A stretch of 64,000 nucleotides of DNA from Candidatus Uhrbacteria bacterium RIFOXYB12_FULL_58_10 (GCA_943359455.1 CALRHL010000001.1:21184-85183); one strand, 5' to 3'. Shown: positions 1 through 64,000, counted from the stretch's first letter. Notes: generated by a model from the sequence alone, not told the origin. Numbers and translations are program-made.

Positions 1-17
1 TGGATGTAAAATGGGAC

Positions 18-677
18 GTGATCGCTGACTGTCCGTCTTCGTCGTTTGTGCGCATCACCATGCCAGAACGATTTGTTCCGCACTTTACCGCGGAGGAAAA
101 CTTGTATGTGTTGTACCGTGCAACGGTTGGTGAGACACTCGTGGATTTTGGTCGACTTTGGGATGGTGTCGTTCCGATGGAAACACGACTCGGCGCTTCT
201 ACACACACCATCATGGGAGACTTGAGTCGTGCGATGAACAACCTTGATGCCCCACCACCAAGCGGAATCCTGCGTGCCGTTGAATCAAAACGAACTCACA
301 CGGCAGAAGTTGTAAAAATTCCTCCACGCGGAATCTCCTCTGTCAGACGTCACCTTGACGTTAACTCGAAAAAGGATTCAACAGAAGTTCCTGTTGGTGA
401 CACCCTGTGTCCAGTTCCTGACGAAGCATCCGAAGAACAGAACGGTCCCATGAGTCACTCCCGTCGATCGGCCTGGGCTGTGTTTGGTGAAGACGAAGCT
501 CCATCTGAACCTGAACCACCTGTGCAGCTCCCGCCACCAAGCCGTCCGGCACCAATCCCTGCAACCGAAAAAGCAACCTTCACCTCGCCTGATCCAAACA
601 ACAGCGCCGCAGGATGCCTGATGCTTGCGACGATCTTCGTCATTCTGATCGTATTCTCCTTCCTCGCCATCTTCTGA
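18..677 (+). CDS. hypothetical Pro-rich protein with C-terminal transmembrane anchor (GTG start; may be 5'-partial)
   Basis: ORF track; C-terminal hydrophobic segment LMLATIFVILIVFSFLAIF; low-complexity PPVQLPPPSRPAPIP; no recognisable domain. Confidence 0.35.
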   Translation: MIADCPSSSFVRITMPERFVPHFTAEENLYVLYRATVGETLVDFGRLWDGVVPMETRLGASTHTIMGDLSRAMNNLDAPPPSGILRAVESKRTHTAEVVKIPPRGISSVRRHLDVNSKKDSTEVPVGDTLCPVPDEASEEQNGPMSHSRRSAWAVFGEDEAPSEPEPPVQLPPPSRPAPIPATEKATFTSPDPNNSAAGCLMLATIFVILIVFSFLAIF

Positions 678-712
678 TGACGAGATTTTTTTATAAAAAA
701 ATCTCGTCATCA
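675..712. terminator. bidirectional hairpin terminator whose stem contains the stop codons of both convergent genes
   Basis: perfect inverted repeat tgatgacgagattttttt-ata-aaaaaaatctcgtcatca read directly. Confidence 0.55.
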
Positions 713-1294
713 GCACGGGCGCTTGATCACGAGTTGAGTGGTGTACCAGTTTCTGAGCGTGCGGTTGTAGTAACCTGATCCACACAGAACTTCCTCAACT
801 GCAAGGACAGATTTCCAATTCGGCGGAAACACCTGTCGTAATTCCTCGAGATGAAAAAGGGATCGATAAGGCGGATTCACAGGAGGATCCGGAGCGCGAT
901 AAAACGTCGCAAGAGCAATGAACCCACCTGGCTCAACGCAATCCCTTAACCACGGGAGAAGTGTGTTGAGCACAAAGTCACGTTCGAGAAACTGGAGTGA
1001 GTTTCTCGCAATGAATCCATGAAATGGTCCGGATGGAAAAAACGAACGTTCGTACAACCAGTCCTCGATCCGTTCTTGTCGCCATTCAACATTACTTGGC
1101 AACTCGGGTGGAACTGATTCGATATCGATCGCGATCACCTCTCTCACATACTTGGAAACAATCCCTAACGGACTTCGAACCGATCCGTCATTCCCTGCTC
1201 CAAAATCGACAATGATTTGGTCAGAACGAAGTAACTGTACAACCTTGCTAGAGAACAGCGCAGTTGTTGTGGCTGAAACAGGCTGACCTGTCAT
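710..1294 (-). CDS. class I SAM-dependent methyltransferase
   Basis: motif I VDFGAGNDG and downstream acidic motif; start set at MTGQPV, which overlaps the upstream gene stop by 4 nt (ATGA). Confidence 0.7.
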   Translation of the reverse strand: MTGQPVSATTTALFSSKVVQLLRSDQIIVDFGAGNDGSVRSPLGIVSKYVREVIAIDIESVPPELPSNVEWRQERIEDWLYERSFFPSGPFHGFIARNSLQFLERDFVLNTLLPWLRDCVEPGGFIALATFYRAPDPPVNPPYRSLFHLEELRQVFPPNWKSVLAVEEVLCGSGYYNRTLRNWYTTQLVIKRPC

Positions 1295-2253
1295 GGCAAC
1301 CCGCCGAGCACTGAGACGGTTGCGCCTGCAACAACGCAACCGAGTTTAGCTGCGTCACGCAAAGACCCACTACGTGAAAATCCTTTCAGGAAGCCAGCAG
1401 CAAACGCGTCGCCTGCGCCCGTGGTGTCGCGAACGGGGAAATAAACCGAGTTCACAGTGATTCCACGCCTTCCATCGTAAATGAAAGCTCCATCGTGTCC
1501 CATGGTGACGACCACAATCGCCTTGTGCTCCTTTGGAGTCCAATCCACGAGTTGTTTCGCGGCGTCCTTCTCAGACTCGAAACCAAGCATGCGTGCTTCG
1601 TTCTTATTGAGAAAGATGATCGTTGGATACTTCTCAATAACACCGCGGATGACTTCGTGTCCAAGATACGCGCCAGAACCAAGATCAATGGAAATGGGCG
1701 CGTTCACACGAAGCGCGGCGTCCATGGCCCCCCAAGCCACTCGATGGATCGGAAATTGCTCATCAAGCAAATATCCCGTCAGATGCAACCAGGAGCGAGA
1801 GGTGATCCGAGATTCGACAAACGAAATGTCGTCGAAGTTCATTCCGTTTCCGACGTCAGAACGCATGATGCGTTGACCATCAGGTCGAACGAATACGAGA
1901 CATCTCCCGGTTGAACCTGGGGCGATTCTCACCGAAGGTGCACATTCATCGTGCATCAATTGCCGGATCACATTTTCACCAAGGACATCCATTCCGATCT
2001 GACCGAAAATTTCGGCAAACCCTCCAAGTCGCGCGAACCAACGAGCTGTATTAGCACCGGATCCACCGACACGAGCGACGGGGACGAGCCCGATTGCCAC
2101 ACATGCTTGCATCAAACTATCCCACTCAAGTCCATTCAACCCAACGTACTCTTGGGCTGGATCGACCTCAAGCAAACGAAGTTGCGACTCACTCACCTGC
2201 TCGATGAGGTAGTCCACAACATGACCATCAATGACGATTAAAGAATTTCTCAT
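1291..2253 (-). CDS. PfkB-family carbohydrate/nucleoside kinase (ribokinase-like)
   Basis: C-terminal DTTGAGDAFAAGF anion-hole motif and NxxE-type fold; start set at MRNSLIVIDG, preceded by ggaggaaag RBS. Confidence 0.75.
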   Translation of the reverse strand: MRNSLIVIDGHVVDYLIEQVSESQLRLLEVDPAQEYVGLNGLEWDSLMQACVAIGLVPVARVGGSGANTARWFARLGGFAEIFGQIGMDVLGENVIRQLMHDECAPSVRIAPGSTGRCLVFVRPDGQRIMRSDVGNGMNFDDISFVESRITSRSWLHLTGYLLDEQFPIHRVAWGAMDAALRVNAPISIDLGSGAYLGHEVIRGVIEKYPTIIFLNKNEARMLGFESEKDAAKQLVDWTPKEHKAIVVVTMGHDGAFIYDGRRGITVNSVYFPVRDTTGAGDAFAAGFLKGFSRSGSLRDAAKLGCVVAGATVSVLGGLP

Positions 2254-2340
2254 CTTTCCTCCAGTGCTAACTTGGCAGAAATTACCTAAAAAGTCAATCA
2301 TCTATGGACTTACCTCATTTCATGCTAAACTCGATTCACT

Positions 2341-2910
2341 ATGAGAAATCCAACACACCAAATCCAACCACTCCTTCTCAACCGCTGGTCACCGCGTGCA
2401 ATGTCTGGTGAACAGATTGATGACCGTGAACTCATGGCACTTTTTGAAGCGGCGAGATGGGCGCCGTCGTCCTATAACGGTCAGCCGTGGAGATTTGTTT
2501 ACGCAAAACGCGAAACAACACACTGGCAAAAATTTTTTGATCTTCTTGTTCCGTTTAACCAGTCATGGGCAAATAACGCATCCGTACTCATCGTTGTGAT
2601 TTCAAAAAATGTTTTCGATCACAATGGTCAACCATGTCAAACACATTCATTTGATACAGGTGCGGCGTGGGAAAATTTTGCGTTGGAAGCAAGTGCTCGT
2701 GGATTGGTCGCACACGGAATGCAGGGATTTGACTATACGGCGGCTAAATCTGTCCTTGGTGTTCCAGATGAGTACACGGTTGAAGCGATGATTGCGATTG
2801 GAAAGCCGGGGAAAAAAGAAGATCTTCCTGTGGAACTTCAAGAACGCGAATCTCCATCTGATCGCCGACCGCTGAGTGAAATCGTCATGGAAGGTTTGTT
2901 TCAAACATGA
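2341..2910 (+). CDS. nitroreductase-family protein
   Basis: RWSPRA...LFEAARWAPSSYNGQPWRF motif typical of the NfsB/nitroreductase fold. Confidence 0.75.
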   Translation: MRNPTHQIQPLLLNRWSPRAMSGEQIDDRELMALFEAARWAPSSYNGQPWRFVYAKRETTHWQKFFDLLVPFNQSWANNASVLIVVISKNVFDHNGQPCQTHSFDTGAAWENFALEASARGLVAHGMQGFDYTAAKSVLGVPDEYTVEAMIAIGKPGKKEDLPVELQERESPSDRRPLSEIVMEGLFQT

Positions 2911-3494
2911 CGAAAGCAATCTTGAGTGTGATCGTTCACAAGTCCGGTTGCTTGCATGTGCGCATAACAAATCGTTGCGCCCAAAAATCGAAATCCACGT
3001 TTTTTCAAATCTTTTGCGAGTCCCTCTGCTTCACGTGACGTCGTTGGAATATCGCTCAGTATTTTTCTCTTCCCCTCGATTATTTTTCCATCGACAAACG
3101 ACCAGATGTAGCGACAAAACGTTCCGTGAGAATTTTGAATTTCTAAAAATCGCTTAGCGTTATTTACTGCGGCTTCAACTTTTGCGCGATTGCGAATGAT
3201 GCCTTCGTCCGTGAGAATTCGATCGACATCTTGCGAAGAAAACTTTGCAACGGAAACAGGATCAAACTGCGCAAACAGTCGACGATAATTTTCGCGTTTC
3301 CGCAACACCGTTCGCCAACTAAGTCCTGCCTGCGCGCTTTCCAAAACCAAAAATTCAAACATCACACGATCATCATGAACCGGTACTCCCCATTCTTCGT
3401 CGTGATATTTTTCATAAAGAACATCCCCGCGTGTCACCCAACCACAGCGAGATGTAAGTGTTTGGCTGCTTTTTTCTGATCCTTTGTATTGCAT
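2901..3494 (-). CDS. tag: DNA-3-methyladenine glycosylase I
   Basis: CGW...YHDEEWGVPVHDD...LFE.LVLESAQAGLSW...IRN..K......NA pattern diagnostic of Tag. Confidence 0.85.
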   Translation of the reverse strand: MQYKGSEKSSQTLTSRCGWVTRGDVLYEKYHDEEWGVPVHDDRVMFEFLVLESAQAGLSWRTVLRKRENYRRLFAQFDPVSVAKFSSQDVDRILTDEGIIRNRAKVEAAVNNAKRFLEIQNSHGTFCRYIWSFVDGKIIEGKRKILSDIPTTSREAEGLAKDLKKRGFRFLGATICYAHMQATGLVNDHTQDCFRHV

Positions 3495-3683
3495 AACGCG
3501 CGTATGAAGTGATTCTAGTATACCAAAAAATTTTCATCGCAATTGTGAGAGCATAGAACAATGACAGAAATCAGCTTTTGTAGAGATAAATATCTAGTAT
3601 CCAGACCTCGATTGCGGACCGGCTAAATTTAGGTTCAAATAATCGTGAAAAATAGCCAGAAATTGATTTTTTTTACGTTTATC

Positions 3684-3712
3684 TTGACAAAATCGTGAAA
3701 TAGTACTATTTT
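3684..3712 (+). promoter_or_regulatory. sigma70-like promoter (TTGACA-17-TATTTT) ending about 7 nt before the fic ATG, so the mRNA is leaderless or near-leaderless; flanked by AATCGTGAAA direct repeats at 3641 and 3691
   Basis: hexamers and direct repeats read directly from sequence. Confidence 0.35.
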
Positions 3713-3718
3713 GAATCT

Positions 3719-4600
3719 ATGCCAAGATCATTGAGTGTATTTGCAAAGATCAACCGTCTACGAGAGCGCTATTATTTAGCGGCTGTTGGTAAACAGTCGT
3801 TATTGAAATTGATCAGTGAGGCGGAAGTTTCTGAGCAGGTCTATAACTCCAATGCGATCGAAAATAGCACTCTCACTCTCGAGGAGACGGAAAAAATTTT
3901 GTTGCAAATTGATTTGGACCGTTATATTTCCGAAAGGGAAATTTTTGAAGCAAAAAATCTCGCGCGCGTCGTTACGTACATCGACGCGAAAGCGAAGGAG
4001 CAAGAACTTACCCTTGATCACATCGCATCGCTCCACAAAATGCTCATTTCCAATATTCGCGACGAGATCGCGGGGAGGTTTCGAAAAGAAAACGAATGGG
4101 TTCGTGTTGGAAGTCATGTAGCTCCGGACCCAAGAGAGGTTATTGATCGACTCGAGCGAATGCTTGCAGAATATCAAGGTAGCCATCATGAGCATATCGT
4201 CAAACGCATCGCACGGCTTCATCTCACATTCGAATATATTCATCCATTTGTTGATGGAAATGGCCGCATCGGACGCGTCGTGAATAATTACCTACTCATA
4301 CGAGAAGGCTTCGTGCCTATCAATATCAAATTCATCGATCGCGAATCGTATTATGACGCCTTTCGTGATTTCGAAAAAAATGAATCGACGAGCATCATGG
4401 AAGAAATCGTTGGCAGAGCACTCACAAACAGTTACCACAAGCGACTCGCCTACCTAGAGGGGGCTCACATTGTTACACTCGTCGAATACGCAAAAAAACA
4501 GAGACTCTCACATTCAAATTTGATTAACAAGGCTAACAGACAAACAATCGAGGCGTTTCTGGAAAAGGGTGTCTGGAAGATCGGTGAAAGAAACAACTGA
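3719..4600 (+). CDS. Fic-family adenylyltransferase (class II, with N-terminal inhibitory motif)
   Basis: Fic motif HPFVDGNGRIGR; putative inhibitory helix motif SNAIEN ((S/T)xxxE(G/N)) near the N-terminus. Confidence 0.85.
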   Translation: MPRSLSVFAKINRLRERYYLAAVGKQSLLKLISEAEVSEQVYNSNAIENSTLTLEETEKILLQIDLDRYISEREIFEAKNLARVVTYIDAKAKEQELTLDHIASLHKMLISNIRDEIAGRFRKENEWVRVGSHVAPDPREVIDRLERMLAEYQGSHHEHIVKRIARLHLTFEYIHPFVDGNGRIGRVVNNYLLIREGFVPINIKFIDRESYYDAFRDFEKNESTSIMEEIVGRALTNSYHKRLAYLEGAHIVTLVEYAKKQRLSHSNLINKANRQTIEAFLEKGVWKIGERNN

Positions 4601-4704
4601 CACTGAACGAACGACTAAATCGCGCAAGAATCGCGCATGGAAAAACTGTGACCGTATAGCAGAGATGAAACATTTTCATGTTTCTTTGATATACTTCCTC
4701 ATGT

Positions 4705-6285
4705 ATGCATCTATCTTTTCAACGAGCCGTTGGGTTCTTATGTGTGACGGGTTTTGCGCTGTTCGCTTTATTGACTTCTGTCCATGCATCGATCATTGAT
4801 AGTGTCCGCGGATATATTCTCTTACAAGTTGAGCAGCATGGAGAGGCGTGGTATGTCCCGCCCGATCTAGAAACGCGTTACTATCTCAAAGATGGAACAG
4901 CGGCATACGAAGCACTCCGAGCATTCGGACTTGGAATCACTGATGCCGACTTGGCAACAATTCCTGTTGCTGGTGAAACAGCAAGTTCTGCAACGACTGA
5001 CTCGGCACTCGTCGACCGTGTTTCTGGATATATTTTGTTACAGGTCGAACAGCATGGAGAAGCCTGGTACGTTCATCCCAAAACCGGGACACGAACATAC
5101 ATGGAAGATGGTGATGCCGCATACACAATCATGCGACAACTCAGTCTTGGAATTACCGACGCGGACTTAGAACAAATTTCTATCCATGAAGATTCCATCG
5201 ATCCAAACGCGAGCACAGACGGATCAACCGTTGCCTTTTTCTATCAGTATGTCGGTGCCCTCATGAACGGAGTTGGAGATAATGGTGTGCGACTTGGTTT
5301 GACAACAGACTCAGAAGCGATCAGCACATCTCTACTCGAAGCGCTCGACTGGGAAGTTCGAACAATAGAACTTGAAGCATCGGACGAAACTGAAGATGAA
5401 GAACAATCCTATGGCGATCCTGTTTTTAGCCGCCTGAGCAATGGAAATTGGGCCATGACTTCTTGGAGTGGAAGCGACGATCCACGTGGCGCAAATGTAT
5501 TGTTGTACCATGAGTCCGAATGTCCTGTTGTTGATGACGACGCCGTTGTCGCGATAACGGCATCTTCTGAATCTGGCTGTACAAACGTACGAGCCCTCAC
5601 CGTTGGAAAAACTTCACAAATTTTCGAAAAAGACGGCAATGATTATGTCTTTCACTCAAATGGAGGTGATGTGTATCTTGCGCAACTAACAGACGACGAT
5701 CAGACTGCTTTAGAGTTGGATTCATTGTGTGTATTATCCTCCCCTGTTGATGCATTTTCTGAACTAAATTATGGCGAATCCACAAAAGTGCTTGATGGAA
5801 GTGATGAAGGACTTTTGTTTAGCGACACGGCCATAGGGCAGCGTGAAGATGGAACATGGGTGCTGTTTGCAAAGGGGATTGAAACTGATTCCGGATGCAC
5901 GAGCACAACGTTGTGTGAATTGTGTGGGCGATCAATCTATCGCGCAACCAGTTCAGATCTCATTGATTGGTCAACACCAGAAGAAGTCGTTGAACAAGCG
6001 AGTGTTCCGGAAGCGTACGTCGCAAACGATGGCAAAATTTGGCTCTATCACCAAGATTTTAGCGACGTGTGTGATGCACAAGATCAACATCTCGCAACGA
6101 TCGCGCCTGTCACTGGTCACTACGAGGCAGAAGAAACATACGAACTGTCCGACCCGATTCGCGTAGAATTCTTAGACGAAGCATTCCAAACAAACTCTAC
6201 CATCCACTACGCGACCAACGGGAATCCAGTATCGTTACCAGACCAAGAAGCCGTCGAAGCACTCGAAGCATGTGCCAACATGTAA
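4705..6285 (+). CDS. secreted protein with two tandem ~70-aa repeats (GYILLQVEQHGEAWYV...DGxAAY...LGITDADL) and a C-terminal beta-propeller-like region
   Basis: signal peptide MHLSFQRAVGFLCVTGFALFALLTSVHAS; internal duplication read directly; Asp-box-like segments. Confidence 0.5.
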   Translation: MHLSFQRAVGFLCVTGFALFALLTSVHASIIDSVRGYILLQVEQHGEAWYVPPDLETRYYLKDGTAAYEALRAFGLGITDADLATIPVAGETASSATTDSALVDRVSGYILLQVEQHGEAWYVHPKTGTRTYMEDGDAAYTIMRQLSLGITDADLEQISIHEDSIDPNASTDGSTVAFFYQYVGALMNGVGDNGVRLGLTTDSEAISTSLLEALDWEVRTIELEASDETEDEEQSYGDPVFSRLSNGNWAMTSWSGSDDPRGANVLLYHESECPVVDDDAVVAITASSESGCTNVRALTVGKTSQIFEKDGNDYVFHSNGGDVYLAQLTDDDQTALELDSLCVLSSPVDAFSELNYGESTKVLDGSDEGLLFSDTAIGQREDGTWVLFAKGIETDSGCTSTTLCELCGRSIYRATSSDLIDWSTPEEVVEQASVPEAYVANDGKIWLYHQDFSDVCDAQDQHLATIAPVTGHYEAEETYELSDPIRVEFLDEAFQTNSTIHYATNGNPVSLPDQEAVEALEACANM

Positions 6286-6343
6286 AATCTTTCCCTTGAC
6301 CAAACCCTCCTTGTTCGCTACTATTCTGGTGCCATTATTTCAA

Positions 6344-6418
6344 GGCCCCATCGTCTAATGGTTAGGACACGGGCTTTTCAAGCCTGTAACCGGAGTTCGA
6401 CTCTCCGTGGGGTCACCA
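6344..6418 (+). tRNA. tRNA-Glu(TTC)
   Basis: cloverleaf folded by hand: acceptor GGCCCCA/TGGGGTC, anticodon stem CGGGC/GCCTG, loop TTTTCAA, T-loop TTCGACT, encoded CCA. Confidence 0.85.
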
Positions 6419-7056
6419 AACTACAATCAACGTCGTCTTCCGACGCGCACAGCTCCCTGAACGGGGAGTTTTGCGTTATATGGATGATTTTTCCGCCCTT
6501 TACCGTGAGGTTCGTGAGCAGTTTTCGCATGATGTAGTCGAGGTCGGCCATGCTGTCTATTTTTCGCGCAAGGTTGGCGATGTTTCGGAATAGTTCGACA
6601 AATTCTTCCATGCTGGCCATGGCGTCAGTCGAGGCCTCCTTCACCTTCTTGAGCGTTTTGATTTTCTCGGCGAGTTCCAGCGACGCGGCCACGTCTTTCT
6701 GCACGTCGCGTTTGAACTCGCGCCGCAGGTCGGCGTCGGTCTCCCCGCGCAGCAGCTCCTTGTTTTCCTCCCGTCGCCTGTCGGTGCTGTTTTTACGCGC
6801 CACGAGCGATTTGAGCTCGTCCTTCGCCTCCTTCGCGCGTTCCACGGCTAGCCGCTTCATCTCCTCGACGTAGTGTGCGTATCCGGCCTTCGTACCCAGG
6901 GGATGCCTGTCCAAAAATGCGTAGACGGCTTCGAGCACCGCCTTCGCCCGCACCTCTTCCTTCCCGCAATTTGGCTGCTTGCAATCGAAATAGTAGTAAT
7001 GGGTTTTCGTCCCGTCCTTTTTTGGTTTGGCGGTGATGCTCGGGTACATCGGCTTC
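6378..7056 (-). pseudogene. C-terminal fragment of a large serine recombinase (zinc-ribbon plus coiled-coil region only); N-terminal catalytic domain missing, truncated by the IS insertion; 3' end overlaps tRNA-Glu
   Basis: THYYYFDCKQPNCGKEE zinc-ribbon-like motif followed by charged coiled coil; no resolvase catalytic domain; reading frame runs into the IS left terminal repeat; local GC clearly higher than neighbouring DNA. Confidence 0.5.
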
Positions 7057-8021
7057 TGAACCGTACCCCAAAAAGTGGACACGAAAGTGTCCGTTTTTTG
7101 TGTCTATAGATAATTCAACTAAGATGAATGGGTATGAGTAATCGAAGATTCACTGAAGAAGAGATGGAGGTGCTGTCACAACACATGTACGTGCGGAGAT
7201 GTAGCGAGAAATCTGTAACGTACACCAAGGAATTTAAACTGTTTGCCGTCAGGCAATACAACGAAGTATTTCTTCGAGGGAAGGCCAAATATGGTTGGAG
7301 GACGATTCAGATGAAACTTCTGGAAAAAGAGGTCGTCATGAATCACAAAAAGATCATTCGCATTAAGAATAAGTATCATCTCGTCACCAAGATCCGAAGG
7401 CACAACCCGTACAAGATGATTATGAAGAAATCGCTGGAACATCGTACGTATGAAAACATATTGAATCGTGCCTTTGACGTCCTTACTCCTTTCAAGATAT
7501 TTACCACCGACATCACCTATATCCCGCTCAATTACCGTTTTGCCTACCTGTCCGTCGTGAAGGATGTCGCAAGCGGCGAAGTCGTGGCCTGGAACCTGTC
7601 TATGCATCTGGAAATGAGCCTGGTGCTCGATACCGTGGAGGCTATGAAGAATAACCCGGTTCTCACTCCAGTCATGCTTCAAGACGTACTGATTCATTCC
7701 GACCAAGGTTTCCACTACACCAACCCGCTCTATATCGAGAAGATCAAAGGATTGCAGATGGTTCAATCTATGTCGAGACGTGGCAATTGCATCGACAATG
7801 CGCCTATTGAATCGTTCTTTGGACATCTAAAAGACGACGTGGACTACAAAGACTGCAAGACTTTCGACGAACTTCATTCACTCATCTCAAATTACATGCA
7901 ATACTACAACAATGAACGCCAGCAGTGGGGACGAAAAAAGATGACTCCTGTGGGATACAGAAATCATCTTTTAACAACTGCGTAGGTTTTTACCAGTGTC
8001 TACTTTACGGGGTACGGTTCA
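7057..8021 (+). mobile_element. IS3-family-like insertion sequence (~965 bp) with 26-bp imperfect terminal inverted repeats tgaaccgtaccccaaaaagtggacac / tgaaccgtaccccgtaaagtagacac; no clear target-site duplication
   Basis: terminal repeats read directly; encloses a single transposase ORF; left end carries hairpin plus T-run. Confidence 0.7.
7128..7985 (+). CDS. IS3-family transposase (HTH plus DDE/rve integrase core in a single ORF)
   Basis: HSDQGFHYT and SRRGNCIDNAPIESFFGHLK motifs of the IS3 OrfB integrase core. Confidence 0.85.
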   Translation: MGMSNRRFTEEEMEVLSQHMYVRRCSEKSVTYTKEFKLFAVRQYNEVFLRGKAKYGWRTIQMKLLEKEVVMNHKKIIRIKNKYHLVTKIRRHNPYKMIMKKSLEHRTYENILNRAFDVLTPFKIFTTDITYIPLNYRFAYLSVVKDVASGEVVAWNLSMHLEMSLVLDTVEAMKNNPVLTPVMLQDVLIHSDQGFHYTNPLYIEKIKGLQMVQSMSRRGNCIDNAPIESFFGHLKDDVDYKDCKTFDELHSLISNYMQYYNNERQQWGRKKMTPVGYRNHLLTTA

Positions 8022-8050
8022 TGACGGTCATTTTAATATTTTCACGGTTA

Positions 8051-9070
8051 TTACGGTGCCACGGGTGTTTTTGTTTTTGGTGGGGCGATTTTATAAACCA
8101 AAACGATTTCATTTTCAAATTCGGCTAGAGCAGGGTCACAGAATCCTCCTGTGCCTGGTGGCAAAATACTTTTTGTCAGATTACTAAAGGTGATTCCGTC
8201 CGATGAAAAGGCGCTGGTGATTCCTTGCTTGCATCCGTACATGTAAACACCATCATCGACGGCGAGTGCTCCAGGGACACCTCCTGTCGCGAGTGGAATG
8301 ATACCTTTATCGGAAAACAACAGTCCGTCATCGGACACAGCAACACCGCTCGACATTCCGACGGAGTAGTACATAATCCATTGCGACCCAAATGAGATGA
8401 CTTCTGGGTCTGTTAAATTTTCTACACTCAGACGAGTCCCTGCATCTGCTGTAAATGTAGCCCCGTCCAGAGAGGTCGCACTATAAACAAGATGTTCTTC
8501 TCCTTCTATCACAGGCCCACTTCCAAATGGTTTGTCTGGACCGTAATAATACATACGAACCGTACCATCTGAAAGTTGAACAACCGACGGATCCACTGCC
8601 GGACCTTTATTCACCTTTCCTATAACTGAAATCGGTTCACGGTCTGACCATGTTTTTCCTGAGTCTGTTGATCGTATGAAAGAAATGCCTTCCATGGAAT
8701 CCATCTCATTAAGTGGGTCAACAAAATAAATAAGAAATTCTCCTTTTTTACATGCAGATGAATCAACGCCACAAATCAACAGATCAGGAACAGACGCGCT
8801 TTCCGTCACGAGCGTTCCGGTAGGAAAAGACGTTGGATCGTTAGAAAAAGAAATGTATGTGTCATGATCTAAAATTCCCGCGCTCCCTGCATTTTGTGTC
8901 ATAGTTGGTGTTGACGGGACCATTGTTGGTGTAATCGTTTCAGAAATAGCTGTCTCAGTTTCTGTCTCGGTCTCAGATGACGTAGATGTCATTGTTTTCA
9001 CAAGAAATATAACACCTAGTGTCAATGCGACACCAAAACTTGTAAACAAAATTGACTTTGGGATAGACAT
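8051..9070 (-). CDS. secreted BNR/Asp-box repeat beta-propeller protein (sialidase/glycoside-hydrolase-like)
   Basis: start reset to MSIPKSILFTSFGVALTLGVIFLV (signal/TM); Asp-box-like STDSGKTWS; paralogous to 17268..18362. Confidence 0.55.
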   Translation of the reverse strand: MSIPKSILFTSFGVALTLGVIFLVKTMTSTSSETETETETAISETITPTMVPSTPTMTQNAGSAGILDHDTYISFSNDPTSFPTGTLVTESASVPDLLICGVDSSACKKGEFLIYFVDPLNEMDSMEGISFIRSTDSGKTWSDREPISVIGKVNKGPAVDPSVVQLSDGTVRMYYYGPDKPFGSGPVIEGEEHLVYSATSLDGATFTADAGTRLSVENLTDPEVISFGSQWIMYYSVGMSSGVAVSDDGLLFSDKGIIPLATGGVPGALAVDDGVYMYGCKQGITSAFSSDGITFSNLTKSILPPGTGGFCDPALAEFENEIVLVYKIAPPKTKTPVAP

Positions 9071-9140
9071 AAGATGGGATACTTTTTCATCATGTAAATT
9101 ATAGCACAAAAAAACGGCGCAGGGCCGTAGAGAAGAGCTG

Positions 9141-9923
9141 TTAGGCGTTGGAAAAGATTTTGAAAAACTGTTTCGTGTTGGCAATGTCGTCGTACTCCTG
9201 ATGATTAAACAGCGAGCCTTGGGCGGTTCCGGATTGCACGACGACGGAAGTATATTCGACTTCGTACGCACGGCTGAACCGCTGTGCGTTTTGCACTAAA
9301 CCTGGCATCTTGGCACGATCAGTAATCGACATGAGCACTCCTTTCAAAGTACGATCGCTTTTGATCTGCAGAACATGGCCAATGGACCAGTCTTTGGAAG
9401 GAACGATGAGGTCGACACTGAAATTTACATCTTCGTCGACTGTACTTTCCAAAACAGTGTAGTCTGCACAAAGAAGAGTCGTGACAACGTGAGCTTCTGC
9501 AAGCGAGCCAGCAATCGCAAGCTCGAAAAGTGGTTCGTTTGATGTGCGCGCGAGTACGAACAAATGTTCGAGATCTGACGGCTTCATTCCAACCATTCCA
9601 CGGACAAATTTTTTGATCCCTCCACAGTTATGGTACACATCGTCTTTTACGAAATGTGTTGTCGCGTGAGGAAGCAGATTGCGACGAGCGTATCCACACA
9701 AAAATGCACCTTGAAGCAAATAGCTCAATCCAACATCGGATGAATCGATCAAATCCTGTTGACCATCAAACAGCGATCCAACATAGGTACCGCCATGATG
9801 AAATGCTGTGAGAATCCGATTGAGGCTTTGCGCTGAACATCGATGAGGTTCAATAGGCAGATAGTGCTCAGTGTGATACGAAAGCGAATGAGCAAGTATA
9901 TGTTGTGCACGCAAAGGAAACAC
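9141..9923 (-). CDS. hypothetical protein
   Basis: ORF track only; no recognisable motif. Confidence 0.4.
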   Translation of the reverse strand: MFPLRAQHILAHSLSYHTEHYLPIEPHRCSAQSLNRILTAFHHGGTYVGSLFDGQQDLIDSSDVGLSYLLQGAFLCGYARRNLLPHATTHFVKDDVYHNCGGIKKFVRGMVGMKPSDLEHLFVLARTSNEPLFELAIAGSLAEAHVVTTLLCADYTVLESTVDEDVNFSVDLIVPSKDWSIGHVLQIKSDRTLKGVLMSITDRAKMPGLVQNAQRFSRAYEVEYTSVVVQSGTAQGSLFNHQEYDDIANTKQFFKIFSNA

Positions 9924-10057
9924 GTTTTCTCCTTGAAAAGACCGCGGTTCGAGGATTATTCAAGAGTCAGCCCTGGAGACGAATGGGCCAACAGCCACCA
10001 GAGAACCATCCCCGAACCACGGTTAAATGAGGATACAGGAAAATATCTGACTGGTCA

Positions 10058-11137
10058 ATGGACATGCTATACTACTTCCATATGCTTAGAACCCTCAATC
10101 AACACGAACAGATTGCACGCTGGTTTTTCCTATTGCTTGCCACGGGGGCGACGGTGCTGTTTTGGCAGGTGATTGCTCCGTACGCCATTACCCTGATTGC
10201 CGCGGCAATCGCAGCTGTTGTACTTTCTCCTCTTGAAGAACGAGTAAAGCGTGTGGTGAAACGACCGCATCTGTCGGCATTTATCATGATTGCGTTCATG
10301 CTTTTTCTTGTCCTTGGTCCTCTCGCGACCCTTGTGGCAGTGATGGTCGACCAAGCGCTCGAAATTGTCGCGTCCACGGTTGCAAACCCTGACTGGATCG
10401 CAAGTTTTCGTATTGATGAATTAACGCTCTTTCAGTTACTTCCAGAGTTTGTTCAAAAAGCGATTCTTGCTATTGACGTCGTTGGTGTCTTGCGAAACAT
10501 CGCGCAATGGGCGACTTCAAATCTTGGAGGATTTCTGCACGGCACAACCACATTTATCTTAAACACCTTCATCTTTTTTGTCTCCCTCTTTTATTTCCTT
10601 CTCGATCGCGAACGCATTGCCAAAGAAATGCTTGTACTCTCTCCACTGCGGGACTCAGTTGATCACGAAATCGCCCTGCGTATGGTCAATACGATTCGAG
10701 GTGTTATTTTCGGCTCTCTCATCGTCGCTTGTGTTCAAGGAATTCTCGCTGGTATCGGTCTCACCATTTTCGGTGTCCCAGGCGCCCTGCTTTGGGCTGC
10801 ACTCGTTATTATCGCCGCACAAATTCCAATGCTCGGCACTTCGCTCATTATGCTCCCGTGTGTCGGCTACCTGTTTTTCTCCGGCCACCCAACCGCCGCG
10901 CTTGGCCTGCTTATCTGGTCGTTTGTTCTCGTCTCCACGATCGATAATGTCCTCAAACCATACATCGTTGGAGGAAAAACCCGCATGCACAGCCTCCTCA
11001 TCCTCGTCTCGATGCTCGGAGGACTCGACACATTCGGCCCGATCGGATTTATTCTCGGCCCCACAATTCTCGCAGCATTTCTTGTGATGGTTGAATTGTA
11101 CAAAGCAGGGATTTTTGATAAGAATAATGTGGCATAG
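10058..11137 (+). CDS. AI-2E family (PerM-like) membrane transporter
   Basis: about 8 predicted TM helices; length and hydrophobicity pattern of the AI-2E family. Confidence 0.6.
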   Translation: MDMLYYFHMLRTLNQHEQIARWFFLLLATGATVLFWQVIAPYAITLIAAAIAAVVLSPLEERVKRVVKRPHLSAFIMIAFMLFLVLGPLATLVAVMVDQALEIVASTVANPDWIASFRIDELTLFQLLPEFVQKAILAIDVVGVLRNIAQWATSNLGGFLHGTTTFILNTFIFFVSLFYFLLDRERIAKEMLVLSPLRDSVDHEIALRMVNTIRGVIFGSLIVACVQGILAGIGLTIFGVPGALLWAALVIIAAQIPMLGTSLIMLPCVGYLFFSGHPTAALGLLIWSFVLVSTIDNVLKPYIVGGKTRMHSLLILVSMLGGLDTFGPIGFILGPTILAAFLVMVELYKAGIFDKNNVA

Positions 11138-11171
11138 ATATTTAACTCTCTAGAGACTTTTTTTCAATTCT

Positions 11172-13001
11172 ATGCTTCCACGAAAACCCGATTCCATGCG
11201 CGGACTCAATCCCGATCTACTTCCAGACCGCATGGACGCGAATCGGCATTCAAAAAAAGAAGGTCTGGATGGTGAGTGGACGGACCTCCAAAGGAAACGG
11301 AATGAAACCGCGCGTGAACTCGTTCATCTTCGACGTAACTATCTTACCGAGAATACAGAAATCGAACAGCGCATGGCTGAGTACAAAGAAACTCATCCGG
11401 AAATTTATGCGCTCATGAAAAATGTCCGAGATCGAGGACGTACGAACTACGAAGCGGCACACGCAAAGATCGCCGAGGTGTTGTATGCAGAACTGGAAGA
11501 CCAATACCAGGCCATCCCGCTTACTGCAGAAGAGATCGAGCGAGACTTGGACACAGAGCGTCTGAGCGTCATGCCGCTCAAGCAATACATTGAGCTTCTA
11601 CGCAAGCTCCCTCCGCGCTTTTTTACGCATGTCACTCGCCAAGGGGTTCGGGACAGCGGGTCGTTCCACTACGGAGGGATTGGAGAATTCCAACGCGGAT
11701 TCGACGAAATTCTCAAAAGTGGTTCTGTCGTCTCCGTCTATGACCGTGTTCTCGAAGATGGCATAACCCGCGCGACCGTCGGCGACCTTCTTAAGAGACT
11801 GAAGCTCACCCCAGAACACGAACCAGACAAGGCTGAGGCGCTCCGCAAGCTGGAATCTGAGCTCACGCGGTCCGACGTGGCTCCCATTTCGTCTTACTTC
11901 GCGGATATGAAATCGATCCATACAGCACTCGAGATGGTCGCGGACAGGAATTACGGTGGAGAAAATGGGAATGAAGTGTTTATGATCTGGCCAACCGCGC
12001 TTGTGGCAAAGGAATACCATGTCGGCACCCAACTCTTGGAAGTTCCTGACCAGTTTGATCCAGATGAAACGCATAAAAGTTCACAATTCAACGATTATTG
12101 GCTGCTACGCAAGGACGACAATACAGGAACTCTTCCGCTCGATGCCGGAATTACGTTCCTACCGGCCCGCGCCCAAGTTCACCCAGAAACAGGATCGCAG
12201 TATGAAACGACAGCAGAGGGAGATCCGATCCCAAACCCAGAAATCAAACTATTCGAAGAGCTTCTGCGATCGCAGAACTTTCAGAACATCTCCAATCAGC
12301 TCCGCGAATACATCGTTGCAAAGGAATCTGTTGCGAGATTCGACGAGAAAGCCGCGAAGGAAAAAGAGAGTTCTTCCTATTCTTCCCTGTACGTTCCAGA
12401 ATGGGAAAAACAGGAGCAACTGAGATACCAAAAAGAATTGGAAGCCGCAACACCTGCACGCATGGTATATGCCCAGCTCTGCGCGGAAGCTGGAATTACG
12501 AATCCACGAATTTTTTCAATCCCGGACCAAGGATTCTTGGCGCAACAACACCTCTCTACACTAGAATCACTCGCCATGCGCCCAACGCTAGACGAATATG
12601 CTAAACTCGATCGGCAAACGGCGCTTGGAAATCTTGGTATACGGTTTGCGCTCGCAAAGGAAACGATCTCTTCGCGAGACTATTGGGAAGACATGTTCAA
12701 ACGAACTGGAAAAAAGCCATCGAAAGTGATCTTCTACGACCAACGAGACCCAACCATGGCGCTCGACGCATTCAAACGCGTCGCAGGGATAGACCGTTCC
12801 TCATCCGAAATCGACCTCAAAAAACTCTACGAAGGAAACCTAATCGGACAGGACGGAATCAAGAACGTCCTGTCTCGCGAGTCCGAACTCGTTTGGCAGG
12901 TCGGCCAGGAGGTCATCGAGGAAATGTACGCTGCTCAGAAGCCAGTGGCGAAGCGTCGCAAAAAAAAGAGTCGCGATGACTCTAAGGTAAAACAGGAGTA
13001 G
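11172..13001 (+). CDS. hypothetical 609-aa cytoplasmic protein
   Basis: ORF track; charged, no TM, no recognisable domain. Confidence 0.5.
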   Translation: MLPRKPDSMRGLNPDLLPDRMDANRHSKKEGLDGEWTDLQRKRNETARELVHLRRNYLTENTEIEQRMAEYKETHPEIYALMKNVRDRGRTNYEAAHAKIAEVLYAELEDQYQAIPLTAEEIERDLDTERLSVMPLKQYIELLRKLPPRFFTHVTRQGVRDSGSFHYGGIGEFQRGFDEILKSGSVVSVYDRVLEDGITRATVGDLLKRLKLTPEHEPDKAEALRKLESELTRSDVAPISSYFADMKSIHTALEMVADRNYGGENGNEVFMIWPTALVAKEYHVGTQLLEVPDQFDPDETHKSSQFNDYWLLRKDDNTGTLPLDAGITFLPARAQVHPETGSQYETTAEGDPIPNPEIKLFEELLRSQNFQNISNQLREYIVAKESVARFDEKAAKEKESSSYSSLYVPEWEKQEQLRYQKELEAATPARMVYAQLCAEAGITNPRIFSIPDQGFLAQQHLSTLESLAMRPTLDEYAKLDRQTALGNLGIRFALAKETISSRDYWEDMFKRTGKKPSKVIFYDQRDPTMALDAFKRVAGIDRSSSEIDLKKLYEGNLIGQDGIKNVLSRESELVWQVGQEVIEEMYAAQKPVAKRRKKKSRDDSKVKQE

Positions 13002-13084
13002 ATTTGACGATCGTGATTTTATCACCAACCGTTAAGGTCATCAATACAAGCTATTCGGATGTTAGTGGAAAGTAGACCTGTTGC

Positions 13085-13112
13085 CAAATAAAAAATGAGC
13101 CGTGCACGGCTC
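13085..13112 (-). terminator. intrinsic terminator for the minus-strand gene ending at 13111
   Basis: perfect palindrome gagccgtgcacggctc followed on the minus strand by a U-run. Confidence 0.55.
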
Positions 13113-13725
13113 AAGAGGCGAGACGTTCGCCTGGGTGTTGTGGGTCGAAAAAGACGATTTGTTCACGTTTGCTCAAATCAACAAGATTATTGCAACTCCA
13201 CAAATCCTTCGAATCTGGACGCAACGGACCAATGCTTGGACCTGGGTAGAGAGTGCGGACAATTGCCCCAATTCCATTCGGCCATTTCTGGAACTGACAG
13301 GCGACCGTGATGATTTTTGTTTTCGGCGCGAGAACATGTGTGCACTCAGGACGAACCCGCAAACCATGACAGGTGAAATTCACCTGATACGGTTCAAGTG
13401 TATCGAAACGATGCTGGTAATTGGCAAGATCGTCTGTACAGGACCACCCAACAAATCCAGAGTATTCTACCTCGATGTAAAAGGCAGACGTGGATTTTTT
13501 GAGATCCACACCCTGCAAAACTCCCATGCATTCAAAGGCGAGTTTGTCGATGAATTCTTCGTCTTGAAACAGGTCGTTCAACGTTTCAAAACGACAGAAG
13601 TTTCCTGCTCGTCGAAGATCACGACCTCGAAAGCGCTCACGGGAGAGCCGCTGTTGTGCCCCATCACGTAGGCTGAATACGAGGTGGCAACGCATTTCCT
13701 TTGACCAGACACGCACATCATCCAT
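13111..13725 (-). CDS. hypothetical protein
   Basis: ORF track; chosen over the fully overlapping plus-strand ORF 13102..13671 because the terminator sits immediately after its stop. Confidence 0.45.
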   Translation of the reverse strand: MDDVRVWSKEMRCHLVFSLRDGAQQRLSRERFRGRDLRRAGNFCRFETLNDLFQDEEFIDKLAFECMGVLQGVDLKKSTSAFYIEVEYSGFVGWSCTDDLANYQHRFDTLEPYQVNFTCHGLRVRPECTHVLAPKTKIITVACQFQKWPNGIGAIVRTLYPGPSIGPLRPDSKDLWSCNNLVDLSKREQIVFFDPQHPGERLAS

Positions 13726-13749
13726 GACAACCTCCTGACGTGTGATATC

Positions 13750-14226
13750 ATGAAATCAAATATTAATCAAGAGTATATGCGTAGAATGATAGACGCGGGA
13801 AATATGATGGGAAGTGAACTAAATTCACGAGGCCGACAAATTCCTGAACGCGAGATTAAAATTACGTTTGCGGCATCAGGAGGACCTGGCGGCCAAAACG
13901 TGAATAAACTTGAAACAAAAGCTGTGTTTCGATGGAAGGTAAAAGATTCCACAGTGTTTACCGATGAGGAAAAAGACCGAATACGCGAAAAATTAGCAGT
14001 GAACAAAGAAGACGAGGTGAAGCTTGATTGCTCGGAGCACCGTACGCAACTTGCGAACAAGAAGGCGTGCTTTGAAAGACTACACGCAATGGTGAACGAG
14101 GCGATTGTGGTTCAGGAAGAACGGATCGATACGAAAAAGAGTAAAGGGGTACGTGCACGGGAGCTTGATTCGAAAACAAAAGATAAGCGTCAGAAGCAGC
14201 TTCGCCGAAGGGTTGATTCAGATTAG
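13750..14226 (+). CDS. arfB: alternative ribosome-rescue factor ArfB (peptidyl-tRNA hydrolase, GGQ domain)
   Basis: FAASGGPGGQNVNK GGQ motif; short RF-1-domain protein with basic C-terminal tail. Confidence 0.75.
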   Translation: MKSNINQEYMRRMIDAGNMMGSELNSRGRQIPEREIKITFAASGGPGGQNVNKLETKAVFRWKVKDSTVFTDEEKDRIREKLAVNKEDEVKLDCSEHRTQLANKKACFERLHAMVNEAIVVQEERIDTKKSKGVRARELDSKTKDKRQKQLRRRVDSD

Positions 14227-14250
14227 GTTTTCACGTAGGGTAAGCTCGAT

Positions 14251-15333
14251 ATGAGAATACTAGGAATTGAATCGAGCTGTGATGAAACGGCGATCGCTGT
14301 TGTGGAAGGCCGGGAGGCCGGGAGGAAATTCCTCCAGGCCTTACGCCTTAAGCCTTATGGCCTAAATGTTCTCACAAACCTCGTAGCTTCACAGGCGGCT
14401 TTGCATGCGAAGTATGGAGGGGTCGTGCCCGAGGTTGCGGCGCGGGAGCATGTGGATGTGATTTTTCCATTACTGATTGAATCGGGAATTGCGCGGGATG
14501 GTTCAGAGATTGATGCGATCGCTGTCACCGCCGGGCCAGGTTTGGTGCCGGCTTTGCGCGTTGGAGTGGAGCTCGCAAAGTCGCTTGCATGGGTTTGGAA
14601 GAAACCGCTTGTGGCGGTGAATCATTTGGAAGGACATTTGTATTCTGTACTGTTACAAGAAGGGTCCGAAAAACTTGAGTTTCCTGCTCTTGCTCTTCTC
14701 GTTTCCGGTGGCCACACGGAACTGATTCTGATGACAGATCATGGCCAGTACGAACGAATTGGTGCAACGCGGGATGATGCAGCTGGAGAAGCGTTTGATA
14801 AAGTGGCAAAGTTGTTAGGACTTGGATATCCGGGTGGACCAGCTGTCTCGAAAATGGCGCTGACGGGAAACCCGGAAGCGATCGCGTTTCCGCGACCGAT
14901 GATCGAAAGTGGAAATTTCGATTTTAGTTTTTCTGGACTGAAGACGGCGGTTGCTGTCTACGTGAAAGGCCGAGCGGCTGCAGGCCGTTCGACGGCCTTA
15001 GGCTTAAGGCTTAAGGAAGATGGAATAACAGACATCTGCGCCTCTTTCCAAGCAGCAGTTGTTGAGACGCTTGTTACAAAAACAATCCGCGCCGTCGAAA
15101 AATTTCATCCAAAATCTGTCATCCTTGCTGGCGGAGTGGCTGCAAATAAGTCATTGCGTGAATCACTTGCACATGCGCTTCAAAAAGATTTGACTCTTCT
15201 TGTTCCTGACCTTTCTCTCACTGGCGACAATGCGGCTATGATCGCGGCGGCCGGGTATTTTCATGCGCTTCGAAACGACTTTGTAGATCCACTCACGTTG
15301 GTTGCAAACCCAAATTGGAAGCTTGCGAAATAA
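14251..15333 (+). CDS. tsaD: tRNA N6-adenosine threonylcarbamoyltransferase TsaD
   Basis: MRILGIESSCDETAIAVV...HAKYGGVVPE...GPGLVPALRVG...LLVSGGHTEL; carries two short in-frame insertions made of a dispersed repeat. Confidence 0.9.
   Translation: MRILGIESSCDETAIAVVEGREAGRKFLQALRLKPYGLNVLTNLVASQAALHAKYGGVVPEVAAREHVDVIFPLLIESGIARDGSEIDAIAVTAGPGLVPALRVGVELAKSLAWVWKKPLVAVNHLEGHLYSVLLQEGSEKLEFPALALLVSGGHTELILMTDHGQYERIGATRDDAAGEAFDKVAKLLGLGYPGGPAVSKMALTGNPEAIAFPRPMIESGNFDFSFSGLKTAVAVYVKGRAAAGRSTALGLRLKEDGITDICASFQAAVVETLVTKTIRAVEKFHPKSVILAGGVAANKSLRESLAHALQKDLTLLVPDLSLTGDNAAMIAAAGYFHALRNDFVDPLTLVANPNWKLAK
14337..14365. repeat. AGGCTTAAGGC-like short repeat copy 1, in-frame inside tsaD; preceded by tandem ccgggagg x2
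   Basis: ggccttacgccttaagccttatggcctaa read directly. Confidence 0.5.
14994..15016. repeat. AGGCTTAAGGC-like short repeat copy 2, in-frame inside tsaD
   Basis: ggccttaggcttaaggcttaagg. Confidence 0.5.
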
Positions 15334-15339
15334 ACAGGT

Positions 15340-15777
15340 ATGAATTATTTTTCATCTTCAACGGAACAGACAAAAAAAATTGCTGCTGATTTTGCCACAA
15401 CCCTCAGCGGTGGTGAATGTATTATGCTCCAAGGTGAACTTGGATCTGGCAAAACAACATTTGTACAAGGTGTCTGTGAAGCACTTGGTGTCAAAGAACA
15501 TGTCACAAGCCCCACATTCGCCATTATGAACATTTACCATCTACCAAAACTGCCAACACCAGGTGTTGGCAAGAAAGTCGTGCACCTAGATCTGTATCGA
15601 CTCAAAACAGTCGCAGAAATTGCAGCACTTGGGCTTGAAGAGTACATGGGGCAAACCGACACGATTATGCTCGTCGAATGGCCAGATATGGTCGATGGGA
15701 TTGACTGGAAACCAACTTACACAATCACATTTACATCAACAAACGAAAACGAGCGTATCATTTCCATATCTCCCTAG
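15340..15777 (+). CDS. tsaE: tRNA threonylcarbamoyladenosine biosynthesis ATPase TsaE
   Basis: P-loop GELGSGKTTFVQG; size and position downstream of tsaD. Confidence 0.85.
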   Translation: MNYFSSSTEQTKKIAADFATTLSGGECIMLQGELGSGKTTFVQGVCEALGVKEHVTSPTFAIMNIYHLPKLPTPGVGKKVVHLDLYRLKTVAEIAALGLEEYMGQTDTIMLVEWPDMVDGIDWKPTYTITFTSTNENERIISISP

Positions 15778-15783
15778 TGTGCC

Positions 15784-16659
15784 TTGTCACGATCATTTTC
15801 TTCCTGTAAGCTCGCGATCATGAACAAACGTTTCCTCACTCATCTGCTTGTACTAACTATCGGCTTTCTTTCGCCGCATACTCTTATCGCTAGAACATTT
15901 TCTCCCGCCGCTGGGACAGATGAGTATCTTGTTGAGATTGGATATACGGAAGAACAACTTTCAACCGAAGCATCAACCGAAAATCGTGAGGCATTTTCTA
16001 TGGCGGAAGGAGAAGGTCGTGTTGAGGATCCGCTTGGGGATGTGGTCAACCGGTTTGGAACAACGTCATCCATGAAACAACCGTGGGGAGATATTGAGCG
16101 CGCGGTGATCCAAAAAAATTCTGAGACAAGTACGTGGGATGTCATTGTGACACTCGGTGGAATTGTCCCAGAAAAATCATCGATCAGTGCGCAGTTATTT
16201 GTGTTGTTGGATACCGATGGTGACAAATCGAATAACGACCGCGACGGATTTCGTATTGGGACCGATGCAGAGTTTAGTCTGCAAACAACATCAGAACACC
16301 CATGGTATGTTGACTACCGCTGGTATAATCCAGATCCACAGTTTTGGGCAGTAAATAAAGAGACGATGTCGAGCTATGAAATCGACGGAAACACAATCAC
16401 GATGCACATTCCTTTTTCAGAAGCACCAGAGTCACTCACTCCACATTGGCGTGTGGTTATGGGACTGGCAGATGGAGCAGAGAATCAGATCGACGCTGTA
16501 CCAGGAACTGGGTTCCCTCCACCAAAAGGTGAAACCTATCCATCTGATTCAAAAGTGGCTGCGTCACTTTCTCTTGGCTGGATCACTTGGGGAATCATCG
16601 GAATCATCGTTGGTTACGGTGGATATTCTGCATTTGCCAAGAAACGAAAAATAGGATAG
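15784..16659 (+). CDS. hypothetical secreted protein with N-terminal signal and C-terminal TM anchor
   Basis: hydrophobic N-terminus and C-terminal LGWITWGIIGIIVGYGGYSAFAKKRK. Confidence 0.5.
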   Translation: MSRSFSSCKLAIMNKRFLTHLLVLTIGFLSPHTLIARTFSPAAGTDEYLVEIGYTEEQLSTEASTENREAFSMAEGEGRVEDPLGDVVNRFGTTSSMKQPWGDIERAVIQKNSETSTWDVIVTLGGIVPEKSSISAQLFVLLDTDGDKSNNDRDGFRIGTDAEFSLQTTSEHPWYVDYRWYNPDPQFWAVNKETMSSYEIDGNTITMHIPFSEAPESLTPHWRVVMGLADGAENQIDAVPGTGFPPPKGETYPSDSKVAASLSLGWITWGIIGIIVGYGGYSAFAKKRKIG

Positions 16660-16672
16660 TCTTTTGTCGCAT

Positions 16673-16747
16673 GCGGGTATCGTATAACGGTTATTATCTC
16701 AGTTTTCCAAACTGATGAAGCGGGTTCGACCCCCGCTACCCGCTCCA
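16673..16747 (+). tRNA. tRNA-Gly(TCC)
   Basis: cloverleaf folded by hand: acceptor GCGGGTA/TACCCGC, anticodon stem TCAGT/ACTGA, loop TTTCCAA, T-loop TTCGACC, encoded CCA. Confidence 0.8.
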
Positions 16748-16811
16748 TGCACCATGTGAGGTGCATGGCAAGCCATGTAGGAAAGCGTGTTGGGAGGCAT
16801 GTAGCAAGGCA

Positions 16812-16840
16812 TTGACAATTACTACTAAAGATGATATTAT
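16812..16840 (+). promoter_or_regulatory. near-consensus sigma70 promoter TTGACA-17-TATTAT upstream of the zinc-ribbon gene
   Basis: hexamers and 17-nt spacer read directly. Confidence 0.55.
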
Positions 16841-16922
16841 TTCTCGCGTTGAAAGCCTCTGGAAGCTCACGATGTAAATCGCGTTCTTCCTATGGGTCTT
16901 TGACCCTGGATTAACAAAGATT

Positions 16923-16962
16923 CATACGTTGCTTTACGCGCGTATGAGATAAGCAACGTATG
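16923..16962 (+). promoter_or_regulatory. 12-bp-stem hairpin in the 5'UTR that sequesters the ATG of the zinc-ribbon gene; its loop contains the palindrome tacgcgcgta
   Basis: catacgttgctt ... aagcaacgtATG are exact reverse complements. Confidence 0.35.
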
Positions 16963-17229
16963 CCAGACATCAATCTCGTCTGTCGCGATTGCGGAAAAGA
17001 ATTCGTCTTTTCCGAACGCGACCAAGCGTTCTTTTCCGAAAAAGGCTGGGCTAACCAACCAACTCGTTGCCGCGACTGCGCACGCCAAAAGCGTGATCGC
17101 ATGGACGCTCCACGTCAAATGTTTGACGCGGTGTGTGCGGACTGTGGCGCCAACTGCCAAGTTCCATTCCAGCCACGCGGTGACCGTCCGGTCAAATGCC
17201 TCGCCTGCTTCAAAGCAGGACAAGCATAA
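16960..17229 (+). CDS. double CxxC zinc-ribbon protein (zf-trcl-like family)
   Basis: CRDCGKEFVFSERDQAFFSEKGWANQPTRCRDC and CADCGANCQVPFQPRGDRPVKCLAC pattern. Confidence 0.7.
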   Translation: MPDINLVCRDCGKEFVFSERDQAFFSEKGWANQPTRCRDCARQKRDRMDAPRQMFDAVCADCGANCQVPFQPRGDRPVKCLACFKAGQA

Positions 17230-17233
17230 AAAT

Positions 17234-17268
17234 AAAACAGTCCGACTTCTCGTCGGACTGTTTTATTT
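17234..17268. terminator. bidirectional intrinsic terminator
   Basis: aaaacagtccgac-ttctc-gtcggactgtttt with flanking A/T runs. Confidence 0.6.
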
Positions 17269-18362
17269 TATTCAGCAGTTGTTGCACTATACAAGTTTTG
17301 AATACTATCTGCGTCTGATGCTGCAGGAGCTCCTACTCCACCTGTAACGTAGATGCGGAAGCGACCATCCGTCAACTCAATAATTTGTGGATCATACAGT
17401 CCTGTCAGATTTTCCCCTGAAAATTCTGCTGGCAACAAAACGTCAGATTGTTTTGTCCAAGAAACTCCATCATCAGAACTCACAAGTGTGTACACTTTTC
17501 CAGACTGCATTGCCACCATGAGCACTCGACCATCCTCTAGCACCAAAACTTTATCATCCACAAAACTTTTCGCTCCACCACCTGCATTCAAATCTCCAAG
17601 TGGATTATCGTCAGTGAACACAAATGTCCATCCACCATCTTCAGAATATGCTCGTCGCACATTATTCGAGCCTTTCAAATCACCCAGATACATCATCACA
17701 ACCCCACCTTTAGAATCAAGGAAGAAGTCATAAACTCCCATGCTTCCATTATCTGATTCTACAAGTTCATAGCGAACTCCAGGGTCATCTGTAAATGTTA
17801 TACAGTCTTTAGAACTCTTACTTTTAAGCCCAGTTGAACCTGGAAGCACGCCGCTCTTTGTTGCATCCAATCCATACGCACGGCACGTTCCATCAGCCAA
17901 TTTTATCGCGCGAAACTCTGCTGGGTTCACTCCAGTATCTGTCACGGTAAAATCGAGCCAGTCTGACGAGATGGATGCTGTTGCAACGTCGTTTCTCCCA
18001 CGCGACTCGTTGGCACGCGATTGAAATAGCATGGAAATCGCTCCATCAGAATTAAATTTCACACCTGAATTCGAAGCATTTTCCAGCCGAATCCCATCGT
18101 CAGCAATAAAGCTAAATTCGTCCGTAGATGTCGTCGTTGTTGTCGTCGTTTCATCTGTCGTTGAGGTGCCTGTGCAATCCGCCGGACACAACGTCGCATC
18201 TGCGAGTTCTGCAGCATCACACACTCCATCACCACATGGTTGAGAAGATGTAGAAGTTGACGTTGGTTTTACATCCGTGATTTCTGTATCAGACGATGAA
18301 CAACCAATTCCAACAAGCGTAAAAAGACACAAAAGGGTAAAAAAGGATTTTTTAGCAAACAT
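17268..18362 (-). CDS. lipoprotein with BNR/Asp-box beta-propeller domain (sialidase/glycosidase-like)
   Basis: lipobox LVGIGC; Thr-rich linker; Asp-boxes SEDGGWTF and SSDDGVSWT. Confidence 0.55.
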   Translation of the reverse strand: MFAKKSFFTLLCLFTLVGIGCSSSDTEITDVKPTSTSTSSQPCGDGVCDAAELADATLCPADCTGTSTTDETTTTTTTSTDEFSFIADDGIRLENASNSGVKFNSDGAISMLFQSRANESRGRNDVATASISSDWLDFTVTDTGVNPAEFRAIKLADGTCRAYGLDATKSGVLPGSTGLKSKSSKDCITFTDDPGVRYELVESDNGSMGVYDFFLDSKGGVVMMYLGDLKGSNNVRRAYSEDGGWTFVFTDDNPLGDLNAGGGAKSFVDDKVLVLEDGRVLMVAMQSGKVYTLVSSDDGVSWTKQSDVLLPAEFSGENLTGLYDPQIIELTDGRFRIYVTGGVGAPAASDADSIQNLYSATTAE

Positions 18363-18403
18363 AGATTACCATCATTTAATTAACATGAATAAATAGTATC
18401 ATA

Positions 18404-18883
18404 CTACCAACGCATCGTAGACGCCGTAATCGCAATCGCGAGTGCATCTGCTGCATCATCAGGTTTTGGAGCGCGAGGCAGATTCAAAAGCTTTGCGACC
18501 ATTTTTTGCATCGCTGCTTTTCCAGCATCTCCTGCGCCAGTGATTGCTTTTTTTACCTGTGCAGGACCAACTTCAACAACGGGAACTCCTGCTTGAGCAG
18601 CGAGAAGCAAAACGACTCCACGTGCTTCTGCAACACGTATGGCTGTCGTAGAATTATTTGCAAAAAAAAGTTTTTCTACGGCAACCAAATCTGGTTTTAC
18701 ATGTTTCAAAATTTCATTCAGATCATGCGCAAGATGCAATAAACGATCTTCCGGTGCATCTCCTGGGGTTGTTGTCATCACACCAAAATCGACCGCTTGC
18801 ATTTCCTTCCCTGCAACATGAATACACCCGAACCCCATTCGACCATAGCCTGGATCAATTCCGAGAATAAACAATTCACGCAT
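18404..18883 (-). CDS. ruvC: Holliday junction resolvase RuvC
   Basis: ILGIDPGYGRMGFGCI...AVEKLFF... RuvC signature. Confidence 0.9.
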   Translation of the reverse strand: MRELFILGIDPGYGRMGFGCIHVAGKEMQAVDFGVMTTTPGDAPEDRLLHLAHDLNEILKHVKPDLVAVEKLFFANNSTTAIRVAEARGVVLLLAAQAGVPVVEVGPAQVKKAITGAGDAGKAAMQKMVAKLLNLPRAPKPDDAADALAIAITASTMRW

Positions 18884-18919
18884 ACGGTGAGGAATTCCTT
18901 ACTTTTTACATTTTACTTT

Positions 18920-19606
18920 TTACACTTCATTCGTATAAACCGCGTCGACGTCATCCAAATCTTCCATGATTTCCAAAAATGTCTGAAGCTCTACACTCTT
19001 CGCTACGTCAATATCCGTCGTTGTTTTCGCAATGTAGGCAATCTGTGCCCCGTCGATCTTACCCGCCGCTGCCGCAACCTTTTGCAAATCTTTCACGTCA
19101 CACACGGCCTCAAACATCCCATCAATGGTCTGCATGATATCCTCTGCGCCAGCCTCGATGAGCGCCATCTCATCGACAGACGCTGAACGAACAATCCCCT
19201 TCTTCTCAAACATCCACATCACAGATCCGCTCACTCCAATCACCCCGCCATTCTTCGTCGCAGCTGTTTTCACCTCTGCAACAGAACGATTACGATTGTC
19301 CGTCAGGCATACGACAAGCATTGCAACACCACCAGGCGCGAAACCCTCATACACAACCTCCTCGATCACACCATCTTCTCCGGTTCCTGATCCCCGCGCA
19401 ATCGCTCGGTCAATATTCTCTTTTGGTACCGACGCTCCTTTTGCTGCATCCACTGCCATGCGGAGCTTAAAATTAAACGCGACATCTCCACCCTCCCGAG
19501 CCGCCAGGGTAATATTCTTCACCAATTTCGAAAACACCCCTGCGCGTCTCGCATCTGCCTTTCCTTTTTTCAGTTGAATGTTGTGCCAATGAGAATGCCG
19601 CGCCAT
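18920..19606 (-). CDS. yebC: YebC/PmpR-family transcriptional regulator
   Basis: MARHSHWHNIQLKKGKADARRAGVFSKL... start reset to MARHSHW. Confidence 0.9.
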   Translation of the reverse strand: MARHSHWHNIQLKKGKADARRAGVFSKLVKNITLAAREGGDVAFNFKLRMAVDAAKGASVPKENIDRAIARGSGTGEDGVIEEVVYEGFAPGGVAMLVVCLTDNRNRSVAEVKTAATKNGGVIGVSGSVMWMFEKKGIVRSASVDEMALIEAGAEDIMQTIDGMFEAVCDVKDLQKVAAAAGKIDGAQIAYIAKTTTDIDVAKSVELQTFLEIMEDLDDVDAVYTNEV

Positions 19607-19622
19607 ACTACCACCACATAGA

Positions 19623-19982
19623 TTACACCTCTGACCGAAGTTCAAGACCGCGGATTCCTTTAAAATCCTTCGTATTTCTAGTGACTAATGGAAAACCGCA
19701 TTCAATGGCTGTTCCCGCAATTAATAAATCAACAACCCGACCACGTTTTGTTCGTGCAATCTTTGCAGCTCGATCTGCAATTACTTCTGTAATCGGAATC
19801 ACATCACAAGATCGTATTAACAATAAAAGAAGGGCCTCCTCATCTTTTGATAAACCAGGATATCGTAATGCCTCAAAAACCGATAAAGCAGAAATGGCAA
19901 CGGAACCAGGAATAAACGAAAATGCTGGCATTGCCGCAATGTGCAAGATTAAAATATTTGTATCAACGAGAACGCGCGTCAT
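19623..19982 (-). CDS. vapC: PIN-domain toxin VapC
   Basis: VLVDTNIL ... TRNTKDF acidic PIN motifs; 4-nt overlap with the upstream small gene. Confidence 0.7.
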   Translation of the reverse strand: MTRVLVDTNILILHIAAMPAFSFIPGSVAISALSVFEALRYPGLSKDEEALLLLLIRSCDVIPITEVIADRAAKIARTKRGRVVDLLIAGTAIECGFPLVTRNTKDFKGIRGLELRSEV

Positions 19983-20176
19983 ACTGACTTCCAAGAACCC
20001 CGTGAACGTTCTATTGCACGCAAAAGAACAAATGCTCGTTGTTTCGAAATCTTTCCTGCGGTCTCAGACCATACATCACGAGACGTTCGCTTTGAGCGGT
20101 TAGATACCACGTGTTGATGCAAACCAATCATTTGTTCTAATTTTGTGACCCTTTGTTCAAGTATTTTTACAGTCAT
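19979..20176 (-). CDS. putative antitoxin (VapB-position small protein, family unclear)
   Basis: 65 aa, ATGA overlap with vapC; no recognisable RHH/AbrB fold. Confidence 0.4.
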   Translation of the reverse strand: MTVKILEQRVTKLEQMIGLHQHVVSNRSKRTSRDVWSETAGKISKQRAFVLLRAIERSRGSWKSV

Positions 20177-20223
20177 ATATCTATATAATACCAAATCGAA
20201 TCCTCTTGTCGAGTCATCGTTGT

Positions 20224-20676
20224 TTAACCCAGGCTAAAATATTTCTGTAGAATCGCTCGGTATATCTCTCCACGACTGACCATCCCAACGAGTTTATTTT
20301 CTTCAAGAACAGGAACTTGGTGAATTCCACTTGCGACCATGAGTGCTCCTATCTTCAAAACAAGAGTATCAGGCGTTGTAGTAAGAACACGCTTTTCCAT
20401 GAGCAATTCGATTGCTCGGTCCGCGACATCTGTTGCGGATTGTTCAATGTCATTGAAGTCGGTGTAAGACTCTGGGTGTGTAATCCAATGTTTATAGGAT
20501 GGATACAGACCACGAAACAGATCTTTTTCTGAAAGAATACCAACAAGCACCCCCGCCCCATCAACAACTGGCACCGCGGACAGATGATTCTCCAGCAAAA
20601 ACCCAGCAGCCTCACGCCAAGTGGTCGAGGTCAACAGCGTCACTATCCCTTCACGCATGACATCACGAACCATCAT
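20224..20676 (-). CDS. CBS-domain pair protein
   Basis: two CBS-like segments (AVPVVDGAGVLVGILSEKDL ... IHQVPVLEENKLVGMVSRGEI). Confidence 0.75.
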   Translation of the reverse strand: MMVRDVMREGIVTLLTSTTWREAAGFLLENHLSAVPVVDGAGVLVGILSEKDLFRGLYPSYKHWITHPESYTDFNDIEQSATDVADRAIELLMEKRVLTTTPDTLVLKIGALMVASGIHQVPVLEENKLVGMVSRGEIYRAILQKYFSLG

Positions 20677-20755
20677 ATGTCTCTATCAGACCACTTTTTG
20701 AAGACGATGTAAAGAGGGATTCGCCTCCGTTTTTTATCAAAAAATCCCACCAGAA

Positions 20756-21316
20756 TTACTCCGGTGGGTAGTGGATGTCGAGGGCGTGGATAGCTTTCGT
20801 GTATGCTTGGTTGAACTGTTCAACGAGATACGGACTCACGCTGCTGCATGCGTCTGCGACGACTTTGGCTCCGAGCAAATAGTCGGAGAATTTTTGTCGC
20901 GTCCAACCCGTGGGTGGATCGGTGACGCAGGAGCGGACGTTTGAAGTGCTGTCCGCGTGTTTGCAACGCTTGACGCCGTCGCATTCAAATGACAAGCGTT
21001 CCGCCTGACGGAGCTTGCGCTTGAGTGTCGGGGTCCCTTTCCACTCGGGAGGATCTGTCAGACCATCTACCAGACGTGCAACTTCGGTTCCGAAGTACGC
21101 TCCGATCTCGCCAAGCGTTGTCAAAGTGTCTTCGAGCACATCGTGCAAATACCCGGCAGCAATCTCCTCCGCACTTCCTCCTGACTGCTCGATGAGCTCT
21201 GCAACTTCAGTCAAATGCACCGAGTATGGCTGGCAAGCACGGTTTGGCCGAACCAACCCCTCATGTCGCGAAAACGCAAATTCTCGAGCGGCACTGATCA
21301 GTTCTGTTCCAGTCAT
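20756..21316 (-). CDS. HD-domain phosphohydrolase (small SpoT/RelA-hydrolase-like)
   Basis: HD signature ...AAGYLHDVLEDT... Confidence 0.65.
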   Translation of the reverse strand: MTGTELISAAREFAFSRHEGLVRPNRACQPYSVHLTEVAELIEQSGGSAEEIAAGYLHDVLEDTLTTLGEIGAYFGTEVARLVDGLTDPPEWKGTPTLKRKLRQAERLSFECDGVKRCKHADSTSNVRSCVTDPPTGWTRQKFSDYLLGAKVVADACSSVSPYLVEQFNQAYTKAIHALDIHYPPE

Positions 21317-21440
21317 ACAAGCTCCTCAGGGTGGTGCGAACGATATCACTGACGAGGAAAAAAATCAAAAAAATACGCTCCCGCTAAATTCTATCGGGAG
21401 CCACTTAGCCTGACCGTCCGAGAAACAAAAGGAGCTCATT

Positions 21441-21603
21441 AGACCTGTTGCTGTATAAGCTCCAGCCAAAAACGTCATATTTCGCCAAACTCTCGGTAAA
21501 ATATTTTTGGCTTAGCTTAGGCTAAACAAAAAATATTTTACCGTCGACTTTGTCTGAAATCTGCCATTTTGGATCAAGGATCTTATACAGCAACAGATCT
21601 ATT
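21441..21603. repeat. ~160-bp element with 23-bp imperfect terminal inverted repeats (agacctgttgctgtataagctcc / ggatcttatacagcaacagatct), an internal 14-bp inverted repeat (ggtaaaatattttt/aaaaatattttacc) and a possible 3-bp ATT flanking duplication
   Basis: read directly; overlaps the 3' end of hicA. Confidence 0.4.
21509..21525. repeat. AGGCTTAAGGC-like repeat copy (ggcttagcttaggctaa) in the loop of the element above
   Basis: read directly. Confidence 0.3.
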
Positions 21604-21801
21604 TTTCGTCACACCAAGTATCCGTAAATTATTCAAAATGATAAACGGCGGTAGTGGGTCGTACTGAGGGACAACAAGGGGTCGTTTCAAACCGGCCTTG
21701 ATGTAAATACGATGGTCGCCCTTCATTCGTCTGAATGAGCACCCGTGTTCAATCAAAAATTTTTCAAAAATTCGCCAATCAACCGCGCCCAAATCTCCCA
21801 T
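21583..21801 (-). CDS. hicA: HicA-family mRNA interferase toxin
   Basis: RRMKGDHRIYIKAGLKRPLVVPQYDPLPPFIILNNLRILGV resembles the YcfA/HicA KGSH motif region. Confidence 0.65.
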   Translation of the reverse strand: MGDLGAVDWRIFEKFLIEHGCSFRRMKGDHRIYIKAGLKRPLVVPQYDPLPPFIILNNLRILGVTKNRSVAV

Positions 21802-21807
21802 AATATT

Positions 21808-22095
21808 TTAAGCCGTACATGGCACCATCACATTCACAACAGCCTGCTCAACGACTTCTGGAGGACTGAATTGCCCTTTTGCCTTCGTCCATCCCAGATC
21901 TTTGAGGACTGCATCTATACTATTCGTTTCCATCAACTCTTCAAAAAAAATCTGTACCGCTTCGCCAAACATTCTCTTGGCGTCTTGTTCTGATGACCCG
22001 CATGAAGATAAATCTAATGCTGGGGAGTATGCAACAAATGCCACTCCTTCGCGAAAAATGGTGACGGGAAGACCGCAAGAAATCGATTGATCCAT
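21808..22095 (-). CDS. hicB: HicB-family antitoxin
   Basis: PVTIFREGVAFVAYSPALDLSSCGSSEQDAKRMFGEAVQIFFEEL matches the UPF0150/HicB fold pattern; immediately upstream of hicA. Confidence 0.6.
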   Translation of the reverse strand: MDQSISCGLPVTIFREGVAFVAYSPALDLSSCGSSEQDAKRMFGEAVQIFFEELMETNSIDAVLKDLGWTKAKGQFSPPEVVEQAVVNVMVPCTA

Positions 22096-22143
22096 ATTAC
22101 GGTGACTTTACCAAATTCGCTGATATTTTTCAATAGTAACGTT

Positions 22144-22187
22144 GTAGATACTATTAAAGGTTACCGTAGCTCTCCGTGTAGATACTA
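22144..22187. promoter_or_regulatory. direct repeats gtagatacta x2 with an embedded ggttaccg/cggtaac inverted repeat upstream of hicB; candidate operator
   Basis: read directly. Confidence 0.25.
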
Positions 22188-22211
22188 ATTCGGTAACTGT
22201 GTCGCCGTATG

Positions 22212-22267
22212 TGAACCGTACCCCAAAAAACGGACACTGTCGTGTCCACTTTTTGGGGTACGGTTCA
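22212..22267. repeat. 56-bp near-perfect palindrome made of two inverted copies of the terminal repeat of the IS at 7057..8021 (miniature IS-end element)
   Basis: right half is the exact reverse complement of the 26-bp left terminal repeat of the IS; left half differs at 2-3 positions; 4-nt spacer tgtc. Confidence 0.6.
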
Positions 22268-22303
22268 ACTTCACATCGGACTGTTTTGTGACTCTGACTG
22301 AGA

Positions 22304-26227
<3,924 letters not shown>

Positions 26228-26231
26228 ATGA

Positions 26232-29200
26232 TTATTTAATCTTCTTCTCTCCTGACAACTCGACCTTTTTACCATCCTTCATGAGTTCGACATCGAGACA
26301 CAGACCCTTCAACTCACGGATGAGCACATTAAATGATTCTGGAATGTTTACTTTGCGAATCGGTTCGCCTTTGATAATGGATTCATACGCTTTTGAACGC
26401 CCGACGATATCATCAGATTTGATCGTAAGGATTTCCTGCAACATGTGCGCGGCACCGTACGCTTCGAGTGCCCATACTTCCATTTCTCCAAAACGCTGTC
26501 CTCCAAACTGTGCACGTCCACCAAGCGGTTGCTGGGTGATGAGCGAGTACGGACCGATTGAACGTTGGTGAATTTTGTCTTCAACCATGTGTGAAAGTTT
26601 GAGCACGTACATGTATCCAACGGTAATCTGGTGGCCAAACTTTTCTCCGGTACGACCATCGAACAATGTCGACTGTGCACTCTTGTTGAATCCAGCACGT
26701 TCGAGCTCTCCATGAATCTGAGATTCTTTTACTCCATTCAAGACAGGAGTCGCCGCGCGATACCCAAGAGCATTTGCCGCAAGTCCAAGGTGAACTTCCA
26801 AAATCTGACCAAGGTTCATACGTGATACCACACCAAGAGGAGTGAGAATCACGTCGGCTGGTGTTCCGTCTTCCAAAAACGGCATATCTTCGACTGGCAC
26901 GAGTTTGGAAATAACACCTTTGTTTCCATGGCGTCCGGCAACCTTGTCACCAACCTGAATCTTGCGCATGTCTGCAACCGAAACTTGAATTTGTTTAATC
27001 ACGCCTGGATTAAGTTTGTCACCCGCTTCACGTGAAAACATTTTAATATCCACGACTTTTCCATGCTCACCATGTTCGAGATACAACGAAGAATCACGTA
27101 CATCACGTGCCTTTTCTCCGAAAATAGCACGAAGCAATTTTTCTTCGGCAGACAATTCCGTTTCTCCTTTCGGCGTAATCTTTCCAACGAGAATATCACC
27201 AGATTTTACCTCTGCTCCAATGCGAATGATCCCTTCAGAATCGAGGTTCTTCAACTTGTCTTCCGAAACGTTTGGAATGTCTGAGGTGACAATTTCCGGA
27301 CCAAGTTTTGTATCACGAACATCGATCATGTAGTTTTCAATATGCACCGAAGTATAGCGATCATCATGAACCAACCGTTCGCTCATAATAACGGCATCTT
27401 CAAAGTTATAGCCGTCCCAGCTCATAAACGCGACGAGTACGTTTTGACCGAGCGCCATTTCTCCTTTATCGACCGCAGACGAGTCAGCGATAACTCCACC
27501 ACGTTTAACCTGATCGCCAGGCATGACCACAGGACGCTGGTTGATACAGGTCGAATTGTTTGAACGTAAAAACTTTTTCAGCTCGTATTGGAAGACGTTA
27601 TTTTGTTTGTCTGTCACGTGAATCATCCCGCCATCGATTTTCGAAATCACTCCATCTTGCTCGGCAACAATCACATGTCCAGAATCTTTTGCGGCACGAT
27701 ATTCAATACCAGTTCCGACAATTGGTGCGTCTGGTTTAATCGTTGGCACCGCCTGACGTTGCATGTTCGTTCCCATGAGCGCGCGCGTGGCGTCGTCATG
27801 CTCCAAAAATGGAATGAGCGCGGTGCCGATCGAAACGATTTGTCGGCTCGACACATCCATATAATCTACTTCATTTTGGGTCACCACTTTTGGCTCACCA
27901 AATTTTCGACCACCAACCATATCATCTACCAAGTATCCTTCTTCATCGACTTTCACCGTTGCTGGAATCGTAACCGAACGCTCTTCTTTGAAGGCGTTAA
28001 TATATACAATTTCATCTGTCACGCGTGCTCGTTCCTTTCCGTCTTTCATCTCCTTGATGACCTTTCGATACGGCGTTTCAATAAACCCGTAGTCGTTGAT
28101 AACTGCGTAAGAAGAAAGATGGGCCACGAGACCGATGTTTGGTCCTTCTGGGGTGGCGATTGGACAGATACGACCATAGTGCGTTGGATGCACGTCGCGT
28201 ACTTCAAACCCAGCGCGTTCGCGAGAAAGCCCACCTGGACCCATCGCGGAAAGACGACGTTTGTGCTCGAGCTCTGAAAGCGGGTTGGTCTGATCCATGA
28301 ACTGAGAAAGCTGAGACGACATGAAAAACTCACGCACCGCACCAATCACGGGACGTGCGTTAATGAGACGACCTGGAGACAACGTTTCCATGTCGAGCGT
28401 CGACATACGATCTTTAATGATGCGCTCCATGCGAGCAAGACCAACGCGGAAACGACCCTGAATCAGTTCGCCAACCGCGCGCACACGTCGGTTTCCGAGG
28501 TGATCAACGTCATCTGGTTCTTCTTGGGTAATGTTGAGACGAATGACCTCCTTAATAATGTGAACGAGATCTTCTTTTGTAATAATGCGATTTTCTTCTG
28601 GAGCAACATGTTCGTCCGTTGTATCTAAATTGAAACGTAAGTTGAATTTATAGCGTCCAACTTTTCCAAGATCATAACGATCGAAGTTGAAAAACATCGA
28701 GTGGATAAGTCCACGTGCGTTGTCAGGAGTTGCGAGATCGCCTGGACGAATACGTTTGTAAACTTCCGTGAGACCTTCCTCCTCGTTTTTTGCCGCATCT
28801 TTTGCAATGGTCGCTTCGATGTAGTGGTTGGTTGGATGCGTATCAACATCTTTAAACAACGCAAGAATTTCCTCGTCGGTGTGATATCCAAATGCACGCA
28901 TGAGGGATGTAACGGCCACTTTACGCTTACGATCGATCTTCACCCAAATAACATTTTTTGGATCCGTTTCAAATTCCAACCATGCGCCACGGTTCGGAAT
29001 AATTTTTGCTCCGTAGTAGCGACGACCACGATAAACTTCTCCGGTGAAAAACGCTCCCGCTGAACGTACGAGCTGTGCGACAATGACCCGCTCGATGCCG
29101 TTGATGATAAACGTTCCGCGAGGCGTCATGATCGGAAGGTCACCAAGATAAATTTCCTGCTCCTTTGTGACGCTTGTGCGTTTATTCACGAGACGTGTTT

Positions 29201-29489
29201 TCACGCGAAGAGGTGCTTCGTATGTCACGTTTTTTTCACGCGATGTTTTTTCGTCAAACTTTGGTTCGTCGAGGAAATATTCCTCAAATGACAATTCTAA
29301 ATCGCGTCCGATAAAATCTTTAATCGGCGAAACCTCGTGGAAAAGCTCTTTGAGACCTTCCTCAAAAAACCATCGGTATGAGCGAAGTTGGACCTCAATA
29401 AGGTCTGGCAACTCCATCGCGTCTTTCACGGCCCCTGGAAAATACTTCCGAGCTGGCTCTGTAACGTAACTGCGTCGGTAATTAGGCAT
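26232..29489 (-). CDS. rpoB: DNA-directed RNA polymerase subunit beta
   Basis: conserved blocks [37 protein letters not shown]; start reset to MPNYRRSYV. Confidence 0.97.
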
Positions 29490-29655
29490 AGAAACAAAAA
29501 TTTCACCCGTTTTGCGGCGTGAAGTTAAAACAATGAGTTTGTGCGCTGGTGCGACATGGAGGGGGATTAGATTCCTTCTTATGTCTGCACCCGGTGGACA
29601 ATTCAGCGACAAACGGGGTGATAGATTGACTCGAACTTTTCTCAATTCTGCGCGA

Positions 29656-29684
29656 ATTCTAACAATTTGAATGATTTATGTCAA
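29656..29684 (-). promoter_or_regulatory. rpoB promoter TTGACA-17-TAGAAT on the minus strand, giving a ~160-nt 5'UTR; a second TTGACA lies just upstream
   Basis: read from the reverse complement. Confidence 0.45.
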
Positions 29685-29845
29685 GTGGAAGGACTGGGGA
29701 TTGTCAAGGATTGCTAGAATTTAGCTAAACTGAGCATAAAACTCATTTTAGAAAGGCTGTCAAATGGAGGATATACCGATGTTATGCACAGAAAAAATGT
29801 ACTAATGAAATACGAATTAGATGCAACCTACATCCATAAAATACC

Positions 29846-29999
29846 CCATCCAAAGCTGCAAGGCACGGCCACGATACGAAGAGTCAAGACGCTATTTTTG
29901 AGCGGAGGAGAGAGCCTTTTTTCCGACGCCCGTGGGCACCAGAAATCGCTCGCAACATCGTTCTGACAAAATCGTGCCATCCCTCGCAGCTTTGGATGG
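29846..29999. repeat. ~155-bp element bounded by 14-bp perfect (24-bp imperfect) inverted repeats ccatccaaagctgc / gcagctttggatgg
   Basis: read directly. Confidence 0.35.
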
Positions 30000-30040
30000 A
30001 GTATGGAAACATCTCTGTACATACGATGATACTCCTGCGA

Positions 30041-30081
30041 AAAAAATAATCAAGAAAAAATCCCTGCTAGCAATAGCAGGG
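30041..30081 (-). terminator. intrinsic terminator after the kinase gene (minus strand)
   Basis: ccctgctagcaatagcaggg hairpin followed on the minus strand by a U-run. Confidence 0.55.
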
Positions 30082-30091
30082 CATACTTGTT

Positions 30092-30652
30092 TTAAAGGCT
30101 GGACAAGTAACCAGCATATATCGACTGGGCAATTTCAGAAAGCTTGTTTTCCTCTGAAACAATCTCTAAATCACACAACCTTTTGAATTCAGAAGACTTA
30201 TAATTCGCCAATTCTCTGTGGGTATTGCGTGACCTACCCTCATGGTTATTTCTGCCATCAATCATCAATCTTTGCTCCAGGATTTCTATCGAAGGGGGCA
30301 AAACAGAGACGACGTAGAGGTGATTTGGAAATGCTGTCGTCATCACTTCCAGACAAGCAAGCGGCCAGTCAAGTACGGGGACATTTCCCTCTTCTAATAC
30401 TTTTGTAATTAAAGAACGAGGTGTGCCACAACGAATCCCGTAAATTTCGTTGACAGACAGGAGCTCTCCACGAGACCACAAATCATCCATTACCTCATCA
30501 CTTATGGAGATCTTGGTGTCTTCTTTTCCTCGTGAGGGCCTGGTTGTAAATGGAACGATGTAGATAAATCTACTATCCAACACAAGCAGCTCTTTGATGA
30601 TAGAACTCTTGCCAACACCTGAAACTCCAAGAACAAGTAGTAGCTTATTCAC
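30092..30652 (-). CDS. guanylate-kinase-fold P-loop nucleotide kinase (divergent)
   Basis: GVSGVGKSS P-loop, TTRPSRGKED, E..YG..GT and LD motifs of the guanylate kinase family. Confidence 0.6.
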   Translation of the reverse strand: MNKLLLVLGVSGVGKSSIIKELLVLDSRFIYIVPFTTRPSRGKEDTKISISDEVMDDLWSRGELLSVNEIYGIRCGTPRSLITKVLEEGNVPVLDWPLACLEVMTTAFPNHLYVVSVLPPSIEILEQRLMIDGRNNHEGRSRNTHRELANYKSSEFKRLCDLEIVSEENKLSEIAQSIYAGYLSSL

Positions 30653-30718
30653 CTTCGCCTTTTCTTTTTAGGAAAGGGGGAAAACGATGTAGATTCGTGG
30701 TCTGTTCGTTTTTGATAC

Positions 30719-31615
30719 TCATCCAGGAGAATCCTTTCGGTGAAAAAAGGTTGTCTTGCGATAATGCTGATCATGGTTTTCGTGGTAGTTTTCCGCATTG
30801 ATTTTTTCCAACCACCGCGCAATCAGCTCATCCATCGAATCCTTGAGGATGTCTCCCACGACAACTTCGTGGGTAACTCCATCAAGGTTGGTGGGGATGA
30901 CCACTAAACCCTTAGGATTCACCATGAAATACGCCTTATCCCTTGTGGAAGCGGGTGCAATCATGATTTTGGAACCGAAGAAGGACTTTTGAAGCAGTTC
31001 GGCCATTTCTGTCTCAAAAGCAGAGGTCTTGTGAAGGATTGGTTGACGAAGCTCCTGCTGGAATTCGTAATCAATCAACTCGTAAATCTTCCAGGTGTTA
31101 ATGACCTCCATAAACGGCTGTAGCAGATCGGCGATGGCTAGGAAATCACCAACGGTTGCTTTTGAGTAGACTGTTCCCACTCGCAACAACCTTGGCTTTT
31201 CGCTTGGCCTCGTTTTATAGTGCCGAAGCACTTCCAGACAAGAGAAAAACGTTTTCCTATCCGCACGAGATCTTGCGTGAATCTCGCTCGTAGATCCATC
31301 CAATGGAATGTTGAGCGAAGTCACGTACTTGCCGATTTCTCCTTCAAACCGTGCAAAATAGGATGTGTTGGTAGAGAGCGCAATGCTCATATTAGCTTCA
31401 TGCAGAATACGCATGACTTCGCCAATACTCGGCACCAGTAGCGGTTCTCCCCCTGTGAGAACCACCGTTTTCACCCCCAAGTCCTTGAACCTCCAAATGA
31501 TTTCAAAGAGCTGTTTAAGTGGCAAGGTCCGTTCTGTTTTAGGTGGCCCATAGCAGTGCAAACAACGAAGGTTGCACGTGCCAATGAGTTTCCAGTCCAC
31601 CGTGTCAATTTGCAA
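30719..31615 (-). CDS. radical SAM enzyme, viperin-like (candidate prokaryotic viperin)
   Basis: single CNLRCLHC cluster at residues 15-22; TGGEPLL; no C-terminal cysteine cluster; C-terminal WKIYELID similar to viperin WKVFQCLL. Confidence 0.5.
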   Translation of the reverse strand: MQIDTVDWKLIGTCNLRCLHCYGPPKTERTLPLKQLFEIIWRFKDLGVKTVVLTGGEPLLVPSIGEVMRILHEANMSIALSTNTSYFARFEGEIGKYVTSLNIPLDGSTSEIHARSRADRKTFFSCLEVLRHYKTRPSEKPRLLRVGTVYSKATVGDFLAIADLLQPFMEVINTWKIYELIDYEFQQELRQPILHKTSAFETEMAELLQKSFFGSKIMIAPASTRDKAYFMVNPKGLVVIPTNLDGVTHEVVVGDILKDSMDELIARWLEKINAENYHENHDQHYRKTTFFHRKDSPG

Positions 31616-31664
31616 TATTGCACCCCATAATTGTAAAGGACTGATTTGTTTATATCTTACTTAT

Positions 31665-32192
31665 CTAGTAAGAGTCAAAAAAATTCCTTTCAAATAACCT
31701 GTCAAAACAGACTTTTAATTGTGGATGGATTTGAATATTGGAATCAATGAGTTTTTTTGCATCAATGATTGAGAAGAAAGAACCTTCAGATACTTCGCCG
31801 TCCGTAAATGTAAAACCGTCACTGGTCTTCGTAATAAACGTTTTTACCAACCGTTGATGACCGTTATCTCCCGTAAAAATAAACGTGTCAACGTCTTCAA
31901 TATATGTGGTAATACCGATTTCTTCCTGGAGTTCCCTGACCGCGGCTTCCTGATGGGTTTCCCCTGAGTGGACGTGTCCACCAGCCGAAGTGCAGTAATA
32001 ATTCGGCAGGAATGATTTTGTCGCAGAGCGTTTTTGTAGGTATATCGCTGGATAATTCGGGTGCAAGACGAGAACATGAACAATCCGATGAAGAAGCTTT
32101 TTGTCGTAAATTTCTTCCTTCGAAGCAGAGCCGATTATAAAATCGTCTTTGTCTACAATATCCAATACCTCAACATCCTTTTCGGAGTTCAT
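31665..32192 (-). CDS. Nudix hydrolase
   Basis: Nudix box GGHVHSGETHQEAAVRELQEEIGI. Confidence 0.8.
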   Translation of the reverse strand: MNSEKDVEVLDIVDKDDFIIGSASKEEIYDKKLLHRIVHVLVLHPNYPAIYLQKRSATKSFLPNYYCTSAGGHVHSGETHQEAAVRELQEEIGITTYIEDVDTFIFTGDNGHQRLVKTFITKTSDGFTFTDGEVSEGSFFSIIDAKKLIDSNIQIHPQLKVCFDRLFERNFFDSY

Positions 32193-32305
32193 CTTATTTC
32201 ATGATAAAAATTATCTACCTGAAGTTAGTCTAAGATAACATGAAAAATTTGTAAATGAAGAAAAAAGCCCTCCGCACGCTGTTGAGCAGTGGGGAGGACA
32301 GGAGG

Positions 32306-33349
32306 TTACGCGTCGAGCGTTGGTTCGGTGCCCTCGGTGGCAATTTCGGTTGCGTGTCTGGTATCACCTTCGGTTTCTGAAGGCAGACCGAGACGACGAC
32401 GCTCGTTGTAGGTGTATTCCTCGATATTCATCGAGATCAACCTGCCAAGAAATGCATCCAAAGCCTCCTCGATCTCTTCAACACGATCTGGGTGAAGATG
32501 GACGATGCGATCTAGACACCATCCGAGCAGACGGACAAGTTTCGTCGGTCCACTCCTGACAGGCGGCGCGGTGCCAGGCTCTAGAACAGGGACAATCTGC
32601 TTCTTGTAATCCGGAATCTCTGCAGATTGGAACCACAGAATGTCGACCGTCGGTTGGATCGTCTTTTCCCGAATCATTCCATCCTTCGTGCAGTGAACGA
32701 CTGCGTCTCGTTTGACAACGGCCACCTTCGCATCTGCTTCAAACACATGACGAAACCCAGCCTTCCGTGCCGAAGACGATTTTCCGTATCGTCTGAAAAC
32801 AACAGCTGGCTCCTCTCTTGATCGAACGTACAGGAGCGGCTCACCAAAACGCGGGGTGATCATTGCGACAACTTCATCATTCTCGATGGTGCGAACAGGA
32901 ATGACTCGATGCGATGCGATCCGACAGGCGTTTGCCATGTAGGCAGCATCTTCTGCCCGATCTCGGTCTTCCTTATTCAAGAACTCAGGCTTGAATCCTG
33001 CAAGCTGGCCCTTCACCGCATCCCCAATCGTGACATGAGCACTGCTTTGTTTTTGCGTTCGCACTGGTCGATCCTGGTACGGACGCGATACGGGTCGTTC
33101 GACTAGTGTTTCCGTCACCTCAGCCACATTGTCACAGACGATCTGGCGAGTTCCTACACGAGAAGGAACAAATGTCTTTGGTGCATCACTGACTTGCCCC
33201 TGTTCAGATCCAGCAATGACTTCCGACTCCTCGGTCTCTCGAAATGTCTCTGCTGGTGCCATCGCAACCGGCATGACATTGTCGATCACGACCATTCGAC
33301 GCACACGCGGCGCCATTTGCGTAGGAACAACAACATGTTTCTTTGCCAA
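32306..33349 (-). CDS. hypothetical 347-aa protein, first gene of the Nudix / radical-SAM / kinase cluster
   Basis: ORF track; no recognisable domain. Confidence 0.5.
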   Translation of the reverse strand: MAKKHVVVPTQMAPRVRRMVVIDNVMPVAMAPAETFRETEESEVIAGSEQGQVSDAPKTFVPSRVGTRQIVCDNVAEVTETLVERPVSRPYQDRPVRTQKQSSAHVTIGDAVKGQLAGFKPEFLNKEDRDRAEDAAYMANACRIASHRVIPVRTIENDEVVAMITPRFGEPLLYVRSREEPAVVFRRYGKSSSARKAGFRHVFEADAKVAVVKRDAVVHCTKDGMIREKTIQPTVDILWFQSAEIPDYKKQIVPVLEPGTAPPVRSGPTKLVRLLGWCLDRIVHLHPDRVEEIEEALDAFLGRLISMNIEEYTYNERRRLGLPSETEGDTRHATEIATEGTEPTLDA

Positions 33350-33421
33350 GAGAACTCCACAAGGTTAAGGTTGGAAGATCTTTTTAGCACCCAGCTCAAA
33401 ATAAGCGGCGCTAAAGTATAA

Positions 33422-33450
33422 AATTTATCATTAAATCAGCATTTTGTCAA
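33422..33450 (-). promoter_or_regulatory. minus-strand promoter TTGACA-17-TAAATT upstream of the cluster
   Basis: read from the reverse complement. Confidence 0.4.
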
Positions 33451-33551
33451 CCATTTCGTTCTTTTGTTCGTCCTTTCATCATTTCTGTGATAAAATATCG
33501 TTGATTTTTCTATTTGCTTTTCAATCTTGTCTCTTGATTCTTTTTATCTCT

Positions 33552-35774
33552 ATGTCCCGAAAACCGAAAAATAAGCGATCACAGGAATCCCATCCATCAC
33601 GTCCACGTATTGAGCTTGATCCAGAAACGCGTCGTGGGATTAGCGCCGTGCTCCTGTTTGCTTTTTCTGCACTTCTTTTTCTCTCCTTTTTTCAAATTGC
33701 CGGAACACTTGGGTCCTACGTCGACCACTACGCATCTCTTCTTTTTGGATGGGATCGTTTCCTCGTCCCTCTCCTTTGTATCATCATCGGTGCATCCTCC
33801 ATGTATCCCGATCGCGGTCGGCTTTCGACCTGGAATTATCTCGGCATTCTTTTTTTCTTTTTGTCTTTTAACGCGCTCATGAATTTAATCCCTGCAATGA
33901 GTGCATACTCACTACTTCCTGGCGGCTACATTGGACAATTTCTTGCAACGATCCTTCCAAATATTGTTGGTTATTGGGGAGCGATCGTCACAGTGTGTGC
34001 GCTTCTTGTGGTTTCCATCATGCTTACCTTCAACACGTCGTTGCGTAACATGCTTGGACTTCATACACATATCACTGGGAGGTTTGGAGAGATGTTGCAT
34101 CGGTCGGAGATGAAATCTGTGGAGGAGAATGATGAAGAAGGTCAGCCAGAAGGAGAAATATCAGATACAAGGCCATCAGACGATATTGAAGAAGAAATCG
34201 AGGAGCCAGAACCTGTATTTCGAACAAAAACATTGATTGAATCAGAACGCTCGCAGCCAGAGCGCGCGCTGACAACAAAAAATATTCGAAAAATGGCGAT
34301 TCCACTTGATCTTTTGGAGTACCGTGCAAACAATGCGAACTCAGGAGATCTTGAACGCAATATTGAAATTATTTCTCGTACATTTGAGCAGTTTGGCATT
34401 CCTGTTGAAATGAGCGAGACCGCAACTGGTCCGACCGTCACGCAATACACCCTTCGACCATCACAAGGAATTAAACTCTCTCGCATCGTTGGACTACAAA
34501 ACGACCTTGCGCTTGCTCTTGCAGCGCATCCAATTCGTATCGAAGCACCAATTCCAGGAAAGTCTCTCGTTGGAATTGAAGTTCCAAACCAGACGATCGC
34601 AACGGTGAGTCTCCGCGAGCTTATGGAGTCAAAACCATTTAAGACTCGCACGAGTAACACAACGATCCCCCTTGGAAAAGATGTCTCAGGAATCACTTGG
34701 ACCGCCGCGCTTGAAAAAATGCCACATCTGCTTGTCGCTGGAGCGACTGGGTCTGGAAAGTCTGTTTGTTTGAACACCATTATTGTTTCCTTATTGTACG
34801 AAAATGGTCCAGATGAATTGAAGTTGATTCTTGTCGATCCAAAGCGTGTCGAAATGAAAATGTACGAAGGTATTCCACATCTGCTCGTTCCACCGATCAC
34901 AAAGGCCGACGACACCATCAATGCTCTCAAATGGACGGTACGTGAAATGGAACGTCGACTCGATGTGCTTTCAAAATTTGGTGCACGAGATATCAGCTCT
35001 TACAATGCAAAAGCCGAAGAAAAAATGCCAAAGATTGTCGTCATCATCGATGAACTTGCAGATTTGATGACCGCAAGTGGTCGCGAAGTCGAAGGAACAA
35101 TTATTCGTATCGCACAGATGGCTCGGGCCATTGGAATTCACCTCGTGCTTGCCACGCAACGACCATCTGTCGATGTCATTACCGGTTTGATCAAGGCAAA
35201 CTTCCCTGCACGCATCGCCTTTGCGGTTGCATCTCAAATGGACTCGCGAACAATTCTTGATTGTGCAGGAGCAGAAAAATTACTTGGTCGCGGCGACATG
35301 TTGTATACGAGTGCAGAATTGTCAAAACCAAAACGTTTGCAAGGTGCATACCTGTCTGATTCTGAAATCGAACGTATCGTTGCGTTTTTGAAACAGGAAG
35401 GCGTACCAGATTACAACTACGCAATTACAGAAACCGCTCGAACAGGAACAATTCTAGATGACGGAGACGGCGATGAACCACTGCTCGATGAAGCTGTTCA
35501 AGCAATCATCCAGGCAGGTCGCGCCTCGACATCGCTCTTGCAACGCCGTCTGAAAATTGGCTACGGCCGCGCCGCTCGCATCATGGACTTGCTTGAAGAG
35601 AAGGGTGTCATCGGCGCTGGCGAAGGAGCAAAACCACGAGAAGTCCTCGTCACCGAATGGCCCCCCGAGTCCGAAGAAATCGCTGAGTCCATTCCAACCG
35701 CTCAATCTGACCTCGACGAAGTCGATTCTGTCCTTGACGAACCCCCCGATCCAGCAGATGATATTCGTACATAG
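33552..35774 (+). CDS. ftsK: DNA translocase FtsK/SpoIIIE
   Basis: N-terminal TM helices; Walker A VAGATGSGKSV; Walker B VVIIDELADL; C-terminal gamma domain LLQRRLKIGYGRAARIMDLLEEKGVIG; start reset to MSRKPKNK. Confidence 0.9.
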   Translation: MSRKPKNKRSQESHPSRPRIELDPETRRGISAVLLFAFSALLFLSFFQIAGTLGSYVDHYASLLFGWDRFLVPLLCIIIGASSMYPDRGRLSTWNYLGILFFFLSFNALMNLIPAMSAYSLLPGGYIGQFLATILPNIVGYWGAIVTVCALLVVSIMLTFNTSLRNMLGLHTHITGRFGEMLHRSEMKSVEENDEEGQPEGEISDTRPSDDIEEEIEEPEPVFRTKTLIESERSQPERALTTKNIRKMAIPLDLLEYRANNANSGDLERNIEIISRTFEQFGIPVEMSETATGPTVTQYTLRPSQGIKLSRIVGLQNDLALALAAHPIRIEAPIPGKSLVGIEVPNQTIATVSLRELMESKPFKTRTSNTTIPLGKDVSGITWTAALEKMPHLLVAGATGSGKSVCLNTIIVSLLYENGPDELKLILVDPKRVEMKMYEGIPHLLVPPITKADDTINALKWTVREMERRLDVLSKFGARDISSYNAKAEEKMPKIVVIIDELADLMTASGREVEGTIIRIAQMARAIGIHLVLATQRPSVDVITGLIKANFPARIAFAVASQMDSRTILDCAGAEKLLGRGDMLYTSAELSKPKRLQGAYLSDSEIERIVAFLKQEGVPDYNYAITETARTGTILDDGDGDEPLLDEAVQAIIQAGRASTSLLQRRLKIGYGRAARIMDLLEEKGVIGAGEGAKPREVLVTEWPPESEEIAESIPTAQSDLDEVDSVLDEPPDPADDIRT

Positions 35775-35775
35775 C

Positions 35776-36489
35776 ATGTCTTTCACCATCCGCAAACTCA
35801 ACTCCTCCAAAACGCTTGGGGAAGAAATCCACGAGCTTCGTCGCGCGACCGGTTTAACGTTGTCTGAGATGGAAGCAAAAACAAAGGTGCGTCGTGTCTT
35901 CCTCAACGCGTTTGAAACAAACTCCTACGAAAAACTTCCGGAAACACTGTATGCAAAAAACTATCTTCGCAACTATTTGCGTGGACTTGGTGTTCCAGAA
36001 GCCGACTACTATCTCAAACGATGGGAAGAGCAACGTGGCACATGCGACTTTGTCGACGCCGCTCGACTTCCACGACAACGTATTCGTGCACGTGCATTTC
36101 TCGTCATGAGCCGCTTCGTCAAAATCGCAGGAGTCGCTGCTGTCCTTCTTGCAATCACCTCCTACATCGGCCATGAAGTCAGAGCCATCACCTCTGCCCC
36201 AGACCTTGTGGTGTACGGACCGCTTGATGGCGAGGCAACAACAGACGCAACAATCGTCGTAACAGGCCAAACTGATCCAGACACACAAATCAAAATTAAT
36301 GGCGAATACGTTCTCTCAAACTCCGACGGAACGTTTGAATCCTCTGTCCTCCTCGAACGCGGATTGAATCTCATCAAAATCGAAGGTGCAAAACGCTACT
36401 CGCGATCGTCGACGGAGTATCGAAGAGTCGTGCTGGAAGAGGCGAAGAATACAGCGCTATCTGACACGGATCCTTTACTTATTCCCTGA
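35776..36489 (+). CDS. rodZ: RodZ-like HTH cytoskeleton protein
   Basis: LGEEIHELRRATGLTLSEMEAKTKVRRVFLNAFE...YAKNYLRNYLRGLGV matches the RodZ HTH region, followed by a TM helix; start reset to an internal ATG one nt after the ftsK stop. Confidence 0.65.
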   Translation: MSFTIRKLNSSKTLGEEIHELRRATGLTLSEMEAKTKVRRVFLNAFETNSYEKLPETLYAKNYLRNYLRGLGVPEADYYLKRWEEQRGTCDFVDAARLPRQRIRARAFLVMSRFVKIAGVAAVLLAITSYIGHEVRAITSAPDLVVYGPLDGEATTDATIVVTGQTDPDTQIKINGEYVLSNSDGTFESSVLLERGLNLIKIEGAKRYSRSSTEYRRVVLEEAKNTALSDTDPLLIP

Positions 36490-36516
36490 GCGAAGCAAAG
36501 CGAAGTCGAAGGGTAC

Positions 36517-36542
36517 AAATCAGACCTCGGTCTGATTTTTTG
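36517..36542 (+). terminator. intrinsic terminator after the rodZ-like gene
   Basis: aaatcagacc-tcg-gtctgattttttg. Confidence 0.55.
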
Positions 36543-36558
36543 TTATACTATCATCGAT

Positions 36559-38304
36559 ATGCCGGACCCGCGACGAGGACAGCATCAGCCGAGTGAACTT
36601 GATCAAACTGGTCAGGAGTTTTTGGATGCGCAGGCGGTGAAACACCCAGACTCCGTCGGTGAGTTGAAACAAGCGACTGAGTCGTCGGCTCGAACGGTGG
36701 AAGCGGTGCTTGGGGATACGAAAACGTTGGATGAATGGATTGAATTGAGTGTGAATTTGGAAGAATTGTTTCTCGAAGAAGCTGATGGAGCGCTTGGGAA
36801 AAAACTTATTGAACTATCCGCGCTTGATGATGCGGAATTCACCCAAAGACGAGAGGAGGCTGAAACGATTGTGAAACAAAGCGCGGATGCGGCGTCGCAT
36901 TTATACCCACTTATTCACCGACTCCAGACACTTGGATTTGCATCAAACCGCGAAGAGACCGTTCGAAAACTATCTGTCGGGGATTTGATCACCACAGAAA
37001 AAGTCCACGGTGTTTCTATTGTTCCTGTCCGCACAACCATAATCGGTCTCTTGCATCATCTCGACAAGCGTCTTCGTTCAAATATCTGGTCACTTGAATA
37101 TCCCCCAGAAATCCCACCAACCATCGTGGTTACAGATCCGTTTGATGCGCATGCAACAGAAGAACATTGGAAACGACTGATCCTCACAAAGCGTGAAATG
37201 TTTCCGGACGAAACTCACTCAATCCTCACGATTAGTGGAGACAAGACGATTGCGATTGCGTGGGAGATTGAAAATATTTTAGAGAAGACAAATGATCAGG
37301 ATTTGAAACAGGCCGCGACGGTGCTCGTTGAGTTTCTAAACCGAAAAGCGATGTACTACCAAGACCCTGATCCGCGTGATTTTGAACTGTATCACCTCGG
37401 CATGGAGCAACCGGAAGATTTGATGAAAATATTTCATTCACTCGACACGATCAAACACAAAGATCCAGAACTGTTTTTAGAAATACTCGGGGTAAATCCA
37501 GAAGACGGCGGTCGTTCGTCGTACTTTGGATCGCTTTTGCACAAAGCGATTTACAATACACAAATGGCGGTCGAACGAGCCGGACCAGAGCTCGGTGAGT
37601 TGGCGATCCGGACGATGATGAAACAGTTAATGACAATGTCCGCACATGTAAAAACGTATGCGGGAATTGTCTCGCAAGAATCGTTAAAAGCACTGGCGGG
37701 AGAAATGCGGAAAAAACTTGAAGGGGTGAAAGGGGAAGAGAGAGGAAAGATGCTCGCCATGATGGCTGTGCCGTTCTTACCGCTCGCGATTGATTCGGAG
37801 GTGCATCGTCAACTCGAATCTCTCCGCGAGACGAGTATGGAAACGGTCAGTGCTGACTTAAAACGTCGTATTGATGATACCGAACACCCACTCAAATTAC
37901 TCGAATTCATTGCAAACATGCCTACCATTGCATTCAATCTGCCAGAGATTCGAAAACCACTCGAACAACTATATCCTGGCAAACGAATCGATGGACCACT
38001 CCTTCAAAAACTTTGTCGCGAGCGAGATCGTGAAATTCTGTTACCATTGTACGATCGAATACCACTCGTTGACGAAACAAAAAAAGACCTTGGAGTCAAT
38101 CATCTTCTAAAATCACTCGTCGATGATTCCCTAGCTCTTGAAGGACGTTTTGCACGAGCAGGTATTTTTGCCACAAAACAAGTTCTTCGTTACCAAGGAA
38201 AAATGATAAAAGCTCTAGGTGAACGTGAACAAAGTGTTTACGATACAGTCGTCCTTGAAGAAGAGCATCCAGGGTTTCAACTATTATTTTACTATTTTCA
38301 ATGA
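36559..38304 (+). CDS. hypothetical 581-aa cytoplasmic protein
   Basis: ORF track; TATACT -10 box ~10 nt upstream of the ATG; no recognisable domain. Confidence 0.5.
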   Translation: MPDPRRGQHQPSELDQTGQEFLDAQAVKHPDSVGELKQATESSARTVEAVLGDTKTLDEWIELSVNLEELFLEEADGALGKKLIELSALDDAEFTQRREEAETIVKQSADAASHLYPLIHRLQTLGFASNREETVRKLSVGDLITTEKVHGVSIVPVRTTIIGLLHHLDKRLRSNIWSLEYPPEIPPTIVVTDPFDAHATEEHWKRLILTKREMFPDETHSILTISGDKTIAIAWEIENILEKTNDQDLKQAATVLVEFLNRKAMYYQDPDPRDFELYHLGMEQPEDLMKIFHSLDTIKHKDPELFLEILGVNPEDGGRSSYFGSLLHKAIYNTQMAVERAGPELGELAIRTMMKQLMTMSAHVKTYAGIVSQESLKALAGEMRKKLEGVKGEERGKMLAMMAVPFLPLAIDSEVHRQLESLRETSMETVSADLKRRIDDTEHPLKLLEFIANMPTIAFNLPEIRKPLEQLYPGKRIDGPLLQKLCRERDREILLPLYDRIPLVDETKKDLGVNHLLKSLVDDSLALEGRFARAGIFATKQVLRYQGKMIKALGEREQSVYDTVVLEEEHPGFQLLFYYFQ

Positions 38305-38310
38305 AGATGC

Positions 38311-39201
38311 TTGCCGGAAGATTTTCTCGAAAGATATTTCGATCACCGCACCGTGTTAGAAAGACGATTTCTTGACGCAGTCAAGCAGCGAATTTTTCGT
38401 GCAAGAGAATTTCCTGTTGTACCAATTCGCCCTGACGATCGAGCATATTTACTCGGACAGACACTCGTCGAACTCATCAAAAAAGGCGGAGGAGCAAAAG
38501 ATATTGTTGAGTCACAAGCAAACCAACTCGTTCAGTTGGCGAAACATGAAGAAAAAAATTTTGCTGACACGGTATTTCTGAGCATGCTTGCTTATGAGGG
38601 TGACGAGCAAATTGCCTTCACATTGTTCAGCACCTTCTGCGACCTGATTCCAGCAGAACGACTGTATCAGATACTCCAACTTGAGTCTCAACAAGTCAAA
38701 AAATTCAAAGAAATGTTTTTGGCGAAACCTATGCCGATCACGAAGGCGTATGTTGAGTATGTACGAGAAGTATTTAACTTTCGTCATTCTGGGCCAGCGC
38801 GATTGCAATGGTACGAACATCAACGAAAAATTGAAATGTATGCGAGACTTAATCGAGCACTCATTGACGGAGTGTCACCACTGACATTTTCTTTGACAAC
38901 TCATGAGTCTCCCTCCTCAAAAATCCAGGTGGACTTATTCGATATTCTGAACGAACTCACTATTGTATCGTACAACAAACATTTTGTATGGTTTTCTCCA
39001 GAAGTCCTTCTGACGATACAAAAAACATTGTTTGAACTTCCAGAAGAACAAAAGTTATATGCACGTAATAAATTCAAAGACTACCTGGGTGGAGAGATAA
39101 CTATAGACGACCTCACAATCGCGATGATTTCTGTCATGACAAACAAATACTTGCGTCCTGGTTGGCCGAAAGATAAAAGAAATGCTTCAAACCATTCTTA
39201 A
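38311..39201 (+). CDS. hypothetical 296-aa protein, likely co-transcribed with 36559..38304 (6-nt gap)
   Basis: ORF track; no recognisable domain. Confidence 0.5.
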   Translation: MPEDFLERYFDHRTVLERRFLDAVKQRIFRAREFPVVPIRPDDRAYLLGQTLVELIKKGGGAKDIVESQANQLVQLAKHEEKNFADTVFLSMLAYEGDEQIAFTLFSTFCDLIPAERLYQILQLESQQVKKFKEMFLAKPMPITKAYVEYVREVFNFRHSGPARLQWYEHQRKIEMYARLNRALIDGVSPLTFSLTTHESPSSKIQVDLFDILNELTIVSYNKHFVWFSPEVLLTIQKTLFELPEEQKLYARNKFKDYLGGEITIDDLTIAMISVMTNKYLRPGWPKDKRNASNHS

Positions 39202-39206
39202 ACAAA

Positions 39207-39243
39207 AACTCAAAACTCGACCATGACGGCCGAGTTTTGAGTT
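39207..39243. terminator. bidirectional terminator with 13-bp stem
   Basis: aactcaaaactcg ... cgagttttgagtt. Confidence 0.55.
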
Positions 39244-39597
39244 TCAGGCATGTGAGACTTCAAGCTTATGCAATCGTATCTCAATCTTTGTCGCGAAACT
39301 ATTGAACATCAAATGTGTTTCCTCAATTGACTCTTTCAATGTCCGATAAACTGCATCGATCTTTGAATCCAATCGTAAAATGTCGTTCTTTATTCCAGTT
39401 ATCTCACCTTTAATGCTTGTTATCTCACCCTTAATGCCAGTTATCTCACTCTTAATGCCGTTGATCTCACCATTAATGCCAGTTATCTCACCTTTGACGC
39501 CAATGATCTCACCCTCAATCCCCACGATTCTCGTATTCATGGTGATGAGGTAACTCATTAGATCTTGATTTGTTGGTTGAATATTCATATCCTCCAT
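39244..39597 (-). CDS. small protein with 8 tandem heptads I-x-G-I-K-G-E (coiled-coil-like) immediately downstream of recA
   Basis: IVGIEGE IIGVKGE ITGINGE INGIKSE ITGIKGE ITSIKGE ITGIKND ILRLDSK. Confidence 0.55.
   Translation of the reverse strand: MEDMNIQPTNQDLMSYLITMNTRIVGIEGEIIGVKGEITGINGEINGIKSEITGIKGEITSIKGEITGIKNDILRLDSKIDAVYRTLKESIEETHLMFNSFATKIEIRLHKLEVSHA
39394..39523. repeat. six to seven tandem 21-bp repeats (ttatctcacctttaatgccag consensus) that encode the heptads
   Basis: read directly. Confidence 0.7.
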
Positions 39598-39617
39598 TTT
39601 ATTGAATTAATTCTATT

Positions 39618-40679
39618 CTACTCCCCATCCCCCTCGCTTACCACCGCAGGTGTCATTGCTTCTCCGCTCTCGATTTTTTTCTCGATGGCTTTGCGAATAT
39701 CTTTCATGGTTTTCGGATGCTCTTTCAAATAGTTCTTCGCATTCTCACGTCCAAGGCCGAGTTTTTCTTCACCAAACGAGTACGAATTTCCGCTCTTTCC
39801 AACGACACCAGCTGGGACACCAACGTCGAGCAAATCTCCCGAGATTGAAATCCCTTCGTTGTACATTATATCGAATTCACACGTGCGGAATGGGGGCGCG
39901 ACTTTGTTTTTGACGATTTTAACCTTCGTTCGATTCCCAATAATTTTCTCTGCCTGTTTAATTTGTGCGGAACGTCGAATCTCGATGCGGACAGACGCGT
40001 AAAACTTCAATGCATTGCCTCCCGTTGTCGTTTCTGGATTTCCAAACATCACGCCTATCTTCATGCGAATCTGATTGATAAAAATAACGGTGCAGTGCGA
40101 CTTGTTGATGATACCTGCAAGCTTACGAAGTGCTTGTGACATGAGACGTGCTTGGAGTCCCATATGTGAATCTCCCATTTCACCTTCGATTTCTGCTTTC
40201 GGTGTCAGGGCAGCAACAGAGTCAACCACAATAACATCAACGGCATTCGATCGCACGAGTGTTTCGACAATTTCAAGCGCTTGCTCACCATTGTCTGGTT
40301 GAGAAATAAAAAGCTCATTGATATTCACGCCAATTTTCTGCGCATATTCTGGATCAAGTGCATGTTCGGCATCGACGTATGCCGCGAGCCCACCAACTTT
40401 TTGAATTTCTGCAACGATGTGTTGAGCCAATGTCGACTTTCCAGAAGACTCCGGCCCATAAATTTCGATAATACGACCGCGTGGGACACCCATAACTCCA
40501 AGAGCGATATCGAGCGACAAACAACCCGTTGTAATCGAATCAACCTTCATCGTCTTCGCATCTCCAAGACGCATGATCGACCCATCACCAAAACGCTGCT
40601 TAATTTGAGAAATAGCCTCGAGCGCTGCCTTGTTACGCGCATTCCCAGCGTTGACCTCCTCAATAATCTGCTTTGCCAT
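39618..40679 (-). CDS. recA: recombinase RecA
   Basis: [11 protein letters not shown] Walker A; IVVDSVAAL; overall RecA sequence. Confidence 0.95.
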
Positions 40680-40918
40680 AATAAAAACGATTACATTGAA
40701 TTACGTTCGGGATCAGTCGTCCCAGAGTACCAAATCGAGCTCGTAAGGACAATCTACCATAATTTAGCTAGGTTGACAAGTATTTTGTTGGTGTTTTAAA
40801 ACAGAGGATATTCAGAATCATCACATCTTCGCCAACCTTCGCATACTTTTCTCTGTCAGAAATTCAAAACATTTTTTCACTCGCTAGGAGTTATCCACTG
40901 TGCTATAATTTCATTAAT

Positions 40919-42604
40919 ATGTCATTTGAATATGAAAATTCTCCTCATGAAGATAGGAGCGTTCCGAGTCCGAAAGCTCTTATTGAAACCGTGCATAAAA
41001 AACTTGATGCAGAACGTCAGCAAACAGGAAATCGAGAGTTTCGTGGGATGATGATTAAGTTGCGAGAAAGTCCATGGCTTGCTGGACCACTAAAAACACT
41101 CACGGCACTGCTTGCTGGAGTTCCATTGATCGCTCATGCGGGAGAAGCGTCTGATCCACCAAGAGATCTCTCTGTAGAATCTTCATTCTCCATAACGGAA
41201 CCAGAAGAAGGCCGAGATGAAACAGACTCTGCTCATCTCATTGCCAGTGAGGAGCTTAGCAATCTCCTTCTTGCAGAACAGCCATTCCGTCGAACACCGA
41301 TTGAACAAGCATCGGATGCTGAGTTTCCATTTCCTGAATCAGATGAAGTCTATCTGCTTCAGCTCGCTGATCTAGGAAAAACAATCGAGGCAGGGCAAGC
41401 GGCTCCAGAATATTATGCGCGAGTCGGTCGTCCTGAATGGACGCCGTACCAGCGATCACTATTCTCCGCATCTCCTGTCCACGAACGCTTTTTCGAATTG
41501 CATCCAGAATATCGTCGATTGTCACCACAAGACTACGTGAAAGAATATCCAAACATGTTGCAAACCGCGGCAACAGAATTTCGATTCTCAAATGAGTTTC
41601 GATTTGTCACAGACAATGTCCAAACAGCATTTTTAGAAATCGCTCCTAAGCTGAAACCTGAGGAAGCATTATCTCAGTACAAATTTATTTTAGAAACAAT
41701 GGGTCGTCAGGTTGGGCTTGCTCATGTCATTGAGTTATCAAAAGGGTTGCAGGAGCTTCTTTCAACAGACCATCCTATTATCCAATACATGAGTGACCTC
41801 GACCTCAAGGACGCGGAGTCATTTCTAAAACCTGACAAAAAAAACATCGTTCACATCGATCAAGCAAATGGACAACTGCGCGTTCTGAGAAAAATATATC
41901 AAAGTTTTTTATTGATCGATTCTTTTCCAGCGATTGGAGGAAAACGACAGTCGCCAGAAATGTCTATTGTAGGAAAACCATCAGGAAGTGAGTATGTGCA
42001 CGTTCCAGATGTCGTGATGACCGTCTCGTCCGTCGATCGAGCAAAAACATCTTGGACATGGCAACGCTCATGGGTTTCACAAGATGCACTCATTCGAGAA
42101 CAGAGAAACGAGTTACAATATCAACATCCCGGTACAAAACAATGGTACGACCTCACGGGACCAAAAGCCGCATTCTTCCCAGATTCAGACGGAAATGTCA
42201 TTCGACCATTTGATTCACATTTCGAACCAATGGACCAAGCACTTATTCGAGCCGCATCACATTCAAACGCAGACCAGTCCGTCACTTTTGTTCCAAAAAT
42301 CTGGACAAAGGAAGAAATTGTTTCATGGAATGGGGGAGAAATTCCTTCGAAGTGGAAATGGAATGATTTTGGATCAACAGCGCTTCGTTTAAGTTTAAAT
42401 GGTGAGCGCACGAACATTAACATTCATTCAAAACCAAATGAAGATCCAAACGACTTCTTGGGAGATCGAACGCATGGGTGCATTGCTACATACAGTGAAT
42501 ACATGAAACAGGTCGTTGATCTTTATGGAGTAAGAAATGGAACAACGGTCGTTGTCACAAACACCCACAGCTACGATCTCAAAAAACAGCTCGCACATAA
42601 ATAA
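40919..42604 (+). CDS. hypothetical protein with a C-terminal L,D-transpeptidase-like (YkuD) segment
   Basis: C-terminal DRTHGCIATYSEYMKQVVDLYGVRNGTTVVV resembles the SHGC(I/V)R catalytic motif. Confidence 0.4.
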   Translation: MSFEYENSPHEDRSVPSPKALIETVHKKLDAERQQTGNREFRGMMIKLRESPWLAGPLKTLTALLAGVPLIAHAGEASDPPRDLSVESSFSITEPEEGRDETDSAHLIASEELSNLLLAEQPFRRTPIEQASDAEFPFPESDEVYLLQLADLGKTIEAGQAAPEYYARVGRPEWTPYQRSLFSASPVHERFFELHPEYRRLSPQDYVKEYPNMLQTAATEFRFSNEFRFVTDNVQTAFLEIAPKLKPEEALSQYKFILETMGRQVGLAHVIELSKGLQELLSTDHPIIQYMSDLDLKDAESFLKPDKKNIVHIDQANGQLRVLRKIYQSFLLIDSFPAIGGKRQSPEMSIVGKPSGSEYVHVPDVVMTVSSVDRAKTSWTWQRSWVSQDALIREQRNELQYQHPGTKQWYDLTGPKAAFFPDSDGNVIRPFDSHFEPMDQALIRAASHSNADQSVTFVPKIWTKEEIVSWNGGEIPSKWKWNDFGSTALRLSLNGERTNINIHSKPNEDPNDFLGDRTHGCIATYSEYMKQVVDLYGVRNGTTVVVTNTHSYDLKKQLAHK

Positions 42605-42616
42605 AATGGCGTGGAG

Positions 42617-43372
42617 CTAAGGCTCCACGCTTTTTTGTTCCGCGATAGACGCATCACGTACCTCTTCGAGATACGGACCGTATCGAGTTGGATACAGAGC
42701 GGTCAAATCGACCGTGATAATCTCGGGAACTTCTGGCAACTTCGACAGAATCAGCACAGCCGTCCCAGGGTCACCGAGTCGGTAGAGTGCATCCATGTCG
42801 GTGTTGCGAAGCGCAACACATCCCCATGTCCAATCGTTTGTCCAATTTCCTGGATTCCCGTGTAGGAAGATGTCGCCGCCGAGTACTGTGTCTTGGGCTG
42901 GAAGTCGTCCTTTGTTGATCGCTTCGACAAGTGTGTTGCTCGTGTGGTGGTCAATGAGACCACTCAGACGAGCGCGCATCACATCATCGAAGTTCGGGTA
43001 GTTGATCCCGAGCGACTTATGAAACTGCGAATACGGGTTGCGGTGTGAAATCTTATACCATCCTTCTGGGGTCCGATTATCGCCACGCTTTTGCTTCGTT
43101 CCTTCTTGCGAAGCTGATCCCATGGTGATACTCACACATGTTCCAGCCATCAGCCGATCGTTCTCGTACACTCCAAGCAGATGCTCATCTTTTACAACCA
43201 TGATCACACGACCAGACGAATGTTCATCAGTTGCATACTCGTCCGGAAGAAACTCCGGACACACGGCCCAGGCAGCCGCAACCATCAACAGCAGTCCCAT
43301 GTGCCCTCCTTGGGTTGGGGTTACTGAAGCAAGTATCGTAGCGGATTTTGAGCGTCTTGTCAATAAATCCAT
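42617..43372 (-). CDS. L,D-transpeptidase (YkuD family)
   Basis: HGNPGNWTNDWTWGCVALRNTDMDALY; probable true start at MGLLLMVAAAWAV (signal peptide). Confidence 0.7.
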   Translation of the reverse strand: MDLLTRRSKSATILASVTPTQGGHMGLLLMVAAAWAVCPEFLPDEYATDEHSSGRVIMVVKDEHLLGVYENDRLMAGTCVSITMGSASQEGTKQKRGDNRTPEGWYKISHRNPYSQFHKSLGINYPNFDDVMRARLSGLIDHHTSNTLVEAINKGRLPAQDTVLGGDIFLHGNPGNWTNDWTWGCVALRNTDMDALYRLGDPGTAVLILSKLPEVPEIITVDLTALYPTRYGPYLEEVRDASIAEQKSVEP

Positions 43373-43456
43373 CCTAAAACATCTAGGTCCCTCTATTCTA
43401 TTGCGTTGTTATTCAATTTCTGGCAGGATACGCCAGCACCTAACAAAGGAGTGTGC

Positions 43457-44038
43457 ATGAAATTTGGAAAGCAGTTTGCCCCGAAGGTTTCAGATGCATT
43501 GACCGCCATGGGAATCGAACATGAGGTCATCTCTGAAACACATCCAGACCACGCAGAACGCATCGTGCTGAGAGCCTTCACCAATGGCTCTTCGCATGTC
43601 CATGAAATCAAACTCGATTTTCGGCACCACCCGCGTTACATCACTGCCTTCATCAAAGCGGCATTGACGACACTTGAGCGGGGACGTCGAATCTATGTCC
43701 AAATTTGGACAACATGTGGCGACATGGCACGCGTTGCCTATCAAACCGCCCTTGCTATTCGGCGTCTTGTCGACCGGCCACACACCTTTTCTCCTGAGCC
43801 ATACAACTTGCTCGGGGTCCGTGTGAAGGTCAATCCGACCGGCACAGAATCGCACATGAAATCATTTCCGATTCTCGACACGATCAGCAACGAACTACGA
43901 CGACTGACACACAACCGCCATGTGGCAGATGAACTGCGTGGCCGTATCCAACACGCCCTCGAAACTCGAGTACGTCGTGGTCCACCCGCCATCCGCGCGC
44001 TCCATGTCCAACATCGCTCCAGCTATCACGGCTGGTAA
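43457..44038 (+). CDS. hypothetical protein
   Basis: ORF track; start set at MKFGKQF. Confidence 0.4.
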   Translation: MKFGKQFAPKVSDALTAMGIEHEVISETHPDHAERIVLRAFTNGSSHVHEIKLDFRHHPRYITAFIKAALTTLERGRRIYVQIWTTCGDMARVAYQTALAIRRLVDRPHTFSPEPYNLLGVRVKVNPTGTESHMKSFPILDTISNELRRLTHNRHVADELRGRIQHALETRVRRGPPAIRALHVQHRSSYHGW

Positions 44039-44097
44039 TACCAAAAGCCGACCATCTCTGGTCGGCAACTCACCATGCACTCCACGTAGTGCATGGT

Positions 44098-44664
44098 TTA
44101 TTTTGCAACCCTCTCCACATACATCCCTTCGGTGGTGTTGATCATGACTTCATCGCCTTCGCCAACAAAAATCGGGACGCGAATTTTTAAACCAGTTTCC
44201 GTGATCGCTTCTTTCGTCACATTTCCTCCAGCTGTATCTCCTTTTACGGCAGGTTCTGTCTCAACAACCGTATATTGAATCTTAAGCGGAAGCTGAATTG
44301 TAAGTGGAGTATCACCGTGCATAACAATCGTCACCTCAAGTCCTTCTTTCAAATACTTCAGATCGTCTCCAATATCATCTTTCCCCATCGCAATCTGTTC
44401 ATAGCTCTGATTATCCATGAACGTATACAACGTCCCATCATTAAACAAATACTGCATCTTTTTATACTGTACATCCTCAAACTCCAGCGTCTCTGCAGAT
44501 TTAAAATTATTTTCAACGATCTTTCCTGTTTTCATGCTCTTAATACGAGTTCTCACAAATGAGGATCCTTTACCAGGTGAAACACGTTGAAATTCAACGA
44601 CGCACCAAAGGTCGCCGTCGTAACGGATGACTGTTCCTTTTTTCAGTTCATTTGGAGATGGCAT
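44098..44664 (-). CDS. efp: elongation factor P (Lys34-type loop SPGKGSSF)
   Basis: KKGTVIRYDGDLWCVVEFQRVSPGKGSSFVRTRIK ... EF-P fold. Confidence 0.9.
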   Translation of the reverse strand: MPSPNELKKGTVIRYDGDLWCVVEFQRVSPGKGSSFVRTRIKSMKTGKIVENNFKSAETLEFEDVQYKKMQYLFNDGTLYTFMDNQSYEQIAMGKDDIGDDLKYLKEGLEVTIVMHGDTPLTIQLPLKIQYTVVETEPAVKGDTAGGNVTKEAITETGLKIRVPIFVGEGDEVMINTTEGMYVERVAK

Positions 44665-44784
44665 AAGCAGAAGGAAAATTCTAAGTTCTAAGCACCAAAT
44701 TCCAAGAAATTCAAAATGCTAAAACAATAAATTACGCTCGGATGGTATCAAATGGCTGCGATATAGGCAAACCACAGACAGTCT

Positions 44785-44813
44785 CCCATTCCGGCTCTAA
44801 GAGCCGGAATGGG
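44785..44813. other. 13-bp-stem hairpin cccattccggctc-taa-gagccggaatggg in a 745-bp gap with no ORF
   Basis: read directly. Confidence 0.4.
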
Positions 44814-45373
44814 AACAGGGTGACTTCCTAGTTCGATCATGATGTATCGTAATTGACCCGAGAACTTTCTATTTGAGCTCACTTTTGATCCCTTCAAAAA
44901 GATAAGACTGAAAATTTGGAACGATTTTTTCGAGCTTCAATCGAACATCTTCGTCGGATGCGTCAGAAAAACCTTCATCCGGGCAAGATCCCGATCGATA
45001 TTTGTTTCAGGAAATTCCTGACCAATTGCATTTTGAACAAGACTGATCTGCCGTAGCATTGGAGGCGGGTATTCATATCCCAGTTCTTTTTCAATCCGGT
45101 ACAGGTCAATCAGACGTTCTCGAACTTTAGCAAGTTGTTCAACTGAAAGCGTAGGAAATTCAAAAATTCTTGTTCCTCACGTGGTAGCTCCGACATAAAG
45201 ATTTCAATTAATCGTTAGCAACCTTTCCTATTATTCTTACTGATGAATAAAATATCATCGCACACCTTTGCTGCAAAAAGCCACGGAAAGATACCCACAG
45301 TTCTGCGGCCGCTCCCAGGCGTCGAAAACCCTTCACCACGTAATCACTAGCATTTTTTACCCATTCCATAAAT

Positions 45374-45410
45374 TTGACTGAATCCATGGTTTGTTATACC
45401 ATGGATTCAT
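45374..45410 (+). promoter_or_regulatory. promoter-like TTGACT ... TATACC/TACCAT overlapped by the perfect 10-bp inverted repeat gaatccatgg-N9-ccatggattc, ending at the ATG (leaderless); candidate operator
   Basis: read directly. Confidence 0.35.
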
Positions 45411-46541
45411 ATGAATTTTAGTCGTGTACAATCTATCGAGGATGTTTTATCACCTGGAAGGGCTTTGATTGTTTATGGTCCCAGACGAATTGGAAAAACT
45501 ACGATAGTCACCGCCTTTTTAAAAAAGGTTGAGCAGTCAGGAAAACGTGTGTTATATAGGGTTGGAGATGATATTCGTTTACAGGAACTATTTAACTCAC
45601 AGGTTCGAATGGACATTTTAGAATTTGCCCGTCCACATGATCTCATCATCATCGATGAGGCTCAAAATATTGAGAAGATTGGTATTGCGACGAAAATGAT
45701 CGTCGACGCAATGCCAGAAAAAACGCTTATTTTGACAGGCTCTTCGTCGTTTGATATTGCCAACAAGGTTGGTGAGCCACTCACTGGACGCCATTTCACC
45801 ATGACACTTCTTCCAATAACACAGGCCGAAATCAATGAAAGTGACTTTGAGAAGCGTCAACGACTTGAAGAATTTCTGGTCTTTGGTTCTTATCCAGAAG
45901 TGCTTGCCCTAAAAACGAGAGATGAAAAAATTCGCGTTCTTCGGGAACTTGTTGCTTCCTATTTGTTCAAGGATATTCTCGTTCTTGATCGAATTCGATC
46001 TCCAGAACTGCTTTTAAAAATAACGAAATGTTTGGCATTCCAAATTGGAAATGAGGTTTCCCTCCAAGAAATTGCCCGCACGACAGGAACGGATGCCAAA
46101 ACAGTACAACGATACATTGATCTCCTTCAAAAAACCTTTGTGATCAAACGAGTTGGTGGATTTAGCAGAAATTTACGAAACGAAATATCAAAACGTTCAA
46201 AGTATTATTTTTATGATCTTGGGGTTCGAAATGCTGTTATTGAACAATGGAATGGATTGAATGATCGCAACGATATAGGTTTTCTTTTTGAAAACTTCCT
46301 CGCAATGGAGTTCACCCGTGCTGCCAATATCGCCGATCGTCCTGATCAACTGTATTTCTGGAGGACACACTCAGGACAAGAAGTCGATTTTATCATCGAA
46401 CGGGAAGGAAAACTCTTTGCTTACGAATCCAAATGGTCAAAGAAGCCATCACGTTGTCTCAAACAATTCCTTTCAGTTTACCCAAATGCAACAGGTGAAA
46501 TTATCACAAAAGAAAATTATCTCGATACGTTACAAAAATAA
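45411..46541 (+). CDS. AAA-superfamily ATPase with C-terminal DUF4143-like domain
   Basis: P-loop GPRRIGKTT; Walker B IIIDEAQ; C-terminal YFWRTHSGQEVDFIIE pattern. Confidence 0.7.
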   Translation: MNFSRVQSIEDVLSPGRALIVYGPRRIGKTTIVTAFLKKVEQSGKRVLYRVGDDIRLQELFNSQVRMDILEFARPHDLIIIDEAQNIEKIGIATKMIVDAMPEKTLILTGSSSFDIANKVGEPLTGRHFTMTLLPITQAEINESDFEKRQRLEEFLVFGSYPEVLALKTRDEKIRVLRELVASYLFKDILVLDRIRSPELLLKITKCLAFQIGNEVSLQEIARTTGTDAKTVQRYIDLLQKTFVIKRVGGFSRNLRNEISKRSKYYFYDLGVRNAVIEQWNGLNDRNDIGFLFENFLAMEFTRAANIADRPDQLYFWRTHSGQEVDFIIEREGKLFAYESKWSKKPSRCLKQFLSVYPNATGEIITKENYLDTLQK

Positions 46542-47465
46542 CTTCCCTGCTGGAAACAGCATCACATCTTCGATCGACTTTGCTCCGAACGCGATCATGT
46601 GGAGGCGGTCGATTCCGAGGGCGTTGCCGTAGGAAGGGTTTTGGATGTTTGGGAGAAGACGAAGTAATTCCTCGTCGAGCGGGAAGACGGTTTTGCCGAG
46701 TGCGCGGCGTTCTTCGGCTTCCTCGATAAACCTTCTGCGCTGTTCGTCCACGTCCGTTAGTTCTGTAAATGCATTGCACAGCTCAAGACCATCTACATAC
46801 AATTCAAATCGTTCGCCGTATTTGCCGTCTGCAGTCAGGCGAGAAAGAGATGCCTGATAGATTGGGTAATCATAAACGAAGACAGGATCTACACCTAGAT
46901 TTGGTTCGATCTTGTTGAGAAACGAGCGATGGAACGCATCAGAGTCTGTGTCATCACCAACATGCTCAAGATGTTCGAGATCAAGACCTGCTTGTGCAAA
47001 AAGATCAACAATGCGGATACGACGAAAGGGATCGGGCGGGAGATTCGGACAGACCGCCTTCACGAGTGCTTCTGTTTCGTCCATGCATGTCTGATAATCT
47101 GCACCTTGTTGGTACCACTCAAGCATCGTGAATTCTGGGTTGTGGGTCGAAGATCCTGAGCCTGTCGAAAGACCAAGCTCTTCCTCGTTTCGAAATACTT
47201 TTGTGAGCGTAAAAATTTTGTCCATCCCAAGTCCAAGCAGTTTCTTCATTGAATACTCCGGACTGGTGATCAGAGCCACAGCGTGACATGTCTTATCTGG
47301 CTCAATCACGGTTGTCTCAAACGGAACAAGATTTGGTTCCATGCCGGGTGACCTAACAACAATCGGCGTCTCGACCTCGATATAACCTCTCGATGAAAAA
47401 AAAGAACGGATCGTGTTGTTCACGATCTCGCGTTCTTTTGCGATCATTTGAATATCGCGAGCCAT
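46530..47465 (-). CDS. epmA: EF-P lysine34--(R)-beta-lysine ligase EpmA (class II LysRS paralogue, catalytic domain only)
   Basis: class II aaRS motifs: FRNEE (motif 2), GNALGIDRL (motif 3); ~310 aa with no anticodon-binding domain. Confidence 0.75.
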   Translation of the reverse strand: MARDIQMIAKEREIVNNTIRSFFSSRGYIEVETPIVVRSPGMEPNLVPFETTVIEPDKTCHAVALITSPEYSMKKLLGLGMDKIFTLTKVFRNEEELGLSTGSGSSTHNPEFTMLEWYQQGADYQTCMDETEALVKAVCPNLPPDPFRRIRIVDLFAQAGLDLEHLEHVGDDTDSDAFHRSFLNKIEPNLGVDPVFVYDYPIYQASLSRLTADGKYGERFELYVDGLELCNAFTELTDVDEQRRRFIEEAEERRALGKTVFPLDEELLRLLPNIQNPSYGNALGIDRLHMIAFGAKSIEDVMLFPAGKLFL

Positions 47466-47467
47466 AC

Positions 47468-47710
47468 TTACCTCTGAACGAATGGTACGAGTGCCATTAT
47501 GCGTGCTTTCTTCACAGAATTCTCAAGCTTGCGCTGATGCCATCCACAAACTTTACTGCGCTTGCGTGGGACAATCTTTGCAAATGAGGAAAGAAAACGA
47601 CGCAAAAGATTTGTATCTTTATAATCGACATCCGGGATGTTATTCATACAAAAGAAACACTGACGTTCCTTTCGCATCGCATTTTTTTGATCGTTACGAT
47701 TGTTCATCAT
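47468..47710 (-). CDS. rpsR: 30S ribosomal protein S18
   Basis: CFFCMNNIPDVDYKDTNLLRRFLS... S18 signature. Confidence 0.9.
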   Translation of the reverse strand: MMNNRNDQKNAMRKERQCFFCMNNIPDVDYKDTNLLRRFLSSFAKIVPRKRSKVCGWHQRKLENSVKKARIMALVPFVQR

Positions 47711-47711
47711 A

Positions 47712-48185
47712 TTAGAATGGAATATCTTCTACTTTAATTTCATCGTCTGGATTAGGGGCTGGGTCGTTTTCTAATCGAGCTGAGCTCGATGGTTTGGAAA
47801 CGGGTGGGGCAGAAAATGGAGTTGCTGATGAGCCAGAGGCACCTGATGGATTTCCGGCTTTATCAAGAATAATCAGGTTGTCAGCAACAATTTCAGTGGT
47901 CGAACGCTTTGTTCCGTCTTGTGCTTCCCATTGTCGTGTTTGAAGACGTCCTTCTACGTAAACCTTTCGGCCTTTTCCAAGGTACTGTCCGCAAATTTCT
48001 GCGAGCTTTCCCCAAGCGACCACATTGTGAAATTCGACCGCTTCCTGTTTTTGGCCAGCTGCGTCAGTCCAATTGCGGTTTGTGGCGACACCAAACGAAC
48101 ACACCGACTGTCCAGAAGCGATCTGTTTTACCTCTGGATCTTTTGTGCAGTTCCCAAGGATTGTCGCGCGATTGAGAGAGTACAT
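47712..48185 (-). CDS. ssb: single-stranded DNA-binding protein
   Basis: OB-fold NRATILGNCTKDPEV...; acidic C-terminal tip DDEIKVEDIPF. Confidence 0.9.
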   Translation of the reverse strand: MYSLNRATILGNCTKDPEVKQIASGQSVCSFGVATNRNWTDAAGQKQEAVEFHNVVAWGKLAEICGQYLGKGRKVYVEGRLQTRQWEAQDGTKRSTTEIVADNLIILDKAGNPSGASGSSATPFSAPPVSKPSSSARLENDPAPNPDDEIKVEDIPF

Positions 48186-48199
48186 AGAGCTAGTGAGCC

Positions 48200-48229
48200 G
48201 GAGGCTTTAGGCTTAAGGCATTAGGCTAG
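48200..48229. repeat. AGGCTTAAGGC-like repeat copy between rpsF and ssb, overlapping the rpsF stop codon
   Basis: ggaggctttaggcttaaggcattaggctag. Confidence 0.45.
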
Positions 48230-48735
48230 ACGTCGGCATCGAGAATTTCGTCGAGTTTTTTGTCGAGCTCTTCCATGGACATGCTTGCAACCTCTTCAGC
48301 TTTTGCAACGGGAGCGACCGATTCGGGTTGCACGACCGTCGTGAAAGGTTTGCGTGTATCTGTACTTCGTCGTTCCTGTTTTAACTCGCGCGCTTCTTCG
48401 GAAAGAGGGGCGACATAAGATGCGATTTCAAACTTTTTATTCTCCGCACCAGCTGGCATGTCGACAATGAGATGTCGAAGCACTTCGTCGGAGAGTCGAA
48501 ACTGGCGATCGATGCCTGCGATCGTGTTTGGCTCTGCAGTAAAATACACGAGCACATACGTGCCATGTCGCTGATGTTTAATTGGATACGCCAACTTAAT
48601 TTTTCCTAAAGACTCGTTACGGGTAACCGTAGCACCCGTGGCCGTAATCATCCCCGCCACCTTTTCGCGTAAACCGTCGATTTCGGTATCCGCAAACTGT
48701 GTCGGAATGATGTAGAGCAGTTCGTAATTTCCCAT
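48226..48735 (-). CDS. rpsF: 30S ribosomal protein S6 with extended C-terminus
   Basis: MGNYELLYIIPTQF...YVLVYFTAEP S6 signature. Confidence 0.9.
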   Translation of the reverse strand: MGNYELLYIIPTQFADTEIDGLREKVAGMITATGATVTRNESLGKIKLAYPIKHQRHGTYVLVYFTAEPNTIAGIDRQFRLSDEVLRHLIVDMPAGAENKKFEIASYVAPLSEEARELKQERRSTDTRKPFTTVVQPESVAPVAKAEEVASMSMEELDKKLDEILDADV

Positions 48736-48848
48736 AGATTACTGGTCCCGCCAAAGGCGGGACAACCCCGTAGGGTTATGGACAGTGAATTATGGCTGGA
48801 TCTTAGCGAATGATATGATTTTGGTCAAGAATCGTTCAATTCCTTCAG

Positions 48849-49109
48849 CTATTTTCCATACAGTTGGTGGTGGGTGCCGACGCGGTAAAAAATGTATGAA
48901 TCGTCTGCTTCGCGGAACACTGCACGGAGATCTCCACCAACATTGATGCTACGAAAACCATTCCTCGTTCCATGCAACGCATGATTATTTACAAGTGGAT
49001 GATGTGGATTATGCATGAATAACTTCAACTGTTCACGAAAACGCTCCTGTTGCGCTGGTCGAAGTTTTTTATAGTCTGATTCCCATGAACGATGAAAATC
49101 GATCATCAT
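48849..49109 (-). CDS. RelE/YafQ-family toxin
   Basis: ...LHGTRNGFRSINVGGDLRAVFREADDSYIFYRVGTHHQLY... Confidence 0.6.
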   Translation of the reverse strand: MMIDFHRSWESDYKKLRPAQQERFREQLKLFMHNPHHPLVNNHALHGTRNGFRSINVGGDLRAVFREADDSYIFYRVGTHHQLYGK

Positions 49110-49390
49110 ACGAGTGAGTCGAGATAGTCATCCAGTTCATTTTCGTTTGAAACGCGGTTCAAAATCTTTTTTCCAAACTTTGCTTCATCCTTCAGTGCTT
49201 TTTTTAGGGACAATTCAAGAGAAGGGTTCATGCGATCCGCTGTCGAAAAACGAATGGATTGCTCTTGAACAAACTGTTGCAAAAATCCATTCACCACCGC
49301 GTTCACGGATAAACCAAATGATTCCGCCAGCCGTGCGGTTTCTTTTTTTAGACGAAGATCGGTCTTGATAATCAATGTTGCTTGTGGCAT
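49106..49390 (-). CDS. DinJ/RelB-family antitoxin
   Basis: TDLRLKKETARLAESFGLSVNAVVNGFLQQFV; 4-nt overlap with the toxin gene. Confidence 0.55.
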   Translation of the reverse strand: MPQATLIIKTDLRLKKETARLAESFGLSVNAVVNGFLQQFVQEQSIRFSTADRMNPSLELSLKKALKDEAKFGKKILNRVSNENELDDYLDSLV

Positions 49391-49777
49391 ACCAAATAGA
49401 TAGTATTATGGTTATACCCTACTACCAAACAATCTGTCTGTAAAGCCCGTCTGAGGGACTGTTGAAATACTCTATTTATACCATCTCTAATTAACCATCC
49501 GGCACCATCCCGTCCAAAATCGGGCTTCGACTTTGAGAAAAATCTTCAACATATCTACGGATATGCCTCAGACTTTTCTCTTCGTCTCGCCACAATTTAG
49601 AACGGGCTATGCCGAAGCGTTAGTTGGAGATGGTATTATTACCTGAGCTTGTCGAAGGTCTCTTCTATTTTCCTAGCGAACTCGACCTTCGACTACGCTC
49701 CGCTTCGCTCAGGGAATATATATATGAGTATTGCAACGGTCTCTCTGACGGCCTCAAAAAAAACAGTAGGGTCGAAC

Positions 49778-50362
49778 CTACTGCAGATCGAATGGCGGGA
49801 GGTGATATTTGTCTGCCAAGAAGAGAATGTTTGCGGCTGAGTCGTCGAAGGTGTCGCCTTGTTGTGTTGCGGCCGTGAAGTAGATGTCGAGAATGCGGTC
49901 GTGCTCCTCAATGACATCCTTCGGTTTATTCGGAAACGTTGCCAGCAATCGATCGAGTCCTTTCCAAGCAGGAATACGCATGACTCCGAGCGGAACGCTC
50001 TCTCGTGTATTTAGGATCACTTCTCGCGTAAGCGGAATCAACTTTCCGCCCGTCTGGTGGTTCACGATAAGAACGCGGGCCATGTAGTAATCTGTGTACG
50101 CTTGATAGAGTGATAACGGGTTTGTATCGATCACCTCCATTTTGGCAACCGTTTCAGCAACAGATCTGACAACACGCCGTGGCGTCGGTACCTCAGACGG
50201 TAGAGTAGCTATTTGGACAGGTGGCGAATCAGGCGATCGCAAGCACCATCTTGAAACAAAGACGACCAGGGGAATGATCAGTACGCACAGAAGGCGCACT
50301 GAGAAGGGATGCATGAGATCTCCATAAATAGACAGGATAGAAGAAAAAGTCGGAATAGTCAA
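49778..50362 (-). CDS. hypothetical membrane protein (one N-terminal TM helix)
   Basis: ORF track; LLCVLIIPLVVFVS. Confidence 0.4.
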   Translation of the reverse strand: MTIPTFSSILSIYGDLMHPFSVRLLCVLIIPLVVFVSRWCLRSPDSPPVQIATLPSEVPTPRRVVRSVAETVAKMEVIDTNPLSLYQAYTDYYMARVLIVNHQTGGKLIPLTREVILNTRESVPLGVMRIPAWKGLDRLLATFPNKPKDVIEEHDRILDIYFTAATQQGDTFDDSAANILFLADKYHLPPFDLQ

Positions 50363-50370
50363 TGGATATT

Positions 50371-51513
50371 CTAGAACCCTCTATCCGCCATCCAATCTGC
50401 ATTCGACATTCCACCAATGCTTGCTGAAAGATTTTTTTGTCGTACATGTTCTGCACGTTCACTAACAACCACTTCTGGTCGTAGATCTCTGATGATTTGA
50501 CGTCCCTCATTCGGGAAATACTGTTGTACAACAGAAACAACTGAGGGAAGATCTATGGATTGATTTTTTTGTGAACGTCCATACACACGACTTGTTCTTC
50601 GGCGTTCCTTTTCAAACTGACTGAGCACTTCCTTTCGTGCGTCCGTTTGTTCTTCGAGAGGTAAGTCATTAAATTTATTTTCCTCCCTCGTATAGATGGC
50701 TTGAGCGTTTCGGGCATACTCCTTTAATTTATGCTCCTGCTGAAGAAGGACGTGAGATATTTCACGTTCATTTTGTAACTTCAATAAACACTCAGTACGT
50801 AACAGTTGATTCCAGACCCCTGCTACTGAAGCGGTAATCTTTCCTGTTGTGATAAGATGATCAATGAGAGGGGTGTATTCCGCCTCGATGCGCGGGAGGT
50901 GTTGGATCCCGTTCTGTTGAAATTCACCTTGAATCACCTTTACGTCCGCTTCAGAGAGAATCGATTGAAGCTGTTCGAGAAGCCGAAACTCAACCTGTTG
51001 CTGATGTTCTGGTTGTCGATATTCAGCAATCGCTTCTTTTTCAAATTGAAGCAGATGCGCCGCAAGCCATCCTTCTGGAAGATGATCGCGCTTCGCTGCT
51101 TCTTTCACGTGTGCCATGAGCACCTTAATGTCACTCTCAAGAAGTGGTTTCCCCTCAACCTCAACAACCGTACGAGAAATATTTTTCAGTGTCTTTTCAT
51201 ACGCTTCATGAATTTTTGCCTCGAATTCTTTTTTCATCCCGCTTTTTTCCAAAGCCTCCTTCACCTGTTTACGAGCCTGTTCTTCAGGAATTTTATCAAT
51301 GTCAACGATAGATTCAACGAGTCGTTCGACGGTGTCTTCAAAAACATCTCCTGAGACACGAGGTGCGGAAAGCTCAGAATCGAGAAATTGACGAAAGGTC
51401 GTCAAGATCGTGTTCTCTTTACCTTCCACACTGCGACGATCTGAATCACTCTCAATTTGTTTGAGATTTTTCTGAAGTTCAATGCCTTTTCTTGCACGAG
51501 CGAGTAAATTCAT
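50371..51513 (-). CDS. hypothetical coiled-coil-rich protein
   Basis: ORF track. Confidence 0.45.
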   Translation of the reverse strand: MNLLARARKGIELQKNLKQIESDSDRRSVEGKENTILTTFRQFLDSELSAPRVSGDVFEDTVERLVESIVDIDKIPEEQARKQVKEALEKSGMKKEFEAKIHEAYEKTLKNISRTVVEVEGKPLLESDIKVLMAHVKEAAKRDHLPEGWLAAHLLQFEKEAIAEYRQPEHQQQVEFRLLEQLQSILSEADVKVIQGEFQQNGIQHLPRIEAEYTPLIDHLITTGKITASVAGVWNQLLRTECLLKLQNEREISHVLLQQEHKLKEYARNAQAIYTREENKFNDLPLEEQTDARKEVLSQFEKERRRTSRVYGRSQKNQSIDLPSVVSVVQQYFPNEGRQIIRDLRPEVVVSERAEHVRQKNLSASIGGMSNADWMADRGF

Positions 51514-51522
51514 ACGAGGTCT

Positions 51523-52818
51523 TTAATTTTCGTCAGAGATTGGAAGATCTTCAGTGACGACCACGTCGGTCGATTCCGTCTCGACGGCATCAGATAGCAC
51601 TTCAACGGATTCGCAAAGCTCACCGCAGGCAAGCTCAGTGAGTATAGGTGATTCAACGTCCTCACTCATTCCTTCATTCCCATTCGCATCCGTTGAGGAA
51701 ACGAGAATATGATAAGTCGTACCAGAATCTAATCCAGTCAGATACAGAATGTGATCGAGAACAAGTGTACTATCAGAAACGGACCCAAGTTCGTAGGAAT
51801 CCGTCAACCCATATTCGACAATCGAATCCGCCAGCTCGTCAGTGAGCCACTGAACAGTCGCCGTTGTTGTCGAGACTTGTGTGACTTGTGGATCTATGAT
51901 GATCGGAGCAGTTAAATCTCCGGTCGTGAATTCAATCAGTTCATAGACAGCTCCATTCCCAGCAACATCAGCACTTGTAATTCGTGCGTAATATCGAACC
52001 CCTGGTGTGAGACCTGTTATTGTCTCTGAGTGTGTGAGGAGAAGTTGAATATCAGACAACTGTCCGAGCGCGTATTCGCTGTCTGTTCCCCATTCAAGAA
52101 GCGTATCCGCATAATCATCCGTTAACCAAGAAATGGTTGCGGTCGTTTCTGTTACATCTTCAATCTCGACCCGATAAATGACAGGAGCTGTTGTGTCAGA
52201 CGGAGGAAGATCAGAGATACCCGCCTCACCACCCACTCCAACACGGGCTGTTACAGACACCTGATTTGAATCTGCAACGGAGAACGCTGCGTACCCGCTA
52301 TCTCCAAAAGGACCAGCGATCGAGAGTTGAACAGACGAGGCGAACGTTGGATTTCCAACACCCGCAATTGTAACCTGAACGCATAAACCCGCAGCAATTT
52401 CCCCAATTGTTGCGTTTGTCGGTGGAGTGAACGTCAAGTTCTGGCCTGACAACTCAACTCCCCATGTATTCGCTGCTGCCGTTATGGCAAGAATTTTATC
52501 GCTATAAGCCCCATCACATTCCCCATCATTATCAACTGCCAACGTGATGTCGCCTGGTGTGCTTACCCCCGAAAGGTCCGCTTGCGACCCATACGTAAAC
52601 ACGATCACATCCCCCGGCGCGTCTACGCCGCTCGGCGTAACAAACGTAACCGTATGATCCGCGGTTGCACCAATGTTTCCATCGGTCGCTTCGACCATGA
52701 AACCAGTGATGTTTTCCGCGTGTACGATTCCGACCATCGAAAGTGTCGACGTCAGAACCATGCATGCGGCTATCATCAAGCGAATGAACATAAGCCGTAG
52801 CTGGCCGGGGTCTGACAC
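51523..52818 (-). CDS. secreted surface protein with two fibronectin type III domains
   Basis: signal peptide; TATISWLTDDYADTLLEWG and TATVQWLTDELADSIVEYG FN3-like repeats. Confidence 0.6.
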   Translation of the reverse strand: MSDPGQLRLMFIRLMIAACMVLTSTLSMVGIVHAENITGFMVEATDGNIGATADHTVTFVTPSGVDAPGDVIVFTYGSQADLSGVSTPGDITLAVDNDGECDGAYSDKILAITAAANTWGVELSGQNLTFTPPTNATIGEIAAGLCVQVTIAGVGNPTFASSVQLSIAGPFGDSGYAAFSVADSNQVSVTARVGVGGEAGISDLPPSDTTAPVIYRVEIEDVTETTATISWLTDDYADTLLEWGTDSEYALGQLSDIQLLLTHSETITGLTPGVRYYARITSADVAGNGAVYELIEFTTGDLTAPIIIDPQVTQVSTTTATVQWLTDELADSIVEYGLTDSYELGSVSDSTLVLDHILYLTGLDSGTTYHILVSSTDANGNEGMSEDVESPILTELACGELCESVEVLSDAVETESTDVVVTEDLPISDEN

Positions 52819-52847
52819 GTGCCAAACCCCGAACCATGCTATCTAAT

Positions 52848-53804
52848 TTATCGTCGTTTACTCATCGCCTGTGTCACCACCCACTTGTTGTACTGCACGA
52901 CGAGAAGTGCGGCGACAACGAGAAGAATGATGAAGAGAACGACCATCATCCAAGGCATAACCCAGAATGATGTTGTGGCAGACACAACTTGGTTTGCATC
53001 ACCATAGTTCATGATGAGCGTTGCTGTGTAAGGTCCGAATCCGAAGTTCTTCCACTCTTTTGCGAGTTCAGAAGAGTCTTCGTCGAGGTCGGCTTTTGAC
53101 CAAGAAGCAGTAAACGTGCGAGCTGAATCTGGAAGAACATTTCCACCATCTTCATTCACAGGGATAACCGCTGATGTTCCTCCCCACATGTTTGTGATGC
53201 GGATAACTCCTGCTGGCTTCAAGTGAACAGTTCCAGAGTTCTGGAGTGTTGCAGTGAAGTCAACTGGGAGAGATGCTCCGGACGCGGCCGAAGAAGAAAA
53301 ACCCGTGAGGGTTGCTCGTTCAATCGATGCGCCTGAAACGGTTACAAGAAGCAGGGAGCCAGTCTTGGCAACTGCACCAACTGAATTCCCGCTTGTTGTT
53401 GGAGCTACTGTTCCTGCAAGAACACCTGCATAGTATCCACCTGGAGAAGCAGATGCTGGAACGCTCACTGTAAAGTTTACATTCGCGAATCCACCTGGCT
53501 GAAGTATGACGGAGCTTTGTGAGAATTTAACCCACGCAGCCATTGAACGGTTGGACAGTCCAGGTTCTATGAACTGAGGTGATCCAGACGTATCTCCAGA
53601 CTTAAAATCTGAAACTTCCATGTAGAACGTTTCTGTTGCTGATCCTTCGTTAATAAGACGGATTGAACCGGTTACTGTGTCCCCTGCCGCAACTTCAAAC
53701 TCGTATTTCACTGGAGCTACTGTGAGTGCACGAGCTGGAGCGAGCCCAACGAGTGGGCTAACGACGAAGGCAACCAGCAACGCGTATAATGATTTCCTCC
53801 ACAT
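52848..53804 (-). CDS. surface protein with signal peptide and C-terminal TM anchor plus basic tail
   Basis: N-terminal MWRKSLYALLVAFVVSPLVGLAPARA; C-terminal VMPWMMVVLFIILLVVAALLVVQYNKW. Confidence 0.5.
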   Translation of the reverse strand: MWRKSLYALLVAFVVSPLVGLAPARALTVAPVKYEFEVAAGDTVTGSIRLINEGSATETFYMEVSDFKSGDTSGSPQFIEPGLSNRSMAAWVKFSQSSVILQPGGFANVNFTVSVPASASPGGYYAGVLAGTVAPTTSGNSVGAVAKTGSLLLVTVSGASIERATLTGFSSSAASGASLPVDFTATLQNSGTVHLKPAGVIRITNMWGGTSAVIPVNEDGGNVLPDSARTFTASWSKADLDEDSSELAKEWKNFGFGPYTATLIMNYGDANQVVSATTSFWVMPWMMVVLFIILLVVAALLVVQYNKWVVTQAMSKRR

Positions 53805-53828
53805 ATGGTTGGAATGTACAATTAGGCG

Positions 53829-55049
53829 TTAGAATTTGCCTGTTGCGATAAAGGTGAGTGTTTCGGAGTAGTCGTTTCCAGCTTTAGTTACAACACTGAT
53901 CGCTGCTTTTACAAGAATTTCGGCACGGCCTCCTTGAATTCCAGCGGGAGCAGAGATAATAGGACCTCCACCTAACATGATGTCTCCGACTCGTTGGGTG
54001 CCTCCACCATTATCGAAGGTACAAACAGCGCCATTGTCTGTTGGGTCGTATTTAGGATCCTTCACAAGGTTCGCACTTGGAGTTCCTTGTGTTACAGATT
54101 CAAGGCACAATCCAAATGTTTCCGTTCCTGCAGCGATAGTTGCTTCACCTCCCGCAGGAGCAAGTAAGGTGTTATTTGCTAACGCTGAACGTAATCCTCC
54201 ATTTAGTCCTCTTACAGTCAAGGTGGCTCCTCCAGAAGCATTCGTATCAAGGTCGAGGAAAATGGAGTTAATCGTTGATTGATTCGATGTTGTGAGTGTC
54301 CCACTTGAAAGGGTTCCAAGTGCAATGGTATGTGGTCCGTTGTTGTTCGAATTCTGTGCTGTTCCTGTATCGATATCAAACGAGATTGTTGCATCGATAT
54401 TTGCCGAAACGACAACGTTACTATTTTCAGTGATTGCTAGAGCAAAGTCACCAGTACTAGATGTACCAGCGGTGATTTGAACTTCGTAGTTAGCTAAGGA
54501 TGTTGGGTTTTTGTACTGGGAGTTAGAACTGACAACGCCAAAATCATTGGAGACTCCGTTTGCAGTTTCACCAATCTGAATACAAACATCCGAATTTGCA
54601 GCGATAATTGCGCTTGCTCCTCCTGATGTGAAGGTAAGTACACGTTGAAGCTGGCCACTAAATACTGTATTCCATTGAGATGCAGAGGCACCAGACGCTA
54701 CAAGACCTTCGGAAGCTTCACTACCAGCATCCTCACACTGAGGATCTGTTGTAGTATCTTCAGTCATGTCGACATCCGTTACATCCAGAATTCCCTGAGG
54801 ATCTCCACCTGATCCATCAAATGTTGCTGGAAAAGTAATCACGATTGTTTGACCTGATGCCACACCAGCCATTGACTGAAATTTAATGTTGTGATCGGAT
54901 AAACTAGAGACTGTCTGGTTATTCGTGATGTCCTCGATTGCATTGAGTCCACCAACCGCCTGCGCAAACGATGGACGGACAGAAGCAAACATCCCGAGAA
55001 CCAACGAGAAAATCGTGAGTTTCACGATATATGAATTTAATTTATGCAC
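53829..55049 (-). CDS. secreted Thr/Ser/Gly/Asn-rich beta-sandwich-like protein
   Basis: signal peptide; C-terminal ...AGNDYSETLTFIATGKF shared with 55269..55871. Confidence 0.5.
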   Translation of the reverse strand: MHKLNSYIVKLTIFSLVLGMFASVRPSFAQAVGGLNAIEDITNNQTVSSLSDHNIKFQSMAGVASGQTIVITFPATFDGSGGDPQGILDVTDVDMTEDTTTDPQCEDAGSEASEGLVASGASASQWNTVFSGQLQRVLTFTSGGASAIIAANSDVCIQIGETANGVSNDFGVVSSNSQYKNPTSLANYEVQITAGTSSTGDFALAITENSNVVVSANIDATISFDIDTGTAQNSNNNGPHTIALGTLSSGTLTTSNQSTINSIFLDLDTNASGGATLTVRGLNGGLRSALANNTLLAPAGGEATIAAGTETFGLCLESVTQGTPSANLVKDPKYDPTDNGAVCTFDNGGGTQRVGDIMLGGGPIISAPAGIQGGRAEILVKAAISVVTKAGNDYSETLTFIATGKF

Positions 55050-55268
55050 ATTTCACTAAGATTCATTAAATGCAAATTTGTGAGAATGCCAAACGACGTC
55101 TAGTCGACATTCTGAAAAAAATGCACGGTGCCTTTTGTCTAAATACCCCTCGTCTTTGAGCGACGGCACATGAGGGTAGACCCGACCTTTATTTTTATTA
55201 TACAGCCTTTTGTGGCTGGGTAATAGATGTGTTCAAGCAAACTCATCCACAGGCCAGCCTCGAAGACA

Positions 55269-55871
55269 TCAGAACGTCGCCGTTCCAATAAACACAATTG
55301 CTCCGCTGTAATCTCCAGCGTTGCTTATTGAACTAATCCCAACCTTAAACGTCACCGTCGTTGTTATATCTGCACCCCAGTTTGAGCGGGAAGCAATAAT
55401 GGTTGGTGTCACAGCTGAAATTAAGCGATCGTCGGTAAACGAGCGATCCACACCTGTCAGACCAATACCGAATTCTTCGACACCAGCGGTGACAGCTCCA
55501 TCCGTAACATTTGCGAGTTGATACCCCTGACCCGTCTTAAATCCAGAAGCTAACCTTGCGGTAAGCGAATACCCAAGATCAGCATTCGTAGACAGTGTAA
55601 CAGTCGACGTCCCAGTACTCACAGAAGCTGTTGTGAGCGGGTTAGGAGAAAGCGTTATATTTGTATTTGAAATGGACATGGTAATTTTTGGCTGCTCGTA
55701 CGTGGCTTCAAAACCAGCTGTTAAACGATAATTGGTACTTGTTGACGCACTTCCAGAAACTTCAGCTGCGGTGCCGTAGTTAATAAAATTTGTCGATGTT
55801 GATCGATCGCCACCTCCGGCCTGTGTGTCTGCCCACAGAATAAAACCAGAAGACGAAGATTCAGCCAGCAC
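55269..55871 (-). pseudogene. 5'-truncated paralogue of 53829..55049 (no signal peptide), abutting the gmd fragment
   Basis: shared C-terminus ...AGDYSGAIVFIGTATF; its first Met coincides with the point where gmd homology ends. Confidence 0.35.
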
Positions 55872-56506
55872 CGCAAAAGGCGCGCGATCCCACGCGTAAT
55901 TTTTCGTGTCACGAACGTTGGGCCTCGACGTGGAGATTCGTGATTAAACAAAATTCCATTCACGGCAAACATTCCATACGCTTCTCGATAGAGCCGAGCG
56001 GTGTGATACGAAAAAACTTTCGCGATCGCGTATGGACTTGCTGGATAAAACGGAGTGTTTTCATTTTGTGGAGTCTCAGGAGGATTTCCAAACATTTCAG
56101 ACGACGACGCCTGATAAAACTTTGTAGGAAAACCCGCGTCGCGGATCGCTTCGAGCAAACGCAACGTCCCAAGCCCAGTGATGTTCGCGGTGTACTCTGG
56201 AATATCGTAGCTCACCTTCACATGAGATTGTGCGCCAAGATGATAAATCTCTGCAGGCTCAATCGTTCGAATCAATCGTGCGATCGAAGCACCATCTGAC
56301 AGGTCTCCGTAGTGCAGGAGCAAACGTCGATCAATCTCGTGTGGATCTTGATAGATATGATCGATGCGATCGGTATTGAAGGAACTCGACCGACGCATAA
56401 TGCCATGAACTTCATATCCTTTCGAAAGGAGGAGCTCGGCAAGATAGGAGCCATCCTGACCAGTCACTCCCGTGATCAACGCACGTTTTGATGATAATTG
56501 CGACAT
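55871..56506 (-). pseudogene. gmd: GDP-mannose 4,6-dehydratase, N-terminal ~212-aa fragment (3' part lost)
   Basis: [28 protein letters not shown]...[11 protein letters not shown]...[23 protein letters not shown], then unrelated sequence; a full Gmd is ~370 aa. Confidence 0.6.
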
Positions 56507-56565
56507 AGAATTGCTTCAATGCTAGTCGGATGACAAAACTCTGTCAACGTGCTAGAGTCGGGTGT

Positions 56566-57753
56566 ATGAAATTTTGTATCTTAGGAAATCATCGAGATTT
56601 GTCGATTGCCGAAATTCAGGCTGTAACAGGCGTGACAGAGTTTGCGTCGACGTCTGGCGATGCGCTTGTGTTTGAAACAGATTTCCCGTCTGTGCAGTTA
56701 CAAGAACGATTGGCGGGGACGATTAAGGTTGGATCGATTGTTGGCTCGCTCGAGGTGTGGAACAAGGAAGCGTGTGCGGATTTGATTGCGATGATGATTG
56801 AACCAACAGAAACAAAAATTACATTCGGAATCAGTGTGTACGATGCGGGGGATTCGAAACGGACGAAGGAGTTGCGGAGTGAATCTGAAAAGGTTGGGCT
56901 TGAAATCAAGAAACGCCTGAAAGCAGACGGACGGTCAGCTCGGCTTGTCACTTCGCGTGAAAAGACATTGTCTGCGGTTGTTGTGACGACAAATCACTTG
57001 CTTGAATCAGGTGGAGAGTTTGTATTGATTGTGACGCCGACAACCGTCTGGATCGGACAGACAGAAGCGGTTCAGGACTTTGAAGCTTGGGGAAAACGAG
57101 ATTTTGGCCGACCTGCGCGTGATGCAAAGTCTGGAATGCTACCACCTAAACTTGCTCGGATGATGATCAACCTTACCGGGCTTGATCCAGCAGTGAGTGT
57201 TATCCTTGATCCGTTCTGCGGATCTGGAACGATTCCCATGGAAGCGGCACTCCTTGGTTTTAAACAGGTGATTGGAACAGACATCAGCAAAAAAGCGATC
57301 ATGGATTCTCAACAAAATCTCGCGTGGCTTGCAACACAACAACGAACACACACAAAAATCGATCTGAATGTTTGTCCCGCACAAGTCCTGACACTTCCAG
57401 AACTTGCCTGCCCCTCGGAGCCTTGGCGAAGTGGGGTCGATGCCATTGTCACCGAAACGTATCTTGGCCCAGCACTTCATGGTGGCGAACACGCAGACTT
57501 TCTCAAAAAAAATATTGCCTCCTTGTCCGATCTGTATCGCGAAACGTTCGGGTCGCTTCGACATTTGCTTTGTCCAGGCGGAAAAGCAATTGTTGCCTTT
57601 CCAGTATTTCGCACAAAAACTGGATGGGAGCACACCGCATCAAAAGAGCTGATGGAATCGCTCGGCTTCACCGTCAAACACCGCTTTCACTACGACCGCG
57701 CCGGACAGAATGTAGGGCGAGAAATTTTTGTGATGTATTTGATGACGAAATAA
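56566..57753 (+). CDS. THUMP-domain tRNA/rRNA (guanine-N2) methyltransferase (Trm11/TrmN-like)
   Basis: N-terminal THUMP-like region; DPFCGSGTI SAM motif; start set at MKFCILG. Confidence 0.65.
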   Translation: MKFCILGNHRDLSIAEIQAVTGVTEFASTSGDALVFETDFPSVQLQERLAGTIKVGSIVGSLEVWNKEACADLIAMMIEPTETKITFGISVYDAGDSKRTKELRSESEKVGLEIKKRLKADGRSARLVTSREKTLSAVVVTTNHLLESGGEFVLIVTPTTVWIGQTEAVQDFEAWGKRDFGRPARDAKSGMLPPKLARMMINLTGLDPAVSVILDPFCGSGTIPMEAALLGFKQVIGTDISKKAIMDSQQNLAWLATQQRTHTKIDLNVCPAQVLTLPELACPSEPWRSGVDAIVTETYLGPALHGGEHADFLKKNIASLSDLYRETFGSLRHLLCPGGKAIVAFPVFRTKTGWEHTASKELMESLGFTVKHRFHYDRAGQNVGREIFVMYLMTK

Positions 57754-57757
57754 CAAA

Positions 57758-58840
57758 TCATTCTACCGGCCCAAGAAAATGAACACGCAACCCTGGCGCA
57801 TCTGCAATGATTTCAAGGACGTGATCTCCTGAAACTAATTTAGCAATGTCTGCGGTTAGATAGTATGAAACCGTGATATAAGATCTTCCATCAGCACTAA
57901 CTACCTGAACATCCTTCCCAGCTTCCTCCCAGGTCAAATATCTCCCATCTATCTTGACTGTCGGAAAATGCTGTTGGCCATCAACATAATCCAAAGACGC
58001 ACGCACTCCTGTTCCATTAAACCGGAACCGAAGCGCCGCGTCTGTTTCTGTTGCCTCTACCTCTTCCCCGCTGATAATCCAGCCACCAGAAAGCGCAAAA
58101 TGTTTTGGCTCGATCGTAACAGGAAATGAATAAAACCCTTCACTTTCTGCAATAATTATCTCCGGACTATCAAAACGAAATTTTTTACCCGCTCCTGGCA
58201 CGACATTTGGATCCTCAATCACGATAGGATTCTCATCCAAATCTGTCCATCCAATAAGCGTGCGAATGGTTTCTTCTAATTCATCCATTCGTCTATCCCC
58301 AAATTCTATATCAACTTGATTTAAATTTGAGTCAAACAAATATAACACAGGCCATACTTCCGCTCCATACAGCTGACGAATCAACCCTTCACCATCAACT
58401 GCCACTCGATACTCTGTGTATTGCTGTTGAATAAACTCTCTGATACTTTCAAGTGACTCATCTGCCGAAGGTTCATAAATCGAAACGACCATAAAACCAT
58501 TTTTTGAATATTTTTTTTGCCATGCATTCAGCGTTGGAATCATGCGAATACACGAAACACAGTCCTTACTCCAAAATGTCACGAGTGTTGTATTTTTTTG
58601 ATTCAAAAGACTCAGTGGGTCAATCGCATCACGCACATACCACTTTGTTGCATCAGAAAATTTTTGAACGGTCAGTGGAACGAATGCCGCGGCAACAGAA
58701 TCGATTGTCTGGCTTTGCATGAAGGAACCGAGGGAAGGAATCGTCAATTCTGTATCAACTTCTAACACCGCCTGACGAAACTCAAATCCAATGATCGTGA
58801 TGAGAAAAATGGTACTAAGAATACGAAGGGGTTTCTTCAT
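57758..58840 (-). CDS. TlpA/ResA-like thiol-disulfide oxidoreductase with extra C-terminal domain
   Basis: signal anchor; thioredoxin motif WSKDCVSC. Confidence 0.7.
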   Translation of the reverse strand: MKKPLRILSTIFLITIIGFEFRQAVLEVDTELTIPSLGSFMQSQTIDSVAAAFVPLTVQKFSDATKWYVRDAIDPLSLLNQKNTTLVTFWSKDCVSCIRMIPTLNAWQKKYSKNGFMVVSIYEPSADESLESIREFIQQQYTEYRVAVDGEGLIRQLYGAEVWPVLYLFDSNLNQVDIEFGDRRMDELEETIRTLIGWTDLDENPIVIEDPNVVPGAGKKFRFDSPEIIIAESEGFYSFPVTIEPKHFALSGGWIISGEEVEATETDAALRFRFNGTGVRASLDYVDGQQHFPTVKIDGRYLTWEEAGKDVQVVSADGRSYITVSYYLTADIAKLVSGDHVLEIIADAPGLRVHFLGPVE

Positions 58841-59469
58841 AACGAAAAAAATGAATACGGTCCAAATGGAAGGAGAAACGCGTGAATCGTTGCATCAAAC
58901 CCAAACAGAATTTCTAAACCAACAAAAGCTAGGAGGCCGATGAGAATTGGGTTGAGTGGTTTGGGGAGTTCATGCCGTGCGAGGTATCCACGAATCGTGA
59001 CATCAAAAAAGAAAATAACGAGCCAGAGCGCGATAGAGGCACCTATCGCGTATGCAATGAACAACATGGTTGTGGCAAATGGATAGGAGCCGGCTGCGGT
59101 GATCGACAGGAGGGTGCGTGTAACCACTCCACCACACGGCGTCCAGATGATGCCGAGCATCGAGCCACCGATCGCGCTTGCGAGCGCTGAATTTTTCATG
59201 CTGTGCCTCCAGATATAAACAGCGACGCCAATCAAAACAAGCGAACCAGTGATACGCCAAACGCGTTCATCAACTTCGAGTAACGATCCGTTCGCGAGTA
59301 ATGCAGAACCAACAAATGCAAACGTGAGGGTAAAAAATCCAAAAAACCATTTTGCGCGTGTTTGAATCGTCCCTGTTCCAAGTGCCATGCCGACAAACAA
59401 GACAGGGAGAAAACACGGGGAAAGAATTGATGACAGTCCAGCGAGTAGACTATAAAAAAAGAGAGCCAT
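58837..59469 (-). CDS. ccdA: cytochrome c-type biogenesis / disulfide-reductant transporter CcdA
   Basis: six TM helices; LSPCFLP and second Cys motif typical of CcdA/DsbD-beta. Confidence 0.8.
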   Translation of the reverse strand: MALFFYSLLAGLSSILSPCFLPVLFVGMALGTGTIQTRAKWFFGFFTLTFAFVGSALLANGSLLEVDERVWRITGSLVLIGVAVYIWRHSMKNSALASAIGGSMLGIIWTPCGGVVTRTLLSITAAGSYPFATTMLFIAYAIGASIALWLVIFFFDVTIRGYLARHELPKPLNPILIGLLAFVGLEILFGFDATIHAFLLPFGPYSFFSL

Positions 59470-59520
59470 AACGCTGGAAATTATAACAAAAAAAAGAGCT
59501 CGGAGCGAATCCGAGCTAGG

Positions 59521-59682
59521 TCAATCGTGTGGAGCGTCGTATATGCCGGTGAGCATCCAGATGAAGAAGCAGACAAGGAGAGCAACTCCTAGACAGGCGG
59601 CCAATCCGCTGGTAAACGGGTTGCCACCAATCGGTCCTCCGCCTGCGAAGGCGGTCTGGACCAGAAACAGGGTGTGGAGCAT
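59521..59682 (-). CDS. small hydrophobic protein, possibly the 3' part of a frameshifted ~100-aa two-TM protein
   Basis: MLHTLFLVQTAFAGGGPIGGNPFTSGLAACLGVALLVCFFIW... Confidence 0.25.
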   Translation of the reverse strand: MLHTLFLVQTAFAGGGPIGGNPFTSGLAACLGVALLVCFFIWMLTGIYDAPHD

Positions 59683-59690
59683 GCCTTTTC

Positions 59691-59810
59691 CTACTGCGCG
59701 ATCAGACTGACGAGCACGCCGATTACGAGCATGGCGACCATGCTGCAACCATCCGTCGACTCTCCACCGATGCGAACGATGTCACTGACGATTTGAACGA
59801 ACTGAGTCAT
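59691..59810 (-). CDS. small TM protein whose ATG overlaps the CHAP gene stop (ATGA)
   Basis: MTQFVQIVSDIVRIGGESTDGCSMVAMLVIGVLVSLIAQ. Confidence 0.25.
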   Translation of the reverse strand: MTQFVQIVSDIVRIGGESTDGCSMVAMLVIGVLVSLIAQ

Positions 59811-60415
59811 TGTGTCTCCTGAAGTTGTGGTCGACTCCAGCCGGCCACGGGTTGTGGATAGGTGCCCTGATGAACGGACCATCCGTTACCTGAGCGAGAA
59901 ATCGGCAGGCTGTCCTGCCAGTTGTAACGACAGACGAAGAAAAGCTGACACGAGGTGAAATTCTGCTGAATGAACTCCACTCGATCATCAAGCACGCGTG
60001 AGATGACAGCGATGTGTCCAACCGTTCCGTCGGAATCACCGCCATCGAACACGAGAGCGTCCCATGGCTCGGGACGAACATCCCCACCATTTGTGTATGA
60101 CACGAGACCTTTCTCTTTCGCATACCAGTAGTACGAATCTGCGTGTCCTGTTTGCGTGAGATTTCGATGTCCATGCTTTTCAACAAAGACACGATTCACG
60201 AGCTCTACACACTGGTATTCGAGTCCAAACTGTCCGCGATCGTCTCCACCATTTGCAGAGAAAACCTGAATCCCATCAACCTCGCCAAGAATAGTACCAT
60301 GTGGAGGGAGGGAAAATCGATAACCGCTCGCCCAGATTCTTACTACGTTTATCGCACACATCATGATGGAGAAAACCATCATGAGTGCAGCCAGCCGTTT
60401 TACAACGGACCACAT
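59807..60415 (-). CDS. CHAP-domain peptidoglycan hydrolase (amidase/endopeptidase)
   Basis: N-terminal signal/TM; catalytic Cys in YQCVELVNR and His in VGHIAVIS. Confidence 0.75.
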   Translation of the reverse strand: MWSVVKRLAALMMVFSIMMCAINVVRIWASGYRFSLPPHGTILGEVDGIQVFSANGGDDRGQFGLEYQCVELVNRVFVEKHGHRNLTQTGHADSYYWYAKEKGLVSYTNGGDVRPEPWDALVFDGGDSDGTVGHIAVISRVLDDRVEFIQQNFTSCQLFFVCRYNWQDSLPISRSGNGWSVHQGTYPQPVAGWSRPQLQETQ

Positions 60416-61374
60416 GATTCCTCCTTTTCTACAAACTGCGGATACATATCGTACCCGTTGCGTGACCAGTGAAGCAAACTGCGTTCAACCAATGCGTCGA
60501 GTCGCTCGGTGTACGCGGGTGGTGTCAGGTAAAACCGTCGAGGAAACACGAGCGCGTGGCTCAGCATCTCGTACGGCATCACATTCTGACAAAACGCGAG
60601 TTCGCGATCGGTCTTTGGCAGACGCAAATTGCGTCGCTTTCCTTTCGCATGAACACGAGAAATCCAAACGGGTTGCAACTTCCCATCCGCGAACAGTTCG
60701 TCAACGGTTTCGTAATAGAGCGGGTCCACTCCAGCTTCGCGATGAATGAAATGAATCACTCGACCACGAACCCAGAGCGCGACATGAGAATTGATATCTT
60801 TCCCAGCCGCAACCACCTCGTCCCAATACGTCGTGTCTTCCCACAGCAGTCCGATCATGTACACCTGTGTTGGTTCGAAGTTGAATTGCCGAACCGCGTC
60901 TTGCAACTCGATCTTCACACCAGGTGCGAGCTGACCATCCGTGTTGTAACGCGCAGTTTCATCCCACACCGTGGTGAGCTTATCTGCGTTTGAAACACAG
61001 GTCGTACAATCTTCACCCGTTGCAATATACTTGGCGCGCTCGGTGCGAACGGTCCACGCACTTGCATGAACGAGCTTGATGCCTGTTACAAGCACGATGT
61101 ATTTCACAACGGTTGCCGAACACATCGCATTGTCCATTTCCCACCAAGGCAAAAACCTCGGCAGTCGTCCAGTACGTTCAATGTAATTGAGCAACGCCGA
61201 GTGATCCTCAGCCGAAAGCTTGTCGACAGACTTCCAAAAGACAAGCTCCTCCGCACGCGTCTCAGCCTTCACCTTTGGATAGTGAAGATAAAGCAGCGTC
61301 AAAATCGTCCCAAACACCCCAGCAAACATGCACAGGATGCTGGCGATTCGGTTCAAACCGAGTCGATATCCCAT
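60400..61374 (-). CDS. membrane-anchored hypothetical protein, possibly a papain-like Cys/His peptidase
   Basis: N-terminal TM; candidate dyad NAMCSATV ... SHVALWVRG; weak. Confidence 0.3.
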   Translation of the reverse strand: MGYRLGLNRIASILCMFAGVFGTILTLLYLHYPKVKAETRAEELVFWKSVDKLSAEDHSALLNYIERTGRLPRFLPWWEMDNAMCSATVVKYIVLVTGIKLVHASAWTVRTERAKYIATGEDCTTCVSNADKLTTVWDETARYNTDGQLAPGVKIELQDAVRQFNFEPTQVYMIGLLWEDTTYWDEVVAAGKDINSHVALWVRGRVIHFIHREAGVDPLYYETVDELFADGKLQPVWISRVHAKGKRRNLRLPKTDRELAFCQNVMPYEMLSHALVFPRRFYLTPPAYTERLDALVERSLLHWSRNGYDMYPQFVEKEESCGPL

Positions 61375-61400
61375 GATTTCACCTGTGATGTTGAGGGAGG

Positions 61401-61429
61401 AGTGTATCTAAAAATTTGCTATTTGTCAA
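61401..61429 (-). promoter_or_regulatory. minus-strand promoter TTGACA-17-TACACT with aggtga RBS, immediately downstream of the long palindrome
   Basis: read from the reverse complement. Confidence 0.45.
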
Positions 61430-61529
61430 CCGTAACCACCCCTTAGCCCCTCCTTGAAAAGGAGGGGAGCAGAGTTTTCCAGAAAACAAACTCCCCTCCT
61501 TTTCAAGGAGGGGTCGGGGGTGGTTACGG
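61430..61529. repeat. 100-bp composite palindrome: outer 13-bp arms ccgtaaccacccc/ggggtggttacgg enclosing two mutually reverse-complementary hairpins cccctcctt-gaaa-aggagggg (AAGGAGG SD-like) around a gttttc-cag-gaaaac centre
   Basis: read directly. Confidence 0.6.
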
Positions 61530-61540
61530 CATCAGATAAT

Positions 61541-62581
61541 TCAGTCCAACACCGGGTGTTGGCTGACACGGGAGAGTTCGGATGCAGTGCGCCTTGCCTC
61601 CTTCATAAACCGGTCAAGTTCTGCGCGTTTTGATTCGTAATAAGCTGTCCCGTGAATTTTTGTTCGTTCTAGTGCTTGAAATGCTTTTGCAAAACGCTCT
61701 TCAAACATACCAATATCAAATGCTCCGTCTCGCAAACGATTTCTGAGAAGAACCTCTTTTGGCGGGAGACGTGTTTCTTTTACAAGACGAACGAAACTGA
61801 GCAGTTGCAAAATGTAATAACTTGCATCAATTTCCCACCAATAAAATCCTTGACGTGTTGACGATCGATAGTGATGATGATTATTGTGCCATCCTTCTCC
61901 AAGAGTGATGAGTGCAAGAAACCAGTTGTTGCGACTTGTGTCAGATGTCGCAAAGCGGCGACTGCCAATCACATGAGAAAGTGAGTTGATGGTAAACGTA
62001 CCGTGATAGAGAAGAACGGTTGAAAGAAAAAACCCGATGAGAAGCGCGCTCCATCCTCCGAGCATGAGAATCGTGATCGCGAGAAGTGTTGGGGGAACGA
62101 GAGGATATTTGTCGAGCAAGCGCAATTCAGGATAGGACGCAAAATCTCGAATGCGATCCATGGGTGTTGTTTTGAATTTGTCACACAAAAACCATCCAAC
62201 ATGACTCCACCAAAATCCACGACGTGGTGAGTGAATATCTTGAGGCATGTCTGAGTACAGATGATGATCGCGATGGTGACCCGCCCACCAAAGCACTCCC
62301 TTTTGCGCAGACATCGTTCCACCAAGTGCCATCACAAATTGCATGACGCGCCCCAGCTTATACGAGCGGTGCGCGAAGTAACGGTGATAACCAGCGGTAA
62401 TAAAAAACATGCGAACGATGTACAGAACGATACACAAGATGATGTCCATGAGATGTATCCCTGTCATAATCGCAAGCAAAGGCGCGAGATGCATGAGAAA
62501 AAATGGAACAGACTTCACCCAATTCACTCGTTCATCCGAAGATCTTTTGTACAATATATTCATAGCGAGACCAGTATACAC
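61541..62581 (-). CDS. membrane fatty-acid (acyl-lipid/acyl-CoA Delta9-type) desaturase
   Basis: three His boxes HRYFAH, HHRDHH, HNNHHH plus TM segments. Confidence 0.85.
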   Translation of the reverse strand: MYTGLAMNILYKRSSDERVNWVKSVPFFLMHLAPLLAIMTGIHLMDIILCIVLYIVRMFFITAGYHRYFAHRSYKLGRVMQFVMALGGTMSAQKGVLWWAGHHRDHHLYSDMPQDIHSPRRGFWWSHVGWFLCDKFKTTPMDRIRDFASYPELRLLDKYPLVPPTLLAITILMLGGWSALLIGFFLSTVLLYHGTFTINSLSHVIGSRRFATSDTSRNNWFLALITLGEGWHNNHHHYRSSTRQGFYWWEIDASYYILQLLSFVRLVKETRLPPKEVLLRNRLRDGAFDIGMFEERFAKAFQALERTKIHGTAYYESKRAELDRFMKEARRTASELSRVSQHPVLD

Positions 62582-62656
62582 CGCTTGACTGTTTCTGGCG
62601 CAACAGGCATAATCGCATCACGCTATTTTATTCGACACGCTCAATGTCGAGAACCT

Positions 62657-62926
62657 ATGCCAATTAAACAAAATGCGAAAAAAGCGCTTCGACAGTCCGT
62701 CAAACGCTTGGCTCGTAACAAAGCAATTAAGGACGAGATTAAATCCTTGCGCGTGAAGTTTCGAAAACTTATCACTTCGAAAGAAGCAGAGAAGGCCGTC
62801 GAAATCGCTCGCTCGCTCGGACAAAAATTCGACAAGTCTGTTTCCAAAGGAGTGATGAAAAAAAACACCGTCGCACGTCTCAAATCTCGCATGATGGCAA
62901 GATTGAACGCGATCAAAGCCAAGTAA
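62657..62926 (+). CDS. rpsT: 30S ribosomal protein S20
   Basis: MPIKQNAKKALRQSVKRLARNK...; start reset inside the longer track ORF. Confidence 0.9.
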   Translation: MPIKQNAKKALRQSVKRLARNKAIKDEIKSLRVKFRKLITSKEAEKAVEIARSLGQKFDKSVSKGVMKKNTVARLKSRMMARLNAIKAK

Positions 62927-62933
62927 CAATGAA

Positions 62934-62966
62934 GACCTCCGACATATGTTGGAGGTCTTTTTTTGA
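62934..62966 (+). terminator. intrinsic terminator after rpsT
   Basis: agacctcc-gacatatgt-tggaggtct followed by TTTTTTT. Confidence 0.65.
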
Positions 62967-63003
62967 TAAAAAAATCCGCAATCAGAGACTGCGGAAAGAG
63001 AAA

Positions 63004-63969
63004 TTACTTTGGCGTGTAGTAGGCTGTGCGGTCTGCAAGGAATTTTGCAGTCAGCGCATCTTTCTTTCTCTCATGAGCCACCGATTGTCGGTAGCACTCC
63101 AGTTCGGTCTGATGAGAGATCAGATCCGAGAGACGCGATCCAAACGCGATTCGCAAGTTTCTCACGCAGTCCCATGAAGTACGCGACATTACCGTCTCCT
63201 CCCAAGGAGGAAGAAGGATGTCATCTTCTTCGTCACGATCTGCGTACAGTTCCGCACGAACCTTCACGTACGATTCCATGGCGTATCGATCAAACACGAT
63301 CCCGAGTTGATCCTTCAACTGTTGTGCGTGCTTCGGTTCTACTTCCAGTCCCCTGGATTCGAACAAGAAGAGATACACAACAATTGAGAGAGAAGCGTAG
63401 AGCGATTTGTCATTCCACAGATCGCACAGAGCTTCATCTGGCAATCGCGTCATCATCTCGACAAGTTCTGCGAGACGATCGTCAATCTTCGACTCGCTCT
63501 TCAGCATATCTCGTACTGCGCGTTCGAGATATGGTTGACGCAACACTTTAAAGTATTGCTCACCCACAGATCGTTTCCACGAAAGATGTCCGCTATCGAG
63601 AAAATCGTTCACGAGATTGGGTACGTTTCTCAAAAACCACTTAACGACGAGCACGCGAGCAGGTTTCTGAAGCTCGCTTAAATGACGCAACAGCATTTCA
63701 TCTGGAATCTCATACAGGTCCAACATCATCTGGACCTCTTCAGAGTCGAACCTTCTCCATTCGATCCCGTATTCAATTGCTTGCAACAACATCGGATTCA
63801 AACCCGCTGCTTCACCCAAATCGTTGCTGTGTGTGTGCAAGTACTCAAGCGCAGATTCGTGACTGAAATCAGCCACCGATCCACTCGAAAGATATGGATC
63901 GATGAAGTGCATGCTGATCGTAGGAGCGTGAGGACTCTTACAAAGATCGAGAACGTGCTTTTTTGCCAA
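63004..63969 (-). CDS. hypothetical protein (TTG start at 63969; may extend beyond the window)
   Basis: ORF track; no recognisable domain. Confidence 0.4.
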   Translation of the reverse strand: MAKKHVLDLCKSPHAPTISMHFIDPYLSSGSVADFSHESALEYLHTHSNDLGEAAGLNPMLLQAIEYGIEWRRFDSEEVQMMLDLYEIPDEMLLRHLSELQKPARVLVVKWFLRNVPNLVNDFLDSGHLSWKRSVGEQYFKVLRQPYLERAVRDMLKSESKIDDRLAELVEMMTRLPDEALCDLWNDKSLYASLSIVVYLFLFESRGLEVEPKHAQQLKDQLGIVFDRYAMESYVKVRAELYADRDEEDDILLPPWEETVMSRTSWDCVRNLRIAFGSRLSDLISHQTELECYRQSVAHERKKDALTAKFLADRTAYYTPK

Positions 63970-64000
63970 TGAGCGAATGTACTTCTCTGCCTCCAGAAGA

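Follow-up and report, generated by a model that had tools for sequence, protein, structure and literature searches.

The 100-bp palindrome at positions 61430-61529 of the window (the whole 64-kb stretch of DNA that was analysed) is, judged from its sequence, very probably an inverted pair of class II purine-motif triplex motifs of the BoxC/PIT/TM class, and as such a generic intergenic element. Each unit of the pair comprises a pyrimidine arm of 9 nt, a 3-nt loop, the complementary purine arm, also of 9 nt, a linker of 3-4 nt and a 9-nt G/T strand that mirrors the purine arm. When the G-rich strand is single-stranded the hairpin is expected to form and the tail to fold back into the major groove, antiparallel to the purine arm, with G.G-C and T.A-T reverse-Hoogsteen triplets predicted for the window sequence. 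DNA becomes single-stranded in the template of lagging-strand synthesis, in transcription bubbles and when supercoiling drives extrusion. As the two units lie on opposite strands, their tails could instead pair with each other, which makes them the outer stem of one 100-nt hairpin. We read the element as a lineage-wide repeat and not as a device of the neighbouring operon; it is located at a synteny breakpoint, with the conserved promoter of that operon immediately downstream.

Anatomy and folding of the palindrome

The palindrome is built of the following parts.

61430-61529, both strands: whole composite palindrome, read here as two class II intrastrand triplex motifs in inverted, "tails-out" order
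61430-61442 and 61517-61529: outer arms, CCGTAACCACCCC and GGGGTGGTTACGG
61447-61467 and 61493-61513: two 9-bp hairpins, CCCCTCCTT-GAA/TTC-AAGGAGGGG
61468-61492: A/T-rich central spacer with a 5-bp mini-hairpin, GTTTT (61474-61478) / AAAAC (61483-61487)

A near-perfect palindrome of 100 bp, in which outer arms enclose two hairpins, had been described in the sequence-only reading, and we confirmed it at these positions with a fold z-score of about -12. The perfect inverted repeat reaches 23 nt (61447-61469 / 61491-61513), and symmetry is broken at two internal loops (TTAG versus TCG and CAGAG versus AAA). Its centre had been given as gttttc-cag-gaaaac; the actual structure is a 5-bp GTTTT/AAAAC stem with the 4-nt loop CCAG. 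Read inwards, the central spacer places a U-rich tract behind each hairpin. Each strand folded as RNA into one hairpin of about 100 nt, at -83 to -84.5 kcal/mol (z = -12.2 and -11.7), and 0 of 200 shuffled sequences folded as well. As DNA the palindrome folded at -47.8 kcal/mol (z = -13). The programs used for these folds consider Watson-Crick pairs only. For the 21-mer hairpin, 0 chance matches are expected in a window of 64 kb, and no second copy of the palindrome was found within the window. The palindrome is not an assembly artefact: two assemblies made independently, L001 (NCBI MAG GCA_943354615.1) and L002 (ENA), carry it complete and with the same sequence. Two short-read unitigs (L003 and L123) break within it, as expected of palindromes.

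Both halves follow the rule for class II triplex motifs

According to the class II rule (ITxF, Holder 2015, PMC4666352), a pyrimidine arm, a purine arm and a reverse-Hoogsteen strand follow one another consecutively, 5' to 3', with a stem of 6-15 triplets, no more than one mismatch and loops 1-6 nt long; the third strand runs antiparallel to the purine arm and makes solely G.G-C and T(A).A-T triplets. The window pair shows this block order, keeps within the limits for stem and loops (its loops are of 3 and 3/4 nt) and uses these triplet types only. Both halves have the layout CCCCTCCTT-N3-AAGGAGGGG-N3/4-GGGGTGGTT, with the following parts.

61493-61525, G-rich strand plus: triplex-motif unit A, full sequence CCCCTCCTTTTCAAGGAGGGGTCGGGGGTGGTT
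61493-61501: pyrimidine (Y) arm of unit A, CCCCTCCTT, followed by the loop TTC
61505-61513: purine (R) arm of unit A, AAGGAGGGG
61514-61516: linker of unit A, TCG
61517-61525: third strand of unit A, GGGGTGGTT
61434-61467, G-rich strand minus: triplex-motif unit B, hairpin 61467-61447
61443-61446: linker of unit B, CTAA (TTAG on the plus strand)
61434-61442: third strand of unit B, GGGGTGGTT (AACCACCCC on the plus strand)

The ACGG at 61526-61529 is the lineage-typical 3' extension of unit A. The "outer arm" mirrors the purine arm at 9/9 positions, with G opposite G and T opposite A, and setting GGGGTGGTT against AAGGAGGGG gives six G.G-C and three T.A-T triplets. Both units therefore reach 9/9 triplets with 0 Watson-Crick and 0 Hoogsteen mismatches. 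When the 64-kb window was scanned with the class II rule, the two halves were the sole sites, and none appeared in 20 shuffled windows. The anatomy that had been ascribed to the outer arms stands, and their interpretation changes: more than a third stem, each is the third strand, in mirror repeat, of a BoxC/PIT/TM-type triplex motif.

Three other structures were considered and rejected. Outer arms that are a mere third stem do not fit the units found elsewhere, most of which are single yet bear a tail. A pyrimidine-motif triplex, which would be compatible with RNA, was discarded on the grounds that the C-rich tail has A opposite the A-T pairs, where T/U is required. A G-quadruplex was judged on paper: each strand has two runs of at least four G, and NMR excluded a quadruplex for TMECO.

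The unit is widespread and its third strand covaries with the stem

A scan for CCCCTCCTT-NNN-AAGGAGGGG over one genome per species gave more than 119 loci. The matches listed include many Patescibacteria and, besides them, Chlamydiota, SAR324, Bacteroidota, Gammaproteobacteria, Nitrospirota, Acidobacteriota, Planctomycetota, Verrucomicrobiota and Chloroflexota. Among these matches GGGG[T/A]GG lies beside 105 of 143 hairpins, on one side, which indicates that the "outer arm" belongs to the unit. Their consensus is CCCCTCCTT-N3-AAGGAGGGG-linker-GGGG(T 53% / A 46%)GG-T(97%)-T(51%), in which a linker of 3 nt is the commonest and conservation ends behind the tail. The bases of this tail profile are exactly those that the purine motif permits opposite G and A. 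Since most units among the matches listed are single, with the complementary partner absent within 220 nt, the tail is more than one side of an outer stem.

We also examined the hairpins with other arms in the same loci (n = 72, with 18 arm types). A perfect 8/8 mirrored tail lay at most 8 nt away in 44 of them, as against 7.7±2.5 when stems were permuted (maximum 16 in 1000 permutations) and 10 under a direct-repeat rule. The third strand thus covaries with the stem, as in the following pairs of arm and tail.

AGGGGAGG with GGTGGGGT
GAGAGGGG with GGGGTGAG
AAAGGGGG with GGGGGATT
AGGAGGAG with GAGGTGGT
GGAGAGGG with GGGTGAGG

Most long linkers (32 of 47) themselves close into a hairpin, 12-49 nt in length and arbitrary in sequence, which holds the tail next to the base of the first hairpin. 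At least five different unit sequences occur within 8 kb of one genome (L043). The extensions past the tail are genome-specific: TTACG here, GAATTACG in Permianibacter and TAGAG in Nitrospirales. Inverted pairs were found in both arrangements, tails-out (L008, L020, L059, L071, L085 and L117) and tails-in (L012, L057 and L093).

Among the matches listed, units are mostly intergenic; they often lie between genes that converge or run in the same direction and seldom between divergent ones. Across phyla these same matches showed no orientation bias of the units relative to genes, no neighbour gene common to the loci (all-against-all BLAST of 735 ORFs) and no family-wide T enrichment behind the hairpin. 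A protein-coding or peptide repeat was rejected, given linker lengths that vary out of frame and a Thiomargarita array with a period of 41 nt. Searching the window and 18 loci against Rfam 15 at gathering score returned no family match; ranked by E-value, the element hit only sub-threshold generic long-hairpin miRNA models. Literature searches with the raw sequence strings of the element retrieved nothing relevant.

The pair abuts a conserved promoter at a synteny breakpoint

The genes on either side of the palindrome and the promoter beside it are all read from the minus strand.

61541-62581, minus: fatty-acid desaturase gene (PF00487, E = 1e-16), the upstream gene
61401-61429, minus: sigma-70-type promoter of the ORF324-CHAP operon, with -35 box TTGACA (61429-61424), 17-nt spacer and -10 box TACACT (61406-61401)
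60400-61374, minus: ORF324, the downstream gene, Uhrbacteria-specific and with no Pfam family
59807-60415, minus: CHAP-domain gene, its start overlapped by ORF324

The desaturase stop codon lies 11 nt from the palindrome. The exact desaturase protein has no database record because gene calls elsewhere use other start codons. On the other side, the -35 box was found to abut the palindrome directly, as had been noticed before. The promoter matches 10 of 12 consensus positions, and the earlier proposal of a TTGACA-17-TACACT promoter proved right: TTGACA-16/17-TAnnnT is kept in the orthologous ORF324 loci at a similar distance to the ATG, with TTGACA invariant, a spacer of 16-17 nt and TAnnnT as the -10 box. 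This conservation extends over four loci, L123, L124, L126 and L128 (94, 72, 71 and 59% protein identity). The ORF324 homologues point to an organism near Candidatus Uhrbacteria.

In L124, L126 and L128 similarity stops exactly at TTGACA; the palindrome is absent from these orthologous loci, and what lies upstream is not the desaturase gene but ychF or some other gene. L123, the relative at 94% identity, contains both the proximal unit and the promoter. Downstream, the orthologues keep the order CHAP, methyltransferase, rpsF, ssb, epmA, efp, ykuD. These comparisons put the pair at a synteny breakpoint, outside the conserved control region. Units also lie in frame inside epmA, in two relatives only.

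These observations bear on the idea that the palindrome is a binding platform for a dimeric or tetrameric regulator, that is, a locus-specific operator controlling the ORF324-CHAP promoter or the desaturase gene. In favour of such an operator is the dyad symmetry directly abutting the -35 box. However, the orthologous operons keep their promoter without the palindrome, and the module is a generic one, present in more than 119 species of many phyla beside unrelated genes. Moreover, mirror symmetry is meaningless for a protein that binds duplex DNA, and no regulator gene lies adjacent to the palindrome in the window. We therefore regard an operator as barely credible and abandon the platform in favour of a pair of triplex-motif units.

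A possible role in transcription termination

A transcription terminator or insulator between the two transcription units had also been suggested. Two sites of the pair are relevant to this suggestion.

61481-61513, minus: candidate intrinsic terminator of the desaturase transcript, hairpin 61513-61493 followed by AGUUUGUUUUCU (61492-61481)
61447-61482, plus: weaker mirror-image terminator-like site, antisense, hairpin of -16.1 kcal/mol followed by AGCAGAGUUUUCCAG, with a U tract of 4 nt

The desaturase transcript meets, in this order, a C-rich tail, a 9-bp hairpin (-15.9 kcal/mol as RNA) and AGUUUGUUUUCU. A G+C-rich hairpin with a U tract behind a gene, the sequence hallmark of an intrinsic terminator, is thus present, and a consensus terminator scan matched 61513-61493 followed by AGTTTGTTTT. 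The U tract behind this desaturase-side hairpin is interrupted and begins 2 nt past the stem. Nearby genes use ordinary hairpin-plus-U terminators, and in the relatives the corresponding place, just in front of the same promoter, is occupied by a canonical terminator, whose loop in L126 includes the -35 box.

From its sequence, the first half of the pair might terminate or stabilise the desaturase mRNA and so insulate the ORF324-CHAP promoter. For this role we see about an even chance, because PIT elements did not terminate transcription in E. coli, the family shows no T enrichment behind the hairpin and the U tract is interrupted. In the desaturase mRNA the first hairpin and the U-rich spacer would serve as an intrinsic terminator or 3'-end stabiliser; a terminator here would separate the desaturase unit from the ORF324-CHAP promoter, and the symmetric copy would do likewise for antisense transcription. 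The earlier suggestion is plausible as regards the hairpin followed by AGUUUGUUUUCU, set against the report that PIT elements had neither promoter nor terminator activity in earlier work in E. coli (PMC4666352).

The whole palindrome could, on the other hand, be an ordinary bidirectional intrinsic terminator, in which two convergent hairpin-plus-U terminators share the A/T-rich centre, the outer arms merely lengthen the stem and the triplex potential is incidental. Its position between two co-directional transcription units, the terminator-like match on the minus strand, the presence in either direction of a hairpin of about -16 kcal/mol with a U-rich tract behind it and the canonical terminator at the equivalent place in relatives all agree with this. 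What it leaves unexplained is the mirror rule, which holds at 9/9 positions in both halves and according to which the tail covaries with the purine arm in the mirror sense, although mirrored, covarying tails are needless for termination. Across phyla, moreover, the module occurs as single units that have neither a partner arm nor T enrichment. A bidirectional terminator is consequently very unlikely as the explanation of the element, and termination may still be a secondary, local role of the triplex-motif pair.

Many units in a related organism

Metagenomes were scanned for AAGGAGGGG-N2-6-GGGGTGGTTACG, which led to 77 loci, many of them contigs of one sample and of one related organism. YchF of this organism is 70-74% identical to that of the Uhrbacteria-like loci L124, L126 and L128, and its methyltransferase is 58-62% identical to those of the window and the same three loci. 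The identities of these two proteins place the organism near the window lineage. There, near-identical units adjoin assorted housekeeping genes (ruvB, dnaJ, tpiA, fba, ftsI and recG). Near-identical units on many contigs of a related organism are in essence what the sequence-only reading had set down as evidence against a locus-specific regulator.

In this organism units in the C-rich orientation lie 9-15 nt upstream of start codons, 21 against 4 in the other orientation, and the AAGGAGG arm probably serves there as the Shine-Dalgarno (SD) sequence. In the window, each hairpin had been thought to sequester such a sequence. No gene start lies behind either hairpin, and this claim is dropped; the SD resemblance in the window is a by-product of the purine arm.

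The same data bear on a role at the RNA level, either as a stable RNA or 3'-UTR hairpin that guards the desaturase mRNA or as an SD-sequestering switch (a thermometer or riboregulator). The RNA hairpin is very stable, and the placement of C-rich units before start codons in the related organism (21 versus 4) speaks for such a role. Against it, neither window hairpin is followed by a gene start, Rfam holds no such family, and across phyla the units have no orientation bias relative to genes. In addition, the tail rule fits the purine motif and not the pyrimidine motif, and a purine-motif triplex is reported not to form in RNA (PMC4666352). There is accordingly only a slim chance that the element works at the RNA level.

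The multiplicity of copies could also mean that we are dealing with a non-autonomous mobile element of the MITE or REPIN type, inserted upstream of the promoter. The units would then be terminal inverted repeats whose folded single strand is recognised by a trans-acting transposase such as a RAYT/IS200-like Y1 enzyme. Near-identical units on many contigs of the related organism fit this, as do the genome-specific conserved extensions past the tail, the varying presence and absence of units among orthologous sites, the in-frame epmA units in two relatives and the Y1_Tnp-like genes in L124 and L178. Yet these Y1 genes are unflanked by units, and none adjoins the window element, so that a RAYT association was not found at these loci. 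The palindrome has the inverted termini of a MITE but no target-site duplication at its ends (TGTCAA/CCGT...ACGG/CATCAG). Among the matches listed, no neighbouring gene family is common to the 119 loci, and the presence of at least five unit sequences within 8 kb (L043) fits selection for the fold better than copying from one master. Holder et al. likewise found no link of the E. coli motif to mobile elements (PMC4666352). On this evidence a mobile element is unlikely. Mobility is compatible with the assignment to the BoxC/PIT/TM class and concerns solely how the units spread.

Implications

The immediate consequence of assigning the palindrome to the triplex motifs is that a false lead is removed: it is in all likelihood no operator or riboregulator of the cell-wall-hydrolase operon, and the promoter beside it is genuinely conserved. 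No function has been assigned to BoxC/PIT/TM elements in the 30 years or so that they have been known, and the present observations could make their biology more testable. Beyond the existing descriptions that we found, these observations offer as leads the conservation across phyla including CPR, the covariation of the third strand and the hairpin inserts in loop 2. To these leads may be added the in-frame coding insertions and the directional placement before start codons, with the arm as a probable SD.

It is conceivable, if rather unlikely, that triplex-motif units form one pan-bacterial class of single-stranded DNA elements that is selected for its fold and extends beyond Enterobacteria and Cyanobacteria. 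Hints in this direction come from the covarying stem types (at least 18), the occurrence in many phyla including tiny-genome CPR, the 12-49-nt inserts in loop 2, the in-frame units in epmA and the directional placement before start codons in one Uhrbacteria-like organism. If this were true, the units would be modular intergenic cassettes (terminator, ribosome-binding site, insulator), maybe spread via recognition of folded single-stranded DNA, and the window pair would be one cassette at a rearrangement junction. These wider points draw on loci outside the window and are meant as leads, not as established results.

Comparison with known systems

One half of the window pair resembles an intrinsic terminator: past a stop codon comes a 9-bp hairpin rich in G+C and then a U-rich tract. 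It differs in that this tract is interrupted and set off from the stem by 2 nt, and in having extra conserved tails and a second copy. With H-DNA the units have in common the reverse-Hoogsteen chemistry of G.G-C and T.A-T triplets and the logic of a mirror repeat. H-DNA, however, arises from one mirror repeat in a duplex and leaves half a strand unpaired, whereas the units consist of three consecutive blocks on one strand, combining an inverted and a mirror repeat, and would fold alone.

The units also resemble REP, BIME and REPIN sequences, which are short extragenic hairpins with a conserved flank, occur singly, as inverted doublets (long hairpins) or in arrays, and are enriched at gene ends and between convergent genes. 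REPs carry a GTAG-type 5' tag, which units of the window type lack. In addition, the flank of the units mirrors the stem and covaries with it, whereas the flank of REPs does not, and the stem sequences of triplex-motif units are diverse within one genome, unlike those of REPs.

The closest match is the BoxC/PIT/TMECO group. The class II intrastrand triplex motif was first noticed as BoxC, was described as the PIT element by Hoyne et al. in 2000 and was studied as TM/TMECO by Holder et al. in 2015 (PMC4666352). Our scan recovered the E. coli motif from 5409 of 5426 complete genomes, with a median of 18 places in each. Its consensus is CCCTCNCCC-N3-6-GGGNGAGGG-N3-GGGNGAGGG (PMC4666352). As single-stranded oligonucleotides TMECO forms a stable triplex by CD and NMR, with a Tm of 70-82 °C, and a stable triplex was undetected in duplex DNA or in vivo (PMC4666352). 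TMECO is intergenic, with no strand bias and no tie to a gene class; inverted pairs make up 5 of the 18 TM sites of MG1655; and loci containing a TM are more rearranged among strains than control loci (PMC4666352).

Several differences separate the window pair from this group. The primary sequence is not the same (CCCTCNCCC/GGGNGAGGG/GGGNGAGGG in TMECO versus CCCCTCCTT/AAGGAGGGG/GGGGTGGTT in the window), and the window element, departing from the TMECO consensus, represents a different sequence family that shares the predicted fold. TMECO has been reported solely from Proteobacteria (PMC4666352), in contrast to the window variant, which occurs in an Uhrbacteria-like CPR genome and in many other phyla. 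The hrpB-mrcB pair of MG1655, which we read directly, is an 85-nt composite palindrome between co-directional genes with its units tail-to-tail ("tails-in"), whereas the window pair is tails-out. Finally, the window pair has a U-rich spacer and may terminate transcription, whereas PIT elements without a U tract did not.

The likeness lies in the block layout. Both have a 9-nt C-rich arm, a loop of 3-6 nt, a 9-nt purine arm, a 3-nt loop and a 9-nt G-rich mirror strand, with the same triplet types, an intergenic location and no strand bias. In both the units occur singly or as inverted pairs, the latter forming composite palindromes of about 85-100 bp between genes, and both are tied to locally rearranged regions. 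As in the BoxC type, the window pair is intergenic and inverted; the 64 kb contain this one pair, and a related organism has many copies.

Triplex-motif units ahead of start codons

The scan of metagenomes recovered many near-identical triplex-motif units in an organism related to that of the window (L131-L207, chiefly contigs of samples Ga0208373 and Ga0075999). These have the layout …CGTAACCACCCC-TAG-CCCCTCCTT-AAA-AAGGAGGGGG-ACCGGA…ATG and are found ahead of housekeeping genes, 9-15 nt before the start codon, with an orientation bias of 21 versus 4. At these start-codon-proximal units the purine arm is probably the Shine-Dalgarno sequence. Upstream of the units a GGGGGTTACRAG segment is able to pair with the C-rich tail.

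Triplex-motif units within epmA

Units were also found in frame within the coding sequence of epmA, a tRNA-synt_2 paralogue adjoining efp, in two Uhrbacteria-like relatives:
L124, 18662-18694, in-frame triplex-motif unit in epmA
L128, 16280-16315, in-frame triplex-motif unit in epmA
Both lie at the same variable loop, but their sequences differ (TCCCCCCT/AGGGGGGA/AGGGGGGGT in L124 versus CCCTCTCCTT/AAGGAGAGGG/GGGTGAGGT in L128), and the encoded peptides are FPPAKGGLRGG and SPLLQKERDRVRS, respectively. The epmA genes of a third relative, L126, and of the window (46533-47465) have no triplex-motif unit.

Sequences preceding the ORF324 promoter in relatives

In L126 the intrinsic terminator of ychF (9925-9975) consists of CCGGCCGA…TCGGCCGG followed by a T run; its loop holds the -35 box (TTGACA) of the conserved promoter ahead of ORF324, and its T run forms the promoter spacer. 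In L124 the ORF324 promoter is preceded by a 365-nt intergenic region (9636-10001) with a canonical terminator inside. The same region includes a stretch that, judged from its sequence, may be tRNA-like (…GGGAATTGAACCC…).

Y1 transposase-family genes and other inverted repeats

Two Uhrbacteria-like loci carry both triplex-motif units and an IS200/RAYT-like Y1 transposase-family gene:
L124, 333-1004, Y1 gene, weak PF01797 match
L178, about 976-1750, Y1 gene, weak PF01797 match
The two genes are 31% identical to one another, and neither is flanked by triplex-motif units. In the window itself, three other long, intergenic inverted repeats were found, none of which is a triplex motif:
21440-21601, arms of 24 nt separated by 114 nt, with another palindrome, of 23 nt, between them at 21494-21543
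22212-22267, hairpin with 26-nt arms, just past the 3' end of the 1323-aa gene (22304-26275)
29841-30004, 29-nt arms 106 nt apart

Diversity of triplex-motif units

In a Thiomargarita sp. MAG (L071), five or more units are repeated in tandem every 41 nt at 7048-7330 (CCCCTCCTTACCAAGGAGGGGTTGGGGGTGGTTAAGTTCCT), and a separate tails-out pair lies at 5892-5964. The whole 8-kb locus from Nitrospirales chromosome OY820905.2 (L043) contains at least five different sequence classes, with the purine arms AGGAGGGG, AGGGGAGG, AAAGGGGG, AAGAGGGG and AAAGAGGG, each having its own mirrored tail. In addition, a closed hairpin, 12-49 nt long and of arbitrary sequence (for example TGGCGCGAAGCGCC), often takes the place of the second loop, with the G-rich third strand directly 3' of this hairpin; loci with this arrangement include L004, L006, L010, L014, L036, L039, L060, L064, L065, L081 and L103, among others. 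Published searches for triplex motifs allow loops of 1-6 or 0-10 nt, limits that these hairpin-insert variants exceed.
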